Source: Opitutia bacterium
GTDB lineage: Bacteria; Verrucomicrobiota; Verrucomicrobiia; Opitutales; Opitutaceae
DNA: 64,000 bases
NCBI GenBank assembly: GCA_947478395.1
Contig: CANJVR010000002.1
Coordinates: forward strand, 544,001 to 608,000
Reading direction: 5' to 3'
Under the pieces are notes generated by a model, which was given only the letters and a program-made list of their open reading frames with translations, was not told the origin of the DNA and ran no database searches. Each line of letters starts with the position of its first letter. Position 1 is the first letter of the stretch. The position numbers and the translations under genes are program-made. Below, piece after piece: positions 1 through 64,000 of the stretch.

Positions 1-164
1 AAGTCGAACGAAAGGCGCGCGGGCGCACCATGCCAAGGGTTTTGTGCGAACCGCGCGGGCCGGGTTGCATTTTTTTTCAAAAACCCAAATCGACCGCCAA
101 TCGCTCTGGTCATTTGACACGCTTGATTAGGCACCTAATCGTCTCCTCCATCTAAACGTACGCG

Positions 165-1364
165 ATGCCTTACCATGAAGACCGTTCCGCCTGGTTCGAG
201 GGCCAGGGCCTTTGGCCACACGTCCCCGCCAGCGACTGGAACGACTGGATCTGGCAGCTCAAAAACCGGCTGACCACAGCCGCTCAACTTGAGGAGCACA
301 TGACGCTCACCGCGGACGAAAAAGCCGGGTGCCTATTCGCCAGCCAAAAACTGGCGCTGGCGATCACACCCTATTTTTTCAACCTGATCGACCGCGAGGA
401 TCCGGATTGCCCGATTCGGAAGCAGGTTATTCCGCGCGCGGGCGAAGCCGTGATCAGCGAGGAGGAAATGCTGGATTCGCTGGGCGAGGACGAGCATTCA
501 CCGGTCGCCGGATTGGTGCATCGTTATCCGGACCGCGTGCTATTTCTCGTGACGGATCGCTGCGCGGCGTATTGCCGCTATTGCACGCGGAGCAGGCTGG
601 TTTCCAACGCGCAGGACTATAATTTTCATCCCGAATACGAGCAGGGTCTGCGTTACATTGAGCAGCATCCCGAAATTCGCGACGTGCTATTATCAGGCGG
701 CGACCCCCTTTTGCTCTCGGATCGGAAACTCGATCATCTCCTGAGCCGCCTGCGGGCCATCAAGCACGTGGAGTTCATTCGCATCGGTTCGCGTATTCCG
801 GTTTTTCTGCCGCAGCGCATCACGCCCGAATTGTGCGAGATTTTCAAACGGCACGGTCCGATTTGGATCAGCATTCACACCAACCACCCGAAGGAAGCTA
901 CCGCGGCGCTAAGCGCCGCGTGTGAACGCCTCTCCTTCGCCGGCGTGCCGCTGGGGAACCAGAGCGTGTTGTTAAAGGGCATCAACGATGATCCCGAGGT
1001 GATGAAAGCGCTCGTGCATCGTCTGCTGCGCATGCGGGTCCGCCCTTACTACCTTTACCAGATGGACCTGATTACGGGCGGCAGCCACTTCAAGGTGGAT
1101 GTCCGCAAAGGGATCGAAATTATCCGCGCACTGCGGGGCCACACCACGGGCTACGCCGTGCCGCAGTTTGTCATCGATGCGCCCGGCGGCGGCGGCAAGG
1201 TGCCCATCAATCCAGACTACGTAGAAGAAATCACGGACGACGAAATCGTGTTTCGCAATTACGAGGGGGATGTTTTCCGCTACCCACTGAAGAGCACGCC
1301 ACGCAAAGAGCCCGTCGAGGCCGGACTGATTACGGTAAACGAACCAGGTTTCGCAGGTTTATAA
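165..1364 (+). CDS. kamA: KamA-family radical SAM protein (lysine 2,3-aminomutase-like)
   Basis: CAAYCRYC radical SAM motif, HRYPDRVL, SGGDPL, PGGGGK PLP-lysine motif. Confidence 0.85.
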   Translation: MPYHEDRSAWFEGQGLWPHVPASDWNDWIWQLKNRLTTAAQLEEHMTLTADEKAGCLFASQKLALAITPYFFNLIDREDPDCPIRKQVIPRAGEAVISEEEMLDSLGEDEHSPVAGLVHRYPDRVLFLVTDRCAAYCRYCTRSRLVSNAQDYNFHPEYEQGLRYIEQHPEIRDVLLSGGDPLLLSDRKLDHLLSRLRAIKHVEFIRIGSRIPVFLPQRITPELCEIFKRHGPIWISIHTNHPKEATAALSAACERLSFAGVPLGNQSVLLKGINDDPEVMKALVHRLLRMRVRPYYLYQMDLITGGSHFKVDVRKGIEIIRALRGHTTGYAVPQFVIDAPGGGGKVPINPDYVEEITDDEIVFRNYEGDVFRYPLKSTPRKEPVEAGLITVNEPGFAGL

Positions 1365-1860
1365 AAGTTCAGCTCACACGCAGCGGAGGCCTGCGTTTAG
1401 CCGTCCCTGATCTCGTACTTCACCTGCGCGGCTTTCGTGTCGCATCCCTCGGAAAGAAGCACGACTCCCTCACCCAAAAGCTGCGCGGCTTCATGGCTAA
1501 GCCGCGGCGGTCGATCAGCGTCTTTGGCTGTAAATCAATCGGGTGCCCGAGCCTGAATCTGATGTGCGTTGTCCCGGTTTAATCGTTGTCGAGCCAAGCA
1601 CGTGCGCGGACGAGCGCAGCAAAGGCGATTCCGGCCGCGAAAAAAAGCGGCGGCGAGAAGCCAGAAAAAGTGACAACGCGCAGCGTTTGCCATAAAAATT
1701 TCGGCCCCGAAAAGATACCTGAGTTCGCCCGCACGTAGTCGGGGCGAACCGATCCAAAAAACCTTAATAACTGAAAGGCAGCGATTTACGCACAACGAAA
1801 TTTTCATCAAAAAAATCCTCTTTTTTTGAGCGTTTCAACGTACGCCGCATCTATCCCCGC

Positions 1861-1970
1861 GTAGTCAGCACTGTCCTTGGTAAGACAGTGATTGTTTGTA
1901 GTTATTACGGTTTGCTTGGTGTTAGGTCACAGAACCGCCTCTCTCACAGGAGGCGGTTTCTGTGTTTTTA
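1861..1970 (+). ncRNA. Candidate small RNA (5' hairpin, GU-rich single strand, intrinsic terminator)
   Basis: CACTGTC/GACAGTG hairpin, GT-rich linker, strong terminator, no credible ORF upstream of it on this strand. Confidence 0.4.
1928..1969 (+). terminator. Rho-independent terminator
   Basis: CACAGAACCGCCTC...GAGGCGGTTTCTGTG stem followed by TTTTT. Confidence 0.75.
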
Positions 1971-2038
1971 GAGCTAGGATACCCCTGCACCGAAAGAATA
2001 TCTTGCTTCGCGATCCGACCCCCGCTTTCACGACATTT

Positions 2039-2140
2039 GCCTGTAGGGGTGCCTTCCGCGGAAGGCTGAGATTGCGGTGCGAATCGACCGCTCGACCCTT
2101 CGAACCTGAACGGATCATGCCGACGAAGGAAACAGCAGGC
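2039..2140 (+). promoter_or_regulatory. TPP (thiamine pyrophosphate) riboswitch
   Basis: GGGGTGC...GCTGAGA...ACCCTTCGAACCTGA...ATGCCGACGAAGG matches THI-box consensus; CTGT/ACAG P1; upstream of a transporter. Confidence 0.9.
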
Positions 2141-2190
2141 GCGGTCCGCGCCTTTTAATCAACAGAGGGCGCGGGCGGCGCCCCTTTTTT
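2137..2190 (+). terminator. Riboswitch expression platform: two successive hairpins with T-runs
   Basis: AGGCGCGG-T-CCGCGCCT-TTT then GGGCGC-GGGCG-GCGCCC-CTTTTTT. Confidence 0.6.
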
Positions 2191-2223
2191 CGGAGCTCCG
2201 TTTTGGGTTGGCAAACCAACACC

Positions 2224-4362
2224 ATGAAGCTCCCGCCACTCCTTATCGCCGTCGTCACGCTCGCCGCCCTCTCAGTGGCTCGAGGTCAGCCCGCTCCCGC
2301 GACGCCGCCCTCCTCCACCCCTGCGGCGCCCGTAAAACTCGCGCCCCTGCTTGTTACCGCCGATCTCTGGGCTTCGCCCCTCGCGAGCATTCCCGCCAGT
2401 GTGAGCGTATTTGACGAAGCGGCCTTGCGCGCCGGCGCGGTCCACCATTTTGGCGATCTCGTCGATCAAATCCCCAATCTCACCTGGACCGGCGGCACGT
2501 CGCGGCCGCGCTATCTTCAAATCCGCGGCATCGGTGAAAACTCCCAATACGAGGGCGAAACGCCGGACTCTTCCGTGCGCTTTCTGGTCGACGATTTCGA
2601 TTTCACCGGGCTCGGCACGCTCGGCAGCACGTTCGACGTCAGCCAGGTCGAGGTGCTGCGCGGGCCCCAAGCCGGCGCATTTGGCGCTAACGCCGCGGGC
2701 GGTATCGTTCGCCTCGTTACCCGCGCCCCCACCCCGTTCTGGACGGGGCAAGTCGAGACCAGCGTCGGCGAAGACGCCCTGCGCGAAGGTGGTTTCGCCC
2801 TCGGCGGCCCACTCATCGCCGCCCAACCCGAAAAATTTATGGCCCGCCTCGCCCTGTACCAGCATTCGAGCGCTGGTTTTCGTCACAACGTCACGCTCAA
2901 CCGTGCCACCAACGCGCGCGACGAATTCAACGCCCGCCTGCGCCTTACCGCCAATCCTGCGCCTGAATGGCACTGGGACGCTGCGCTGCTTTTTTCCGAT
3001 CTCAACAATGGCTTCGACGAATTCATGCTCGATAACAACGGTCGCCAAACCTTGAGCGACCAGCCCGGCCGCGACGAACAGCGTTCCCGCGCCGCCAGTC
3101 TGCGCGGCACCTATTCGGGCATCGCCGGGGCCCGTCTCACCACGGTCACCAGCGAGAGTTGGTCCAAGTCGATTTACAGCTACGACGACGACTGGACCGC
3201 TGCGTCCTACCACGGCTTCAGCGATCTTCATCGCGACCGCTCCGTGTTTAACCAAGAGCTGCGGCTCGATTCCACGCTGACCCGTGCCGCCCTCGGCTGG
3301 ATCGATCGTTGGACGCTGGGCTGCTACTATTCGAATACCGATGAAACCGGCGCGTACACCGACGAAGATCCGGACAATCTCCGCGGCCTCCGCACCCGCT
3401 ACCAGTCCGACAACTTCGCGCTTTTTGGTCAGGTCGGCCACGACTTCGACGCCCACACTCGCATCATTGTCGGCTTGCGCGCCGAGCGCATCGAGATCGC
3501 CGGCCGCGGCACGAAAACGCGCCTCCTCAAAACTCGCGGGACTTCCGATCCGATCGTCACGTTTTCGCCGGCCTTCGGCGACACATTGTTCGGCGGAAAA
3601 ATCACCCTCGAGCGCGACTTGAGCGAACATCAGGTCGCGTTCGCGTCGGTCACGCGCGGCTACAAGGGCGGCGGGATCAACGTCGACGCTCGCATCAGCC
3701 CGCCGTCCGATCCCCTCACCTACGACACCGAGTATCTTTGGAACTACGAAACGGGCCTGCGCGGCCGCTGGCTCGATCAACGGCTCGTCGGTGAATTCAC
3801 CGCGTTCTATCTCGACCGGAATGCAACGCAGGTGCGCGATTCCGCTGGGTTCGGCGGCAGCTATCGTTTTTTCACCGCCAACTCCCATGGCGCCTACGTG
3901 TACGGCTTGGAATCCTCCGCAACCTACACGTTGACCGATCGGTGGGCCTTTAACGGATCGCTCGCGCGCTCGGAGTCTCACCTCGATCCCTTCACTCTGG
4001 ACAACGGCAGCGTCGGAGGTGGCCGCCGCCTCGCAAATACCCCGCGCTACGGCTATACCGTCGGCACGCGCTATCGTGATGCCGCCGGTTTTTCCGGTAA
4101 TCTTGAGCTCGTCGGGCGCGCGAGCCAGCTGGACTCCAACAACCAGAACGAAGCCCGACGGGCATTCCGCGTCGTCAACGCCAGCGTCGGTTTCCTCTGG
4201 CGGGAGTGGACATTCACGCTCTGGGGCCGGAATGTTTTTAACCAACGCTACGAAAAACGGGTCTTCTTTTTCGGCAACGCAGACCCGGACTACGCCGAAA
4301 CGCGCTATGAAGATCGGGCGGACCCCCGCCAGCTCGGCGTCAGTGCCGCGTATCGATTCTGA
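2224..4362 (+). CDS. TonB-dependent receptor, probably thiamine or thiamine-precursor uptake
   Basis: Signal peptide, IRGIG and VEVLRGPQ plug motifs, C-terminal YRF; TPP riboswitch upstream. Confidence 0.85.
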   Translation: MKLPPLLIAVVTLAALSVARGQPAPATPPSSTPAAPVKLAPLLVTADLWASPLASIPASVSVFDEAALRAGAVHHFGDLVDQIPNLTWTGGTSRPRYLQIRGIGENSQYEGETPDSSVRFLVDDFDFTGLGTLGSTFDVSQVEVLRGPQAGAFGANAAGGIVRLVTRAPTPFWTGQVETSVGEDALREGGFALGGPLIAAQPEKFMARLALYQHSSAGFRHNVTLNRATNARDEFNARLRLTANPAPEWHWDAALLFSDLNNGFDEFMLDNNGRQTLSDQPGRDEQRSRAASLRGTYSGIAGARLTTVTSESWSKSIYSYDDDWTAASYHGFSDLHRDRSVFNQELRLDSTLTRAALGWIDRWTLGCYYSNTDETGAYTDEDPDNLRGLRTRYQSDNFALFGQVGHDFDAHTRIIVGLRAERIEIAGRGTKTRLLKTRGTSDPIVTFSPAFGDTLFGGKITLERDLSEHQVAFASVTRGYKGGGINVDARISPPSDPLTYDTEYLWNYETGLRGRWLDQRLVGEFTAFYLDRNATQVRDSAGFGGSYRFFTANSHGAYVYGLESSATYTLTDRWAFNGSLARSESHLDPFTLDNGSVGGGRRLANTPRYGYTVGTRYRDAAGFSGNLELVGRASQLDSNNQNEARRAFRVVNASVGFLWREWTFTLWGRNVFNQRYEKRVFFFGNADPDYAETRYEDRADPRQLGVSAAYRF

Positions 4363-4371
4363 AGCGGGCGA

Positions 4372-4465
4372 GGCCGGACGCATCATCTCTAACGCGCCGA
4401 TCCGCGCCAAAGATCTGGCAACGAATTCGGAACCCGACGTCGCATGGAGAATAACGCGCCTTACC
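4372..4465. repeat. Degenerate REP doublet, family 1
   Basis: Arms match GGTAGGGCGCGTTATCCCTAACGCGCC at 21/27 and its reverse complement at 20/27 (manual count). Confidence 0.6.
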
Positions 4466-4527
4466 TCGGTCATGTTTTTTCCGTGTCTTCCGTTCGGCCG
4501 GTCGCCAAGTTTGGCGCTCCTCATTTC

Positions 4528-5388
4528 ATGCGCTTCCACAAATATCACGCCCTCGGCAACGACTACATCGTCCTCGATCCCCGCGATTTTCCTTCGTGGC
4601 AACCCGCGCCGACGGTAGAGCAGATCCGCGTCGTCTGCCACCGCAACTTCGGCGTGGGCTCCGATGGTATTCTCTGGGGTCCGCTGCCTTCGCAGAAAAG
4701 TGAATTCGGCCTGCGCATTTTCAATCCCGACGGCTCCGAGGCGGAAAAATCGGGCAACGGCCTCCGCATTTTTTCCCGTTACCTCTGGGATCAGAAACTC
4801 GTTAAAAGCCCCACGTTCACCGTCGAAACTCCCGGCGGACAGGTGCAGGTCGTGATCAAAGACAACGGACAGCTCCTCACAATCGCGATGGGCTCCGTCA
4901 GTTTCGACAGCACCAAGATTCCCGTGGTTCTCACCGGCGCGCCGCGCGAAGTGATCAACGAAAAAATCTCCGTGCTCGACCGTGAGTTCACCTACTGCGC
5001 CGCCACCATCGGCAATCCGCACTGCGTGATCCCCCTGCCCACCGTGACGTCCGAACTCGCGCACAAATACGGACCGCACCTCGAAACCCATCCCAACTTC
5101 CCGCGCAAAACCAACGTGCAGTTTCTCCAAGTGCTAGATCGCGCAAATATCCGCATCGAGATCTGGGAGCGCGGCGCCGGTTATACGCTCGCGTCCGGCA
5201 GCAGCAGCAGCGCCAGCGCGGCCGTCGCGCACCGGCTGGGACTCGTCGATCGCAACGTCACGGTCCACATGCCCGGCGGGCAGATCGGCATCGAGATCGG
5301 CGAAAACTTTTCGATCATGATGACCGGGACCGTGAACAAGGTTGCCGACGGGACCATGCACCCGGAGCTGTTCGCGGTGAAGGTCTAA
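4528..5388 (+). CDS. dapF: Diaminopimelate epimerase
   Basis: KYHALGND, NPDGSEAEKSGNG, GNPH, ERGAGYTLASGS; Ser in place of both catalytic Cys. Confidence 0.85.
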   Translation: MRFHKYHALGNDYIVLDPRDFPSWQPAPTVEQIRVVCHRNFGVGSDGILWGPLPSQKSEFGLRIFNPDGSEAEKSGNGLRIFSRYLWDQKLVKSPTFTVETPGGQVQVVIKDNGQLLTIAMGSVSFDSTKIPVVLTGAPREVINEKISVLDREFTYCAATIGNPHCVIPLPTVTSELAHKYGPHLETHPNFPRKTNVQFLQVLDRANIRIEIWERGAGYTLASGSSSSASAAVAHRLGLVDRNVTVHMPGGQIGIEIGENFSIMMTGTVNKVADGTMHPELFAVKV

Positions 5389-5533
5389 TCGCGAATTAGC
5401 CCGAGAGCGGTGGCATCAATGCCACTGACACGAATACCCGTTGCCGATTTCCAGCGATCGGGCCAGCGTGCACCGCTGTGATGAGCCTCTCCGCCGACGT
5501 TGCCCCCGTCGCATTACCGCTTTCCTGCTTCCG

Positions 5534-5980
5534 ATGAGTGCATCGCTTTCACCGTTGCGCCTCCCGTTGCCTTTGATGGCGGCTCTAAGCCTTGCGATCA
5601 TCGCGAGGCTTAGAGCCGGAATGTCGTTTCCCGTTTGGCCGGAAGGGCGGCGCAACCCCGAGCTTTTCCACCGTTTTGCCATGCCTTTGTTCCTTCTGCT
5701 AATGCTGCATGAAGATCCCGCCCATGCTTTCCCGCGTTACCTTTTAGCCGCAGCCGAGGTTCGCTTTCTGGGCGCGACGCTGACCACGTTAAGGCTGCTC
5801 GAGCTGGGCGCAGCGGGACTTTACGCGGCCGCAGTCGGCTGGTCTCATACTCTGGTCGCATTCTTACCAAGCATCTCGCTGGTCAGTTTTCTCAGCGCCA
5901 GCACCACCGCGTGGCGCGAGATATCCTCCGCATCTTTCCTCCAGCAATTTTTTTTCCGGCTCCAACCACGGGCCCTTTAA
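5534..5980 (+). CDS. Hypothetical hydrophobic protein
   Basis: Open frame with hydrophobic segments, no recognised motif; start uncertain. Confidence 0.3.
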   Translation: MSASLSPLRLPLPLMAALSLAIIARLRAGMSFPVWPEGRRNPELFHRFAMPLFLLLMLHEDPAHAFPRYLLAAAEVRFLGATLTTLRLLELGAAGLYAAAVGWSHTLVAFLPSISLVSFLSASTTAWREISSASFLQQFFFRLQPRAL

Positions 5981-5985
5981 TCCTT

Positions 5986-6078
5986 ATGCCCTTTCCCGTG
6001 ACTGCGCGCGAGAGATACGCCCTCGTTGTGCTAGCAACGATCATCATACTCGGACTAATCGGGCTGGCCGTGCTTTAG
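5986..6078 (+). CDS. Putative 30-aa single-pass membrane peptide
   Basis: MPFPVTARERYALVVLATIIILGLIGLAVL*, starts 5 nt after previous stop. Confidence 0.45.
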   Translation: MPFPVTARERYALVVLATIIILGLIGLAVL

Positions 6079-6276
6079 GAACGAAGAAAACGCAACCGTT
6101 GAACCCGCTTTCCTCCGTAAATTTACCATCGCCGGGACCCAGTCCTTTGCATCCTCTCTACGCCGCCACGCGTATGATGAAAGCGCCCAATGTTCAATCT
6201 GCCGACCTACTCAATCTCAGCCTACGCGGCTTTGGTAGCGTTGCCGAGAACGACGCGTCCCGCGAAGCCTGAGCGA

Positions 6277-6876
6277 ATGAAGGCGCCCGTGAATCAGCCG
6301 GAAAATCCGGAGCAAAGGCATCAAGCCGACGCCGAACTGCTGAAGCGAGTCGCCGCCGCCGATCGCTCCGCATTCAGTGAACTTTACGATCGTTTTTCAC
6401 GACCGCTTTACGCCACCGCTGTCCACATCCTGCGGGATCCGGCCGAAGCTCAGGATGTCGTGCACGATGCTTTTATTACGCTCTGGGAAAAAGCCCCATC
6501 GTTCGAATCCACTCGCGGCACCGCATTTTCCTGGGCGGTCACCCTGACTCGTAACCGGGCCATTGATCGGCTCCGGTCCCGGCGTCGCCGGGCGGCATTG
6601 CTGGAAGGATCCGCGCCTTCGGATCTCGGGCTTGACGAAAACTCCTCCGGACCTTCGGCCGATACCGCGGCCGACTCCAACGATCAGGCGTGCGTCGTGC
6701 GCGCCGCCGTCGCAGCCCTCCCTTTAGAACAACAAAACGCGGTACAACTGGCTTTCTTCGGCGGGCTAACCCAGGAAGAAATCGCCGCCCGCCTCCAGGC
6801 CCCGCTCGGCACCATCAAAGCTCGCATCCGGCGCGGTCTGCTGAAGCTCCGCGAACAGCTCGTGCTCCGCCGATGA
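6277..6876 (+). CDS. ECF sigma-70 factor (SigK/RpoE-like)
   Basis: AFSELYDR, RNRAIDRLR, LGTIKARIRRGL regions 2 and 4; start could be 6190. Confidence 0.85.
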   Translation: MKAPVNQPENPEQRHQADAELLKRVAAADRSAFSELYDRFSRPLYATAVHILRDPAEAQDVVHDAFITLWEKAPSFESTRGTAFSWAVTLTRNRAIDRLRSRRRRAALLEGSAPSDLGLDENSSGPSADTAADSNDQACVVRAAVAALPLEQQNAVQLAFFGGLTQEEIAARLQAPLGTIKARIRRGLLKLREQLVLRR

Positions 6877-7931
6877 ATCACGAACGCCACGAAGACCTCG
6901 CCGCCCTCGCCGCCCTCGACCTCCTGTCCGCCAACGAACAGGCCGAGTTAAACGCCGCCGTCGCCGTCGACCCGTCACTGCAGGGCCTGATCGATTCGCT
7001 GCGTTCCGCCGCCGCCGAACTCGCACGTATCGCTCCCGCGGTCGAGCCGCCCGCCGCCCTTAAAGCCCGGATCCTGGCCCATATTGCCGTGCTCCCCGCC
7101 ACCGCCCGGGAAACACCCCAACTCCAGACGCAAATTCTCGAGTTCAAAAAGCCCAAACCGAAAACGCCAAATTCAAAATTACCCGCCTGGGTCGGCTGGG
7201 CCGCGGCCGCTTGCCTCGCGCTCACGAGCGCATGGCTGGGCCAAAGCCTGCTGACGGCGCAAAAGGCCGACGCTTCACTTCACGATCAACAGACCCTGGC
7301 CGATCTCGAATTACATAGCGCCCAAAACCAGCTCGAGGCCGAGCGTCTCATTGCCCGGCGCGAACTCGCCGACGCCACCGCCCGAGCCACGGCGGCCACC
7401 AGCAATCTCTCGGCGCTTCAGGCAAGGGTCGATACTGCAACCGCAGCGTCGACCGATCTTGCCACACGGTTGAATCTCACCCGCACGGAAATCGAGACGA
7501 CGCGTTTGCAGGTCGCCCAGCTTCGCGCGGGCCTCGCGTCCCGCGAAGCGCAGATCGCCGCGCTCGACCGTCAGCTCAAGGAGCAAGGCGATCTCGCCAC
7601 TTACAAAATCGCCAGCCTCGTCTCAATTGCCGGCAACACTCCGGAGGCCCTAGCAGTCGCGGTTTGGAATCCGGCTAACCAACAAGGTGTCCTCTCCGTC
7701 CAAAAACTTCCCGCGCTAACAGCCAATAGCTATTACGAGCTCTGGCTGATCGACCCCCAATACGCATCACCCGTCAGCGGCGGGGTCTTCACCGTCGATC
7801 CGGCGACCGGGGCCAGCCAAGTTCATTTTCATCCCGCCAAGCCCGTCAAGACGGCCGCCAAGTTCGCCATCACCCTCGAACGTAAAGACGGCTCTGCCCA
7901 GCCAAGCACTTTGTTGTTTGTGAGTGAATAG
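6873..7931 (+). CDS. Anti-sigma factor, RskA family, with long coiled coil
   Basis: ATGA overlap with sigma gene, PPAALKARIL, TM segment, YELWLI and FAITLE RskA motifs. Confidence 0.8.
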   Translation: MNHERHEDLAALAALDLLSANEQAELNAAVAVDPSLQGLIDSLRSAAAELARIAPAVEPPAALKARILAHIAVLPATARETPQLQTQILEFKKPKPKTPNSKLPAWVGWAAAACLALTSAWLGQSLLTAQKADASLHDQQTLADLELHSAQNQLEAERLIARRELADATARATAATSNLSALQARVDTATAASTDLATRLNLTRTEIETTRLQVAQLRAGLASREAQIAALDRQLKEQGDLATYKIASLVSIAGNTPEALAVAVWNPANQQGVLSVQKLPALTANSYYELWLIDPQYASPVSGGVFTVDPATGASQVHFHPAKPVKTAAKFAITLERKDGSAQPSTLLFVSE

Positions 7932-7938
7932 ACGCGGC

Positions 7939-8054
7939 GCACCGGGACACGGGCGCCGGCGTTTGGTGTTCAGCGTTTGGAGTTTCGGTTGAGGAGGCGG
8001 CAACTCCAGACGTTGAACTCGAAACTATAAACTTCCGGGACCGCGAACCGGGAA
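7939..8054. repeat. Inverted pair of degenerate 7-mer tandem tracts
   Basis: GTTTGGT GTTCAGC GTTTGGA GTTTCGG ... AACTCCA GACGTTG AACTCGA AACTATA; 7969-7984 pairs with 8002-8017 (14/16). Confidence 0.6.
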
Positions 8055-8099
8055 TTGAAACTTGCCCCGACCCCGCCCGCGGCAAACGATTTCAACCCT

Positions 8100-9287
8100 A
8101 TGGTCATCAAACCGAAAGTCCGTGGCTTCGTCTGCGTTACCGCTCACCCCGCCGGATGCGCCGCGCACGTCCAGGAGTGGATCGCTCACGTAAAGTCCCA
8201 GCCGCCTCTGAAGGGTGGCCCCAAGAAGGTCTTGGTGATCGGATCGTCCACGGGATACGGTTTGGCGTCGCGCGTGACTGCGGCTTTTGGCTCCGGTGCG
8301 GCCACACTCGGCGTATTTTTTGAGCGCCCCTCCGAAGAGGGCCGTCCCGCCACCCCAGGTTGGTACAACACCATCGCCGTTACGGCCGCCGCCCGGTCCG
8401 CCGGCCTCTACGCCAAGAATATCAACGGCGACGCCTTCTCCGACGAAATCAAACGTCAGACCTTGGATTTGATCCGAACCGATCTGGGCCAGATCGATCT
8501 CGTCATCTACTCTTTGGCTTCGCCGCGGCGCACCCACCCCAAGACGGGCGGCGTTCATAAATCGGTCCTTAAGCCCGTCGGCCAGTCTTACACCAACAAG
8601 ACCGTCGACACCGACAAAGGCCTCGTCAGCACCATCACGATCGAGCCCGCCAACGAACAGGAAATCGCCGACACGGTAACGGTGATGGGCGGCGAAGACT
8701 GGGAGATGTGGATGCAGGCGCTAGCGGACGCCAAGCTGCTTGCTCCGGGCGCCCAGTCGATTGCCTATTCCTACATCGGACCCCAGGTCACTTGGGCGAT
8801 CTACAAAAACGGGACCATCGGTCTGGCTAAGAACGACCTCGAGCGCGCGGCCAAAGCCATCGATTCGAGCCTCAAGGCTAATGGCGGGGGCCGAGCCTTC
8901 ATCTCCGTGAATAAGGCGCTGGTGACCCAAGCGAGTTCGGCGATTCCGGTCGTGCCGCTCTACATTTCGATTCTCTACAAACTCATGAAAGCAAAGGGCA
9001 CGCACGAAGGCTGCATCGAGCAGATTCAGCGGCTGTTCGCGACCCAAGTCTACAGTGGCAAGCCGATCCAGTTCGATGAAGCCGGTCGAGTTCGTCTCGA
9101 CGATTGGGAGATGCGCCCTGAAATCCAAAACGCCGTGACGGAGATCTGGCCGCAAGTAACGACCGAGAATCTGACATCCCTTACTGATATTGCCGGTTAT
9201 CGCAGCGAATTCATGAAGCTCTTCGGCTTCGGCCTTCCCGGCATCAATTACGAAGCCGAGGTCGAACCGCATCTTCTGATGCTCTGA
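8100..9287 (+). CDS. fabV: Enoyl-ACP/trans-2-enoyl-CoA reductase FabV
   Basis: IKPKVRGF, GSSTGYGLASR, VMGGEDW, NKALVTQASSAIP. Confidence 0.92.
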   Translation: MVIKPKVRGFVCVTAHPAGCAAHVQEWIAHVKSQPPLKGGPKKVLVIGSSTGYGLASRVTAAFGSGAATLGVFFERPSEEGRPATPGWYNTIAVTAAARSAGLYAKNINGDAFSDEIKRQTLDLIRTDLGQIDLVIYSLASPRRTHPKTGGVHKSVLKPVGQSYTNKTVDTDKGLVSTITIEPANEQEIADTVTVMGGEDWEMWMQALADAKLLAPGAQSIAYSYIGPQVTWAIYKNGTIGLAKNDLERAAKAIDSSLKANGGGRAFISVNKALVTQASSAIPVVPLYISILYKLMKAKGTHEGCIEQIQRLFATQVYSGKPIQFDEAGRVRLDDWEMRPEIQNAVTEIWPQVTTENLTSLTDIAGYRSEFMKLFGFGLPGINYEAEVEPHLLML

Positions 9288-9625
9288 GGCGACGAAAATC
9301 GGTCATTCCGCGGCCGCCCAAAACCCAGCATTGGAAGCTCGGAACCGAAAGCCAGCAAGGCTCGGGGCCACGAGCACTGAGCAGGTGGTTTTAGGCCCTA
9401 AGGCGCGGAACCCGACGGCGGTGTCCAAGCGACAACCGACCCGGCGAAAAAACGTCCGCACCTCCGCGATCGTAAATACCAAAGCTGGAACCCCCGGATA
9501 GCGCTACGATCAAGGGAACACCCCAATTTGCCGCAGCTTCCTGCGGCATCTGCGCCCCTTCCGGGAGCCCTGTCTGTCATTGGTGATGGCCCAGTCCGGG
9601 TGAGTCAGGTTACGGCTGGGTTCAT

Positions 9626-9655
9626 AAAAAAGGACCGGCGCATCGAGCCGGTCCT
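9626..9655 (-). terminator. Intrinsic terminator of the zinc peptidase gene
   Basis: AGGACCGGC/GCCGGTCCT stem with A-run on the + strand upstream. Confidence 0.7.
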
Positions 9656-9684
9656 GCTATCTCACCGCTACCTGACGCGGCGTT

Positions 9685-10410
9685 TTAGTCGCGCCGCGAG
9701 GACACTAAATACAGCAGATAAAGCAGAGAACTCACGAACGCTGCGACATAGGTCAGGGCCGCAGCGTCGAGCGTTTTTGTCACACCGGGCATTTCGTCGC
9801 GATCGACGATTCCCAGCTCCACCAATTGGACCTTGGCGCGACGGCTCGCGTCGAATTCCACGGGCAGCGTGACGAGCTGAAAAAAGGTGATGACCGCATA
9901 ACACACGATCGCCACATCGAGCAGCATTCCGGTCAAGCCACGCGCGAGAAAAAAGCCGGCGAGCATCACAATCGGCACGACCCGCGAAACGATGTTCGTC
10001 GCCGGAACGAGTGCCATGCGGAAGTGTAACATCGAGTAGCCTACTTTGTGCTGGATCGCGTGGCCGGCCTCGTGAGCCGCGACCCCGAGAGCCGCGAGAC
10101 TGGTTCCCGCGTAGTTTTCCTCGGAAAGCACGAGGCGTTTGTTGATCGGATCGTAATGGTCGGTGAGGTGTCCCTCGGTCGCGGTGATTTCGACGTCGGT
10201 GATGCCGGCGCGCGCCATCACGGCCTCGGCGGCCTCGCGGCCCGTTATGCCGCCGCGCGAAAGTATCTGGGCATTCTTGTTGTAAACGCTCGACACGCGA
10301 AACTGCGCGAAGAGCGAGATCGGGATCATCAAAATAACGAGCACGAACAAAATCCCGGGAGAGAGAAAGCCACCGTTCAAAAGAGAAGCAGCGAAGAAGC
10401 TGGAGATCAT
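9685..10410 (-). CDS. Membrane zinc metallopeptidase (YugP-like)
   Basis: LTDHYDP, AAHEAGHAIQH, TLPVEFDASRRA, AAALTYVA. Confidence 0.85.
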   Translation of the reverse strand: MISSFFAASLLNGGFLSPGILFVLVILMIPISLFAQFRVSSVYNKNAQILSRGGITGREAAEAVMARAGITDVEITATEGHLTDHYDPINKRLVLSEENYAGTSLAALGVAAHEAGHAIQHKVGYSMLHFRMALVPATNIVSRVVPIVMLAGFFLARGLTGMLLDVAIVCYAVITFFQLVTLPVEFDASRRAKVQLVELGIVDRDEMPGVTKTLDAAALTYVAAFVSSLLYLLYLVSSRRD

Positions 10411-10606
10411 GGGAAGGAAGAAGTGGTTGGTTTGTTTTGTTTTTAAACGCCCGCCAAAAAGCTAACGTGCTTACACGCTAATCAAAACGGAAATTTTGCC
10501 AGATAAAATCTGGGGTTTGGAAACGACTCGGGGCATTCTACCGACCAACGACCGCAAGCAGGGAGAGCGTCCGGCCAGCAAATCGGATTACGCGAACGAG
10601 TCCGAG

Positions 10607-10633
10607 AGCGCGTTGGGGTCAACGCGCTCCACC
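10607..10633 (-). repeat. Single REP hairpin (GTGG foot), related to family 1
   Basis: Reverse complement GGTGGAGCGCGTTGACCCCAACGCGCT, perfect 9-bp stem. Confidence 0.65.
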
Positions 10634-10651
10634 GCTTGTCTGGTATCGGAC

Positions 10652-11800
10652 TCAACCCAGCTTCGGCACGTCGAGCCAGCGGCGCTCGGCCCAGGATTTC
10701 AAGCCGACCTCCGCGAGTTGCACGCCCTTCGCGCCCTGCAACAAATCCCAAGGGAAAGGATCACCCTTCACCACGTGACGCAGGAAGAGTTCCCACTGTA
10801 CCTTGAACGCATTGTCGTACGGCCCTTGGTCGGGCACGCGGGTCCAGCCGTCGAAATACTTGATCGGACTATCGACGTCGGGATTCCAAAGGCAGCGGGG
10901 CGTGGCCGAAAAATGTTGCGCCGTACAATCGCGCAGACCTGCCACGGCCGAGCCATGGGTACCGTCCACCTGCAACGTCAACAAATCATCGCGCCGCACA
11001 CGAACATCCCACGAAGAGTTAAAATGGCAGACGACTCCATTAACCAACTCGAACGTTGCATACGCCGAGTCGTCGGCGGTGCATTTGTACGGCTTGCCGG
11101 CCTCATCCCAGCGTTGCGGGATATGCGTCGCGCCGAGACAGGTGAGCGATTTCACTTCGCCGAACAAATTCTGGATCACGTACTGCCAGTGGCAGAGCAT
11201 GTCGACGATGATGCCGCCGTCGTCTTCCTTACGATAGTTCCACGAAGGACGCTGAAGCTTTTCCGTTTCGCCCGTAAAAACCCAGTAGCCAAACTCACCG
11301 CGCACGGAGAGAATCCGGCCGAAGAACTTGGTATCGATGAGATACTTCAACTTTAACAGACCGGGCAGCCAGAGCTTATCCTGCACGACACCGTTTTTCA
11401 GTCCGGCGGCGGTCACTTCCTGATAAAGCGCGAGCGCCTCGGCCGAGGTGGTGGCGCTGGGTTTCTCGCAATAAATATGTTTTTTGGCGGCGATCGCCTT
11501 GCGCACGCCGATTGGGCGCTGACCGGTAAGCGTGGCATCGAAATAGATCTGGTTGCTCGCGTCGGCCAGCGCGGCGTCGAGATTCGTTGAGTAGCGCTTC
11601 ACACCTGCGCGGGCGGCCAGTGCGGCAAGTTTCGATTCGCTGCGGCCGATCAGAATCGGATCCGGCATGATCACTTCGGCATCACCGAGCTTGATGCCGC
11701 CCTGGTCGATGATGGCTTTGATGGAACGCAGCAGATGCTGGTTGGTGCCCATGCGTCCCGTAACGCCGTTCATGATGATGCCGACTTTATGCGTGGTCAT
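10652..11800 (-). CDS. Gfo/Idh/MocA family oxidoreductase
   Basis: NGVTGRMG Rossmann motif, HIYCEKP, DMLCH. Confidence 0.85.
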   Translation of the reverse strand: MTTHKVGIIMNGVTGRMGTNQHLLRSIKAIIDQGGIKLGDAEVIMPDPILIGRSESKLAALAARAGVKRYSTNLDAALADASNQIYFDATLTGQRPIGVRKAIAAKKHIYCEKPSATTSAEALALYQEVTAAGLKNGVVQDKLWLPGLLKLKYLIDTKFFGRILSVRGEFGYWVFTGETEKLQRPSWNYRKEDDGGIIVDMLCHWQYVIQNLFGEVKSLTCLGATHIPQRWDEAGKPYKCTADDSAYATFELVNGVVCHFNSSWDVRVRRDDLLTLQVDGTHGSAVAGLRDCTAQHFSATPRCLWNPDVDSPIKYFDGWTRVPDQGPYDNAFKVQWELFLRHVVKGDPFPWDLLQGAKGVQLAEVGLKSWAERRWLDVPKLG

Positions 11801-11997
11801 GTCGAAAGAGAAAGTCGTTGAAAGCCAGTTTCCGGCGTCGAATCCACGCAATTCCGCAGGAACCGAACTGACCGTTAGTGGGCTTTCTCCGGTCAAAGCG
11901 CTGCTACCGCGCGCGCTTTACATTCAGGAAACGCTGGCCCGCAAGGAGAGACTAGCACGACGTGGCAGCCCTGGCGCCCCGTGCCTGACTTTATAGG

Positions 11998-12447
11998 TTA
12001 AGGTGCCTTCGTGCACTGAGGCTGAGCACCTTCGGGCAACGGGGGAATCGGTCCGGTGCCGGCGGGCGGCAGCGTGCCATTCAACTCCTGACGCCAATGC
12101 GCCACATCGCCGCCGGGACAATAGACATAGATCATGTGCATCGGCTCGTCACCGGTGTTCGTGAGCTGGTGAAACAACGTCGGCGGCATGAAGACGGCCT
12201 GCCCCGCCTTGATCGGACTGCGCTCGGTGCCAACGCAGATTTCACCTTCCCCCTGCACGATGAAATACACCTCCTCCTGTTCCTGATTGTGCCAAGGCAC
12301 CTGGCCACCGCGCGGCTCGAGAATCGAATAGCCCATCGAAAATCCTTTGGCCGGAATAGGCTGGCCGAGTTGCCCAACCAATCCGCGGCCCCATCGACGC
12401 GCGGGAAAGGTACCACCGGGAATTTTGGCGAGGTCTGCTATGATCAT
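11998..12447 (-). CDS. Cupin domain protein
   Basis: PWHNQEQEEVYFIVQGEG and FHQLTNTG cupin motifs. Confidence 0.8.
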   Translation of the reverse strand: MIIADLAKIPGGTFPARRWGRGLVGQLGQPIPAKGFSMGYSILEPRGGQVPWHNQEQEEVYFIVQGEGEICVGTERSPIKAGQAVFMPPTLFHQLTNTGDEPMHMIYVYCPGGDVAHWRQELNGTLPPAGTGPIPPLPEGAQPQCTKAP

Positions 12448-12789
12448 AGAAGTATGGGTTGCAGGAGTTGGCGACGGGGGCGCGGCGCGGCGATAAAAAA
12501 ATCAGCGCGACCACGCTTTGGGTAATGACGACACCCTCCGTTGCCCAGAGGTCCGACCCTGCGACGCGGAATCAACGCAACCACATCCGGCATCAACCTA
12601 CTTCCGCGCAGAAGCACCCGGCTAGTCACGTGGGGAATCCTATTGGCCTTGCTCTTCAATCGTCGATCGAGCGTGGCCCCCAGCAGCAGGCCCGCCGGCC
12701 GGAGCAACGGCGAATTTCGCCCTTCAGATCGAGATCATACTTCGACCGGCCGTTGAAGAGAAATTGATTTTTCCCGTCAACGTCACCGG

Positions 12790-14901
12790 CTACCCGCCTG
12801 ATCGCGCCGCGAGATTCTTCCCGTCGATCGTGCGGTCGTTGAGCTCCGCCGTGAGCAGGCCGCTGCGCCTAAGCAGCGCGTTCAGGTCGGGGTCCCGTCC
12901 CATGAACGCCCGATACAGGTCAGCGGCCTCCATGGAATTGCCCCGGCTGAGAATTTTTTCAACGAACTCCGTCCCCACCGTCGCGTTGAAAATACCCTCG
13001 CGTTTGAAACGCGTGAACGCATCCGCATCGAGCACCTCCGCCCATTTGTAAGAATAGTATCCGGCCGCATAACCCACGGGGTCGGAAAACAAATGCGTGA
13101 AGCGCTTCAGAATCGTCGGCGCCGGTGGCACGGTTGGAGTAAGGCACTCCGCGATCGCGGCCCGCGCCTTGGGCTCGACATCGTCCCCGCCAACGAACTC
13201 CGCCGTGCGCATGTGGAGCAAAAGATCCATCTTGGAAAACGCCAGCTGCCGCATCGTCCCACACGCGGAACGGAAATTTTTCGCCGCGATCATCTTGACG
13301 AAAATCTCCTCCGGAATGGGCGCCCCGGTTTCGTGATGACGCGCGAAGAGATCGAGACTCTCCCGCTCCCACGTCCAATTCTCCATGATCTGCGAGGGCA
13401 GCTCGACGAAGTCCCACGCGACATTGACGCCATTGAGCGACTTGATCTCGACCTCGCCCAGGAGGTGATGAAGCAAATGGCCGAACTCGTGGAAAATCGT
13501 TTCAACCTCGCGATGAGTGAGCAACGCGGGCTTGCCCTCGACGGGCGGAGTCATGTTGCCGCAAATTAAACCGAGGTGCGGCGCACGGGTACCATCGGCG
13601 CGCGGCCCGCCCGTAATGAGATAATTCATCCATGCCCCACCCCGTTTCGATTCGCGCGGATGCCAGTCGGCATAGAACGAACCAAGTTGCCGGTCGGCGC
13701 GGTCGAAGAGATCATAGAATTTCACTTCGGGGTGCCAGACTTCGACTTCGGCGGAGGTCCGTTCCACGATGCGCAAACCGAAAACGCGCTGGGCCAGCTC
13801 GAACAATCCGGCGATGACGCGGTTCATCGGAAAATACGGGCGCAGCACCTCCTCGTCGAAATTGTAGCGCGAGCGACGCAGCTTCTCCGCCCAGAATCCG
13901 AGTTCCCAAGGCGCAAGGCGGGCGACGGCTCCGCCGGTTTGCACGGCTTTGAATTCTTCCAGCTCGCGGCATTCCCGGGCAAACGCAGCGTTCGCGCGGC
14001 CTTGCAGATCCTCGAGAAAACTCAGCGCGCGCTGACCTGTTTTTGCCATGCGGCGCTCCAAGACCAGATCCGCGAAATGCGCCTTGCCCAGCAACGCGGC
14101 TTTCTCGGCCCGCAGAGTAAGAATACGGCCAACGAGCGCCGTGTTGTCATGGGGCGCAGCCGCCCCGACCGCGGCCGACGCAGTCCACATTTCCCGCCGC
14201 AACGCGTCGTCTTCCAAATAAGTCATGAACGGCTCGAGCGAAGGCATGTGCAGCGTGAAACGCCAACCGGGCAGTCCTTTCGCCTCGGCTCCGCGCCGCG
14301 CCGCGGCTTTCGCGTGCGGGGGCAAACCGACGAGGCGCGGTTCTTCGTTCACCACGAGCTGCCACGCATTCGACGCATCCAGGACGTGCTCGGAATATTT
14401 TTGGGTGAGCTGCGCCAGTTCGCTCTGCAACGCCTCGAGTCGCGCCCGCTCCGCGGCGGGCAAATCGGCGCCGGCCTGGCGGAATTCGGCGACCGTCTCC
14501 TCGAGAAACCGGCGGTTGATTCCCGTCAGCGCCGCCACTTCGGGTGAGCCGGCGACGGCCTTCAAACGCAGCCACAGCGCAGGGTTTAACGGTATGCTCG
14601 CGTAAAATGCGCTGACCTTGGGCAGCATCGCATTGTGCGCGTCCCGCAACGCAGGCGAATCGGCGACCGACTGGAGATGAGTAACTTTGCTCCATGCCGC
14701 CGTCAGTTCCTCGGTCAACTTCTCCAGCGCGAGGAACGTGTTCGCAAATGTGAGCGAGCCCAAATCGCGGCTAGCAATTACGCCCAAGCCCTCCGCCGCG
14801 CGCTCCAGAGCAGTCTCGATGGCGGACGCGACATGAGGAGGCGTAAGCTGTGACCAGCGAATGACAAAATCGGAACTGAGAAACGGATTGGAGGAAGCCA
14901 T
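12790..14901 (-). CDS. prlC: M3 family oligopeptidase A
   Basis: KRGGAWM, FHEFGHLLH, DFVELPSQIMENW, GYAAGYYSYKWAE. Confidence 0.9.
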   Translation of the reverse strand: MASSNPFLSSDFVIRWSQLTPPHVASAIETALERAAEGLGVIASRDLGSLTFANTFLALEKLTEELTAAWSKVTHLQSVADSPALRDAHNAMLPKVSAFYASIPLNPALWLRLKAVAGSPEVAALTGINRRFLEETVAEFRQAGADLPAAERARLEALQSELAQLTQKYSEHVLDASNAWQLVVNEEPRLVGLPPHAKAAARRGAEAKGLPGWRFTLHMPSLEPFMTYLEDDALRREMWTASAAVGAAAPHDNTALVGRILTLRAEKAALLGKAHFADLVLERRMAKTGQRALSFLEDLQGRANAAFARECRELEEFKAVQTGGAVARLAPWELGFWAEKLRRSRYNFDEEVLRPYFPMNRVIAGLFELAQRVFGLRIVERTSAEVEVWHPEVKFYDLFDRADRQLGSFYADWHPRESKRGGAWMNYLITGGPRADGTRAPHLGLICGNMTPPVEGKPALLTHREVETIFHEFGHLLHHLLGEVEIKSLNGVNVAWDFVELPSQIMENWTWERESLDLFARHHETGAPIPEEIFVKMIAAKNFRSACGTMRQLAFSKMDLLLHMRTAEFVGGDDVEPKARAAIAECLTPTVPPAPTILKRFTHLFSDPVGYAAGYYSYKWAEVLDADAFTRFKREGIFNATVGTEFVEKILSRGNSMEAADLYRAFMGRDPDLNALLRRSGLLTAELNDRTIDGKNLAARSGG

Positions 14902-14974
14902 CGAGCCGTCCACTGAAACCTGCCGGCCGTGACATGCAAGCCGCGGGCGGAAACCACCCGCGTTGCTTTTTCCC

Positions 14975-16810
14975 TCACCAGGCAAAGCCGAAGCCGCACA
15001 CGATCTGCCGACGCGCCGCGGGCACCGATGGCACTTCCTGGTAGTTGCTGTTCCAGAGATTGTCGGCGCGAACCGAGATCGTGCTTCCGCGCCAAGCGCG
15101 CGGACGGAAAAATATGCCTGCGGCACTGATCAAAGTTTCATCGCCGCCGATGTTACGCAGAACGTTGTCAGCTTGTACGCGAGCGGCGTTGTCGAACCTC
15201 AATTCCCACTCGGACGCGAAGCGATAAACGACCGCCGCCGTCAAGCGATGGCGGGCATAGTTCATGGCGTAGAAGCTGCCATCGACCAGCGCCCCGCGAT
15301 AATCCGCGTCTTTGATCAACGCGGTGTAGCCGAGAATCAGATCCAGATTAGCCCAAGAACGACGGGCGACGATTTCTAACCCGGTTGCGTCAATATCAAC
15401 GGCATCGGCGCTGCGGGCGGTCACCCCGCGGCGAAAAGTCCAATCGACGAGGTGCGAGTCCTGCCGGAAAAAAAATGCCGCTTGCCCGCTCCAGCCTGCG
15501 AGCGAGGTACTAACACCCACTTCGGCGTTGCGACTTTTTTCACGACCCAAGCCAGGATTGCCTCGGAACAAACCCGCCCCGGGGTTCGAATTCAGAGCGG
15601 TGTAACTCGGAAGTTGTGACGTGCCTGCGTAGCTCACGTAGAAACGTGCCGGCTGAGCGCCCCGCCATTCGCGGGCTAATTCAAAGACGGGTGAGATCGT
15701 GCTGCCGCCGTGATTGGAATCGTCATACGTCGCACCGGCTTTGGCGGAAACGGCCCCGGCATCGGCGGTCGTCCACGATTTATCCGCGGCCAGCGCCAGT
15801 TTCGCGAGCGTGCGGGTGTGAAATTTTCCAAAAAGCAGTGAAGTCGATTTCAGTTCGTCCGCGGCGATCTCGCCGCGATATTCGAAACTGAGATCGCCGC
15901 ACCCCTGCCGACCGGCGGCGGCCGCACCGCTGACCCACGTCGTGTGCTGAAAGGGATGAATCGTGGCGAGAGGAGCGAAGCGGTTAAACGCATAGTCATC
16001 CTTATTGCGACGATGGTAGGCCCCTGCCTCGAAAAATTCGCCGTGCCCCAAATCGGATCGGTGGTTCACCGCCAGCAAAACGGTCTGCAGGTTTTCCGAT
16101 TCCGGAGCATTGAATGGGGTATAGAGATTGGGCCAGCCAAAGAACTTTGCTTGGTAGCCGGCAAAAATATCGGTCTGGGCGCCGGCCGATGCCATTTGCA
16201 CGCGCGCGTTGACCCGATCGAAACGATAGTCGCCCAGGGGAATCGTACCGTCGCTTTCCGCGTGAGCCCATGCGACATCTCCCGCGATTTTCAAGCTGCC
16301 CGATGCGACCGATTCCGCGACGCGGCCTTGGTAAAGTTCAGCGTTCCACAGGCCGTGATTACCCGCGCCCACCCCGCCGGATCGCAGATTGGTTACTGGC
16401 CGCCAGCCATAGGCGACAGCGCCGACCGTTGACCCCAGGGTTCGCAGCGCGTGACTGCTCCCAGTGATGATCGACGGTGCCGACAACATCGACGACGCGA
16501 TGGGGATTTCGGCGTAGTAGTGTCCCGTTTGCGGATCGGTGAGCGAAACCGCGCCGACCCCAAAACCCGTATTTTCGAAGATACCTCCACGAATCGTAAC
16601 ATCCGCCTGCCCTTCCGCCATATTCCGCGCGGCGAGATCCACCTGAGGTTCGAAACGCAGTCCGGAAACCGGCATCGCGAAGGATGCGACCGGATTTTGA
16701 TTCGCCACGCGCGTCGAAAATACCGTCACCGCGGACAGGTCCACCGGACGGATTTGGCCCGTTGCGACCGTCGCGGTAACGATGAGCAAAGCCGTGAGTT
16801 GAAACTTCAT
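14975..16810 (-). CDS. TonB-dependent receptor
   Basis: Signal peptide, QADVTIRGG plug motif, DNL near C-terminus, terminal W. Confidence 0.75.
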   Translation of the reverse strand: MKFQLTALLIVTATVATGQIRPVDLSAVTVFSTRVANQNPVASFAMPVSGLRFEPQVDLAARNMAEGQADVTIRGGIFENTGFGVGAVSLTDPQTGHYYAEIPIASSMLSAPSIITGSSHALRTLGSTVGAVAYGWRPVTNLRSGGVGAGNHGLWNAELYQGRVAESVASGSLKIAGDVAWAHAESDGTIPLGDYRFDRVNARVQMASAGAQTDIFAGYQAKFFGWPNLYTPFNAPESENLQTVLLAVNHRSDLGHGEFFEAGAYHRRNKDDYAFNRFAPLATIHPFQHTTWVSGAAAAGRQGCGDLSFEYRGEIAADELKSTSLLFGKFHTRTLAKLALAADKSWTTADAGAVSAKAGATYDDSNHGGSTISPVFELAREWRGAQPARFYVSYAGTSQLPSYTALNSNPGAGLFRGNPGLGREKSRNAEVGVSTSLAGWSGQAAFFFRQDSHLVDWTFRRGVTARSADAVDIDATGLEIVARRSWANLDLILGYTALIKDADYRGALVDGSFYAMNYARHRLTAAVVYRFASEWELRFDNAARVQADNVLRNIGGDETLISAAGIFFRPRAWRGSTISVRADNLWNSNYQEVPSVPAARRQIVCGFGFAW

Positions 16811-16947
16811 CAAAGCCAAGCGGACAGGAAGCCTTGGCGAAAAACAAGCCTTGGTTAACTCAAATCGAAATTCAAAACTAACCAACCCGCTAGAGCCGCC
16901 GGTGCCGAGATTTCACGCACCTAATCACCGCGGGGCGGGCCCTGGAA

Positions 16948-17184
16948 CTACTGATCGCCGTCGTTCCCAATCGCCTCCACGGGGCAACCCTCCAGCGCCT
17001 CCATGCAAAGCGCGATATCGTCTTCCGTGACGGGCTGCTTGTGAACAAAGGAATACCCGCCCTCATCATGCCGGGTGAAGAATCCTGGCGCGGTTTCGCG
17101 GCAGAGATCGCAGTCGATGCACTGCTGATCGACGAAAAACTTACCCGAAACGTTCGGCTCCCACTTGTCTGCTTTATTAGCCAT
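16948..17184 (-). CDS. Ferredoxin (single 4Fe-4S cluster)
   Basis: CIDCDLC...CPVEAIG. Confidence 0.9.
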   Translation of the reverse strand: MANKADKWEPNVSGKFFVDQQCIDCDLCRETAPGFFTRHDEGGYSFVHKQPVTEDDIALCMEALEGCPVEAIGNDGDQ

Positions 17185-17330
17185 GGTTACAGGTGACGCA
17201 AAGCCCAACGCGAGGGCCTGTCAAGAAGCGGCGCGCAGGTGTCCATGGTCTTGCCCATCGCGCCGAAATTGCATGCATATAAGAGTCCGCCTTGTATTTG
17301 CCCCGGCGCATCCTAACGTTAACGCACCCG

Positions 17331-18224
17331 ATGTTTTCCGACCGCTTCTACATGCGAAGTCCAGACCCGGAAGAAAAACTATCCGTTCTATTCTGCCTGC
17401 TCGCAGCGGTGATCGCCGCATTCGTCGTCGAACTCGTCTCGCTGACTTGGTTTAGAGATGGCGCAGCGTTGATCCAAAATCTGGAAGTTACCGTTCCGGC
17501 GTTGCAGCACGGCCGGCTTTGGACGCTTTTGACGTACGGTTTTGTCCACTGGAATACAGCCCAAAACCTACTTCACGTTGTCGTGGTGATTATGGGCCTG
17601 GTCATTTTTGGCCGCGAACTGCTGCCCTCCCTCGGTCCCGTGCGTTTCGTTGCGCTTTATGCCGGGGCCCTGATTTTGGGGGCACTCACTTGGGCCGTCG
17701 CGAATTGGTCGCATCCCGAGGCTCATTTGTTTGGCGCCATGGCCGGCGTCTACGCCCTGCTCACGGTCTTCGCGTGCCTCCACCCCGATCGCGACTTCAG
17801 CTTCACGGTTTTCTTTTTTCCCGTGACCACGAAGCCCCGACATCTCGCGGTCGGCTTGGTCGCCATGGAGTTTATGGCGTTTCTTTTCTACGAAGTATAC
17901 CGCGCAGCCGCCCCGTTTTCGTATGCGCCGTCCGCACATTTGGGCGGCGTCGCAGCCGGTTTGATTTACTGCCGCTTTTTTCACGCCAATCGATGGGCGT
18001 CGGGAAAGGTGGCGGAGGCCGTCGAACCTGTCCGTATGCCCGCGATAAAACCCACTGGCTTCCCCCTCCACGAAGCGACCCGGGCTAGCGCGCCCGCGCG
18101 TGATGAATTGCGCGCTGAGGTCGATCGCATTCTCGACAAGATTAACAGCTCGGGCCTCGGTGCGCTCACCGCCGCCGAAAAGCAGGTGCTCGACGAAGCC
18201 AAACACCAACTCAGCCGGCGCTGA
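17331..18224 (+). CDS. Rhomboid-family intramembrane protease-like protein
   Basis: WTLLTYGFVH, GAMAG (catalytic Ser position reads M), AHLGG, C-terminal VDRILDKI...GL..LT..EK tail. Confidence 0.75.
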   Translation: MFSDRFYMRSPDPEEKLSVLFCLLAAVIAAFVVELVSLTWFRDGAALIQNLEVTVPALQHGRLWTLLTYGFVHWNTAQNLLHVVVVIMGLVIFGRELLPSLGPVRFVALYAGALILGALTWAVANWSHPEAHLFGAMAGVYALLTVFACLHPDRDFSFTVFFFPVTTKPRHLAVGLVAMEFMAFLFYEVYRAAAPFSYAPSAHLGGVAAGLIYCRFFHANRWASGKVAEAVEPVRMPAIKPTGFPLHEATRASAPARDELRAEVDRILDKINSSGLGALTAAEKQVLDEAKHQLSRR

Positions 18225-18306
18225 TGCCCGTAATTATTTCGTTCCACGCACTCGCTTGCGAAACTCCGAAACAACCGCACCGATTAACCGTCAAACGATT
18301 TCAACC

Positions 18307-20535
18307 ATGACCTTCGCTTTCTCGCCTCGTCGCACCTTCGTCGGAATATTAGGCGGTTTCCTCGCACTCACGCTTGGCCTGAGCGCTGCATCCGATCGGA
18401 AGTTCACGACCCCGCCGGCGCTTTCGACCGAGGTCAAAACCCTTGTCGGCTTGCTCGCCCAAGCGCATTACAATCGCGACTCGGTCAAAAACTCGGATTT
18501 CGAGCAGGTGATACCGGACTTCATGGCCGAGCTGGACAGCCAGCACTTATTTTTCATCAACAGTGACAAGGCGGCGTTCGCCCGCGGCTACGGGACCAAA
18601 GTCTATGACAACGCCGCTTACCTTGGAAACATCGACGCAGCCTATGAAATTTTTGCGACCTATGAAACCCGCACGCAAAATCGCATCTCTTGGATTCTGG
18701 AAGAATTGAAGAAGGACATCGACCTCGGCATCAACGGCACCTACCGCGCGGACCGCACAAAATCAGATTGGCCCGCCACGGCGGCAGCCGCGGACGACCT
18801 GTGGCGCGATCGGTTAAAATTCGAACTGATTGCCGAGATGCTCAACAAGAAGAGCGTCGACGATGCGAAACAGACGATACGCAAGCGCTACGAGCGCATG
18901 CTGAAAAACCTCACGGAGATCGAAGGAGACGATCTCGCGGAAATTTTCCTCAGCTGCGTCGCCCGACTTTACGATCCTCACTCCAATTATCTTTCCGCCA
19001 AATCCTACGAAGATTTCACGATTCAAATGAAGCTTTCGCTCTTCGGCATTGGCGCGCTGCTGGGAGTCGAAGATGACAACTGCTTCGTTAAGGAAATCGT
19101 CCCCGGCGGGCCCGCGGATCTTGGCCGGCAGCTGAAACCCCAGGATAAGATTATCTCAGTTGCGCAAATCGGCGGAGAACCCGTCGAAGTCATGGGCATG
19201 AAAATCCGCAAGATTGTGGACATGATCCGCGGCGCGAAAGACACCAAGGTACGCCTGATCGTTCAACCTGCCGATGCGACGGATCCTTCCGCGCGGCGGG
19301 AAATTGTCATCACGCGCGACGTGGTGAAGCTTAACTCCGCCCGCGCCCATGCGGCGATATTCCAAGTGCCGAACGCCGCCGATGGCGTGCTCAAGCCGGT
19401 CGGCGTGATCACGCTGCCCACCTTTTACGGTCCCGCCGAAGATGGTGACACCGACGCTAGCGAGAAATCTGGCACAACGGAGGACGTCGCCCGACTCATC
19501 GACCAGCTGACCAAAGCCGGAATTAGCAGCCTCGTACTCGACCTGCGCCACAACGGCGGCGGTTATCTCACCGAGGCGATCGACCTCACCGGACTGTTCA
19601 TCAGCAAAGGCCCGGTGGTTCAGGTGAAAAGCTATTCCGGCGACATTCAAGTGGACCGGGACAACTCCGACAAGATCGCCTACCGTGGCCCGCTCGCGGT
19701 GCTGGTTGATCGCTTCAGCGCTTCCGCTTCGGAGATCGTGACCGGAGCGCTGCAGAACTACGGTCGCGCCATAGTCATCGGCGACAGCTCGACGCACGGC
19801 AAGGGCACCGTGCAGACGGTCGTGGAAATAAAAAACGTGCTCGGTCCCCGCCTCAGCCCGAGCATCGCGAAGTCCGGCGCGGCTAAGATCACGATTCAGA
19901 AATTTTATCTGCCCGGGGGCGCGTCCACCCAACTGAAGGGCGTTGTGCCGGACATCGTGCTCCCCTCAATTAACGAATATCTGCCGATCGGCGAATCCGC
20001 GCTGCCTCACGCGCTTGTGTGGGACCAGATCCCCAGCAGCTCTTTCGATGGCGCTCCGCTCGACGCCAAGATTCTAACCTCGCTTCGCCAAGCCAGCCTC
20101 GAGCGCCAGACTAAGTTGGAGGAGTTTGCTTTCCTCAAAAAGAATATCGAGTGGTTCAAAGGCCGGCAGGAGCAGAAACAATATTCGCTCAATCTCGAGG
20201 AACGTAAGCGCCAGAAGCTTGAGGACGATGCCTTCCGCAAATCGAGCAAGGGGGAGCGTGATCTACTCGCCAAAGGAGATTTCACGTTCAAGGAATATCG
20301 GCTCGGTCCGCCGCTGCCGCCCAAGATCAAGGCGCCCAAAAAAACCGGCGACCTCACTGACGGGGAGGACGACGAAAACGATCTGGGTGTAGACGAAGAC
20401 AACGACGCCTATGCGAAGGTAGACATCCACCTCCGCGAAACACTCCGCGTGCTAAGCGACGCCGTGGCTTTGGCTGCGAACCGTGATTTCTGGGTCAGCA
20501 ATCACCCTCCGCTCACCGCCGCAGGCAAAGGCTGA
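18307..20535 (+). CDS. prc: Carboxy-terminal processing protease (S41, Prc/Tsp)
   Basis: DPHSNY, GIGA PDZ, LDLRHNGGG, SASASE, GKGTVQ. Confidence 0.9.
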   Translation: MTFAFSPRRTFVGILGGFLALTLGLSAASDRKFTTPPALSTEVKTLVGLLAQAHYNRDSVKNSDFEQVIPDFMAELDSQHLFFINSDKAAFARGYGTKVYDNAAYLGNIDAAYEIFATYETRTQNRISWILEELKKDIDLGINGTYRADRTKSDWPATAAAADDLWRDRLKFELIAEMLNKKSVDDAKQTIRKRYERMLKNLTEIEGDDLAEIFLSCVARLYDPHSNYLSAKSYEDFTIQMKLSLFGIGALLGVEDDNCFVKEIVPGGPADLGRQLKPQDKIISVAQIGGEPVEVMGMKIRKIVDMIRGAKDTKVRLIVQPADATDPSARREIVITRDVVKLNSARAHAAIFQVPNAADGVLKPVGVITLPTFYGPAEDGDTDASEKSGTTEDVARLIDQLTKAGISSLVLDLRHNGGGYLTEAIDLTGLFISKGPVVQVKSYSGDIQVDRDNSDKIAYRGPLAVLVDRFSASASEIVTGALQNYGRAIVIGDSSTHGKGTVQTVVEIKNVLGPRLSPSIAKSGAAKITIQKFYLPGGASTQLKGVVPDIVLPSINEYLPIGESALPHALVWDQIPSSSFDGAPLDAKILTSLRQASLERQTKLEEFAFLKKNIEWFKGRQEQKQYSLNLEERKRQKLEDDAFRKSSKGERDLLAKGDFTFKEYRLGPPLPPKIKAPKKTGDLTDGEDDENDLGVDEDNDAYAKVDIHLRETLRVLSDAVALAANRDFWVSNHPPLTAAGKG

Positions 20536-20751
20536 ACGCCTTTCGGAATAGCCATTAGGCCCGTGCGCTCACACGCAGCCGGGTCGACCGCGAGCCTACC
20601 GGCCTACGCACGCGCCTAATTCGCGCGGCCCAGCGAGCGTCTTTTGGGTCGACTGCCTCAGTCCCAGCTTAGCCGGTTTTCCATGGTCCGCTGAGAAAAT
20701 CCGGCGCTAGGGCTTACGGCGGACCTCGTCCAACGGATTCCCACGGCGAAC

Positions 20752-21606
20752 TCACAGCGCAGACCACGCGAGAAGGAAACGATCGCGGCGGGTCAAATCC
20801 TGCCGGGATTCCACGCGGGGAAATCCGTTCGAAGCGGCCAGCTGAGCCAATTCCGCGTGATGCGTGATGCCGGTCTCAAGCGCGAGTAGACCGCCCGGCG
20901 CCATGTATTTCGCCGCTCCGAGAACAATGGCCCGCAGATCCGCGATGCCGCCGTCGCCAGAGATCAACGCGCTGGCGGGTTCATGGGCGCTCACTTCGGG
21001 CGCCGCCTCCGCCGTTTCCTGAGCCGAAAGATACGGCGGATTCGCGACAATAAGATCGTAGGGAGCCTCACCGTCCAAATTCGTGAACCAAGAAGAGCGA
21101 ATCCAGCGAACTTTCGCACCGCCCGGAATGCTCGCCGCATTTTCGGCGGCGAGCGCCAAGGCGTCGTCGCTCAGATCTACTCCGGTGACCTCAGCCGCGG
21201 GCAGGGCCACGCCCATTGCGAGGGCGATCGCGCCACTGCCGGTCCCTAAATCGAGCACGCGCGGCGGAGGATTGGCCAAGACTAAGCCGATCACAATCTC
21301 GACCAGCAGCTCTGTTTCCGGACGCGGAATGAGCGCGCGGCGATCGACCTTTAATCGCAGTCCGTGAAAATCCGTTTGGCCGAGAATATATTGCAACGGC
21401 TCGCGCGCGGCCCGCCGGCGGACCAAGGGCCGCACTTTTTCCAACTCCAGCTCGGTCAGCAGGCGCTCGAACTGAAGGTAGAGCTGCATGCGCTTTAAGC
21501 CGAGCGCATGACCGATGAGCAGCTCAGCGTTCAAGCGCGCGGACTCGACGCCCTTCGCGCTCAAAAAATCTGCCGTCTTCTGAATGATTTCGAGGACGGA
21601 GAGCAT
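20752..21606 (-). CDS. prmC: Release factor glutamine methyltransferase
   Basis: EPLQYILG, LIPRPETE, DLGTGSG, NPPY; directly after prfA. Confidence 0.93.
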   Translation of the reverse strand: MLSVLEIIQKTADFLSAKGVESARLNAELLIGHALGLKRMQLYLQFERLLTELELEKVRPLVRRRAAREPLQYILGQTDFHGLRLKVDRRALIPRPETELLVEIVIGLVLANPPPRVLDLGTGSGAIALAMGVALPAAEVTGVDLSDDALALAAENAASIPGGAKVRWIRSSWFTNLDGEAPYDLIVANPPYLSAQETAEAAPEVSAHEPASALISGDGGIADLRAIVLGAAKYMAPGGLLALETGITHHAELAQLAASNGFPRVESRQDLTRRDRFLLAWSAL

Positions 21607-21607
21607 C

Positions 21608-22726
21608 TTAGTCCTCATCCGCATTCGCTCGCGGCGGGGTGTAACTTTGGCCGGTCAGCGCGGCAAACTTCTGTTCATAGTCCGCCTTCTGCAGCGCCTC
21701 GATGATCTCATCGATCCGCCCCTCCATAATCTGCGGCAGGCTATACAAGGTGAGCCCGATTCGGTGTTCCGTCACGCGGTTCTGCAGGAAGTGATACGTG
21801 CGGATGCGTTCGCTGCGGTCACCTGAACCGATCTGATTGCGACGCACCGCAGCGTATTTCGCGTGCTCTTCGTCCTGCCGCCGCTGCAGCAGTCGTGAAC
21901 GCAGCACGGTCATCGCCTTCGCTTTGTTTTTGATCTGCGAACGTTCGTCCGCACACGTCACGATCAAGCCCGTGGGCTTGTGCAAAATCTGGACCGCGGA
22001 ATCCGTGGTGTTGACGCCCTGCCCACCCGGACCGCTGGCCCGCGCCACCGTGATTTCCAGTTCCTGCGGATCGATCACGACGTCGACCTCCTCCGCCTCC
22101 GGCAGCACAGCAACCGTCACCGTAGACGTGTGAATCCGCCCGTTCGCCTCGGTCACCGGCACGCGTTTCACGCGATGCACACCGCTTTCGAATTTAAACT
22201 GCTTATAGACGTCCGTGCCGGTGATGAGGAAAATCACCTCCTTGAAGCCACCGCGTTCCGACTGACTGCTGCTCATCGGCTGGATTTTCCAACCGCGGGC
22301 GTCGGCGTAGCGCGAGTAGAGGCGGAATAATTCCGCCGCGAACAGGCTCGCTTCGTCGCCGCCCGAGCCGGCGCGAATTTCCATGACGGTGTTACGCGAG
22401 TCGGTCGGGTCTGGTGGAATCATCGCGCTCAACACCGACTGCCGCAGGGCCTCGGCGCGTCGCACCAGCTGGGGGAGTTCATCGGCCGCGAGCTCGCGCA
22501 TTTCCCGATCGGCCGTGCCATCCTTGGCCAACGCCGTGGCCTCGGAGAGCTCGCGCAGGAGCCGTTCGTGCAGCCGAAAATCCTCCACCAATTTTTGCAG
22601 TTTCTGATGCTCCCGCGTGACGTCGGCCGCGCGGCGGGAATTGGCGTAGAACGAGGGATCCGCCATCTGCGCATCGAGTTCGTCGAGGCGGCGTTGAAAC
22701 GGGGAGATGTCGGGCAGAACTTCCAT
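21608..22726 (-). CDS. prfA: Peptide chain release factor 1
   Basis: PVT motif, GGQ, GRIHTS; operon with prmC. Confidence 0.93.
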   Translation of the reverse strand: MEVLPDISPFQRRLDELDAQMADPSFYANSRRAADVTREHQKLQKLVEDFRLHERLLRELSEATALAKDGTADREMRELAADELPQLVRRAEALRQSVLSAMIPPDPTDSRNTVMEIRAGSGGDEASLFAAELFRLYSRYADARGWKIQPMSSSQSERGGFKEVIFLITGTDVYKQFKFESGVHRVKRVPVTEANGRIHTSTVTVAVLPEAEEVDVVIDPQELEITVARASGPGGQGVNTTDSAVQILHKPTGLIVTCADERSQIKNKAKAMTVLRSRLLQRRQDEEHAKYAAVRRNQIGSGDRSERIRTYHFLQNRVTEHRIGLTLYSLPQIMEGRIDEIIEALQKADYEQKFAALTGQSYTPPRANADED

Positions 22727-22849
22727 GAACGAAAAATAGAAAACGATAAAGGCGGGACCACGATTTGCGAATTGCGCGAGTCGCGCGCAGCGGCTTGTGT
22801 GCGACTCTGCGCCGCACGAGGCATGTCTGCCTAGCGGTGTTGATCAGCA

Positions 22850-23875
22850 ATGGCCACGACGCTCTTCACTCAAAACACCATCGCCTGCATCTGGGATTTC
22901 GACAAGACCTTAATCCCCGATTACATGCAATCGCCGCTCTTCCGGCGCTACGGGATCGACGAGGCGACGTTCTGGGCCGAGACCAATCAGCTGGCGGCCC
23001 GCTACAAGGAACGCGGTTACCATCTCTCGCCCGAAATTGCCTACCTGAATCATCTGCTCACGTATGTGCACGAGGGCCCGCTGCGGGGCTTGAATAATAA
23101 AATCCTCTTCGAATGCGGCGCCGACATTAAGTTTTACGCCGGGCTGCCGGATTTCTTCGAGCGCTCAAAAGCTTATGTCCAGGACCGACCTGAATATCAA
23201 AAGCACGAAATCTCCCTCGAGCACTACGTCGTCAGCACCGGCATCGCGCCGATGGTTCGAGGCAGCGCAATCGCACCACAGCTCGACGGCGTGTGGGCTT
23301 GCGAGTTCATCGAAAATCCACTGCAGCCTGGCTTTCTGAAGCAAAAGGAGTTTCCGCTCGAGGCGTCCGCCGAAATTGCGCAGATCGGCATGGTCATCGA
23401 CAACACGACCAAAACGCGCGCGATTTTTGAAATCAACAAGGGCACCAACAAAAATCCCGCGATCGACGTGAACTCACAGATGGCCGCGGAGGATCGCCGC
23501 ATTCCGTTTCAGAACATGATCTACATCGCCGACGGCCCGAGCGATGTGCCCAGCTTTTCTGTGGTCAAGGGCAACGGCGGCAAAGCCTTTGCAGTCTACA
23601 ACCCGGCGAAGCCCGAGGAGTTCGCCCAAAACGACCGCCTGCGCCAATCGGGCCGCATCGATCACTACGGTCCCGCGGACTACACGGAAGCAAGCAGCAC
23701 GGCCCAATGGGTGCGCATGCACATCCACCAGATTTGCGATCGGATCGTGGCGGATCGCGAAACCGCGGTCGCACTGAAGGCATCCAAGCCGCCCCGCCAT
23801 CTCAACGCCACGCCCGAGGAAGAAGCGCTAGGGCGCGCCAAAAAAATACCGAAGCAGGCGTCATTTCTGGAATAA
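22850..23875 (+). CDS. HAD-family hydrolase
   Basis: WDFDKT motif I, VVSTG, YIADGPSD. Confidence 0.75.
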   Translation: MATTLFTQNTIACIWDFDKTLIPDYMQSPLFRRYGIDEATFWAETNQLAARYKERGYHLSPEIAYLNHLLTYVHEGPLRGLNNKILFECGADIKFYAGLPDFFERSKAYVQDRPEYQKHEISLEHYVVSTGIAPMVRGSAIAPQLDGVWACEFIENPLQPGFLKQKEFPLEASAEIAQIGMVIDNTTKTRAIFEINKGTNKNPAIDVNSQMAAEDRRIPFQNMIYIADGPSDVPSFSVVKGNGGKAFAVYNPAKPEEFAQNDRLRQSGRIDHYGPADYTEASSTAQWVRMHIHQICDRIVADRETAVALKASKPPRHLNATPEEEALGRAKKIPKQASFLE

Positions 23876-23998
23876 TCGGAGCGGATCGACGCGCTCTCTG
23901 GAGTATTTTTCGCGGAGCGAAAACCCCTCCAGCCTTTCCGCGGTCTCCCCCGCAACGCACACGCGTTTCTTTCCACCGCGTACTCAATTCGACGTCAG

Positions 23999-24520
23999 CT
24001 ACCGCCTGCTCAATTCCGAAGCTAGGTTATCGGCACGGGTCGCGTAGTTCCAACTCGCCGCGGGTGCCCGGCCCCTAATCACCGCGGTGAGGCCCGCGTT
24101 CCAAGCAAGCGCAATGTTGAAGGTGCTCGGCTCCAAACCCGCGTGAACCAATCGGCTTTTCAACCATTCATAATGAAGAATCGCGACCTCATCGGAGGCT
24201 TTGCGCTCGAGGGCCGCTCGAAACGGCCGGCGAGTGTGCATGGCCCAAGTACCGCTCCGAAATTGATAGGCTCCTAGTTCTCCGTGACGACCCGGGCGCG
24301 AGGTGTCCGACGGATTTTCCAAGGAATGGATCGACTGCAACACGTCCCATCGTGAAGCCGCTTGAAGCGGTGCCGTGCCAATCAGGGCCGCAAGGACCGA
24401 TGCCTCCAAGACGATCCAAGCGCGGACGATCCGATGGTGAAAAATCCCGTTAAACGCTTTAACCGCACCAATGGCGGTGCGATCGATCCAGCCTGGCAAC
24501 GCGCAGTCGTTGGTTTTCAT
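23999..24520 (-). CDS. Secreted lysozyme/transglycosylase-fold protein
   Basis: LEN, GAYQF and AWNAG resemble the three SLT motifs; start uncertain. Confidence 0.55.
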   Translation of the reverse strand: MKTNDCALPGWIDRTAIGAVKAFNGIFHHRIVRAWIVLEASVLAALIGTAPLQAASRWDVLQSIHSLENPSDTSRPGRHGELGAYQFRSGTWAMHTRRPFRAALERKASDEVAILHYEWLKSRLVHAGLEPSTFNIALAWNAGLTAVIRGRAPAASWNYATRADNLASELSRR

Positions 24521-24660
24521 GGCTCCTACCGAGACTGAACTTTCCGCCGGCTGTTCTTTAAATTTTTAGCAAAAATCGACCTTCAGCTGGGAACTTTCCG
24601 AGGCGGCATCAACCGAGCAAACCGCTGCAGTTGGCGCGGGACTTAGCGGTCGCGCCTACC

Positions 24661-27333
24661 TCACTGATCCAGATTTGCGATCAATTGCGCGACGAGCGCG
24701 GTCCACCCCGTCTGATGGCTCGCACCGAGACCCTGTCCCGTATCGCCGTGGAAATACTCATGAAACCACAGCAGCTCCTGCCAGTGAGGATCGCTCACAA
24801 AGCGCGGCTCCATGCCCAAGGCCGGCCGCCGTCCTCCGCCATTTGGCAAAAATAATCCCACCAAACGCTGCCCTAATTCGCGCGCGATTTGCGCGAGATT
24901 CATCCGATTTCCCGAACCGGTCGGGAATTCCATCGTGAAGGTGTCCCCGTAAAAATGATGATATCGTTCCAACGACTCGATCAGCAGATAGTTCATCGGC
25001 AGCCACACCGGCCCGCGCCAGTTCGAGTTGCCGCCAAACAGCCAGGTGCGCGACTCGCCCGGCTCGTAGCCGACGCGGTACTCCGCCCCACCCGCGCTGA
25101 GCACAAACGGTCGTTCCGCGTAAGCCCGCGACAGTGATCGCACCCCGTGCGGCGACAGGAATTCCTTTTCGTCGAAAACATAGCGCAGCACGCGCTCCAG
25201 CCGCTCCCGCGACGGAATAGCCAGCAGACGTCGACCCGCGTCCCGCCCATCGCGGGCAAGATAGGATATCTGCGCCGAGAGTTCCTTGCGGTTTTCCAAA
25301 AACCAGCGCGTTCGTTTCGCAAACCCGGGCAAGCGGTCCAGCCGGCCCTCTTCGATATATTCCACCGCGAATAACGGCACGATCCCGACCAACGAGCGCA
25401 ACCGCACCGGATGCGCCCGCCCTTCGAGCAGCAGCTGGTCGTAATAAAATCCGTCCTCCTCGTGCCACAGGCCTGTCCCGCCGAGATTGTTCATCGCATC
25501 GGCGATCGAGACGAAATGTTCAAAGAATTTTGAAGCGATGTCCTCGTAGCCGGGATCGCCCTCCGCCAGTTCGAGCGACATCGAGAGCATCGTGCCGCAG
25601 TAAAACGCCATCCACGCCGTGCCATCCGCCTGCTCAAGCGAGCCCCCCGTCGGTAGCGGCTTCGAACGATCGAACACCCCGATGTTATCCAGCCCCAGGA
25701 ATCCGCCGCTGAAAATATGGCGACCGCCCGGGTCCTTCCGATTCACCCACCAGGTAAAATTGATCAGAAGTTTTTGAAACACACGCGCCAGCCAGACGCG
25801 GTCGCGCGCCCCGCGCGGTCCGGTCATTTTGTAAACCCGCCAGCAGGCCCACGCGTGCACCGGCGGATTGACGTCGGAAAAATTCCACTCGTACGCCGGC
25901 ATCTGCCCGTTTGGGTGCATGTACCATTCCCGCAGGAGTAAATTGAGCTGGCCCTTCGCGAATACCGGATCGATCCGCGCCATCGGGATCATGTGAAACG
26001 CCAAGTCCCAAGCGGCGAACCAAGGATACTCCCACTTGTCCGGCATCGAGATGACATCGCGCGCAAACAAATGCGGCCAGTCGCTGTTGCGGCCCGTCTT
26101 GCGCGCTTCCGACGGGCGCGGCTGCTCGGGATCGCCCTCCAACCAGTCTTTCACCACGTAATGATAAAACTGTTTCGACCAAAGCAATCCGGCGTAGGCC
26201 TGACGCGAAACCGGTTTCGCCGCGGGCACCTTGTTGGCCGCATCGCCTTCGACGGCTGCGTAAAACTTGTCCGCCTCCCTCCGCCGCGTCGAAATCGTAT
26301 CGTCGAAATTCCTCCCGAACGCCGCCCGCGGTGCCGCGCTTTCCGCGTACAGCCGCAAGCGCAACACCCGCTCCTCTCCTGGCGCGAGGGTGAGCTTTTG
26401 ATGAGCCGCACACTTCGTCCCGACCCGTGCGGGATTCACGGCGTCGCTGCGCTGAGAAACCACGTAGTCGTGAAACGCATCCTTCGGGTACTTGGGCGAC
26501 GTCTCCGACCCAAACAAGCGCCGCGCGTTGGTTTCGTTTTCCGCGAAGATCAGTTGCCCCGCCCCGGCCGCCGTCGGTTCCACCTCGAGGAAGAAGCGCC
26601 CCAGCGAAACGTGATCGCACTGCACCTTCACGTCACTCACCGCCCGCAGCTTCGGCTTGATCTCGCAGCCTTCGTGCCGGCAGCCCCACGACCAGGAATT
26701 CCGAAACCACAACGTCGGCAGCACATGAATTTCCGCCGGCTCCGATCCGCGATTGGCCACCGTGATTTGGATGCAGATGTCATCCGGACCCGCTTTCGCG
26801 TAGATCGCTTCAACGTCGAAATAGCGCTCGCCGTCGAAAACCCCGGTGTCGAGTAATTCGTATTCGCCCTCATCCCGGCCGCGCCGCCGACTTTCTGCCC
26901 GCAACCGCTCGTAGGGAAACGCCGCCTGTGGATATTTGTAGAGCGCGCGCAACCATGAGCCCGTCGGCGTCGCATCGAGATAAAAATAGCACTCCTTTAC
27001 GTCCTCGCCGTGATTTCCCTCGGGGCCGGTGAGACCAAACAGCCGTTCCTTCAAAAACGGATCCCGTCCGTTCCAGAGCGCGAGCGAGAAGCAGAGGCGG
27101 CACTCCCGGTCGGTAATGCCCAGCAGGCCGTCTTCTCCCCAGCGGTAAGCCCGGGCCATCGCCTGCTCGTGGGTGAAGTAGCCCCAGCTTTCGCCGTCAG
27201 GCGAATAATCCTCGCGCACCGTGCCCCACTGCCGCTCACCAAGGTAAGGCCCCCAGCGCTGCCAGTTTTTTTCCCGGCTGGCGTCTTCCTCGAGGCGAAG
27301 GTGTTCGGGCGTTTTCGCGGGACTCTTCGGCAT
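24661..27333 (-). CDS. MGH1-like glycoside hydrolase (GH63-related glucosidase)
   Basis: WGPYL.ERQWGTVREDYS, MPDKWEYPWFAAWD, GASHQTGWT. Confidence 0.85.
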   Translation of the reverse strand: MPKSPAKTPEHLRLEEDASREKNWQRWGPYLGERQWGTVREDYSPDGESWGYFTHEQAMARAYRWGEDGLLGITDRECRLCFSLALWNGRDPFLKERLFGLTGPEGNHGEDVKECYFYLDATPTGSWLRALYKYPQAAFPYERLRAESRRRGRDEGEYELLDTGVFDGERYFDVEAIYAKAGPDDICIQITVANRGSEPAEIHVLPTLWFRNSWSWGCRHEGCEIKPKLRAVSDVKVQCDHVSLGRFFLEVEPTAAGAGQLIFAENETNARRLFGSETSPKYPKDAFHDYVVSQRSDAVNPARVGTKCAAHQKLTLAPGEERVLRLRLYAESAAPRAAFGRNFDDTISTRRREADKFYAAVEGDAANKVPAAKPVSRQAYAGLLWSKQFYHYVVKDWLEGDPEQPRPSEARKTGRNSDWPHLFARDVISMPDKWEYPWFAAWDLAFHMIPMARIDPVFAKGQLNLLLREWYMHPNGQMPAYEWNFSDVNPPVHAWACWRVYKMTGPRGARDRVWLARVFQKLLINFTWWVNRKDPGGRHIFSGGFLGLDNIGVFDRSKPLPTGGSLEQADGTAWMAFYCGTMLSMSLELAEGDPGYEDIASKFFEHFVSIADAMNNLGGTGLWHEEDGFYYDQLLLEGRAHPVRLRSLVGIVPLFAVEYIEEGRLDRLPGFAKRTRWFLENRKELSAQISYLARDGRDAGRRLLAIPSRERLERVLRYVFDEKEFLSPHGVRSLSRAYAERPFVLSAGGAEYRVGYEPGESRTWLFGGNSNWRGPVWLPMNYLLIESLERYHHFYGDTFTMEFPTGSGNRMNLAQIARELGQRLVGLFLPNGGGRRPALGMEPRFVSDPHWQELLWFHEYFHGDTGQGLGASHQTGWTALVAQLIANLDQ

Positions 27334-27568
27334 TAGAGAGAGGCAGGATTCTACGTTCAGGCCGCTTAATCGAGCCGATTTCCCTAGCGTGTTAACCGTC
27401 TGCGCGACCCCGCTTACTGCGAACCGCCGGACGCCTAGCAGTTGGCGGCACGCGGGCCGAAAAATACCGGCTGCAATCGGCGCGCTGGAACGATCGTCGA
27501 CGGCGAAAGGAATTTTTGCGCCTCATCACGGCCATCCCTTCCGAAGTTTCTTAGTCGCTTCTTACGCC

Positions 27569-28618
27569 TCAACCCAAACGCCGACCCGGCCACGTTTCCG
27601 CGCGACGCCAAAACTCATCTGTCCGTCCGCCATAGTAGCCGCTGAGCACCGTGTCCATCACCTGCGACGCTCGCGCACCCGACACCCCCGTGCTGGGGCA
27701 GACGCCTCGTCCCAGCAAATCGTCTACGACGCTCTGGATCAGTGGTTGCGCCACGTGCGGCGGGTTCGGGCGGTCAAACGTCTCAACACCCTGCGCCGTG
27801 GTGAGTCGCACCGGGTCGTGGCCGAAAACCGAAAAAGCCACTTCGCCCAGTGTGCCGGTGAGACGCATGGTGTCGTCGCGCGCGGCGCTGGTGAAATTCC
27901 ATACGCCGGATCCGAACGTCCCGCCCATGACCTTGAAATTCGCCTCTACCACATCTTCTACCGCATAGTTCGACGCCAGATTTGCCGCCCGGCCGGTGAC
28001 GTCTTCCAGCGGCCCGAGCAAATAGTCGAACAGGTCGATGACGTGTGATCCCATATCAAGAAAATGTCCGGCACCCGCCGTCGCGACGTTCACGCGCCAG
28101 CTGTCGCCCGAAACATGAAACGGCGCGGCAAAACGATAACTCACCCCCGTAAGCGTGCCCAGCCGCCCGCTTTTCAAAAACTCTTCCACCAACAAAAACC
28201 GCGCGAGCCGGCGACGATAATACGCCACAAACAGCGGTAGCTTCGCCGCCGCGAACGCCGCCACCATCCGCTCGCACTCCGGCGCGTGACGCGCCATCGG
28301 CTTTTCGACGTACGCCGGTTTACCCGCCGCTGCGACCTTCAGCGCGTAATCCGCATGAGAATCGGGCGGTGTCGCGATGTAAACCGCGTCGACCTCGGGA
28401 TCGGCGATCAGCTCGTCCGCATTCGCATACCAACGGGCGACGCCGTGGCGCTGCGCGTAGTCTGCCGCCTTGGCAGCGTCGCGCCGCATCACCGCCACAA
28501 GTTTCGATCCGGTCGCTTTTTGAAAGCCCGGACCGCTTTTGACTTCAGTGACATCGCCGCAGCCGACGATACCCCAACGCACGACACTGCGACCGGAAAA
28601 AAAAGCGGGGTTACTCAT
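27569..28618 (-). CDS. Gfo/Idh/MocA family oxidoreductase
   Basis: WGIVGCG, YVEKPMA, DMGSH. Confidence 0.85.
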   Translation of the reverse strand: MSNPAFFSGRSVVRWGIVGCGDVTEVKSGPGFQKATGSKLVAVMRRDAAKAADYAQRHGVARWYANADELIADPEVDAVYIATPPDSHADYALKVAAAGKPAYVEKPMARHAPECERMVAAFAAAKLPLFVAYYRRRLARFLLVEEFLKSGRLGTLTGVSYRFAAPFHVSGDSWRVNVATAGAGHFLDMGSHVIDLFDYLLGPLEDVTGRAANLASNYAVEDVVEANFKVMGGTFGSGVWNFTSAARDDTMRLTGTLGEVAFSVFGHDPVRLTTAQGVETFDRPNPPHVAQPLIQSVVDDLLGRGVCPSTGVSGARASQVMDTVLSGYYGGRTDEFWRRAETWPGRRLG

Positions 28619-28856
28619 TCCGGCACGGTGCAGGCCGGTCCGCGCCGCTCAAATATTAAAGTGCGTCAGCCAGTCCAAAAGAGATTTTACCTACCGCCGC
28701 GTTCCGCATCACAACATCGACCCGTCGGGCGCGAACCGCGTTCTACATGCGGGATGGACTGCAGAGCCCAGATGCCGGGAAACTATTCCCGGGCTTTGTT
28801 GCAATTTTGTCGTTGCGGGAAGTGCAAGCGCCGGAGCAATCCCTACCTTCCGACCG

Positions 28857-31487
28857 ATGCTCCGCCTCAATCTGCCACCCAATCTGGCCGCCGCCATCGT
28901 GCGCGACGCCGTCCCGATCAAGGTGGAACTTGATCTAGCCACCGTGCCGGCGCCCGGCTTGCTGCCCGTGCTCGCCGTGCTGCAACGGCTGTGTGGCGCG
29001 ACCCCGCCCGCGTTCATCCAGCTCACGCGCGCCCAACTCCGGGAAATCGCCACCGCCGCCGCCGACCAGCCGATTTTCCAGCACAACGGCCAGCTCGGCG
29101 TCTGGCGTCATGGCAATCTCCTCGGCGCGGACCCGGCGAAATCTGAAAACTCCAAAGCCCAATCTCCAAGCGCCAAACCCGGCGTTTCGTCCGCCCAACT
29201 TAAAACCCAAAACTCAAAACCCAAAACTGCGCCCAGTGGCGCCGCGCCGAGTCCACTGCTCGTCGACGGTTCTGAAAACTTCCTCGCCCTGACCCTGCCC
29301 TCGCCCGAGCACCCGCAATATGCCCGCGCCCTCGATCTGGTAAAATCCTCCGGCTTCGCCCTCGATCCGTCGTCACGCAAATGGTGGCTCCGCGACCGCC
29401 ACAAGACGCTCAATTTTTTAGCGACCTACGGCGAACGTCTTCGCGTTGGTTTCGACGCCGATTTCACGCCGAACTTCGAGCAGAACACCGCCCGGCTTCG
29501 TCCGGCCGAAATTATCGCCGACGCCGCCGAGACGGCCGGTGGTTACGCTGTCACGCTGGGCCTGCGCGCGGGCTCGGCCGACGACGGGTTGCTGCGTGAC
29601 GCGCTGGCAACCAACCGCCACTACCTCGAATCGAACGGCCACGTTTTCCTGCTCGAACCGGCGAAGCTCGCGCAGCTCGCCACCGCCCAACGCGCCCTCG
29701 CCGGCGATCCCACCGCGACAATCGCGCCGCGCCGTTCACAGCGGGTCAGCACCGCGCGCGTCGCCGAAGCGGAGGCGATCATCGAGGAACTGGCGCCTGG
29801 CTTTCAGCCGCCCGCGACCTGGCGGACGCGGAGCGCGGCCCTGCGCAACCTCACGTCGCTCGCGCGTGCCCCGATTCCCGCGCCGCTCGACGCCCAGCTG
29901 CGACCTTATCAGCGCCTCGGCGTCGCGTGGCTCTGGCATCTACATCGCTCGGAGTTGGCTGGTATTCTCGCCGACGAGATGGGTCTCGGAAAAACCCTGC
30001 AAGCGCTCGCGCTGCTCAGCGCAGTGCAGGTAGGGCGGGTTATCCCTAACCCGCCGGTTGTGCTCAGCGCACCCAACAGCTCCGAGTCGCTCCGGCGGGT
30101 TAGGGATAACCCGCCCTACCTGCAACCCAACCCGCAACCCGAAACCCAAAACCCGAAACCGCGACCAGCGTCGCTGGTGGTCGCGCCCGCCTCGCTGCTC
30201 GAAAACTGGCGCCGCGAAACGCTGCGCTTTGCACCGTCGCTCCGCGTGTTTGTGCATCACGGCGAACACCGGCTCCTCAGCGTGGCCGATTTGGCCGCGC
30301 ATGATCTCATTATCACGAGTTACGGCACGCTGACCCGCGATCAGGACCTTTTTGCGGCGGCCGAACTTACCGTGGTGATCGCCGACGAAGCCCAGCATAT
30401 CAAAAACCGTCGCTCCCAAAACGCCGCTGCCCTGCGTTCGCTGCGGGCGCGCAGCCGTTTTCTACTGACGGGCACGCCGCTCGAAAACTCGCTCGACGAT
30501 CTTCGTTCCCTCTTCGAATTCCTTTTGCCCGGTTACCTGACGCGGGTCCCGGCCGGCCTGCGCGGCGACGAACGCGCCTGGTACGATCAACGCCTGCGCG
30601 CCCAAACCGCGCCGTATATTCTCCGTCGCACTAAAGTGGCCGTCGCGCCTGAGCTGCCGGCTAAACTCGAGCAGATCATCTGGTGTGAATTCACGGCGGC
30701 GCAGGCCAAACTCTACCGTGAGACTCAGGAAGCGTCCGAGCGCCAGCTCCTGGACCTCGCCGCCGGGGGAGCGAGCGAAAGCCGGCTACAGTTCGCCGCC
30801 CTCACGCAACTCCTCCGCCTCCGCCAAATCTGCTGCGACCCGCGGTTGGTCGCGGCGGGACGCGCCGACTCCGAGGTAGGGCGCGTTATCCCTAACGCGC
30901 CGGTTGCACTCAGCGGACCAGAAACTCTCGAATCGCCCCGGCGGGTTAAGGATAACCCGCCCTACCTCGGCTCCGCCAAATTGGAGGCTTTCCGCGAACT
31001 CCTCGCCGAGGCGATCGACGATGGCCATCGGATCCTCGTTTTTTCTCAATTCACTTCCCTCCTCGCGCTGCTGCGGGACGAACTGGCCGCGCAGGAAATC
31101 GCGCATTGTTACCTCGACGGTTCGATGACGCCCAAAGCGCGTCAGGCCGAGGTCGACCGTTTTCAAGCTTCCGACGAGGTCCCGCTCTTTCTGCTCTCAC
31201 TCAAAGCGGGCGGCACCGGACTCAATCTCACCGGCGCCGACACGGTGATCCATTTTGATCCCTGGTGGAATCCGGCCGCGGAGGCCCAAGCGACGGATCG
31301 AGCGCACCGCATCGGCCAGACGCGCGCCGTGACGAGTTACAAACTCATCTGTGCCGGTTCCGTGGAGGAAAAAGTACTCGCGCTCCAAACCGAAAAACGC
31401 GCTCTGCTCGCCGATGTATTCGAGGCCAGCGACGCCATCGCCGGGAAACTCTCCCTTGGCGATCTCCGCGAGCTACTGCGGACCTAA
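28857..31487 (+). CDS. Snf2-family DEAD/H helicase/ATPase carrying in-frame repeat insertions
   Basis: LADEMGLGKT, DEAQ, LTGTPLEN, FSQF, GLNL, QATDRAHRIGQ. Confidence 0.9.
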   Translation: MLRLNLPPNLAAAIVRDAVPIKVELDLATVPAPGLLPVLAVLQRLCGATPPAFIQLTRAQLREIATAAADQPIFQHNGQLGVWRHGNLLGADPAKSENSKAQSPSAKPGVSSAQLKTQNSKPKTAPSGAAPSPLLVDGSENFLALTLPSPEHPQYARALDLVKSSGFALDPSSRKWWLRDRHKTLNFLATYGERLRVGFDADFTPNFEQNTARLRPAEIIADAAETAGGYAVTLGLRAGSADDGLLRDALATNRHYLESNGHVFLLEPAKLAQLATAQRALAGDPTATIAPRRSQRVSTARVAEAEAIIEELAPGFQPPATWRTRSAALRNLTSLARAPIPAPLDAQLRPYQRLGVAWLWHLHRSELAGILADEMGLGKTLQALALLSAVQVGRVIPNPPVVLSAPNSSESLRRVRDNPPYLQPNPQPETQNPKPRPASLVVAPASLLENWRRETLRFAPSLRVFVHHGEHRLLSVADLAAHDLIITSYGTLTRDQDLFAAAELTVVIADEAQHIKNRRSQNAAALRSLRARSRFLLTGTPLENSLDDLRSLFEFLLPGYLTRVPAGLRGDERAWYDQRLRAQTAPYILRRTKVAVAPELPAKLEQIIWCEFTAAQAKLYRETQEASERQLLDLAAGGASESRLQFAALTQLLRLRQICCDPRLVAAGRADSEVGRVIPNAPVALSGPETLESPRRVKDNPPYLGSAKLEAFRELLAEAIDDGHRILVFSQFTSLLALLRDELAAQEIAHCYLDGSMTPKARQAEVDRFQASDEVPLFLLSLKAGGTGLNLTGADTVIHFDPWWNPAAEAQATDRAHRIGQTRAVTSYKLICAGSVEEKVLALQTEKRALLADVFEASDAIAGKLSLGDLRELLRT
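29139..29228 (+). repeat. 7-mer tandem tracts inside Snf2 CDS
   Basis: AAAACTC CAAAGCC CAATCTC CAAGCGC CAAACCC ... CAACTTA AAACCCA AAACTCA AAACCCA. Confidence 0.7.
30025..30124. mobile_element. REP doublet (REPIN-like), family 1, in frame in Snf2, copy 1
   Basis: Perfect 33-bp inverted repeats 30025-30057 and 30092-30124; each arm is GTAG foot plus GGCGGGTTA/TAACCCGCC hairpin. Confidence 0.85.
30128..30162 (+). repeat. 7-mer tandem tract inside Snf2 CDS
   Basis: CAACCCG CAACCCG AAACCCA AAACCCG AAACCGC. Confidence 0.75.
30871..30970. mobile_element. REP doublet (REPIN-like), family 1, in frame in Snf2, copy 2
   Basis: 33-bp inverted repeats (30/33) at 30871-30903 and 30938-30970; spacer 22/34 identical to copy 1. 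Confidence 0.85.
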
Positions 31488-32054
31488 AACCAATTTTCTT
31501 TCGGACCTCGGAACCTTTCGCAGTCGCCAGCGTTGTCCGCTGCCGACGATAAAACCGGCGCAGCGTTTACTTCCGCATCGGCACGGATGCAGCCGCCATT
31601 CCTTGAAGCTGAAACCATAGTCGAAGGTGAGCTCCTCGCCGGCTCCGATTTCCCGCCGGGCCAAGATCCAGATTCGGCCGCGGATCACCTCGACGCGACA
31701 GTTGGGTGTGCAGGAATGGTTGATCCACCGCGCCACATTCTGCCGCGAACGCCCATCGATATCGTAGCGCCGGGTTAGGTCGAAAATATAGACGGAGCCA
31801 TCGCCGCCCCTGCGCTGCCGTTCCAATCGCCGTGCTTCCCGCCGCATGGCTTCTGCCTTCGTGATGCGCTCGCCAGTGTATTCGATCACTTTCGTCGCAT
31901 CGGGAATCGCCAGCCGGGCGTATACGCCGCGTCCGTGAATCAGGGAACGCTGGGCCACGACCCATCGGGATTTCGCCGCTGGCCGTGTCGCTGGAGTTCG
32001 AATGGTTTTCAGACCCGATACGGAGCGCCCATCCCCGCGGCGCTCAATCCTCAT
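31473..32054 (-). CDS. SET-domain protein-lysine methyltransferase with post-SET
   Basis: HGRGVYA, EYTGE, INHSCTPN, EELTFDY, CRCGSKRC; start uncertain. Confidence 0.88.
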   Translation of the reverse strand: MRIERRGDGRSVSGLKTIRTPATRPAAKSRWVVAQRSLIHGRGVYARLAIPDATKVIEYTGERITKAEAMRREARRLERQRRGGDGSVYIFDLTRRYDIDGRSRQNVARWINHSCTPNCRVEVIRGRIWILARREIGAGEELTFDYGFSFKEWRLHPCRCGSKRCAGFIVGSGQRWRLRKVPRSERKLVLGPQ

Positions 32055-32262
32055 CTCCAGCGCGCCAAATCTTTCGCTCGGTCCCCTCAAGCCAGGGCCC
32101 GCTTAACACGCGAAAACGCGCTAAACATAAAACCGAGTTCTCGGCCGGTCCGAATTTAGCGTTAATTTGCGAGTTTCGCGGGCACCGACCGGATTCCGTG
32201 CCCGTCCGAGATTCCCGTTGACGCCGGAGAAGCGCATCCTTTTCTCTGACCGCTCACGTGAC

Positions 32263-32338
32263 GGCAAGATAGCTCAGTTGGTAGAGCAGTTGACTGAAAA
32301 TCAACGTGTCCTCGGTTCGATTCCGAGTCTTGCCACCA
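32263..32338 (+). tRNA. tRNA-Phe (GAA)
   Basis: 76-nt cloverleaf, GTTGA-CTGAAAA-TCAAC anticodon arm, GGTTCGATTCC, encoded CCA. Confidence 0.97.
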
Positions 32339-32825
32339 CTTCCGCCTAGAGAGGGGAATAGCCCGCTAGAAAACCTAGCGGCATCAGAATTGTCGCTTCA
32401 GAGCCATACGCTCCGCGACACGATCAGCTCGATATCGGCACTCGCTTGCGACGCGGAATCTTTGCGACGCCATGCCGACGGCGCCGACACTGGCCCGTTT
32501 TTCATGCAGCCCGACCGCGGCGTTGAAAACCCCGGCACGAGGAACTGGCGAGCCCGCTGCTTCGCACTAGCCATTATCTGCGCGCCCAATTCCTTCGGCC
32601 CCGCGGGGCATTTGCTCTCGTCAACGGCAGGAAGAATACTGCCTGGGTTCGTCACGCTCGATCGAGGTGCGTACGCTGCACGAGTGAACGATCTTCGGCG
32701 GAGCGAGCGGCGTCAGCTTGCTGGCGACTTACAGGGCGCCCGGCGTGCGGAGCAGAGAAGCCGACCGAATAAAGTGCCCCGCAGGTCAGCGTGCTGGCGC
32801 ACTCACGATCGCGTGCTCAGAGAAT

Positions 32826-32855
32826 AAAAAACCCGCCGCTTTTTAGGCGGCGGGT
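32826..32855 (-). terminator. Intrinsic terminator of the FKBP gene
   Basis: ACCCGCCGC/GCGGCGGGT stem with A-run upstream on the + strand. Confidence 0.75.
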
Positions 32856-32883
32856 GGCGTGAATCGAAAGCTAAGCGCGCGGA

Positions 32884-33672
32884 TTATTTAACCGGCATCG
32901 CCATCGCCGGAGCGGCGGGCGTCGGCTTGATGTCGAGCATCTCGACGTCGAAAATCAACGTGGACGATGGCGGAATGTTGCCGCGTGCGTCGTCGCCATA
33001 AGCGAGCGAAGGCGGAACGTAGAGTTTGATCTTACCACCCTTGCTGATCTTTTGCAGACCCTCGGTCCAGCCGGGGATCACGCCGTCGAGCGGGAATTCC
33101 GCGGGCTCATTGCGCTGCACGGAGCTATCGAACACGGAGCCGTCGATCAACGTACCGGTGTAGTGCACCTTCACGGTCTCGGTCGGCTTCGGCGCCGGGC
33201 CATCGCCCGCTTTGACGATTTCGTAGCGCAGGCCGCTCGGCAGCTCGACGACGTTCTTGTTTTCCTTGAGCTTGGTGAAGAACGCCACGTTCTGCGCCTG
33301 GCTCTCCGCTTTCAATTTGGCGAGATAGGTGTCCTGCTTTTTCTTCATGAAATCGTCCATGGCCGGACCGATTTTGGGCAGATCGAAAGGCGAATCTTTA
33401 CCAGCGACGGCGGTTCCCATTCCCTTCAACAGGGACTCGATCTCCGCGGCGCTGAAGTTCAGCTCGGAGAGGCCAATGCGCTTACCCATGAACCAGCCGA
33501 ATTCCTCGAGCAGTTGGGCGTCGGTGAACGTCACGGCAGCGGCGGCCGGGGCGGCAGCTGGGGCGGCGGCCGCAGGGGCGCCGGGAATGTTCAGTTTAAC
33601 CTCCTGGGCTTGAGTCGCGGCGGTCGTGCCGAGCGCGAGCAGGGAAAGCGTAAGGGCTGATTTCAGTTTCAT
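32884..33672 (-). CDS. FKBP-type peptidyl-prolyl isomerase (FkpA/Mip-like)
   Basis: Signal peptide, SGLRY, VHYTGTL.DG.VFDSS, VIPGWTEGL. Confidence 0.92.
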   Translation of the reverse strand: MKLKSALTLSLLALGTTAATQAQEVKLNIPGAPAAAAPAAAPAAAAVTFTDAQLLEEFGWFMGKRIGLSELNFSAAEIESLLKGMGTAVAGKDSPFDLPKIGPAMDDFMKKKQDTYLAKLKAESQAQNVAFFTKLKENKNVVELPSGLRYEIVKAGDGPAPKPTETVKVHYTGTLIDGSVFDSSVQRNEPAEFPLDGVIPGWTEGLQKISKGGKIKLYVPPSLAYGDDARGNIPPSSTLIFDVEMLDIKPTPAAPAMAMPVK

Positions 33673-33920
33673 GCGTGGTTGTTGATGGAGACGTGAATGG
33701 AAACGGCGGAGGCTGAATTGTGCCGTAAAACTTTTGGATGTGCCCTTGCCGTGCCGGGAATGCAATCCCTATTAGGCGGGCGATCTGCCACGCGCTCGGT
33801 CGGCCGCCCCGACGGACTACATCGGCCTCGTCGGCTTCGCGCGCGAGATCGAGGCACCTTTTCCTGTCCCCGCGCGCTTGTGTTGGCGAGCGGCGCCCTT
33901 CAATGCTTCCCGTCCTCACC

Positions 33921-35828
33921 ATGAGCCCCGATCAATTTTGGACCAGCCAGGACGGACAGATTCTGACTGTTAAGAACAAGGACGAGCGTTGCGTCACGTT
34001 GACCCTGGCGTTCTGGCCGCGCAATCCGCTCGAGTTCGATTTCATCAAAGCCCAGATCGCAGGCCTCAAGTTTACCGAACGCAGCTCGCTCGCCCGTATC
34101 GGCATCGAGATGATCCTCCAAGGTCCACCCGCACTAGAAAATAACCGTGTCGTGCTCGTCGCCGAGGCCTTCATCTACGACCAGAGTTTTCCCAACGCCC
34201 CGTTCTGGAAAAAACTTCTGCGGCCCGGCGTCCCCGTCGGCCGGCTTTTCCTCGCGCCCACCGCCGCGAAACTTTCCACCGGAGAAATCTGGGATGCCAT
34301 CAAGGGCAACGAAATCAAGCTGCCCAACACGATCTCGATCGACTCGCGCGGGCGCGTTTTTCTTACCCCGCACCAGGTCAGTTATACGCTCTCGAACAAA
34401 CTTTCGCGGATCAATTTCGAGCACATCGTCAGCGGCAACGCCGGCCGCGCCTTCATCGACAAGATTCAGGTGCGCCGCGACGCCTCGCCCCTCACGATCT
34501 CGCCGCACTCCGGCATCCTCACGAGCTGCTCGATGTTCCTGAAGGAGCACTTCGTCGTCCTCAATCAAGGCGAGGGCAACTTCGGGCTGCACACCAGCGC
34601 CATCCTCCTCGATCCAATCAAGACTTTCGGCACGAACATCATGCTGGAAATCTACAACACCGGCGACCAGCCCGTGGTGAATCCGATGGTGTCGGTCGAT
34701 ATTTTCCGCGCGCCACCGTTCACCGACCCCGAGTTCAAAACGCTCGCGAAAAAGCGCCAGCGCCTCCTCGGCACCGCGTCCGGAATTTTCAAGTGCCTCG
34801 ACGACAACCCGCCACGCGAAACCGCCGAAGCCCATCCGAAAACCAAGATCACCGTCCGCGGCCAGAGCGGCTCGATGGAAAACCGCAGCCTGATCGTCCG
34901 CGCCAACGAGGACCTCAGGAAATTCCTCGAAGGCGAAGCGTGCCCAATCGGCAGCCGCACCATGATCCAGGCGCTCGACGCGGCCCCGGCCGACGCCGAC
35001 ACGCTCATCGTCGACTATTTCCCTGATCTGCTCGAGCACATCGAACTGCTTACGCGCATCGGCGACGTGAAGCTGAAGCGGATCATTTTCCGCAAGGCCT
35101 CGCGCACCCATGGTTATTTTCTTTCCAGCAATGCCCACGCGCGTCTCGACACCTTCGACGCCATCGGCGTGCAGGTTTACTGGTACGACGAGACCACCAA
35201 GGAACTCTACGCCCACGTCTATAAGAAGGACCATGGCTTCTTCGTGCGCGAGGAGCTCGCGCGAAAATTCCAGGAGACCACCATCGTCGCATTTTACGGC
35301 TCGGCCATCGGCCTCGAAAAAGCCGACACCGATCGCATCACCGGCCTGGTCGAGCAGCTGCACGGCTTCATCGGCTCAAACATCGGCGTGCTCACGGGCG
35401 GCGGCGGCGGCGTCATGCGGCTCGCCACCGACCTCGCCCGCACGAAAGGGGCCCTCACAGGGGCGTGCTTCCTCGAACTCGAGGCGCAACCTCCGGAGCT
35501 CGGCGTGGATTTTTTCAACACGTTCCAGGAAGCGTCGCGGCACTTTCGCCAAAAATGGTTTGAGGCGGCGGATTTCTGCATCTTCAACGTCGGTGGCGTC
35601 GGCACACTCGAGGAAATCGGCATCGAGATGTGCAACCTGAAGCTCGGCATCCGTCCGCGCACGCCCTACGTATTTTTCAACGCGCGCTTCTGGGGCGACC
35701 TGCGGAAGCAAATCAAAGAAATGATCCGCACCAAACGCGCGCCCGCGTGGATCGCCGACTACATCTTGTTCACCGACGACCCCGCCGAAGTCATCGCATT
35801 CTACCGGAAAAAATTACAGGTGCTGTAG
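33921..35828 (+). CDS. LOG-family protein with N-terminal dCTP deaminase/dUTPase-like region
   Basis: C-terminal AFYGS, TGGG.GVM, GGVGTLEE; N-terminal RSSLARIGI, LRPGVPVGRLF, LDP...IMLEIYN. Confidence 0.7.
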   Translation: MSPDQFWTSQDGQILTVKNKDERCVTLTLAFWPRNPLEFDFIKAQIAGLKFTERSSLARIGIEMILQGPPALENNRVVLVAEAFIYDQSFPNAPFWKKLLRPGVPVGRLFLAPTAAKLSTGEIWDAIKGNEIKLPNTISIDSRGRVFLTPHQVSYTLSNKLSRINFEHIVSGNAGRAFIDKIQVRRDASPLTISPHSGILTSCSMFLKEHFVVLNQGEGNFGLHTSAILLDPIKTFGTNIMLEIYNTGDQPVVNPMVSVDIFRAPPFTDPEFKTLAKKRQRLLGTASGIFKCLDDNPPRETAEAHPKTKITVRGQSGSMENRSLIVRANEDLRKFLEGEACPIGSRTMIQALDAAPADADTLIVDYFPDLLEHIELLTRIGDVKLKRIIFRKASRTHGYFLSSNAHARLDTFDAIGVQVYWYDETTKELYAHVYKKDHGFFVREELARKFQETTIVAFYGSAIGLEKADTDRITGLVEQLHGFIGSNIGVLTGGGGGVMRLATDLARTKGALTGACFLELEAQPPELGVDFFNTFQEASRHFRQKWFEAADFCIFNVGGVGTLEEIGIEMCNLKLGIRPRTPYVFFNARFWGDLRKQIKEMIRTKRAPAWIADYILFTDDPAEVIAFYRKKLQVL

Positions 35829-35952
35829 GAGCCGTTCCCAATTACCCTCCGCCCGAAGATCAGCGCACGGACCGACACGGATGCGCTCCTCAGAAAATAG
35901 GTGACAGGACTAGTCCTTGCTTCTTGAGCCTACGTCTGAATTTTTTCGGAGC

Positions 35953-37260
35953 GTGAGAGAACCACTACCTGCCTCCATCCTCGTCGTCGGCGCGGGCGGA
36001 CGTGAACACACCCTCGTTCGCTGCCTCGTCGCCTCGCCCGGCAAACCGCGCGTGATCTGCGCCCCCGGCAATGCCGGCATCGCTGCGGAGGTGGCGTGTT
36101 TTCCCGTCGCTGCCGATGACATTCTCGGACTCGTCGCCCTCGCCCAGCAGGAAAAAATTCAGTTTGTCGTCATCGGACCAGAGGTCCCGCTCGCGCTCGG
36201 GCTGGCCGACCTGCTCATCGCCGCCGGCATTCCCGTTTACGGCCCGACCGCCGATGGCGCGCGACTGGAGGCTTCCAAGGTTTTCACCAAGCAGCTGCTG
36301 CTTAAATACCATATTCCCACCGCACCGGCGGCGGTTTTCAACGACCGGGAAATCATCCAGGCCGTCCTCTACCTGCGATCGCGGATGTTGCCGATCGTGA
36401 TCAAGGCCGATGGCCTTGCCGCGGGCAAAGGTGTGGTCATCTCCCGGGACCGCCGGGAGGCCGAGAGCATCGTGCGCGATATGCTTTACGGCACGCGCTT
36501 CGGCGATGCGGGCCGCAAAGTTCTCATCGAGGACTGGATGTACGGGGAGGAAACCTCGATCCTCGTCGTTGTCTCGGGCCGCGACTACATCATCCTCCCA
36601 ACCTCACAGGATCACAAACGTATCGGCGACGGCGATGCCGGACCGAACACAGGCGGCATGGGCACGTACTCGCCCGCCGAGGTCGTCACACCGGAAATGC
36701 TCGAGCGCATCGACCGCGAAATCGTCCGTCCGTCGGTCGAGGCCATCGCCAAGGAGGGGATGGTCTTTCGCGGCACGCTCTTCATCGGCGTCATGCTGAC
36801 CGACAAGGGTCCGAGCGTAATCGAATACAACACCCGCTTCGGCGATCCCGAGACCCAGGTCGTGCTGCCCCGCCTCGAAACGGATTTGCTGAAGCTATTG
36901 TGGGCGGCGGCGACCGATCACCTCCGAGAAATTGAATTGGCCGTCCGCCCCGATCACGGGTTGTGCGTGGTGATCGCGGCGCGCGGATATCCCGATACCT
37001 ATCCAAAGGGCGACGTCATCACCCTACCCGACTCCGCTGCCTTACCGGCCGGCACCACGATTTACCACGCGGGCACGACGAAAAATGCCGCGGGTGAAAT
37101 CGTCACCAACGGTGGCCGTGTGCTCGGGGTCACTGCCTTCGCTTCCACGTTGCGCGTTGCCGCCGATCGCGCGTACGCCGCGTGCGAACAGGTCCAGTGT
37201 GCCTCCAAATATTTTCGGCGCGACATCGGCGCGCGACAGCTGAAGCGTATCGCGCCGTGA
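35953..37260 (+). CDS. purD: Phosphoribosylamine-glycine ligase
   Basis: GAGGREH, KADGLAAGKGV, QDHKR, GPNTGGMG, RFGDPE. Confidence 0.95.
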   Translation: MREPLPASILVVGAGGREHTLVRCLVASPGKPRVICAPGNAGIAAEVACFPVAADDILGLVALAQQEKIQFVVIGPEVPLALGLADLLIAAGIPVYGPTADGARLEASKVFTKQLLLKYHIPTAPAAVFNDREIIQAVLYLRSRMLPIVIKADGLAAGKGVVISRDRREAESIVRDMLYGTRFGDAGRKVLIEDWMYGEETSILVVVSGRDYIILPTSQDHKRIGDGDAGPNTGGMGTYSPAEVVTPEMLERIDREIVRPSVEAIAKEGMVFRGTLFIGVMLTDKGPSVIEYNTRFGDPETQVVLPRLETDLLKLLWAAATDHLREIELAVRPDHGLCVVIAARGYPDTYPKGDVITLPDSAALPAGTTIYHAGTTKNAAGEIVTNGGRVLGVTAFASTLRVAADRAYAACEQVQCASKYFRRDIGARQLKRIAP

Positions 37261-37538
37261 CGAGACCGCGCAAATCCTGGGGTGGAAAAAACGCGCTCTC
37301 AAAGGGACGCTCGAAAGTCGCGGTGATCGACGCGGTCAACGCTGCGAGTCCCGTCACCGTCGGTATTTTCGCGTGGATCGCCTCGCCCGCCGCGAGCGAA
37401 GCCGAGCGGAGCGCCGAACCCCAAATCCAAGCGCGGCACCTCCGCTCAACGCAAACCCCGCACCGCAGAGCGGCGCCGCATCGCGCCCCGCCGCAAACGT
37501 TGTTTTATCGCTGACGACGAGTCGGCCCTTTTCGAACC

Positions 37539-38201
37539 ATGATACGCCTCCTATTTCTTGTCCTCATTATCAGCGCCGGACACGCCGCGCCTTTCACGGG
37601 CGATCTCGGTTCCGGCCTCTTATATTATCGGGCCCACGAACTGCCGGGCGACCTTCCCGCACCCGCGGCCCAAGCTGGCCAGTCCTGCGTGCTAGATCTT
37701 CGTTTTACCCGCGCTGACGCCGCGGCCGCGACCGCGCTCTCGGGCTGGATAAAATTTCACGCCGCTCCGCGCTCGCCCGTTTTCATCCTCGCCAACGCCG
37801 AGACAAGCGCAGCGGTTCTGGCCGTCCTCTCCCGCCGTGATGCGTCACCCGGAATCATCCTGCTCGGCGCGGCGGCCGCCGGCTTCGCGCCCGACATTGC
37901 CGTCGCGGTGGAAGCCGCCGTGGAACGCACCGCGTACGACGCGGCCGAAAGTGGGATTGCGCTGGAGCGGCTGGTTTATGCACCCGTGGAAAAAGTGCGC
38001 AACGACGAGGCCAAACTCGCCCGCGAGCGAAAATCCGAGACATCATCGGATAATCCTCCGCGGCCCAGCCCGGCGGTGCGCGAAAACACCGAACCCGCCG
38101 CTGCGCCAGCCGCTCAACCCAGTCCGCCGCCGTTGACCGATCCGGTATTGCAGCGGGCGGTGCATCTCCACCGGGCCCTTCTGGCGCTCAAACGGATTTG
38201 A
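37539..38201 (+). CDS. Secreted hypothetical protein, S41-peptidase-like remnants
   Basis: Signal peptide; VLDLR, PVFILAN, PDIAV, DPVLQRA. Confidence 0.55.
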   Translation: MIRLLFLVLIISAGHAAPFTGDLGSGLLYYRAHELPGDLPAPAAQAGQSCVLDLRFTRADAAAATALSGWIKFHAAPRSPVFILANAETSAAVLAVLSRRDASPGIILLGAAAAGFAPDIAVAVEAAVERTAYDAAESGIALERLVYAPVEKVRNDEAKLARERKSETSSDNPPRPSPAVRENTEPAAAPAAQPSPPPLTDPVLQRAVHLHRALLALKRI

Positions 38202-38252
38202 ATTTCACCCGGATTGCATTTCCGGACAAATCGCTTCTTGTCCTACTCGCAG

Positions 38253-38732
38253 ATGCCCGAGTTCGATTACATCCTCGTTGTTTGCACGGCCAACATTTGC
38301 CGCAGTCCAATGGCGGCGGCGCTTCTTCAACACGCTCTTTCTGCCCAGCCGCCGCCGCTTCGTTCCCTGAAGGTTCTGTCGGCTTCGGTCGCCGGCGGCA
38401 AAGGCGATACGGTCAGCCAGAATTCCGTCACCGCGCTGAAAAAAGTGGGCCTTGATATTTCTGGATACCGGAGTCGTCCGGCAACCGAAGACCTCGTGAA
38501 AAACGCGCGCCTTGTCCTAGGCATGACGGAGTCGCACCGGACCATGCTGCAGGCAGGTCTCAGTCCCACGCCACGCCACGTTTATCTTTTTCGTGAGTTC
38601 ATGCCGCCGCCGGCCGACATTGAAATCGCGGATCCCTTCGGCGGATCGCTTAAGCATTACGAAACAGCGCGCGACGAAATGGTCGAAGCCATCCCAAGTC
38701 TGGTGGAATTTATCCGCAAGCAGATGAAGTAA
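38253..38732 (+). CDS. Low-molecular-weight protein arginine/tyrosine phosphatase
   Basis: [13 protein letters not shown]-loop, IADPFG. Confidence 0.88.
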
Positions 38733-39028
38733 AGGCATCGGATTTCGACCCCACGGCGGTCCAAAATCCCACCGGGGCCGACGCCGGAGACGAATTCCCT
38801 GGGCCTCGTTGTGGCCAAAAGTCCGACGACTTTCTCCCCCGCCCAACGATATCGGCCGGATCGATTCCGTCTTGCGAACGTGGCGCGCAGGCCGGGCTTC
38901 AGGCCTCGATTGGTCAGCAGCGAATTTGGCCCACGGGGTGCAATCGAGCGGCTGCACCGCAACCGTTCACCGGCCAAAAAAATCTTTGCGTCGGCCCGCG
39001 TTTGCGTGAGCGTGACTGCTTTCCCGCC

Positions 39029-40294
39029 ATGCTGAACTCCTCGCCGCTTCCCGCGCTCGATCCAGAAATTTATTCGGCCATCGCGGCCGAGTTCGCCCGC
39101 CAGCAGAGCCACATCGAGCTCATTGCCTCGGAAAATTTCACCTATCCGGCCGTCATGCAGGCCCAAGGTAGCGTGCTCACGAACAAATACGCCGAAGGCT
39201 ACCCCGGCAAACGCTGGTATGGCGGCTGCGAATTCGTCGACAAAGTCGAACAGCTCGCCATCGACCGCGCGAAAAAACTTTTCGGCGCCGATCACGCCAA
39301 CGTTCAGCCCCACTCGGGCTCGCAAGCGAACTTCGCCGTTTACACGTCCTGTCTTCAGCCCGGCGACAAGATTCTGGGCATGAACCTGAGCCACGGCGGA
39401 CACCTCACGCACGGCAATCCCGCGAATTTCTCCGGCAAACTCTATAACTTCGTCCAATACGGCGTGCGCGCGGACACCGGCTTGATCGACTACGATGAAC
39501 TCGCGGCGACCGCGGAGCGCGAGCGTCCGAAGATGATCACCGTCGGCGCCAGCGCCTATTCCCGCGTCATCGATTTCGCGCGTATGGGCGAGATCGCCCG
39601 GAGCGTCGGTGCACTGCTCTTTGCCGATATCGCGCACATCGCCGGACTGGTTGCCGCCGGCGAACATCCCTCCCCCGTGCCGCACGCCGATTTCGTCACC
39701 ACCACCACACACAAAACTCTGCGTGGTCCGCGTGGCGGACTGGTGCTCTGCAAATCGGCGCACGCCAAGTCCATCGATTCCGCGGTCTTCCCCGGTGCGC
39801 AGGGCGGACCGTTGATGCACGTGATCGCCGCGAAGGCGGTCTGTTTCGCCGAGTGCCTGAAGCCCGAATTCAAAACCTACTCGGCACAGGTCATCAAAAA
39901 CTCCCGCGCCCTAGCTGCGGCGATGACCGGGCGCGGCTATAAAATTCTCACGGGCGGCACCGACAACCACCTGTTCCTCGTCGATCTGCGCGGGAATCTG
40001 CCCGAACTCACGGCTAAGAAGGCGCAGGAGACGCTCGATCTCGCCCATATCACCTGCAACAAGAACACGGTCCCCTACGAAACGCGCTCGCCGTTTCAGG
40101 CTTCCGGAATCCGTCTCGGCACGCCCGCCGTCACGACCCGAGGTTTGCTTGAAACCGACATGGACGAAATCGCCGCGTGCATCCATCTCGTGCTACCTGC
40201 GATCGGCACACCGGGCGAAGCCGCCGCGTTGGACGCCGCCACGAAACGCGCGGAGGCACTCATGCGCCGTTTCCCTTTGCCGTACGTACTTTGA
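39029..40294 (+). CDS. glyA: Serine hydroxymethyltransferase
   Basis: [28 protein letters not shown]. Confidence 0.97.
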
Positions 40295-40759
40295 GCTCTT
40301 CGGAGCACCACCCGAACGGGCTTGGGATCCGCCTTTTCGAGCGGGGGTGGCGAGGCAACGGGAACCCCGCTCTTTCGTACGCACGTAGCTTTGAGTTACT
40401 CTGAGTAATTCGGTTTCGCCGTGTGACCAAGAAACGATTCCGCCCGGTCCGCGCCGCACTCTCGCTCAACGCGCCGACCACGCCCGACATCGACACGAAA
40501 ATTTCGCCTCCGGCTGCCAGCGATCAAGTCAGTGACCGCCACGCCGTGGCGCACCACCGCGAGCGGTCTCTTCATCGACGGCGTCGGGGCGGTGCGCGAA
40601 CTCGACGGCGAAGCGATCCTGCGTTGGTGAACGTTTTAAAATTTGGTTGAGAGCACGCCAGCTCGCTCGTGCGCCAACGCGCCACATTCGTCCGCAATCC
40701 AGGAACCTCCTTTGCGCCTTGGCGTCGGGCCGGATAGCGTTTTCCGTCTTTACTTCATC

Positions 40760-42097
40760 GTGTCCAAATCTCCCGCCGCCCCCCAACCCGCCGCTTCGCC
40801 CCGACCGCTGTCACTCGGCGTCATTTTCCTCACGCTTTACATCGATCTCATCGGGTTCTCGATCATCTTCCCGCTCGGGCCCGACTTGCTCGCGTACTAC
40901 CTGAACATCGACGGCCACAGCGGCGCCCTGGGGTGGTTGCTCAGCCAGACCGATGCCGCGGCCCACGCCCTCGGTCGCGACAACGCTTTCGCTGCGGTTC
41001 TTTTCGGCGGAGTGCTCAGTTCCTTTTTTTCCATCCTGCAATTTATCTTCGCGCCATTTTGGGGCGCGATTTCCGACAAACGGGGTCGCCGGGGCGTGCT
41101 GCTCATGACCGTCGCTGGCACGGCAGGCGGCTACCTGGTGTGGGTGTTAAGCGGCTCATTCTGGCTCTTCCTACTTTCGCGCATCGTCACCGGCGGCTTC
41201 AGCGGAAATCTTTCGGTTGCCACCGCGGCCGTCGCTGACGTCACCACGCGCGCCGAGCGTTCGAAAGCGATGGGCATTGTCGGCGCGGCGTTCGGCCTGG
41301 GCCTCGTCACGGGTCCGGCGCTTGGCGCGCTCACCGCGCACATCAATCTCCTCGACGCGTATCCCTCGCTCGCGCGGTTCGGGATCAATCCGTTTTCCGT
41401 ACCCGCCCTGATCGCGCTCGGCATGTGTGTCGTTAATCTTTTTTGGATTCAGCGACGCTTCAAGGAAACCCTCACGCCCGCGGCGCAGGCTGAGGCGCGC
41501 GACCCACGCATTCGCAATCCCATCAGCGCGATCTTCGGTCTCTCAAACCCCGCCGTGCGCCGCGCCAATCTCGTCGCCTTCGTGTACGCGGTCGCATTTG
41601 TCGCGATGGAATCGTCGCTCACGTTTTTGGCCGCGCAGCGCTTCGGCTACACCGCGCGGCAAAACGGCTGGCTGCTCGGCTTTCTCGGGCTCTGCTCGAT
41701 TGTGACTCAAGGTTATATCGTCCGGAAACTGCTCACGCGCATCGAAGAAACCCGCATACTGAGCGCCGGGCTCGTGTGCTCCGCCCTCGGTCTGTTGCTC
41801 ATCGGGATCGCGACCCAACCCTGGCTGCTCTACGTCGGTCTCGCGTTGCTCGCGGTCGGCTCCGGTCTCGTCAATCCCGCCACCACCGGTCTGATCTCGC
41901 TCTACAGCGGCCCGGAGGAACAGGGCCGCGTGCTGGGAATTTTCCGCTCCTTGGGTTCGCTCGCGCGTGCCATCACTCCGATCGCCGCTGGGATCGTATT
42001 CTGGCTGCTCGGGTCACGCAGCGTGTTCGTGGGTGGCGCAGTGTTTGCCGCGATCGCGTTCGGCTTGAGCGCGGCCCTGCCCAAACCGGTGAAATGA
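40760..42097 (+). CDS. MFS transporter (TetA-like)
   Basis: GAISDKRGRR motif A, multiple TM helices. Confidence 0.85.
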   Translation: MSKSPAAPQPAASPRPLSLGVIFLTLYIDLIGFSIIFPLGPDLLAYYLNIDGHSGALGWLLSQTDAAAHALGRDNAFAAVLFGGVLSSFFSILQFIFAPFWGAISDKRGRRGVLLMTVAGTAGGYLVWVLSGSFWLFLLSRIVTGGFSGNLSVATAAVADVTTRAERSKAMGIVGAAFGLGLVTGPALGALTAHINLLDAYPSLARFGINPFSVPALIALGMCVVNLFWIQRRFKETLTPAAQAEARDPRIRNPISAIFGLSNPAVRRANLVAFVYAVAFVAMESSLTFLAAQRFGYTARQNGWLLGFLGLCSIVTQGYIVRKLLTRIEETRILSAGLVCSALGLLLIGIATQPWLLYVGLALLAVGSGLVNPATTGLISLYSGPEEQGRVLGIFRSLGSLARAITPIAAGIVFWLLGSRSVFVGGAVFAAIAFGLSAALPKPVK

Positions 42098-43290
42098 AAA
42101 TCGGGCGCACCATCGCTCTCGCCCTCGCGAGCACCGCATGCGTGTGGCTCGCCGGCTGTATTTCTTTTCATCGCGAGCGGCCCCGCCCCGGCCGCACCAC
42201 GCTGAGCTCACCGCTAGTCGTGCTGCCCGCACAAAAACTGGGTTCCTATCTCGTGATCGAGGCCAAATGGGATCGCGCCGGCCCGTGGCATTTTCTCGTC
42301 GATACCGGCTCGACCGTCACCCACGTATCCCCGGAATTCGCCAAACGCTACGGGGTGAAAAATCCCGCGACCGACGGCGCCACCGATATCCACGTCAAGT
42401 CCGCGACCGGCGCCACTCTCGTCCTCGCTCCGATTACCCTCCGGCGTGTCCAACTTGGCGAAGCCGCGTTTGAGGACGTCCGCGCCGTCATCAACGCCAC
42501 TTCCTGCGAGCAGCTGTCCGCGCACTTGGGCGTGAAGATCGACGGCATCCTCGGTTTCCCGCTTTTCCGGGAGACGTTGCTGACCTTCGACTATCCGCAC
42601 GAACGCATCCTACTCGCTCCGGCCAGCAGCCGCGCACTGCTGCCGGGCATCGCGATCCCATTCAGCAATTCGAGCAAGTCGCCCATCATCCCGGTCCGCA
42701 TCGCCGACCGCACTTTTATCGCGCTGCTCGATTCCGGCAGCGACTGCGCACTGAGCATAAATCCCATCGGGCTGAGGCCGCTCTTCGGATTTGGCCCACG
42801 CGAGGGAAACATCGTGAGCACCTTGACGGGCGATCACACGCAACAGATCGGCCGGCTCGACGAACCTCTCGCGATCGGCAACTACGTCGTCTCAAAACCA
42901 ATCGCGCATCTTTCCGACGATCTCTCCGCCATCGGCGGCGCCATCCTCGAAAATTTCACGGTCACTTTCGATCAGGAGCACGATCGCGTCACGTTTCACC
43001 GCGAGACCACGGCGCCGATCGCGCCCGTGCCGCGTCGCAGTGCAGGCATCAGTTTTGCCAAGAGTCCCGCCTACTGGCGGGTCGCGGGCGTCGTGCCCGA
43101 CTCTCCAGCGGCCACGGCGGAAGTCGAGACGGGCGATCTGGTCACGCGCATTAACGGCGAGCCCGTCGAGCGCTGGGATTTTCGCCGCTACGAGGAACTT
43201 GTCGCGCACGCGCCGACGATCACGTTCACTTTTCTGTACGGCACGCGCGAAACGGAGAAATCGCTGCGCGTGTTCGAACTGGTCCCGTGA
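42094..43290 (+). CDS. Lipoprotein with tandem aspartyl protease domains and PDZ
   Basis: LAGC lipobox, LVDTGS, GILG, LLDSGS, C-terminal PDZ. Confidence 0.8.
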
Positions 43291-43373
43291 GGATTTTTTC
43301 GGTGCGGCCGAGAGACGTCCGGAATCCCGTTCTACGATTGATCCATCCGCCCCAACTGCGCTTCACTGCGGCC

Positions 43374-43622
43374 ATGCCTGTCCCTGCTTCCAACGATCCG
43401 CTTCACGGTGTCACGCTTGAGACCATCGTAACGCGGCTCGTCGCGCACTATGGATGGAGCGAACTCGGCCAGCGCATCGACATCCGCTGCTTCAATTTCG
43501 ATCCCAGCGTAAAATCCAGTTTACAGTTTCTGCGCCGCACGCCGTGGGCCCGCACCAAGGTCGAGCAACTTTACGTCCGCTCGAATCTAACCGCGGATAT
43601 TGAAAAACCCGAGGCTACGTAG
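43374..43622 (+). CDS. VF530 family (DUF2132) DNA-binding protein
   Basis: [27 protein letters not shown]. Confidence 0.88.
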
Positions 43623-43953
43623 TGGGCGATCTGACGGCTGCGGAGCCATGACTCTGATTAGAGTTTCTTTCCCACTCCCACCAGAACTCCGGCAGAAGAT
43701 TGCCGCGCGCTCACTTTTTCTTGGCTAGCGGCCAGTATGACCTGGCGCGAAACATCGGCGGGCCGAACGCGGAAACGCTCGACGCGATCGGGCACCCCGA
43801 AGCGACCACCGCGATGGTGAGTAACCCGATTCTAGCCTCGGGACGCCGCCGCACTCACCGCCGGCGAGTTCCTAACCGACCACGCCTACGATCACACCCC
43901 CTTTTTCAAAAAAGCCTTCCCTCCTCCCGCGCCAGCCGTCTCAATCCGCCGCC

Positions 43954-44520
43954 GTGGGCCCAGCCAAAACCATAGGTGCCGGCGAAATCCAGGCCGCCAT
44001 CACTCACCTCGCCTCCGCCATCGCCACCCGTCACGGGACCGAAGGCAAATTGATCCTTCTCGGGATCGCCAACGGCGGAATTCCCCTCAGCCGCCGGCTC
44101 GCCTTGAGCCTGTCAAAGGCCTCGCCCGCGATCACCGCCAAATGTGGCACGCTCGATATTTCGTTTCATCGCGACGACATCGGGCGCCATCCCATTCCAA
44201 AAGAGTTCACGCCCACGTTGCTCCCAGCCGACGTCAACGGCGCCACCGTGATTCTCGTCGACGATGTCCTTTTTTCCGGTCGCACCGTCAAAGCCGCGCT
44301 CGACGAACTCTTCGATCACGGTCGTCCCGCCAAGGTCGAACTCGCTGTTCTCGTCGACCGCGGCCATCACCGCCTGCCCGTCACCGCCGACTACGTGGGA
44401 CTTCAGCTCGCGACCACCGCCGCCGAAAAGGTAATCGTTACTCTCGACGAAAAAAATCCCGCCCGCGACGCGATCGAGATCCGCCCCGCCCCTCGGCCGG
44501 CCGGCAACGCGAAACGCTAA
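43954..44520 (+). CDS. pyrR: PyrR/uracil phosphoribosyltransferase
   Basis: LDISFHRDD, LVDDVLFSGRT, LVDRGH; heads pyr operon. Confidence 0.88.
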   Translation: MGPAKTIGAGEIQAAITHLASAIATRHGTEGKLILLGIANGGIPLSRRLALSLSKASPAITAKCGTLDISFHRDDIGRHPIPKEFTPTLLPADVNGATVILVDDVLFSGRTVKAALDELFDHGRPAKVELAVLVDRGHHRLPVTADYVGLQLATTAAEKVIVTLDEKNPARDAIEIRPAPRPAGNAKR

Positions 44521-44543
44521 TCCGAAACCCGAAACCTATTTTC

Positions 44544-45488
44544 ATGCCCTGGACCCGCCGCCATCTCCTGACCATCGAGGAACTCAATCTCCATGAGATC
44601 GAGCAGATCCACACCACCGCGACCGCCTTCAAAAAAATTCTCGGCCGCAGCGTCAAAAAAGTTCCCGCCCTCCGCGGCAAGACTATCGTCAATCTCTTCC
44701 TCGAGCCCAGCACTCGCACGCGCATGGCTTTCGACATGGCGGCCAAGCGCCTCAGCGCCGACGTGATCGCCTTCGATGCCGCCAGCTCCAGCACGACGAA
44801 AGGCGAAACCCTGCGCGACACCGCGGAAAACATCCGCGCGCTCGGCGCCGACATGATCGTCATCCGGCACGCCGCGGCCGGCTCGCCGCTTTACCTTTCG
44901 CGCCTCCTCGACATCCCGATCATCAACGCGGGCGACGGCGCACATGAGCATCCGACGCAGGGTCTCCTCGACACGTTTACCATGATCGAGCACCTCGGCA
45001 GCCTGCGGGGCCGCAAGATCGTCATCCTTGGCGACATTCTTTTCAGCCGCGTGGCGCGCTCGAACATTCACGCGCTCACCAAGCTCGGCGCCGCGGTCAC
45101 TCTGGTCGGACCCTCGACCCTCGTCCCGGAATGGTTCACCGCGCTCGGCGTGAAAGTTTCGCACGATCTGCGCAGCGCGCTCGCCGACGCCGAGGTCGTG
45201 ATGCTGCTTCGCATCCAGCATGAACGGCAGTCGAGCGGTCATTTTCCGTCGCTGGGCGAATACACCAGTATGTTCGGTTTGAACAAAACCCGCGCGGGCT
45301 GGCTGAATCCCAAGGCGATCATCATGCATCCCGGCCCGATCAACCGTGGGGTGGAAATCGACAGCGAACTCGCCGACGGCCCGCGCAGTGTGATCCTGGA
45401 ACAAGTGACCAACGGGATCGCCGTTCGCATGGCGGTGCTTTACCTCTGCTCCGGCGGCCAACCCGAACACGTTATGCCAGCAGAATGA
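44544..45488 (+). CDS. pyrB: Aspartate carbamoyltransferase catalytic subunit
   Basis: EPSTRT, NAGDG.HEHPTQ, MHPGP. Confidence 0.95.
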   Translation: MPWTRRHLLTIEELNLHEIEQIHTTATAFKKILGRSVKKVPALRGKTIVNLFLEPSTRTRMAFDMAAKRLSADVIAFDAASSSTTKGETLRDTAENIRALGADMIVIRHAAAGSPLYLSRLLDIPIINAGDGAHEHPTQGLLDTFTMIEHLGSLRGRKIVILGDILFSRVARSNIHALTKLGAAVTLVGPSTLVPEWFTALGVKVSHDLRSALADAEVVMLLRIQHERQSSGHFPSLGEYTSMFGLNKTRAGWLNPKAIIMHPGPINRGVEIDSELADGPRSVILEQVTNGIAVRMAVLYLCSGGQPEHVMPAE

Positions 45489-45947
45489 ATGGCCACGAGG
45501 AGGCACGAGAAAGCACACCAAGGGCATGACCCCATATTCCATCAACCCACGGTGCGACGTCCTTCGCGAAACCCGTTTCGCCATTCACCGCTTCCATCGC
45601 CACGGCCACGTCGCAAAGATCGATGAAAACGCTCTGGCTCATCGACTGCGGAAGGCCGGGCTTTCCGTTCAACAGAAATTTCCAGTGAACGTTTTGGATA
45701 AAGATGGCACGCCGCTGGGAGAGTTTTTCGCCGACCTTGTTGTCGAGAATCGTCTCATCGTTGAGCTCAAGGCCGCACGGAGTGTCGTCGACCAGCATAT
45801 CGCACAATTGCTGGGCTATCTCCGGTTGTCTCGCCCCGAAACCGGCCGGCTCATTAATTTCGGGGCACCGGCCCTCTTTGTTGAAAAATATCTCATGTCC
45901 CACCCGCTCTGATTTTTGTGCCTTCTCGTGCCTCTTCGTGGCCATTC
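45487..45947. mobile_element. GxxExxY cassette bounded by 31-bp inverted repeats
   Basis: 45487-45517 vs reverse complement of 45917-45947: 29/31 identical, 9-nt periodic. Confidence 0.7.
45526..45912 (+). CDS. GxxExxY family PD-(D/E)xK nuclease-like protein, signature eroded
   Basis: ADL.VE..LIVELKA, H.AQLLGYL, LINFG; signature reads GHVAKID. Confidence 0.75.
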   Translation: MTPYSINPRCDVLRETRFAIHRFHRHGHVAKIDENALAHRLRKAGLSVQQKFPVNVLDKDGTPLGEFFADLVVENRLIVELKAARSVVDQHIAQLLGYLRLSRPETGRLINFGAPALFVEKYLMSHPL

Positions 45948-45959
45948 CTCCGACTTCCG

Positions 45960-47249
45960 ATGCCTAACCTCTGGATTCAAAACGCCCGCGTAATTGACCC
46001 CGCCGCCAAACGCGACGGGGTCGGCGATCTCTTCGTTCGCGATGGCAAACTCGTCCCTTCCCTTTCGGCAGCCGATAAGAAGCGCGCGAAAAAAATCGAC
46101 GGCACCGGTCTCGTCGCCTGTCCCGGCCTTGTCGATATCCACGTCCACTTCCGCGAGCCCGGCCAGACGCACAAGGAAACCATCGCCACCGGTTCCCGTG
46201 CCGCCGCCGCCGGCGGTTTCACCACGGTCGTCTGCATGCCCAACACCGCACCCGTCGCGGACAACGCCGGCACGATTCAGTTCATCAATGATGCCGTCCG
46301 CCGCGATGCCGTCGTGCGCGTCCTCCCCACCGGCTGTATCACCGCCGGCATGAAGGGCACCGCGCTCGCGCCGATCGGTTCGCTCAAGCGCGCCGGTGTC
46401 GTTGCGATCACCGACGACGGCGACTGCGTGCAGTCCAACGAACTCATGCGGCGCGCCTGCGAGTACGCAAAGATGTTCGACCTGCCGATCATGGATCACT
46501 GTCAGGACCATTCCATGACGGTGGGCTCGGTCATGAACGAGGGCATCATGTCCACCCGCCTCGGTCTCCGTGGCTGGCCCAACGCCGCCGAAGATCTGAT
46601 CGTCGCCCGCAACGTCGTGCTCTCCGAGTACACGGGCGCGCACATCCATCTCCAACACATCTCGTCGAAATTTTCGGTCGATGTCATTCGCCGCGCGAAA
46701 AATCGCGGCGCGAAAATCACCGCTGAAGCGACGCCCCATCACATCGCACTCACCGACGCATCGCTCGCGACCTACGACACCAATTTCAAAATGAATCCTC
46801 CGCTGCGCACCGAGGAGGATCGCCTGGCGATCATCGCCGGCCTGCGCGATGGCGCGATCGATATCGTCGCGACGGATCACGCGCCGCACACCGACTACGA
46901 AAAAGACAAGGAGTTCGATTTCGCGCCCAACGGTATTCTCGGTCTTGAGACGGCCCTGCCTGTTACGCTCGAAATCCTCGTCCGCCAAAACAAGTTCAAG
47001 CTCCCGTTCGTGATCGACCTCATGACCCGCCGGCCCGCGGATATCCTCAAACTCCCTTCCGGCACACTCGGTGATGGCGCTGCGGCCGATATCACTCTTT
47101 TCGATCCGACGGAAAAATGGCACTACGACGCCAAGAACGGGCAGAGCAAATCGAGCAATTCACCGTGGCATGGCCAGACCCTGACCGGTCGCGTGAAGGT
47201 CACCATCGTAGCCGGCCGCGTCGTGTTCGCCGACGGCAGGATTCAGTGA
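45960..47249 (+). CDS. pyrC: Dihydroorotase
   Basis: DIHVHFREPG, KMNPPLR, ATDHAPH. Confidence 0.95.
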   Translation: MPNLWIQNARVIDPAAKRDGVGDLFVRDGKLVPSLSAADKKRAKKIDGTGLVACPGLVDIHVHFREPGQTHKETIATGSRAAAAGGFTTVVCMPNTAPVADNAGTIQFINDAVRRDAVVRVLPTGCITAGMKGTALAPIGSLKRAGVVAITDDGDCVQSNELMRRACEYAKMFDLPIMDHCQDHSMTVGSVMNEGIMSTRLGLRGWPNAAEDLIVARNVVLSEYTGAHIHLQHISSKFSVDVIRRAKNRGAKITAEATPHHIALTDASLATYDTNFKMNPPLRTEEDRLAIIAGLRDGAIDIVATDHAPHTDYEKDKEFDFAPNGILGLETALPVTLEILVRQNKFKLPFVIDLMTRRPADILKLPSGTLGDGAAADITLFDPTEKWHYDAKNGQSKSSNSPWHGQTLTGRVKVTIVAGRVVFADGRIQ

Positions 47250-47289
47250 CCACGCCCCTTCATTGCAGTCGCTGCAGCTTCTGAGCGTT

Positions 47290-47402
47290 GGCCACGAAAA
47301 GGCCCTGAAAGTTGGACGGCTCCGGCGAATTCTCCATGCGGCTGAAAGCGCGCCACGCGACGTGGACCTAGGATAAGAAATTTTTGTGTCTCCTCGCCGG
47401 CC
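47290..47402. repeat. Degenerate empty copy of the GxxExxY-flanking inverted repeat
   Basis: GGCCACGAAAAGGCCCTGAAA ... TTTTTGTGTCTCCTCGCCGGCC. Confidence 0.5.
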
Positions 47403-47518
47403 AAGCTCTGGAGAATTCAGTTCCGCTCTCTCTAACGTCCGAGCCTTACGCCAACTTCGATCGGCTTCCGCGCGCTTGCGCGGCCGCGCGGTTTCCGCCG
47501 GACTCGGCGTTTTATTTC

Positions 47519-48331
47519 ATGTCTGTCCTCTCCACCCAGATCGCGATCGGCTTCGAACTCTCACTCCTGCTTAGCGGCGCGTGGATCCTCTGGCGTCTCG
47601 TGCTGAGCCCAGCCGCGCGGACCGCCCGTAAACCGTCCCGTCTGGCCGCGTGGGATATCGCAGCCTCCGATTTCCTCCTCTTTGTTTGGCTCGTGATCAT
47701 CGGTGGTCTTGTGGTGCAAATTGGCGCCGGCCATTTGCTCAAGCGCGCAGATATCGACGCCAATTGGCGGATCATTTTTGTGGGCGGGTCTGTTCACATT
47801 GGCATGCTGGCCGGCATGGTCGCTTTTCGGCTTTTCGTGCGGCGGCCGCCGCCCAGTGAACCACTCGTTACGCTGCATCCGGCCATTTCCGGGGTTGCGA
47901 CTTTTTTGATTTCGATTCCCGTCCTGACCGTGGTCAGCCTCGCGTGGCAGGGCTTGCTCCAGCTCTGCGGTATTCCGGCGGAGAAGCAGGATCTCATCGA
48001 TCTTTTCGCCAAAGCCAAATCGCCCGGCTTACTTCTCTTCCTGACCTCGTTCGCCGTTGTGGTCGCCCCCATCAGCGAGGAAATGTTGTTTCGCGCGGGT
48101 ATCTTTCGCTACGCCCGCACGCGCCTCCCGCGCTGGGCCGCACTCTTTTTGCCCGCCTGTCTCTTCGGCGCGCTGCATTTCAACCTTGCCAGCTTTGCGC
48201 CGCTCGTCGCCCTCGGGATTATTTTTTCCCTCGCCTACGAACGCACCGGACGGATCGGCACCACGATGGTCGCCCACGCCCTTTTTAACTTAAACACCGT
48301 GGTGCTTATCCTCTCGGGGATCGATCGCTGA
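47519..48331 (+). CDS. CPBP (CAAX/Abi) intramembrane metalloprotease
   Basis: EEMLFR, FGALH, HALFN. Confidence 0.85.
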   Translation: MSVLSTQIAIGFELSLLLSGAWILWRLVLSPAARTARKPSRLAAWDIAASDFLLFVWLVIIGGLVVQIGAGHLLKRADIDANWRIIFVGGSVHIGMLAGMVAFRLFVRRPPPSEPLVTLHPAISGVATFLISIPVLTVVSLAWQGLLQLCGIPAEKQDLIDLFAKAKSPGLLLFLTSFAVVVAPISEEMLFRAGIFRYARTRLPRWAALFLPACLFGALHFNLASFAPLVALGIIFSLAYERTGRIGTTMVAHALFNLNTVVLILSGIDR

Positions 48332-48476
48332 CGTGATGACCATCACGACAAAATCTCAAACGCCGGGGGCTAGAGCTTTGGGCAGGGTGCCCTCACCCCG
48401 TCGCTTGGCGTGTAATGGCCCCCGCCCCACCGCAGGCGGCGTAATGGTCTCACGCGGGCTCTGACCCCGGCGCTTC

Positions 48477-49403
48477 ATGTCCCCCTTCACGTCACGCACC
48501 GCCGATTCCGTTTCCGCCCTCGGTGAGGAAAAGCTCGTCGGGGCCATCCGCCGTTGGCTGGGTTCTGCTTCTCCGGGGGCACCGTTTGGGATTGGAGACG
48601 ACTGCGCCGTCCTGCCCGCCGCCCGCGGCCGCCAACTCATCACGGTCGATCCCGTGATCTATGGCCGCCACTTCGACAATGATGTCGCGCCCCGGGCAGT
48701 CGGCGAAAAATTACTCAAGCGCAACCTGAGCGATCTCGCCGCGATGGGTGGGCGGCCCGCGACGGCCGTAATCGCGCTGACACTCGATGGGCGTACGAGT
48801 CTAGCCTGGCTGGAAAACTTTTATCGCGGCCTCGCCGCGTGTGCCCGCCGTTACCGCGTTGCGATCGTCGGTGGCGATATCGCCCAAGCCGACGGCATCG
48901 TCGCCGCCAGTCTAACTCTGCTGGGCCGCCCTTCCGGGCGCCGCATCGTGATGCGTACCGGTGCGCGCGCGGGGGATGCGCTCTACGTCACCGGCCTGCT
49001 CGGAGGCAGCCTGCGCTCAGGCCATCATTTCAAATTTACTCCGCGCCTGGACGAAGGGGCCTGGCTGGCGAATCGAACTGAGGTTCGCGCCATGATGGAT
49101 ATCAGCGATGGGCTCGCGAAGGATCTCCACGCCCTCACGCCGCGCGGGACGAAAGCCGCGCTCACCGCCACAGCACTGCCGATTCGACCGGGCAGCGATG
49201 TGCGCGCGGCCCTCACCGACGGCGAGGATTACGAACTGCTATTCGCCGTCGCGGCCGGGACGGATCACGCCGCCTTCACACGCGCATGGCGAAAAAAATT
49301 TCCGCGTACCCATCTGGCACGCATCGGAGATTTTGTCCGGAAGCTTCCGCCCGCAGCGCTCGATCTGCGCGAGTTTCATGGCTACGAGCATTTGAAGATG
49401 TAA
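48477..49403 (+). CDS. thiL: Thiamine-monophosphate kinase
   Basis: GIGDDCA, NLSDLAAMG, DISDGL, GEDYELLF. Confidence 0.92.
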   Translation: MSPFTSRTADSVSALGEEKLVGAIRRWLGSASPGAPFGIGDDCAVLPAARGRQLITVDPVIYGRHFDNDVAPRAVGEKLLKRNLSDLAAMGGRPATAVIALTLDGRTSLAWLENFYRGLAACARRYRVAIVGGDIAQADGIVAASLTLLGRPSGRRIVMRTGARAGDALYVTGLLGGSLRSGHHFKFTPRLDEGAWLANRTEVRAMMDISDGLAKDLHALTPRGTKAALTATALPIRPGSDVRAALTDGEDYELLFAVAAGTDHAAFTRAWRKKFPRTHLARIGDFVRKLPPAALDLREFHGYEHLKM

Positions 49404-49418
49404 GTGCGAAATTTAAAG

Positions 49419-49508
49419 GTAGGGCGCGCTATCATTCACGAGTCGCTGAGACTTCGACCACCTGGGCCTCGGCGCCAAACCATCGGGATGGGAATAACGC
49501 GGCCTAAC
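49419..49508. repeat. Degenerate REP doublet, family 1
   Basis: GTAGGGCGCGCTATC ... GGGAATAACGCGGCCTAAC, 90-bp span like the Snf2 copies. Confidence 0.55.
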
Positions 49509-49599
49509 TTCGAGCCGCTGCTTTATCGCCATCCTGATCAAGTTGCGCGGCGCCTGAATTCTTTTGCTCCGACAGCCTCTTTTTGCGGCCATCACGGTC

Positions 49600-50034
49600 G
49601 TGTCCATTTTCGATCAACTTCGCGCCGGTGTGTGCACTTCGTCGGCCAACGAGACGCAGGTCATTGCCGCCGCGTTCGCCGCGGCTTTACCCGCGGTCGC
49701 CACGCTCGCGTTGCACGGCGACCTGGGCGTGGGCAAGACGACGTTTGCGCAAGGGCTCGCCCGCGGCTTCGGCATCGCCGGGCACGTCACCAGCCCGACG
49801 TTTAATATTTATTCGGTCTACCGGGGCCCCACTCGCACGCTGGTCCACCTCGACGCGTACCGGCTGGAGTCCGCGGCGCAGATCGAAGCCTTGTTGGTGG
49901 AGGATTTCCTGAATCCGCCTTGGTGTCTGGCGATCGAATGGCCGGAGAAAATCGCGGACTGGCTCCCGTCGGACGCGCTGCATCTCGAATTCGGCATCGC
50001 CGCCGACGAGCGCCACACGCTGCGCCTGCGGTAG
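49600..50034 (+). CDS. tsaE: tRNA t6A biosynthesis ATPase TsaE
   Basis: GDLGVGKTT, SPTF, HLDAYRL, IEW. Confidence 0.93.
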   Translation: MSIFDQLRAGVCTSSANETQVIAAAFAAALPAVATLALHGDLGVGKTTFAQGLARGFGIAGHVTSPTFNIYSVYRGPTRTLVHLDAYRLESAAQIEALLVEDFLNPPWCLAIEWPEKIADWLPSDALHLEFGIAADERHTLRLR

Positions 50035-50159
50035 GGGGCGCTCGGCACGAGTGCGTGCGTAGGCCGTCCGCTCGAGGGCCCTCCGGCGCGCTCAAGCGAG
50101 CTGACCTAGCTCGAATCCGGCCGACTCGAGCGGATTGAATTTTTTCGCGGCCGTTTTGT

Positions 50160-50230
50160 GTAGCGGCAGGCGTCTCTGCCTGCCGGGCTTCGGCGTCGTC
50201 GTTTCGGCAGGCAGGGACGCCTGCCGCTAC
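50160..50230. repeat. REP doublet, family 2, best-conserved copy
   Basis: GTAGCGGCAGGCGTCTCTGCCTGCCG and its inverse, 25/26. Confidence 0.8.
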
Positions 50231-50263
50231 GTCTTTTGCGGCTACGCGTTTCGTTAAACCTTT

Positions 50264-51484
50264 CTACCGCTTCGCCCAGGATTCGCCTGAGCCGCTCTGC
50301 GGAAAACAAATCCGTCCCACCGCTTCGTCGAAGTCAGCCGCGCCCCGGATGATGTCGATTTCCAGCCGCAAATAATAAAGCGGCAGCGGACAGGTGTGGT
50401 TGTCCACGATCCGAACCGCATCTTTTTCCGTGGTGATGAGACACTCTGCCCCCGCGCGCTGGGCGGCCGCGAAGAGTTCACCGATGTCCTCTTCCTCGTA
50501 GCGATAGTGATCCATGAAACGCTCGCGTTCCATGATGAGTGCACCGAGGTCACGCAGAAATTTCTCGAAGCTTTCGGGCGTAGCGATCCCGCAAAACGCG
50601 AACACGCGCCGACCTTTCAACCACGCCAACGGTTCGCGGGCTCCCGGCGCGTCCGGCGCGACGCCGAATCGTTGCAGATACTGCGGACGGTGGGCGCACT
50701 CGATGATGTCGACCGACGGATTGTATTCGCGAATCGTCGCCTCGAGCTCGGTGTCGCGCTGGCCGTTCGACTTCGTTAGAAAAACGTAGCTCGCGCGCTT
50801 CAGATGTTTGATCGGCTCACGCAGTATGCCACGCGGCAGGAGGTGGCCGTTGCCGAACGGGTTGGTTTTGTCGATGAGCAGCAGATTAAGCCGGCCCTTG
50901 AGCGGCATGTACTGAAATCCGTCGTCGAGAATCAGGGTGTCGCACCCGAAGCGTTTGATCGCGTACGCGCCAGATTTGACGCGATTTTTGTCCACGAGCA
51001 CGACGACGCCGGGAAGGTTGCGCGCGAGCATGTACGGCTCGTCGCCCGCCTGCTCGCTGTCGAGGAGGACCTTCTCGCCGTCGCTCACCACGCGCGGCGG
51101 TGGCTCGGCGGTGTGAGTGAGTTGGAACCACCAGCGCTGCCAAAGCGGCGCGGTCTTGCTTTTGTAGCCACGACTAAGAATGGCGACCTTGCGTCCGCGA
51201 TCGCGCAGTGCCCGCGCAAATTTTTCCACGACCGGGGTCTTGCCCGTACCGCCGGCGGTGAGGTTGCCGACCACGACGACGAGACAGCCGAGCGGTTGAT
51301 CGCGCAAGATCCGGTGGCGATAAAGCCAGAGCTTTAACTGCGCCCCGCCGTTCCACAGCCAGGAGAGCGACTGCAAAAACGCGGCGTACAAACTCGCCCC
51401 GGCATCGGCGCGGCGGTCGAGCACGATGTCGACCGTGTAAAGTTCGAACGCCCGAAATTTTTTCTTCAGCCAGGAAAGCGCCAT
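50264..51484 (-). CDS. lpxK: Tetraacyldisaccharide 4'-kinase
   Basis: [34 protein letters not shown]. Confidence 0.93.
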
Positions 51485-51556
51485 GAATAGGTGTCCGCGA
51501 TGAAGGTTGACGCGCTCCGCCGCGTAAACTGTTTTTCAGCCCTCACCGCGCTAACT

Positions 51557-52648
51557 ATGAGCTATAAACTTTTCATTCCCGGTCCTATCGCCGTCTCGGA
51601 AAAAACGCTTCGCGCCATGGCCCAGCCCATGATCGGCCACCGCAGCACCGACTTCGTCGCACTCTACAACTCGATCCAGCCCGATTTGCAGGCCCTCGCT
51701 TCCACGAAGGATCCCGTTTATATTTCGACCAGCTCGGCCTGGGGCGTGATGGAAGGCGCCCTGCGCAACGTCACCCAAAAGAAGGTGTTGAACTGCATGA
51801 ACGGCGCGTTCTCGGACAAGTGGAACGACGTCGCTCTCCGTTGCGGTAAACCGGCCACCGCGCTCAAGTTCGACTGGGGCCAGCCCATCGATCCCGAGGC
51901 CATCCGCCGCGAACTCGCCACGGGCGCCTACGATTCAATCACGCTGATCCACAACGAAACCTCCTGCGGTTGCATGAGCGATCTGCCGGCGATCATGGCG
52001 GTGCTGCGCGAGTTCCCCGACGTGATCTCAATCGTGGACACCGTCAGCTCGTTCAGCGGCATGCCGATTAAGAAGGATGAACTCGGCATCGACATCCTCA
52101 TCACCGGTTCCCAAAAGGCGCTCGCGCTCCCGCCTGGCCTCTCCCTCATCTCGGCGTCGAAACGCGCGCTCGACCGCGCCGCCAAATCGCCCGAACGCGG
52201 TTACTATTTCGACCTGATCGAGTTTCAGAAAAATCATGAAAACGGCATGACGCCCAGCACGCCAGTCATCCCGCTGATTTACGCGCTCAAATCGAAACTC
52301 GAAGACATCAAGGCCGAGGGCTACGAAACGCGCTACGCCCGCCACGCGCGATTGAACAAAACCGTGCGCGACTTCATTTTCTCAAAAGGTTTCACGCTGT
52401 TTCCGAAGGAAGGCTACGGTTCGGTCACGCTGAACTGTTTCGCCAACACGCAAAACATCGACCTCGGCGCGCTGAACAAAATCCTGAAGTCGAAGCACAA
52501 GCTCGTGATCGATGGCGGCTACGGCAAACTCAAGGGCAAGACCTTCCGTATTTCGAACATGGGCGACGAAACCGACGAGACGATCGCATCGCTCATCAAA
52601 TCGCTCGACGCCGCCCTTGCTGAGACCCCGAAGGCTGTGGCGGTCTGA
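51557..52648 (+). CDS. Class V aminotransferase (alanine/serine-glyoxylate type)
   Basis: IPGP, GHRS, HNETS, GSQKAL..PPGL. Confidence 0.85.
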   Translation: MSYKLFIPGPIAVSEKTLRAMAQPMIGHRSTDFVALYNSIQPDLQALASTKDPVYISTSSAWGVMEGALRNVTQKKVLNCMNGAFSDKWNDVALRCGKPATALKFDWGQPIDPEAIRRELATGAYDSITLIHNETSCGCMSDLPAIMAVLREFPDVISIVDTVSSFSGMPIKKDELGIDILITGSQKALALPPGLSLISASKRALDRAAKSPERGYYFDLIEFQKNHENGMTPSTPVIPLIYALKSKLEDIKAEGYETRYARHARLNKTVRDFIFSKGFTLFPKEGYGSVTLNCFANTQNIDLGALNKILKSKHKLVIDGGYGKLKGKTFRISNMGDETDETIASLIKSLDAALAETPKAVAV

Positions 52649-52997
52649 TATGCACCGGGCGCGAGGGCGCCGCAAAACGCCGCCTCGTTCTGGCAGAGCA
52701 CCAAGGCCGCCGTCGCCGCGGCCTTGGTTAGTCACTTATCTGCCGTTGGCGCCAGCGCCGGAGCACCAGACCAAATCTCCCCGCTCCTTCGCGACCAACT
52801 CTAAAGTGCGGGTCATGGGCGACAGGCAATTGCTCGCGCTTTCCCGGATCGCCCGGTCGCTTTGATCCGTCCGCCCTGGCATCAAACGTTGGTATTTTTC
52901 AACCCGCCGGACGGCGCAAAGAAGCACGAGACGCCGCACTCGCTGAAAACAATTTCTTGCACTTCGTCGCGACGCAGCTAACGGCTCGCGTCAATAA

Positions 52998-55796
52998 ATG
53001 AAGACTCTGATCATCGCCGAGAAGCCGTCCGTCGCGGCGGATTTGGCCAAGGCGCTCGGGAAAATTCCAAAATCCGGCGATCATTATGAGAATGATGAGT
53101 ATGTGATCTCCTCCGCGGTCGGTCACCTCGTGGAACTCGAGATGCCCGAGGATATCGACAAGAAAAAATACGGTTTCTGGCGCCTGGAAATGCTCCCGAT
53201 CGTTCCGGAAAAATTTGGCCTCAAACCGATCGAGGCCTCCAAGGAACGCTTCAGTCATCTCAAAAAGCTCCTCGCCCGCAAAGACATCGATCTGCTCATC
53301 AACGCCTGCGACGCCGGCCGCGAAGGCGAATTGATCTTCACGTACATCTACCAGCTCACAAAGAGCAAAATCCCGTTTAAGCGCGCGTGGATGCAGACGA
53401 TGACCACGGGCGGCATCGAGACGGCCTTCAAGAATCTACGCGGTGCGTCGGAAATGGCCGGCCTCGCCGACGCCGCGCGCTGTCGCAGCGAAAGCGACTG
53501 GCTCATCGGTATCAACGGCACGCGCGCTCTCACCAAGCGTATGTTCGGCTCCCGCGCCGGCAACGTCGCCTCCGTCGGCCGTGTGCAAACCCCCACCCTC
53601 GCCATCATCTTCGCGCGCGAACTCGAAATCCGTAATTTCAAACCTCGCGCATTCTGGCGCGTGACCGCCCAATTCACGATCGCGAAGGGCAGCTACGAAG
53701 GCGTTTACCAGCGCGCCAATTTCAAAAAGTCCGCCGATGACGAACACGACCGCATCGACCGCATTTGGGAACAGGCGCTGGGCGAGGCCGTCCTCGCCGC
53801 CTGTCAGGGCCAGCCATTGGCACGTGTCACCGACGAAAAAAAATCGGCCACGCAAACCGCGCCTCGCCTTTACGATCTGACCACGCTCCAGCGCGAGGCC
53901 AACGGCCGCTTCGGTCTGCCGGCGCGTCGCACGCTCCAAGTGGCGCAGGCCCTCTACGAGCGCCACAAGGTCATCACTTATCCCCGCACCGATTCGCGCG
54001 CGCTGCCCGAGGACTACATTCCCACCTGCCGCGAGACGCTCGGCAACCTGCAGGGCGATCTCGGCAAGCACGCCGCGCACGTCCTGGAGGCCGGCTGGCT
54101 GCGGCCCAACAAGCGCATCTTTAATAATGCTCAGATCTCGGATCACTTCGCGATCATTCCGACCACCACCGAGCCCAAGAATCTCGATGAGATGGAGGCC
54201 AAGGTCTACGATATGATCGCCCGGCGTTTCGTCGCCACGTTTTATCCATCGGCCGAGTTCGACGTGACCACGCGGACCAGCACCGTTGCGCCCGGTCACG
54301 ACTTCAAAACCGAGGGTAAAGTCCTTACGGCCCCCGGCTGGCTCGCGGTCTACGGCAAGAATACCGTCGACGACGATTCGCCCGATTCCAAAGCGCTGCC
54401 CGCGCTCACCGCCGAGGATAAGGCCAAAGCCCCGACGACCGACGCCAAGCTCCACGCCGAATTCACGAAGCCGCCGCCACGCTACACCGAGGCAACGCTG
54501 CTCTCCGCCATGGAAGGCGCGGGCAAACTGGTCGACGACGAAGACATGGCCGAAGCCATGAAAGAGCGCGGGCTCGGCACCCCCGCGACGCGCGCCGACA
54601 CGGTCGAAGGTCTCATCAATCAAAAATACATGGAGCGCGCTCAACGCGAACTCGTGCCGACGCCCAAGGCGGAGTCCCTCCTGCAGTTTCTCACAGCGGT
54701 CAAAGCCGATGCCCTCACGAAACCCGACATGACCGGCGAGTGGGAACAGAAACTCCGCCTCATGGAGCAGGGAAAATTTCCGCGCGACAAATTCATGGCC
54801 GAGATCGTCGAGGTGACCAAAGGCATCGTCGATCGCACGAAGACGTTCGAGGAGGACGATTCCGCTGCGCGCGTGACGGATATCATTTCGCCGACCGACG
54901 GCAAACCGATGCTCGAAACCCTCCGCGGCTACAAATCGCAGGACGCGATCCTGATGGTGTACAAAGTTGTCACCGGTCGAAAGCTGGAGGAGGCCGAGGT
55001 TAAACAGCTCGTCACAAACGGTGAAATCGGACCGCTCGACGGCTTCGTCTCCCCGCGTACGGGCAATCGTTTCCCGGCGAAACTCGTGCTGGCCGACGAT
55101 CCCAAGCACGAAGGCAAACGCCGCGTCGACCTCGATTTTGGCAACAAGTTCGTGCTCTCCGAGCTCACGGCGTTCTGGACTGACCCCAAGACTGGCGCGG
55201 AACTCTGCGAAGCGCCGACCAGCTACGTGCTCCGCGAAAAGAACGGCGATGTTTACGAACAGACCTTCAGCGTGGGCCGACTCATGTGCCAAAAGCCGAT
55301 CACCCGCGAAATCGCCATCCAGCTCGTTTCACAGTCGAAGACAGATCTTATTCAGAGCTTCATTTCGAAAAAGGGCCGCCCCTTCGACGCGTTCCTTGTT
55401 CGCTCCGGCGCAAAATTTTCCTGGGAGTTCCCGCCGCGCAAACCGCGCGTCGGCAAAGACGGCAAAACCATCGAACGGAAAGCCAAGGTGCCGGTCGATT
55501 TCTCGAAGGCGCAAAAACTCATCGAGAGCAAACTTCACGACGGACAGCTCTGGCTGACGGCGGATGCATTTCTCGTCACGAAGCCGCAGGCGGACGGCAG
55601 TCTGCGCCCGGTGTTCGAGGTGAAGCGCGTCCTTTGTCAGAAGGAGCTGCCCGTCGAGGAAATCGAGCGGCTCGTGACCGACGGTCGCACCGGACTGATC
55701 GATGATCTCGTTTCGAAACGCGGTTCGACCTTCAGCGCTTATCTTGTGCTTTCGAAAGACAAGAAAAAGGCCGAATTCGAATTTCCGCCGCGGTAA
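52998..55796 (+). CDS. topB: DNA topoisomerase III with C-terminal repeats
   Basis: IAEKPS, DAGREGE, GRVQTP, TYPRTD, GLGTPATRA; repeated F.SK.G..F.A.L units. Confidence 0.9.
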   Translation: MKTLIIAEKPSVAADLAKALGKIPKSGDHYENDEYVISSAVGHLVELEMPEDIDKKKYGFWRLEMLPIVPEKFGLKPIEASKERFSHLKKLLARKDIDLLINACDAGREGELIFTYIYQLTKSKIPFKRAWMQTMTTGGIETAFKNLRGASEMAGLADAARCRSESDWLIGINGTRALTKRMFGSRAGNVASVGRVQTPTLAIIFARELEIRNFKPRAFWRVTAQFTIAKGSYEGVYQRANFKKSADDEHDRIDRIWEQALGEAVLAACQGQPLARVTDEKKSATQTAPRLYDLTTLQREANGRFGLPARRTLQVAQALYERHKVITYPRTDSRALPEDYIPTCRETLGNLQGDLGKHAAHVLEAGWLRPNKRIFNNAQISDHFAIIPTTTEPKNLDEMEAKVYDMIARRFVATFYPSAEFDVTTRTSTVAPGHDFKTEGKVLTAPGWLAVYGKNTVDDDSPDSKALPALTAEDKAKAPTTDAKLHAEFTKPPPRYTEATLLSAMEGAGKLVDDEDMAEAMKERGLGTPATRADTVEGLINQKYMERAQRELVPTPKAESLLQFLTAVKADALTKPDMTGEWEQKLRLMEQGKFPRDKFMAEIVEVTKGIVDRTKTFEEDDSAARVTDIISPTDGKPMLETLRGYKSQDAILMVYKVVTGRKLEEAEVKQLVTNGEIGPLDGFVSPRTGNRFPAKLVLADDPKHEGKRRVDLDFGNKFVLSELTAFWTDPKTGAELCEAPTSYVLREKNGDVYEQTFSVGRLMCQKPITREIAIQLVSQSKTDLIQSFISKKGRPFDAFLVRSGAKFSWEFPPRKPRVGKDGKTIERKAKVPVDFSKAQKLIESKLHDGQLWLTADAFLVTKPQADGSLRPVFEVKRVLCQKELPVEEIERLVTDGRTGLIDDLVSKRGSTFSAYLVLSKDKKKAEFEFPPR

Positions 55797-55859
55797 GTTC
55801 GCGTGGGAATACCCAGCCCTCTGGTGGGCCCTTCCTGTTCAGCGTGAGTCGGTCGACCC

Positions 55860-55895
55860 GACCTTTGGCCGGGTTCCGAAAACCCGCCAAAGGTC
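55860..55895. repeat. Long stem-loop downstream of topB
   Basis: GACCTTTGGC(C)GGGTT / AACCCGCCAAAGGTC. Confidence 0.55.
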
Positions 55896-56099
55896 CGTTC
55901 TATACCGACGATGAACTAACGCGTCCGAGTGAGGCCTCGCGCACCCGGAGTCGAAAACCGCTGGCCCAGCTATCCCGCCACAGCGAACTCACCGTTTCAG
56001 AGGCCCTCGTACATTTCCGTCCGTCAGGCACAGAATCCGCTTGTCGGTGCAATCCGCAGCTAACTACCGTCCCTCGCTCTCTCAACGCCTCCTGTTACC

Positions 56100-57050
56100 A
56101 TGATCGTCACGACCGCGCAGCTCTTCAAACACGCCTACGGCAAATACGCCATCGGCGCCTACAACATCAATAACGCCGAGCAGGCGATGGGCCTCTTTAA
56201 AGGCGCCATCGATTCCAAGGCTCCGTTTATCATCCAAATCTCGAAGGGCGCGCGGAAATACACCGACAAGCGCATGCTCGAGGCCATCATTCGCTCGGCG
56301 GGAGAGATTTTCCCCGAAGCCATTTTCGCCGTCCACCTCGATCACGGCGACGAACAGACCTGCTACGAATGCATCGATTCCGGCTTTTTTAGCTCCGTCA
56401 TGATCGACGCCTCCCACGATCCGTTCGATGAGAACGTCGCGATCACCAAGCGCGTCGTGGAGAAGGCGCACGCGAAGGGCATTTCCGTCGAGGCCGAACT
56501 CGGTATGCTCGGCGGCGTCGAGGAAGATATCAAAGTCGAGGAAGGTAACGCCTGCCTCACCGACCCGCTCGAGGCCGAGGATTTCGTGAAGAAGACCGGC
56601 TGCGACTCACTGGCCTGCGCCATCGGCACGAGCCACGGCGCCTTCAAATTCAAGGGTAAACAGTCCCTCCACTTCGACGTGCTCGAGAAAATCAAGGCGC
56701 GGCTGCCCGGCTTCCCACTCGTCATGCACGGCTCCTCCTCGGTACCGCAGGACGAAGTCGCCCGCATCAACGCCGCCGGCGGTAAAATCGCCGGCTCGAT
56801 GGGCGTCGACGTCAACGAATACCTTCCCGCCGCCACGCGCGGTGTGACCAAGGTCAACATCGACACCGACGGTCGCCTCGTGTGGACCCGCGTCCACCGC
56901 GAGTATTTCCGCGATAAGCCCGGCGATTTCGATTTCCGTCCGCCCGGCAAAATCTTCATCGAGGAATACGCGAAGTTTATCGCGAGTCGCAACGTCCTCC
57001 TCGGCAGCGCGGGCCAGCTCGACGATCTCAGGAAGAGCCTCGGGAAGTAA
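56100..57050 (+). CDS. fba: Class II fructose-bisphosphate aldolase
   Basis: VHLDHG, SVMIDAS, VEAELG, IGTSHG, VMHGSS. Confidence 0.93.
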   Translation: MIVTTAQLFKHAYGKYAIGAYNINNAEQAMGLFKGAIDSKAPFIIQISKGARKYTDKRMLEAIIRSAGEIFPEAIFAVHLDHGDEQTCYECIDSGFFSSVMIDASHDPFDENVAITKRVVEKAHAKGISVEAELGMLGGVEEDIKVEEGNACLTDPLEAEDFVKKTGCDSLACAIGTSHGAFKFKGKQSLHFDVLEKIKARLPGFPLVMHGSSSVPQDEVARINAAGGKIAGSMGVDVNEYLPAATRGVTKVNIDTDGRLVWTRVHREYFRDKPGDFDFRPPGKIFIEEYAKFIASRNVLLGSAGQLDDLRKSLGK

Positions 57051-57146
57051 TTTATACTGGAGCAGCGCGGTGCTTCGGCCCGCGTCGTGCCTCTCAGCGC
57101 GCGGACTAAGGCGGTTTAACCAAATACTTAGTCGCTAACGAAATTT

Positions 57147-57212
57147 CGGCAGGCGTCGCTACCTGCCGAAACGAAGACCCCGAACCCGGCAGACAAAGAC
57201 GCCTGCCGCTAC
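57147..57212. repeat. REP doublet, family 2 (opposite orientation)
   Basis: CGGCAGGCGTC...GACGCCTGCCGCTAC; spacer is reverse-complement homologue of the 50160 copy. Confidence 0.7.
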
Positions 57213-57261
57213 CTTCAACGACCACGGAAAAAGTTAAACCGCTCTCAAGCCTCGTGCCGCC

Positions 57262-58311
57262 ATGTCCCCGCGTTACCCCGCCGCCGATCTGATCGCGTTC
57301 GCCACCGCCCTGCTGGAAAAAAGCGGCCTCGATGCCGACAAAGCGCAGACGGTCGCGGGGATTTTGGTCGAGGGCGATTTACTCGGACACCAGACGCATG
57401 GCTTGCAACTGCTGCCCGGTTATCTCGGCGAACTCGCAAAAGGGGCGATGACGAAAACCGGCGAACCCCGCGTGCTCGCCGATTTCCCCGCGGCCGTCAC
57501 CTGGGATGGCCAGCGACTCCCCGGGCCGTGGCTCACCGTGCGTGCGCTCGACCTCGCGATGGCCCGGGCGAAAATTAACGGCACCTGCACGGTGGTGATT
57601 CGGCGCAGTCATCACATTGCCTGCCTCGCCGCGTACCTTAAGCGCGTCGCGGACCTCGGCTTTCTCGTAATCCTCACCTGCTCCGATCCGGCCCTGAGCA
57701 GCGTCGCTCCGTACGGCGGGCGGCGCAGCGTTTACACACCGAACCCGCTCGCGGCCGCCTGGCCGACGGGTGACGGCGATCCCGTGATCCTCGATGTTTC
57801 AATGTCGGTCACGACGAACGGACTCAGCAACCGGCTATTCAAGGAGGGCAAAAAATTTCCCGGTCCTTGGGCGGTCGATGCGGCCGGCCGCGTTTCCGAC
57901 GATCCCGCGGTTTTATTTTCCACGCCGCCAGGAACGCTCCTGCCGATCGGCGGCGCCGACCACGGACACAAGGGCTATGCGCTCGGACTGCTCGTCGAAA
58001 CCATGACCAGCGCGCTCGCGGGTTTTGGCCGCGCCGACCCGCCTGAAGGTTGGGGCGCCGCCGTGTGCGTGCAGGTTTTCGACCCTCGGCTCTTCGGCGG
58101 GGAAGCTGATTTTCAGCGGCAAACGGCTGCGCTCGCCGAGCGTTGTCGCTCCACGCCTCCGCGCGAGGGATTCGAGCGCGTGCGCTTGCCGGGCGAATCG
58201 GGTCTACGGCGCCGCGCGACGCAGCTCGCGCAGGGAGTGGAACTCTATCCCACAATCATGCCCGGCCTCGCTCCGTGGGCGGAAAAACTCAGTGTACCGT
58301 TTCCCGCGTAA
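57262..58311 (+). CDS. Ldh_2 family oxidoreductase (malate/L-lactate/ureidoglycolate type)
   Basis: GHQTHG, SHH, NPLA, GHKGYAL, RLPGE. Confidence 0.85.
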   Translation: MSPRYPAADLIAFATALLEKSGLDADKAQTVAGILVEGDLLGHQTHGLQLLPGYLGELAKGAMTKTGEPRVLADFPAAVTWDGQRLPGPWLTVRALDLAMARAKINGTCTVVIRRSHHIACLAAYLKRVADLGFLVILTCSDPALSSVAPYGGRRSVYTPNPLAAAWPTGDGDPVILDVSMSVTTNGLSNRLFKEGKKFPGPWAVDAAGRVSDDPAVLFSTPPGTLLPIGGADHGHKGYALGLLVETMTSALAGFGRADPPEGWGAAVCVQVFDPRLFGGEADFQRQTAALAERCRSTPPREGFERVRLPGESGLRRRATQLAQGVELYPTIMPGLAPWAEKLSVPFPA

Positions 58312-58391
58312 TAACGCGAAAACAGGGCCCATGATCAATCATCCGCCGCTGCGACTTCCGAGCGGTCTAAGTTTTTTCGCCGCCGCATGGT

Positions 58392-58455
58392 GTAGCGGCG
58401 GGCGTCTCGGCCCGCCGGGTTCGGCGTCCTCGTCGCCGGCCACGCCTTTGCTTAA
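58392..58455. repeat. REP doublet, family 2, right arm degraded
   Basis: GTAGCGGCGGGCGTCTCGGCCCGCCG plus homologous spacer. Confidence 0.6.
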
Positions 58456-58531
58456 ATCGGTCTAGCCACTGCGCGCGCGGCATCCAGCCGGCGCGTTAAA
58501 CTTAACGCGGCCTGCCCTTTTCGAAATCCCT

Positions 58532-59365
58532 TTACGGTAACCAGGGAAATTTCCGGGCCTCAGGCTTTCGCTTCTCGCGCTGCGCGGAGTGAAACTCCTT
58601 CGCCTCCTCGCTCATATAATAAAGTAGCGTCGCGTTACCGGCGAGTTCTTGGATACCGGACTGGCCATCGAGCTCGGCGTTGAACGCGCTTTTGAGGCAG
58701 CGAATCGCAAGTGGACTGTGTTGCAGAATCTGTTGCGCCCATTTGACGCCCTCGTTTTCGAGTTCGGCCACGGGCACCACGGTGTTGACCAAGCCCATTT
58801 CCAATGCCTCGGCTGCGCTGTATTGGCGGCAGAGAAACCAGATCTCTCGGGCTTTCTTTTGTCCGACGATCCGCGCCAGATAACTCGAACCGAATCCGCC
58901 GTCGAAGCTGCCCATTTTGGGGCCAACCTGCCCGAAAATGCCATTGTCGGCCGCGATGGTCAGATCGCAAACCAGGTGCAGCACGTGCCCGCCGCCGATC
59001 GCGTAGCCGGCGACGAGGGCAATCACGACCTTCGGCATCGAGCGGATCAGTTTCTGCAGATCGAGCACGTTGAGCCGGGGTACGCCATCGCCCCCCACAT
59101 ACCCCGCGTGACCACGGACGCTTTGGTCGCCGCCGGCGCAGAAGGCGAATTTCCCGTCGGTGTGCGGACCCGCGCCTGTGAGCAAAACCACGCCCACGCT
59201 CGGATCCTCGCGCGCGTCGATGAACGCGTCGTGCATCTCCATGATCGTCTCCGGGCGAAAGGCGTTCCGCTTGGCGGGCCGGTTGATCGTCACCTTCGCG
59301 ATGCCGTCGGCTTTGTGATAAAGGATGTCCTTGTAGGTCTTCGCGACCTTCCAGTCTAAACTCAT
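58532..59365 (-). CDS. menB: 1,4-dihydroxy-2-naphthoyl-CoA synthase
   Basis: RNAFRP, FCAGGDQ, RLNVL, GSFDGG. Confidence 0.93.
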
Positions 59366-59490
59366 CGCGCGAAAGTACGTGCCGCCGTCGTTTTGTCGAG
59401 GGCGACCGATTGAACACTCACGTCTCCTCGCGCTTTCATCGCGGCGAACCAAGTCGGCGCGATTTATTTTTTCCGCGGCGGTCTCATAGG

Positions 59491-59557
59491 GCGGCCGGGC
59501 GTCCCGGCCCGCCGGGATTGGCGTCCCCATTTTGGCCGCAGGGACGCCTGCCGCTAC
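59491..59557. repeat. REP doublet, family 2, degenerate
   Basis: GCGGCCGGGCGTCCCGGCCCGCCG ... GCAGGGACGCCTGCCGCTAC. Confidence 0.6.
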
Positions 59558-59652
59558 GCCGCTCGCGGCTGCGCTTTTGGCTAAATCGCCCTAAAAGCTA
59601 ATGGAGGCGAGTGAGACGAAAACTTTTCGACTTCCGATGGATTTCGCCGGCA

Positions 59653-62600
59653 TCAAACGGATGCCGCTGACGGACGCGCGCCGGTGACCGCTTCCGCGAT
59701 GTTCTGCGAGTACACTTCAGGTTCACCACGCTCCGGATTGAACTTCATCGAGACCGTCCGCGACACACCCCGCTCTTCCATCGTCACGCCGTAAATCGCG
59801 CTCGCCGCCGAAACGGTGCGCTTGTTGTGCGTGATAATAATGAACTGCGACTCGCCCACGAATTTTTTCAACAGCTCCGTGAAGCGGCCAATGTTCGATT
59901 CGTCGAGCGGAGCATCCAACTCGTCGAGCAAACAAAACGGCGAAGGCTTCACCATGTAGAGTGCGAAGAGCAGCGCGACCGCGGTGAGCGTTTTCTGTCC
60001 GCCCGACAACAGCGTGATGCTTTTCAGTTTCGTACCGGGCGGCTGCGCCACGATCTCGATGCCGCTCTCCAGAATATCGTCGGTGAGAATCAGCTCGAGC
60101 GCCGCGCGCCCCCCGCCGAACAACGTTTGGAACGTATACTCGAAGTTCTTTTTGATCTGCTCGAACGTCACCGCGAACTGTTGCTGCGAGGTCTGGTTGA
60201 TCTCGTCGATCGCCTTGATGAGCTCCGTCTTTGCGTTGGTGAGATCGTCGACTTGGGCGCGCAAGAAATCGTGCCGCTGCTTCAGCTCGGCGTACTCCTC
60301 GATCGCCACAAGGTTGACCGCGCCCATGCCGTTCAGGCGCGCGCGCAACGCGTCGATCTCGGCCTTGGTCCCGTCCCACTGAGTGCTATCAAGCGCGGCC
60401 AGATCCTCGGCCGTCGGCTCGGGCTTGGGTCCTTTGGGTTTCCGGCGGCGTTTCACGGCGCTGGCGTCTTCGCCCGCGGCCTCGGTCTTGTTTTCCGTCT
60501 CATCATCTTCTTCGTCGAGGTCGAGCGGCTGCACCCCCTCCGGCTCGTCATCCGAGCGCCACAGCAAAAGTTTCCAATCGAGACTCGCGATGTCGGCTTG
60601 AAATTCCCGGGTAACTTCCTCGGCGATGAACAACGCGCGCTGACGGTCCCCGGCGAGCTTGATTTCGTTGGTGGCGAGTTGGCCCGTGGCCGACTCTGAT
60701 TCCGCGCGCAGCGAATGCTGCGCCGACTCGAGCCGGTTAATTTCAATTTCCAGTGCGGCGAGTTCGCCCCGGATTTTCTCAACCTGTTCCTGCGCGACAA
60801 CCAAGGTTTCCGCCAACTGAATGGAACGGCTGCGCTGGGTGTCGGAATCGACGGCGAGTTCGCCAACTTGCTCGGTCCACGTCTCGATCTCCTGCTGACG
60901 CTGCACTAACAACTCGCCGAGTTGCTGCCGACGGCGTTCCATTTCGCCGAGACCGCGGTCGAGCACCTCCACTTTTTGGCGGCGTTCCGCGAGTTCGAGG
61001 CGCGCTTGGGCGAGCGAATCGCGTTTCACGTCGCGCTCGGTGCGGAGTTCGCCGATGCGACGCTCGCATTGGGCGATGCGCTCCCGCTGTTCAGCCGCGG
61101 CCGTTTCCGCCACGGTGAGTCCCGCCTGCGCTTTTTCCCAGCGCGCGTGAGCTTCGTTGCGCGCGTGCTCGAGCGAAACTAATTCACCCTCCATCCGCCG
61201 CAGCCGGTTGGCCACGTCGTCGACGTTTTTCTGCGCGTTACGCTGCTCGGCCTGCACCGCGGCGAGGGTTTGCGTCGCGGTGAGCACGTCGGCGCGACAT
61301 CTTTCAATCGTCTGCTCCGCTTCAGCCAGGCGCGTGTTAATCGCGTCGATGACCGATTTTTGTTCGTCGTGCGCCTTTTGCTCCTCGGCTAGGGCCCGGG
61401 CCGTTTCGCGCAGGTCGATTTCACGTTGCACGATGCTATTGGACGATTTCTTCGCACCGTGATGTCCGCCGTAGATTAAGCCCCGCCGGTCCACGAGATC
61501 GCCTTTACGCGTCGCGACCGCGAGAAACGCAAAGCCCGGATTGGCCCGCCAGAATTCGAGAAACGCTCCGAGATCGTCCGCGATGTAACAACTTCCGAAC
61601 AGGGCGAGCGCCGCGTGTCCGCTCTCGTCGGAGCCCACCGCCACCGACGCCGGCACTAGGCCCGCGGGCAATTCGTAGGCCGCTTCCTGACGAACGCCGA
61701 AATCCGTGACGCGCAAGATGGCCGAACCAATCTGCTCGCCTTCGAGTTGCGCGAGGATCCGCTGGGCCGTGCCGAGATCGGTCACACTGATCGCCTCCGC
61801 GGCGGCTCCGAGGATCGCTTCAATCGCTTTGCCGAATTCGGGTTTTACCTCGAGCCCGTGCGTGATCGGCCAGGCTTTCGCGCCCGCGAGTGCGCCATCG
61901 AGCCGGCCTTGCAACACGGCCTTGGCGCCCTCGCCGAAACCCTCCCAGCGCTCTTGCAGCTGCTGGAGAAGCTTCAAGCGGGCGGCGCGCTGCGCGAGCT
62001 GCCGGTCGATTTCCGAAAGTTTTCGCTGGGCCTCGCGAAATTCGTGCGTGAGATCGGTAATCGCCTGCTGCGCCGCGGCCGATTCGTTGTTCGCCCGCGA
62101 TTTTTCGGCGAGCGATTCCTCGGCGCGAACATCCAATTCGGCCGCGACCTGCGCCGCGCCAGTCTGCTCCTGACGCACACCTTCGAGTGCTTGCGCCAAC
62201 GCTTCGTGGCGATGTGCGCTGGTCTTTTGGTCGACCTCGTAGCCGGAGCAATCGGTGCGGAGGCGGGCCACGGTGCTCTCGAATTGGAGCAGCTGAAACT
62301 TCAGCTGCTGCATCTCCTGCTCAAGATGGGTCAATTCCCCCTCGACCACCGTTTGATCGCGGTTGCGCTGCTGAAACACCGCGTCGCTGCTGCCGAGCAG
62401 CCCGAGCTGCATCTGTTTGTCCTGAGCGCCGGAATCGACCTGCGCGGCTACTTCCCGCAACTGCATTTCAAGTTCACCCAAATTAGCGCGGGACGAACCG
62501 AGCCGGTCCTCGATGCCGTTGCGTCGGATCGTGGCCAGATTGGCGGCGTTTTCCGCGGCCTCTTTCTGGGAACGGACATCGTAGACGGCTTGCTGCGCGT

Positions 62601-63453
62601 CCTGGACGCGTTGATTGAGCCGGCTGCGCTGGAGCTTCTTTTCGTCGAGCGCAGCTTCTTCCGTTTCGCGATGGGCACGGCGGGAGTCGGCCTCGGCGCG
62701 CAGCGCGGCGACTTTGCTTTCGAGGGCGCCGAGCGTGGCGGTGAGTTGCGTGTGGTGAAACCCGCTCCACGCCAGACTGAGATGGCGGAGGCGGTGGTTA
62801 ATGCGTTTGTAGCGCATGGCCTTGGCGGCCTGGCGGCGCAGGCTGCCGATCTGGCGGCTCACTTCGCCGACCACGTCGGCCACACGCGCGAGATTCTGAT
62901 CGGTCAACGCAAGTTTTCCGAGCGCTTCGCGGCGCTGGCTTTTATACTTCGTGATACCAGCCGCTTCCTCGAATACCGCGCGACGCTCCTCGGGTTTCGA
63001 GGAAAGGATCTGGTCGATCTGACCCTGCGCCATGATCGAGTAGCTCGTCCGGCCCACCCCGGTGTCCATGAACAGTTTTTGAATATCCTTCAACCGGCAG
63101 GCCTGCCCGTTGAACGCGTACTCGCTCTGGCCGTCGCGGTACACCCGCCGCGTGATTTCGATTTCGTGAAACTCGCTGCCAAGCTGGGCTTCGCACTCGG
63201 TCAAAAGCAGCGACACCTCGCACATCTGGGCCGGCTTGCGCGTGTCCGCGCCCTCGAAGATCACGTCCTGCATTTTTCCACCGCGCAGGGCCTTGGCGCT
63301 CTGTTCGCCCAGCACCCAGCGGATCGCGTCGGCAATGTTGGATTTGCCGCAGCCATTGGGGCCGACGACCGCGGTGACCCCGGGCTCGAAACGAAGCGTG
63401 GAAGGATCGGCGAAGGACTTGAACCCGTGCAATTTTAGGGCCTTGAGATACAT
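59653..63453 (-). CDS. smc: Chromosome segregation protein SMC
   Basis: GFKSF, GPNGCGKSN, coiled coils, hinge, LSGGQ, LLDELDAPLD. Confidence 0.95.
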   Translation of the reverse strand: MYLKALKLHGFKSFADPSTLRFEPGVTAVVGPNGCGKSNIADAIRWVLGEQSAKALRGGKMQDVIFEGADTRKPAQMCEVSLLLTECEAQLGSEFHEIEITRRVYRDGQSEYAFNGQACRLKDIQKLFMDTGVGRTSYSIMAQGQIDQILSSKPEERRAVFEEAAGITKYKSQRREALGKLALTDQNLARVADVVGEVSRQIGSLRRQAAKAMRYKRINHRLRHLSLAWSGFHHTQLTATLGALESKVAALRAEADSRRAHRETEEAALDEKKLQRSRLNQRVQDAQQAVYDVRSQKEAAENAANLATIRRNGIEDRLGSSRANLGELEMQLREVAAQVDSGAQDKQMQLGLLGSSDAVFQQRNRDQTVVEGELTHLEQEMQQLKFQLLQFESTVARLRTDCSGYEVDQKTSAHRHEALAQALEGVRQEQTGAAQVAAELDVRAEESLAEKSRANNESAAAQQAITDLTHEFREAQRKLSEIDRQLAQRAARLKLLQQLQERWEGFGEGAKAVLQGRLDGALAGAKAWPITHGLEVKPEFGKAIEAILGAAAEAISVTDLGTAQRILAQLEGEQIGSAILRVTDFGVRQEAAYELPAGLVPASVAVGSDESGHAALALFGSCYIADDLGAFLEFWRANPGFAFLAVATRKGDLVDRRGLIYGGHHGAKKSSNSIVQREIDLRETARALAEEQKAHDEQKSVIDAINTRLAEAEQTIERCRADVLTATQTLAAVQAEQRNAQKNVDDVANRLRRMEGELVSLEHARNEAHARWEKAQAGLTVAETAAAEQRERIAQCERRIGELRTERDVKRDSLAQARLELAERRQKVEVLDRGLGEMERRRQQLGELLVQRQQEIETWTEQVGELAVDSDTQRSRSIQLAETLVVAQEQVEKIRGELAALEIEINRLESAQHSLRAESESATGQLATNEIKLAGDRQRALFIAEEVTREFQADIASLDWKLLLWRSDDEPEGVQPLDLDEEDDETENKTEAAGEDASAVKRRRKPKGPKPEPTAEDLAALDSTQWDGTKAEIDALRARLNGMGAVNLVAIEEYAELKQRHDFLRAQVDDLTNAKTELIKAIDEINQTSQQQFAVTFEQIKKNFEYTFQTLFGGGRAALELILTDDILESGIEIVAQPPGTKLKSITLLSGGQKTLTAVALLFALYMVKPSPFCLLDELDAPLDESNIGRFTELLKKFVGESQFIIITHNKRTVSAASAIYGVTMEERGVSRTVSMKFNPERGEPEVYSQNIAEAVTGARPSAASV

Positions 63454-63629
63454 GAAAGAGTCATTGTGTGCGGCCGGCGCGAACGCGGGCAAACGGAAAA
63501 ATTTGCGCCAGGCAACGTCTGCAAATTGGGTTTTGCCAGGTCAGCTCGCTCGCGAGTGCTCCGAAGCCCCCGCCGTGGGCTGGCTTAGAGCCCGCGCCTC
63601 ATCCATCCAAGCGAATTTAACCACGCGCG

Positions 63630-64000
63630 TCAGTGCGCGGCGCCCGGACGCAGCCCGCGCACCAGATAATAGCTACACGTCCAGCTGTTGTAGGTGTGGA
63701 GGGTGCAACCCGGGACATCGGCAAACTTGCTCGGGTCTACCGCTATCAGCTCAGCTTCGAAGCGTTCGCGGAAAATCGAGCTCATATGCGCCGTCCATTC
63801 GTCGTGATAGTTGATCTGGCAAAGCAGGATCGGCGCGCCCCCCGCTTTAAAATGCGCCGCCATTCGTTCGATCGGCTCGGAGTTCATCAACGCTTCCGCC
63901 CACCACGCGGCGCCGGGAAACCGCGCCTTGATGTCGGCTTCGAACGCCTCGTGCTGCACCGCGCCCCGTTGCGAAAATTCGATCCACAACAACCGCCGGG
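63630..64000 (-). CDS. Hypothetical protein, 3' part (begins beyond window)
   Basis: Protein-like open frame running off the window edge. Confidence 0.5.
   Translation of the reverse strand, partial: RRLLWIEFSQRGAVQHEAFEADIKARFPGAAWWAEALMNSEPIERMAAHFKAGGAPILLCQINYHDEWTAHMSSIFRERFEAELIAVDPSKFADVPGCTLHTYNSWTCSYYLVRGLRPGAAH

Follow-up and report, generated by a model that had tools for sequence, protein, structure and literature searches.

Two GTAG-type REP doublets lie in frame within variable loops of one Snf2 helicase gene in an Opitutaceae bacterium

Why does a single Snf2-family helicase gene contain two 90-bp palindromic units in its reading frame, and where did they come from? The first-pass annotation of the window (the whole stretch of DNA analysed, 64,000 nucleotides) had placed both units in one gene and described both as exactly 90 nt long and in the same frame; coordinates, lengths and translations are all confirmed, each unit starts on a codon boundary, and the helicase motifs are intact, as it had also claimed (Table 1). 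The protein has the Pfam domains SNF2-rel_dom and Helicase_C together with motifs I-VI, which place it among the Snf2 helicases, with motif positions at residues 373 (DEMGLGKT), 441, 510 (DEAQ), 538, 727, 753, 781, 800, and 811. Its top PDB match is the Snf2/Rad54-family helicase 1z63 (E 1.8e-78), it falls under the cut-off for every named NCBIfam subfamily, and orthologues were found in 41 of 41 relatives searched. We consider it quite probable that the two units are copies of a GTAG-type REPIN, inserted by a RAYT encoded between mreB and mreC, and that they persist because, at a length divisible by three (3n) and within a loop predicted to be disordered, they do no harm. The observations behind this reading are the family itself, its copy number and placement, a REP-flanked RAYT, the reading frame, and patchy presence among orthologues.

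Table 1. Positions of the helicase gene, its inserts, and related repeats in the window
Feature	Position	Strand	Remarks
Snf2-family helicase gene	28857..31487	+	876 aa, one open frame, motifs all intact; carries both inserts
REP doublet 1 (REPIN)	30030..30119	+	90 bp encoding residues 392-421 between motifs I and Ia; type B+B
REP doublet 2 (REPIN)	30876..30965	+	90 bp encoding residues 674-703 between RQICCDP and SAKL; canonical A+B type
Doublet 1 plus 5-bp complementary outer flanks	30025..30124	.	Perfect 33-bp inverted repeat
Member of another short repeat family, unrelated to the REP (C/A-rich, heptamer-like units)	30137..30161	+	Directly 3' of doublet 1, in the shared loop
Second copy of heptamer-like family	29205..29222	+	N-terminal low-confidence loop of Snf2 gene; pLDDT <50 at 93-127
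Degenerate intergenic doublet	4373..4464	.	92 bp; 6 and 7 mismatches per arm; G000 C2:548373-548464
Degenerate intergenic single arm	49419..49445	+	6 mismatches, near chance limit; C2:593419
Degenerate intergenic single arm	58489..58515	-	6 mismatches, near chance limit; C2:602515

Folding gives every arm of the Snf2 doublets the same form, an unpaired GTAG followed by a 9-bp stem with a 4-nt loop, and the fold z of the whole units is -13.0 (copy 1) and -8.0 (copy 2), with none of 200 shuffles equally stable. The two doublets are 84% identical over 94 nt, and their 33-bp arms are 100% complementary in copy 1 and 91% in copy 2. Both 27-nt arms of doublet 1 equal the family consensus, with 0 mismatches, and the arms of doublet 2 likewise show none against the consensus variants. 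Two arm types, A and B, occur family-wide, paired as A+B in 22 of 25 doublets and as B+B in two, such that copy 2 is the usual pair and copy 1 the rare one. What had been read as a compensatory change in the left arm of copy 2 is this A/B dimorphism, with no event in copy 2.

A scan of the contigs of the source genome (G000), that of a freshwater bacterium, returned 41 doublets and 51 single arms of this family, with a reversed-genome control giving 1 match at 6 mismatches and none lower. The units are thus REPIN-type doublets of a GTAG REP, as first proposed, and they have many other genomic copies. Most of these lie outside genes: 38 of the 41 doublets are extragenic and 3 intragenic, in a genome that is ~85% coding by a home-made gene model, and 34 of 37 nongenic doublets sit no more than 50 bp from an upstream stop. 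A further gene-model call of an intragenic doublet (C8:85475, one of four) was set aside, as the true start of the gene is apparently downstream of the element. The GTAG positions are conserved in 66-69 of 70 arms. With a 5' GTAG foot at the stem, high copy number, and a mainly extragenic location near gene 3' ends, the repeat has the properties of GTAG-type REPs, and its inverted pairs at a characteristic spacing are those of REPINs. Family matches occur in 55 of 201 Opitutaceae genomes (control 0). AG precedes GTAG in 48 of 70 arms, which puts CT immediately after CTAC, and CT is where TnpA-REP cleaves, according to the available parts of two reports (PMC3333891, PMC8266576). No consistent direct repeat was found at the flanks of the 41 doublets, which follow the inverted AG/CT consensus. 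A MITE or Rickettsia palindromic element, with terminal inverted repeats, a target-site duplication, and an IS transposase, was rejected on the absence of such a direct repeat and because the linked enzyme is an HUH RAYT.

This enzyme is encoded in a REP-RAYT-REP cassette (G000 C5:141809-142334) located between mreB and mreC, identities that were assigned from sequence motifs. The prediction of a RAYT flanked by the same REP is therefore borne out, here and in orthologous cassettes, giving the arrangement of a REPIN-RAYT system, with a stop in the G000 allele. That allele has one internal TAA and is 58% identical to an intact orthologue in the relative G066, which scores above the NCBIfam cut-off for NF047646 REP_Tyr_transpos (83.2 bits versus 80) and matches E. 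coli TnpA-REP (4er8, E 1.2e-7) with the HLH motif and Tyr aligned. Among the top 30 RAYT loci examined, the best 8 all have this REP, and 7 of them adjoin mreB and/or mreC, while the more distant loci mostly have other GTAG hairpins or none. A PF01797 search of the source genome missed the cassette, which was found via a relative; its sole match, a 325-aa Y1 transposase at C1:347100, has no nearby copy of this REP and was rejected. The RAYT between mreB and mreC is thus likely the transposase of the family, its activity on this REP being suggested by co-location. By analogy with the TnpA-REP of E. coli and Stenotrophomonas, the RAYT would bind the single-stranded GTAG-footed hairpin, cut at CT, and transfer the strand in trans. 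The census suggests that most insertions would land just 3' of stop codons and that those within genes would be purged unless a stop-free start frame, a 3n length, and a tolerant loop coincide.

Are the two sites such loops? The alignment to 1z63 breaks at residues 390-438 and 670-706 of the query, positions bridged in the solved protein by links only a few residues long, and the predicted structure is coil with pLDDT <50 at 401-432 and 668-702, low values that are also expected where an alignment is thin. Together these support the earlier placement of both inserts in variable loops. The 30-residue peptides are predicted passengers, translated but unstructured. Snf2 proteins reportedly have "minor" and "major" insertion sites, so named by Flaus et al. 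in 2006. The expectation that orthologues would lack the segments held for most but not all: this REP peptide is present in 17 of 120 homologues scattered over the tree (the query included, and in a list ranked by likeness to an insert-bearing query, in which carriers may be enriched), with 12 carriers among the 103 parsed at site 1 and 9 among the 115 parsed at site 2. A bare 9-residue loop occupies site 2 in 33 of 115, and other homologues have different repeat-like peptides in these loops. Among 29 orthologue loci from relatives, a doublet occurs in 1 of 28 at each site; a metagenome scan gave 80 loci, and the REP peptide pattern was found in neither loop of any of them. A tree built with the loops left out requires 11 changes to account for 13 carriers and 9 to account for 9, counts in which gains and losses are not separable, and a single clade of 10 site-2 carriers, picked after the first tree was inspected, is rejected in a 29-row subset (p-AU 0.00026). 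One homologue with both inserts, P0020, nests among insert-free proteins. In GH20-like orthologues the REP is similarly patchy (5 of 30 parsed). Thus, presence and absence at orthologous Snf2 and GH20-like sites mark the element as mobile; no clean empty site was found between close strains, and loop lengths around the inserts vary. As judged from these sequence comparisons, both Snf2 loops are insertion hotspots; their apparent tolerance would explain why several repeat families, this one included, have entered them more than once.

The length of the doublets bears on their frame. In G000, 20 of the 41 are 89 bp long (the mode) and 32 are 88-90 bp, and lengths in relatives span 70-96 bp. Seven other genomes have 46 exact doublets, of which 6 are confidently coding and without exception 3n in length, and none of the 27 non-3n doublets is confidently coding; possible N-terminal or signal-peptide copies in these genomes were scored as noncoding, which is conservative. 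Pooled, 3n lengths account for 9 of 9 intragenic doublets versus 22 of 78 others (Fisher p 4e-5), and this difference points to selection as the source of in-frame length among coding doublets.

The first-pass annotation had instead proposed a family built to preserve frames and aimed at protein loops, with coding insertion as its niche. Each strand does have a stop-free frame from GTAG, 7 of 9 exact doublets in the relative G089 are 90 bp long, the same loops have been entered repeatedly, and the heptamer-like family, with 33 sites in G000, has 13 of them within predicted genes. We nevertheless regard such a design as quite improbable, since the modal length is 89 bp, 38 of 41 doublets are extragenic, and lengths are 70-83 bp in G126 and 92 bp in G185; moreover, the arm sequence itself accounts for the stop-free frame, TAG or TAA interrupts the two remaining frames of the left arm, and the empty GH20 loops (7 listed) have no common fixed target sequence. 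That the in-gene copies are artifacts of misassembly, a possibility raised from the outset, is vanishingly improbable, even though repeats do break contigs. Contigs from runs of four studies pass from unique flank into the elements (e.g., X14 29700-30104, X14/X16 30877-31300), although none crosses the whole stretch and some junction pieces extend <31 nt into an element. The spacers are unique, the inserts are identical in all four members of the Snf2 protein cluster, in which the other three differ solely at residues 77, 337, 479, and 822, outside both inserts, and related inserts lie at the same residues in the homologue P0002 and the relative G015. It is also very improbable that the inserts are removed by precise DNA excision, RNA processing, or peptide splicing, or that the gene is silent. 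The hairpins are long and strong, and population reads of Pseudomonas have revealed REPIN excision, according to the part of that report available (PMC3116915). Against removal, the strict 3n length of 9 of 9 intragenic doublets argues for read-through, the gene is intact in four of four cluster members, and no precise-excision joint was present among the 15 listed of 20 joints from four DNA runs, in contigs, which lose rare variants.

The conservation of the arms raises the question of whether the hairpins themselves are under selection. Between G000 and G015, 1 of 11 four-fold sites differs in the Snf2 arms, as opposed to 48% in the host gene (P 0.008), and in the arms of the GH20-like gene (G120 versus G203) 0 of 11 differ, as opposed to 26% in the host (P 0.034). 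The spacers, by contrast, show differences at 13 of 36 nt in the first pair and 11 of 24 nt in the second. The rare codons GTA, CCT, and AGG (usage 5%, 8%, and 1%) are kept in the arms, and the 5 complementary flank bases are peculiar to the two Snf2 copies among 25 well-preserved doublets. These features would suit a DNA or mRNA role for intragenic hairpins, in ribosome or polymerase pausing, in tuning mRNA decay, or as a binding site for the RAYT or another protein. We think such a role unlikely: in the majority of orthologues the loop either lacks an insert or holds a different repeat, and, in a comparison covering DNA for four pairs, the two other pairs look like independent insertions because their spacers are unrelated. 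Moreover, arm differences between carriers are often the A/B and C/T variants of the family, which is what conversion would give. The near-perfect state of the arms most likely reflects recent insertion, or else recombination or conversion between REP copies, and not a protein function. A purely neutral reading fits the retention of rare codons, which exceeds passive decay, only with recent insertion or conversion added. A more far-reaching version, which we hold as doubtful, is that intragenic REPs are live substrates, the RAYT or REP recombination rewriting both Snf2 loops across the Opitutaceae with spacers swapped and arms refreshed, and the hairpins possibly tuning helicase expression. 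If this is true, then a domesticated transposase would be an ongoing, site-recurrent source of protein-loop variation and the loops would be replaceable cassettes.

The harmless REPIN copies favored here have close precedents. Rickettsia had been named as the coding precedent, but that of Opitutus terrae is closer: the available part of the 2013 report of Di Nocera, De Gregorio and Rocco (PMC3733652) describes in-frame GTAG REP dimers, double insertions included, that encode 20-30 aa within ORFs and are proposed to be neutral in flexible loops. Shared with the present case are a related organism, a GTAG foot with hairpin, intragenic dimers, double insertions per gene (uvrA, ligase, purL), and helicase or repair hosts. 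Its table has 70 O. terrae rows, HrpA and PurL among them, and both of these have also been entered by the present REP. The Snf2 doublets are thus a clear further example of a phenomenon already described. The REP sequence appears to differ from those of the named O. terrae families (GTAG-17 to GTAG-20): in the rows of the table available, no peptide matches, and three "VGR" matches belong to other families; nor do these rows list Snf2 by name. In that report, as far as it was available, genes of the same category mostly have REPs at different sites, whereas here the same loops are reused across the family. Oter_3506 (848 aa, "Ser/Thr kinase", REP at 625-640), listed in the same partly available source, may be the O. 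terrae orthologue of the Snf2 gene. Two indirect hints point this way: one Snf2 orthologue (P0171) bears the name "serine/threonine protein kinase," and site 2 begins at residues 631-656 in 15 homologues of 840-856 aa. No O. terrae entry was among the best 120 matches of the protein searches, and a degenerate pattern scan of genome contigs for an orthologue of this type gave two unrelated Acidobacteriota matches.

As far as the available parts of the literature go, the REPIN-RAYT systems (REPtron, TnpA-REP) of E. coli, Pseudomonas, and Stenotrophomonas resemble the present family in several ways (PMC3333891, PMC8266576, PMC3116915): REPs form inverted pairs around a spacer, the two REP types combine as heterodimers, a single RAYT flanked by REPs has a constant chromosomal location, copies lie just 3' of stop codons, GTAG is followed at once by a short perfect stem, as in group 3 REPs, and CT adjoins the element ends. 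The present family differs in its verrucomicrobial host, in ~90 loci as opposed to hundreds, and in a visible intragenic fraction, and it is known from sequence alone. Rickettsia palindromic elements are likewise mobile palindromes that join the reading frames of unrelated genes and add a recurring peptide to their products, but in the available part of the source they are ~150 bp and nearly half intragenic (PMC10969869), in contrast to 3 of 41 doublets here, accompanied by a transposase candidate. Neither the REP arm sequences nor the peptide start had a match in the literature searched, and this REP and its RAYT, located constantly between mreB and mreC in Opitutaceae, are an apparently undescribed pair.

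These comparisons put numbers on selection for coding REP length, which is usually argued without figures, and repeated occupation maps where the Snf2 motor tolerates 30-residue inserts. Among four conspecific runs, two (X7, X15) have the stop in the RAYT; X9 lacks it and has an open frame, and X16 lacks it but has a 1-bp insertion. Because the stop varies among them, loss of the RAYT is recent or polymorphic, and within this one species REP dynamics could be compared naturally between populations that have the enzyme and those that do not. For annotation, repeats of this kind make proteins appear longer and interrupt metagenome contigs within core genes.

The Snf2 helicase gene carries two REP doublets, each a pair of inverted arms, whose coordinates, length, frame and encoded peptides were all reproduced as first described. 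The doublets are 84% identical over 94 nt, and their 33-bp arms, each with an unpaired GTAG followed by a 9-bp stem and a 4-nt loop, are 100% complementary in copy 1 and 91% in copy 2; in folding, whole units lie far below shuffles (z of -13.0 and -8.0, respectively). The host protein contains SNF2-related and Helicase_C domains, and every helicase motif was located in it. Its named database homologues are from Opitutaceae and Verrucomicrobiota, which points to a host within Opitutaceae, and metagenomes containing it are from freshwater, lake and biofilm. Misassembly is very unlikely: the other three members of the host protein cluster share the inserts and differ only at positions outside both, and contigs from four studies cross from unique flank into the elements, none covering the whole stretch.

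Repeat features of the Snf2 helicase gene (window coordinates)
Feature	Position	Length	Remark
Snf2 helicase gene (host)	28857-31487	876 aa	both doublets in same open frame
REP doublet 1 (site 1)	30030-30119	90 nt	begins on codon boundary of 876-aa frame
REP doublet 2 (site 2)	30876-30965	90 nt	begins on codon boundary of 876-aa frame
Second short-repeat family, C/A-rich, heptamer-like	29205-29222 and 30137-30161		same Snf2 gene

A genome-wide scan, as proposed in the first-pass annotation, found 41 doublets and 51 single arms in the 3.3-Mb genome containing the window (G000), the reversed genome giving one match at six mismatches and none below; the pattern recurs in 55 of the 201 genomes of the family, against 0 in the control. 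From GTAG to CTAC the doublets measure 89 bp (n = 20), 90 bp (n = 9), 88 bp (n = 3) or otherwise 74-96 bp. Among 70 good arms there are two types, distinguished at positions 9/22 (C/G in 37/39, G/C in 30/31), and 22 of 25 well-preserved doublets have one arm of each. Thus, copy 2 is the standard mixed-type form, and what had been read as a compensatory pair change in its left arm is a family-wide dimorphism; copy 1, with two arms of one type, is the uncommon form (2/25). The self-complementary outer flanks are present in both Snf2 doublets; since AG precedes GTAG in 48/70 arms, two of the five bases are family consensus, and the other three are still odd, five being reached only by these two doublets among the 25.

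A RAYT transposase gene flanked on both sides by the same REP is present in G000 and in a relative, G066. A scan of Y1 loci in ten relatives located the G066 gene between perfect REP arms 525 bp apart, and two single arms in G000, at C5:141809 and 142334, surround an orthologue with the same spacing (L086:1510-2035), between mreB and mreC, both recognized by us from sequence. The G066 protein passes the NF047646 REP-associated tyrosine transposase model (83.2 against a cut-off of 80) and aligns with Escherichia coli TnpA-REP (4er8), HUH motif and tyrosine included. The G000 protein is 58% identical to it, with one internal TAA. This stop is present in two of four conspecific runs; a third (X9) lacks it and has an open frame, and the fourth (X16) lacks it but has a frame-shifting 1-bp insertion. 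Loss of the RAYT is thus recent or still segregating, in agreement with the 49 G000 arms within one mismatch of consensus. RAYT-related proteins occur in 76/201 genomes. Among the best 30 loci, the top 8 all have the family REP and 7 of these adjoin mreB and/or mreC, an address common to seven genomes of several genera; two further loci have the family REP or a weak arm of it, the remainder mostly different GTAG hairpins or none. The one candidate from a Pfam search of G000, a 325-aa Y1 protein (C1:347100-347426, L001), is unrelated and lacks the family REP; about 200 bp at its gene start are tandemly duplicated, and an AT-rich ORF adjoins. At C6:112951-113112 (L092) the C-terminal piece of another RAYT-like gene lies directly behind a housekeeping gene end.

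The family had been proposed to be frame-preserving. A home-made hexamer gene model (2588 genes, 85% coding) placed four G000 doublets inside predicted genes, and 3 of 41 remained after review, one being rejected as its gene start appears downstream of the element. These are the two Snf2 doublets and, in a GH20-like gene, a copy of 78 bp; 34 of 37 doublets first called non-genic have an upstream stop within 50 bp. An exact-doublet search of ten REP-rich relatives found 46 in seven of them: six can be called coding with confidence, each a multiple of three, against 0/27 non-multiples, with hosts including an M20 peptidase, a DUF3418 protein, an Fe-S/CCG protein, a solute-binding protein and an aminotransferase. 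Pooled, 9/9 intragenic and 22/78 other doublets are multiples of three (Fisher p = 4e-5, indicative because kin are not independent; p = 0.02 in G000 alone). With a modal length of 89 bp, the family is therefore not frame-preserving; the copies that selection retains in genes are those that happen to keep the frame. Three 90-bp doublets entered in the census as non-coding (L190, L209 and L206, each at 1501-1590) have open frames continuing into hydrophobic, signal-peptide-like stretches and are possible N-terminal extensions.

That the Snf2 sites are variable loops was borne out. The alignment with 1z63 is interrupted exactly at both inserts, and an AlphaFold model (mean pLDDT 78.4) has coil with pLDDT below 50 at 401-432 and 668-702, to which a thin alignment contributes. 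Most of 29 relatives' orthologue loci lack the peptides; a single doublet each is present in G015 (site 1) and G007 (site 2), and many loci have unrelated repeat-like peptides in the same loops. Among the best 120 database homologues including the query, a ranking that favors carriers because the query has inserts, the peptide occurs in 12/103 parsed at site 1 and 9/115 at site 2 (17 carriers at either, 4 at both); site 2 is bare (nine residues) in 33/115. On a tree built without the loops, the 13 site 1 carriers need 11 changes (17/300 shuffles as low) and the 9 site 2 carriers need 9, scatter equal to shuffles. A single clade of ten site 2 carriers was rejected (p-AU 0.00026; 29-row subset, group picked after the first tree), and one homologue with both inserts (P0020) is nested among others without them. 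The change counts fit gain or loss alike, but repeated gain needs fewer assumptions. A similar pattern is seen in the GH20-like gene, with the family REP in one loop of 5/30 parsed orthologues from three genera; in G015 (L177) a family left arm is paired with a right arm that is four bases off consensus yet self-complementary and may come from a related REP family. Because the unrelated heptamer-like family (33 sites in the genome, 13 of them within predicted genes, KTQNSKP-like peptides), with a coding share much higher than that of the REP, also sits in the Snf2 gene, tolerance is a property of the loops and not of the element.

DNA was available for four carrier pairs, to which this comparison is limited; their arms differ at 1/11, 0/9, 2/10 and 0/11 four-fold sites, against host-gene divergence of 48%, 50%, 46% and 26%. 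The spacers of two pairs are unrelated, so these copies probably arrived independently. In the other two pairs the spacers are related yet diverged (13/36 and 11/24 nt), which leaves three readings: refreshing of the arms through conversion or strand exchange by the RAYT, re-insertion of sister copies, or selection on the hairpins. As TnpA-REP is described to recombine REP sites in vitro (PMC3333891), refreshing by a RAYT-type recombination would be plausible by analogy.

Beyond the family, its placement, the cassette, the frame rule and the patchy loops, which are observed directly, a route can be proposed. By analogy with systems described in PMC3333891 and PMC8266576, the RAYT would bind the GTAG-footed hairpin as single strand, cut it at CT and move it in trans; insertions that break the frame or disrupt the protein core would be purged, and the remainder may be translated as unstructured passengers.

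These doublets are well supported as a real further case of already known intragenic REPs; they add an apparently new REP-RAYT pair and a clean demonstration of loop re-use. The intragenic GTAG REP dimers of Opitutus terrae (Di Nocera et al.), double insertions in one gene among them, when compared by peptides, encode peptides different from that in Snf2. The purL gene, doubly hit in the 2013 O. terrae table, has in G000 (C9:67557-71810, L088) one single arm of the present REP, in frame; several other repeat-like peptides occur in it besides. Neither arm sequences nor peptide matched the literature searched, the consensus figure and two supplements of Di Nocera et al. lying outside the comparison. 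The Rickettsia palindromic elements, cited earlier as the coding precedent, are a parallel, but a more distant one. Another family of GTAG-footed palindromes, more abundant than the REP, lies in the window at 50160-50230, 57162-57187 and 58392-58417; its commonest 18-mer occurs 86 times (once in a gene), with 229 matches at up to four mismatches, and no cognate transposase was identified. At 45487-45947 a 31-bp inverted repeat, 94% complementary with arms 399 nt apart, is possibly another small element.
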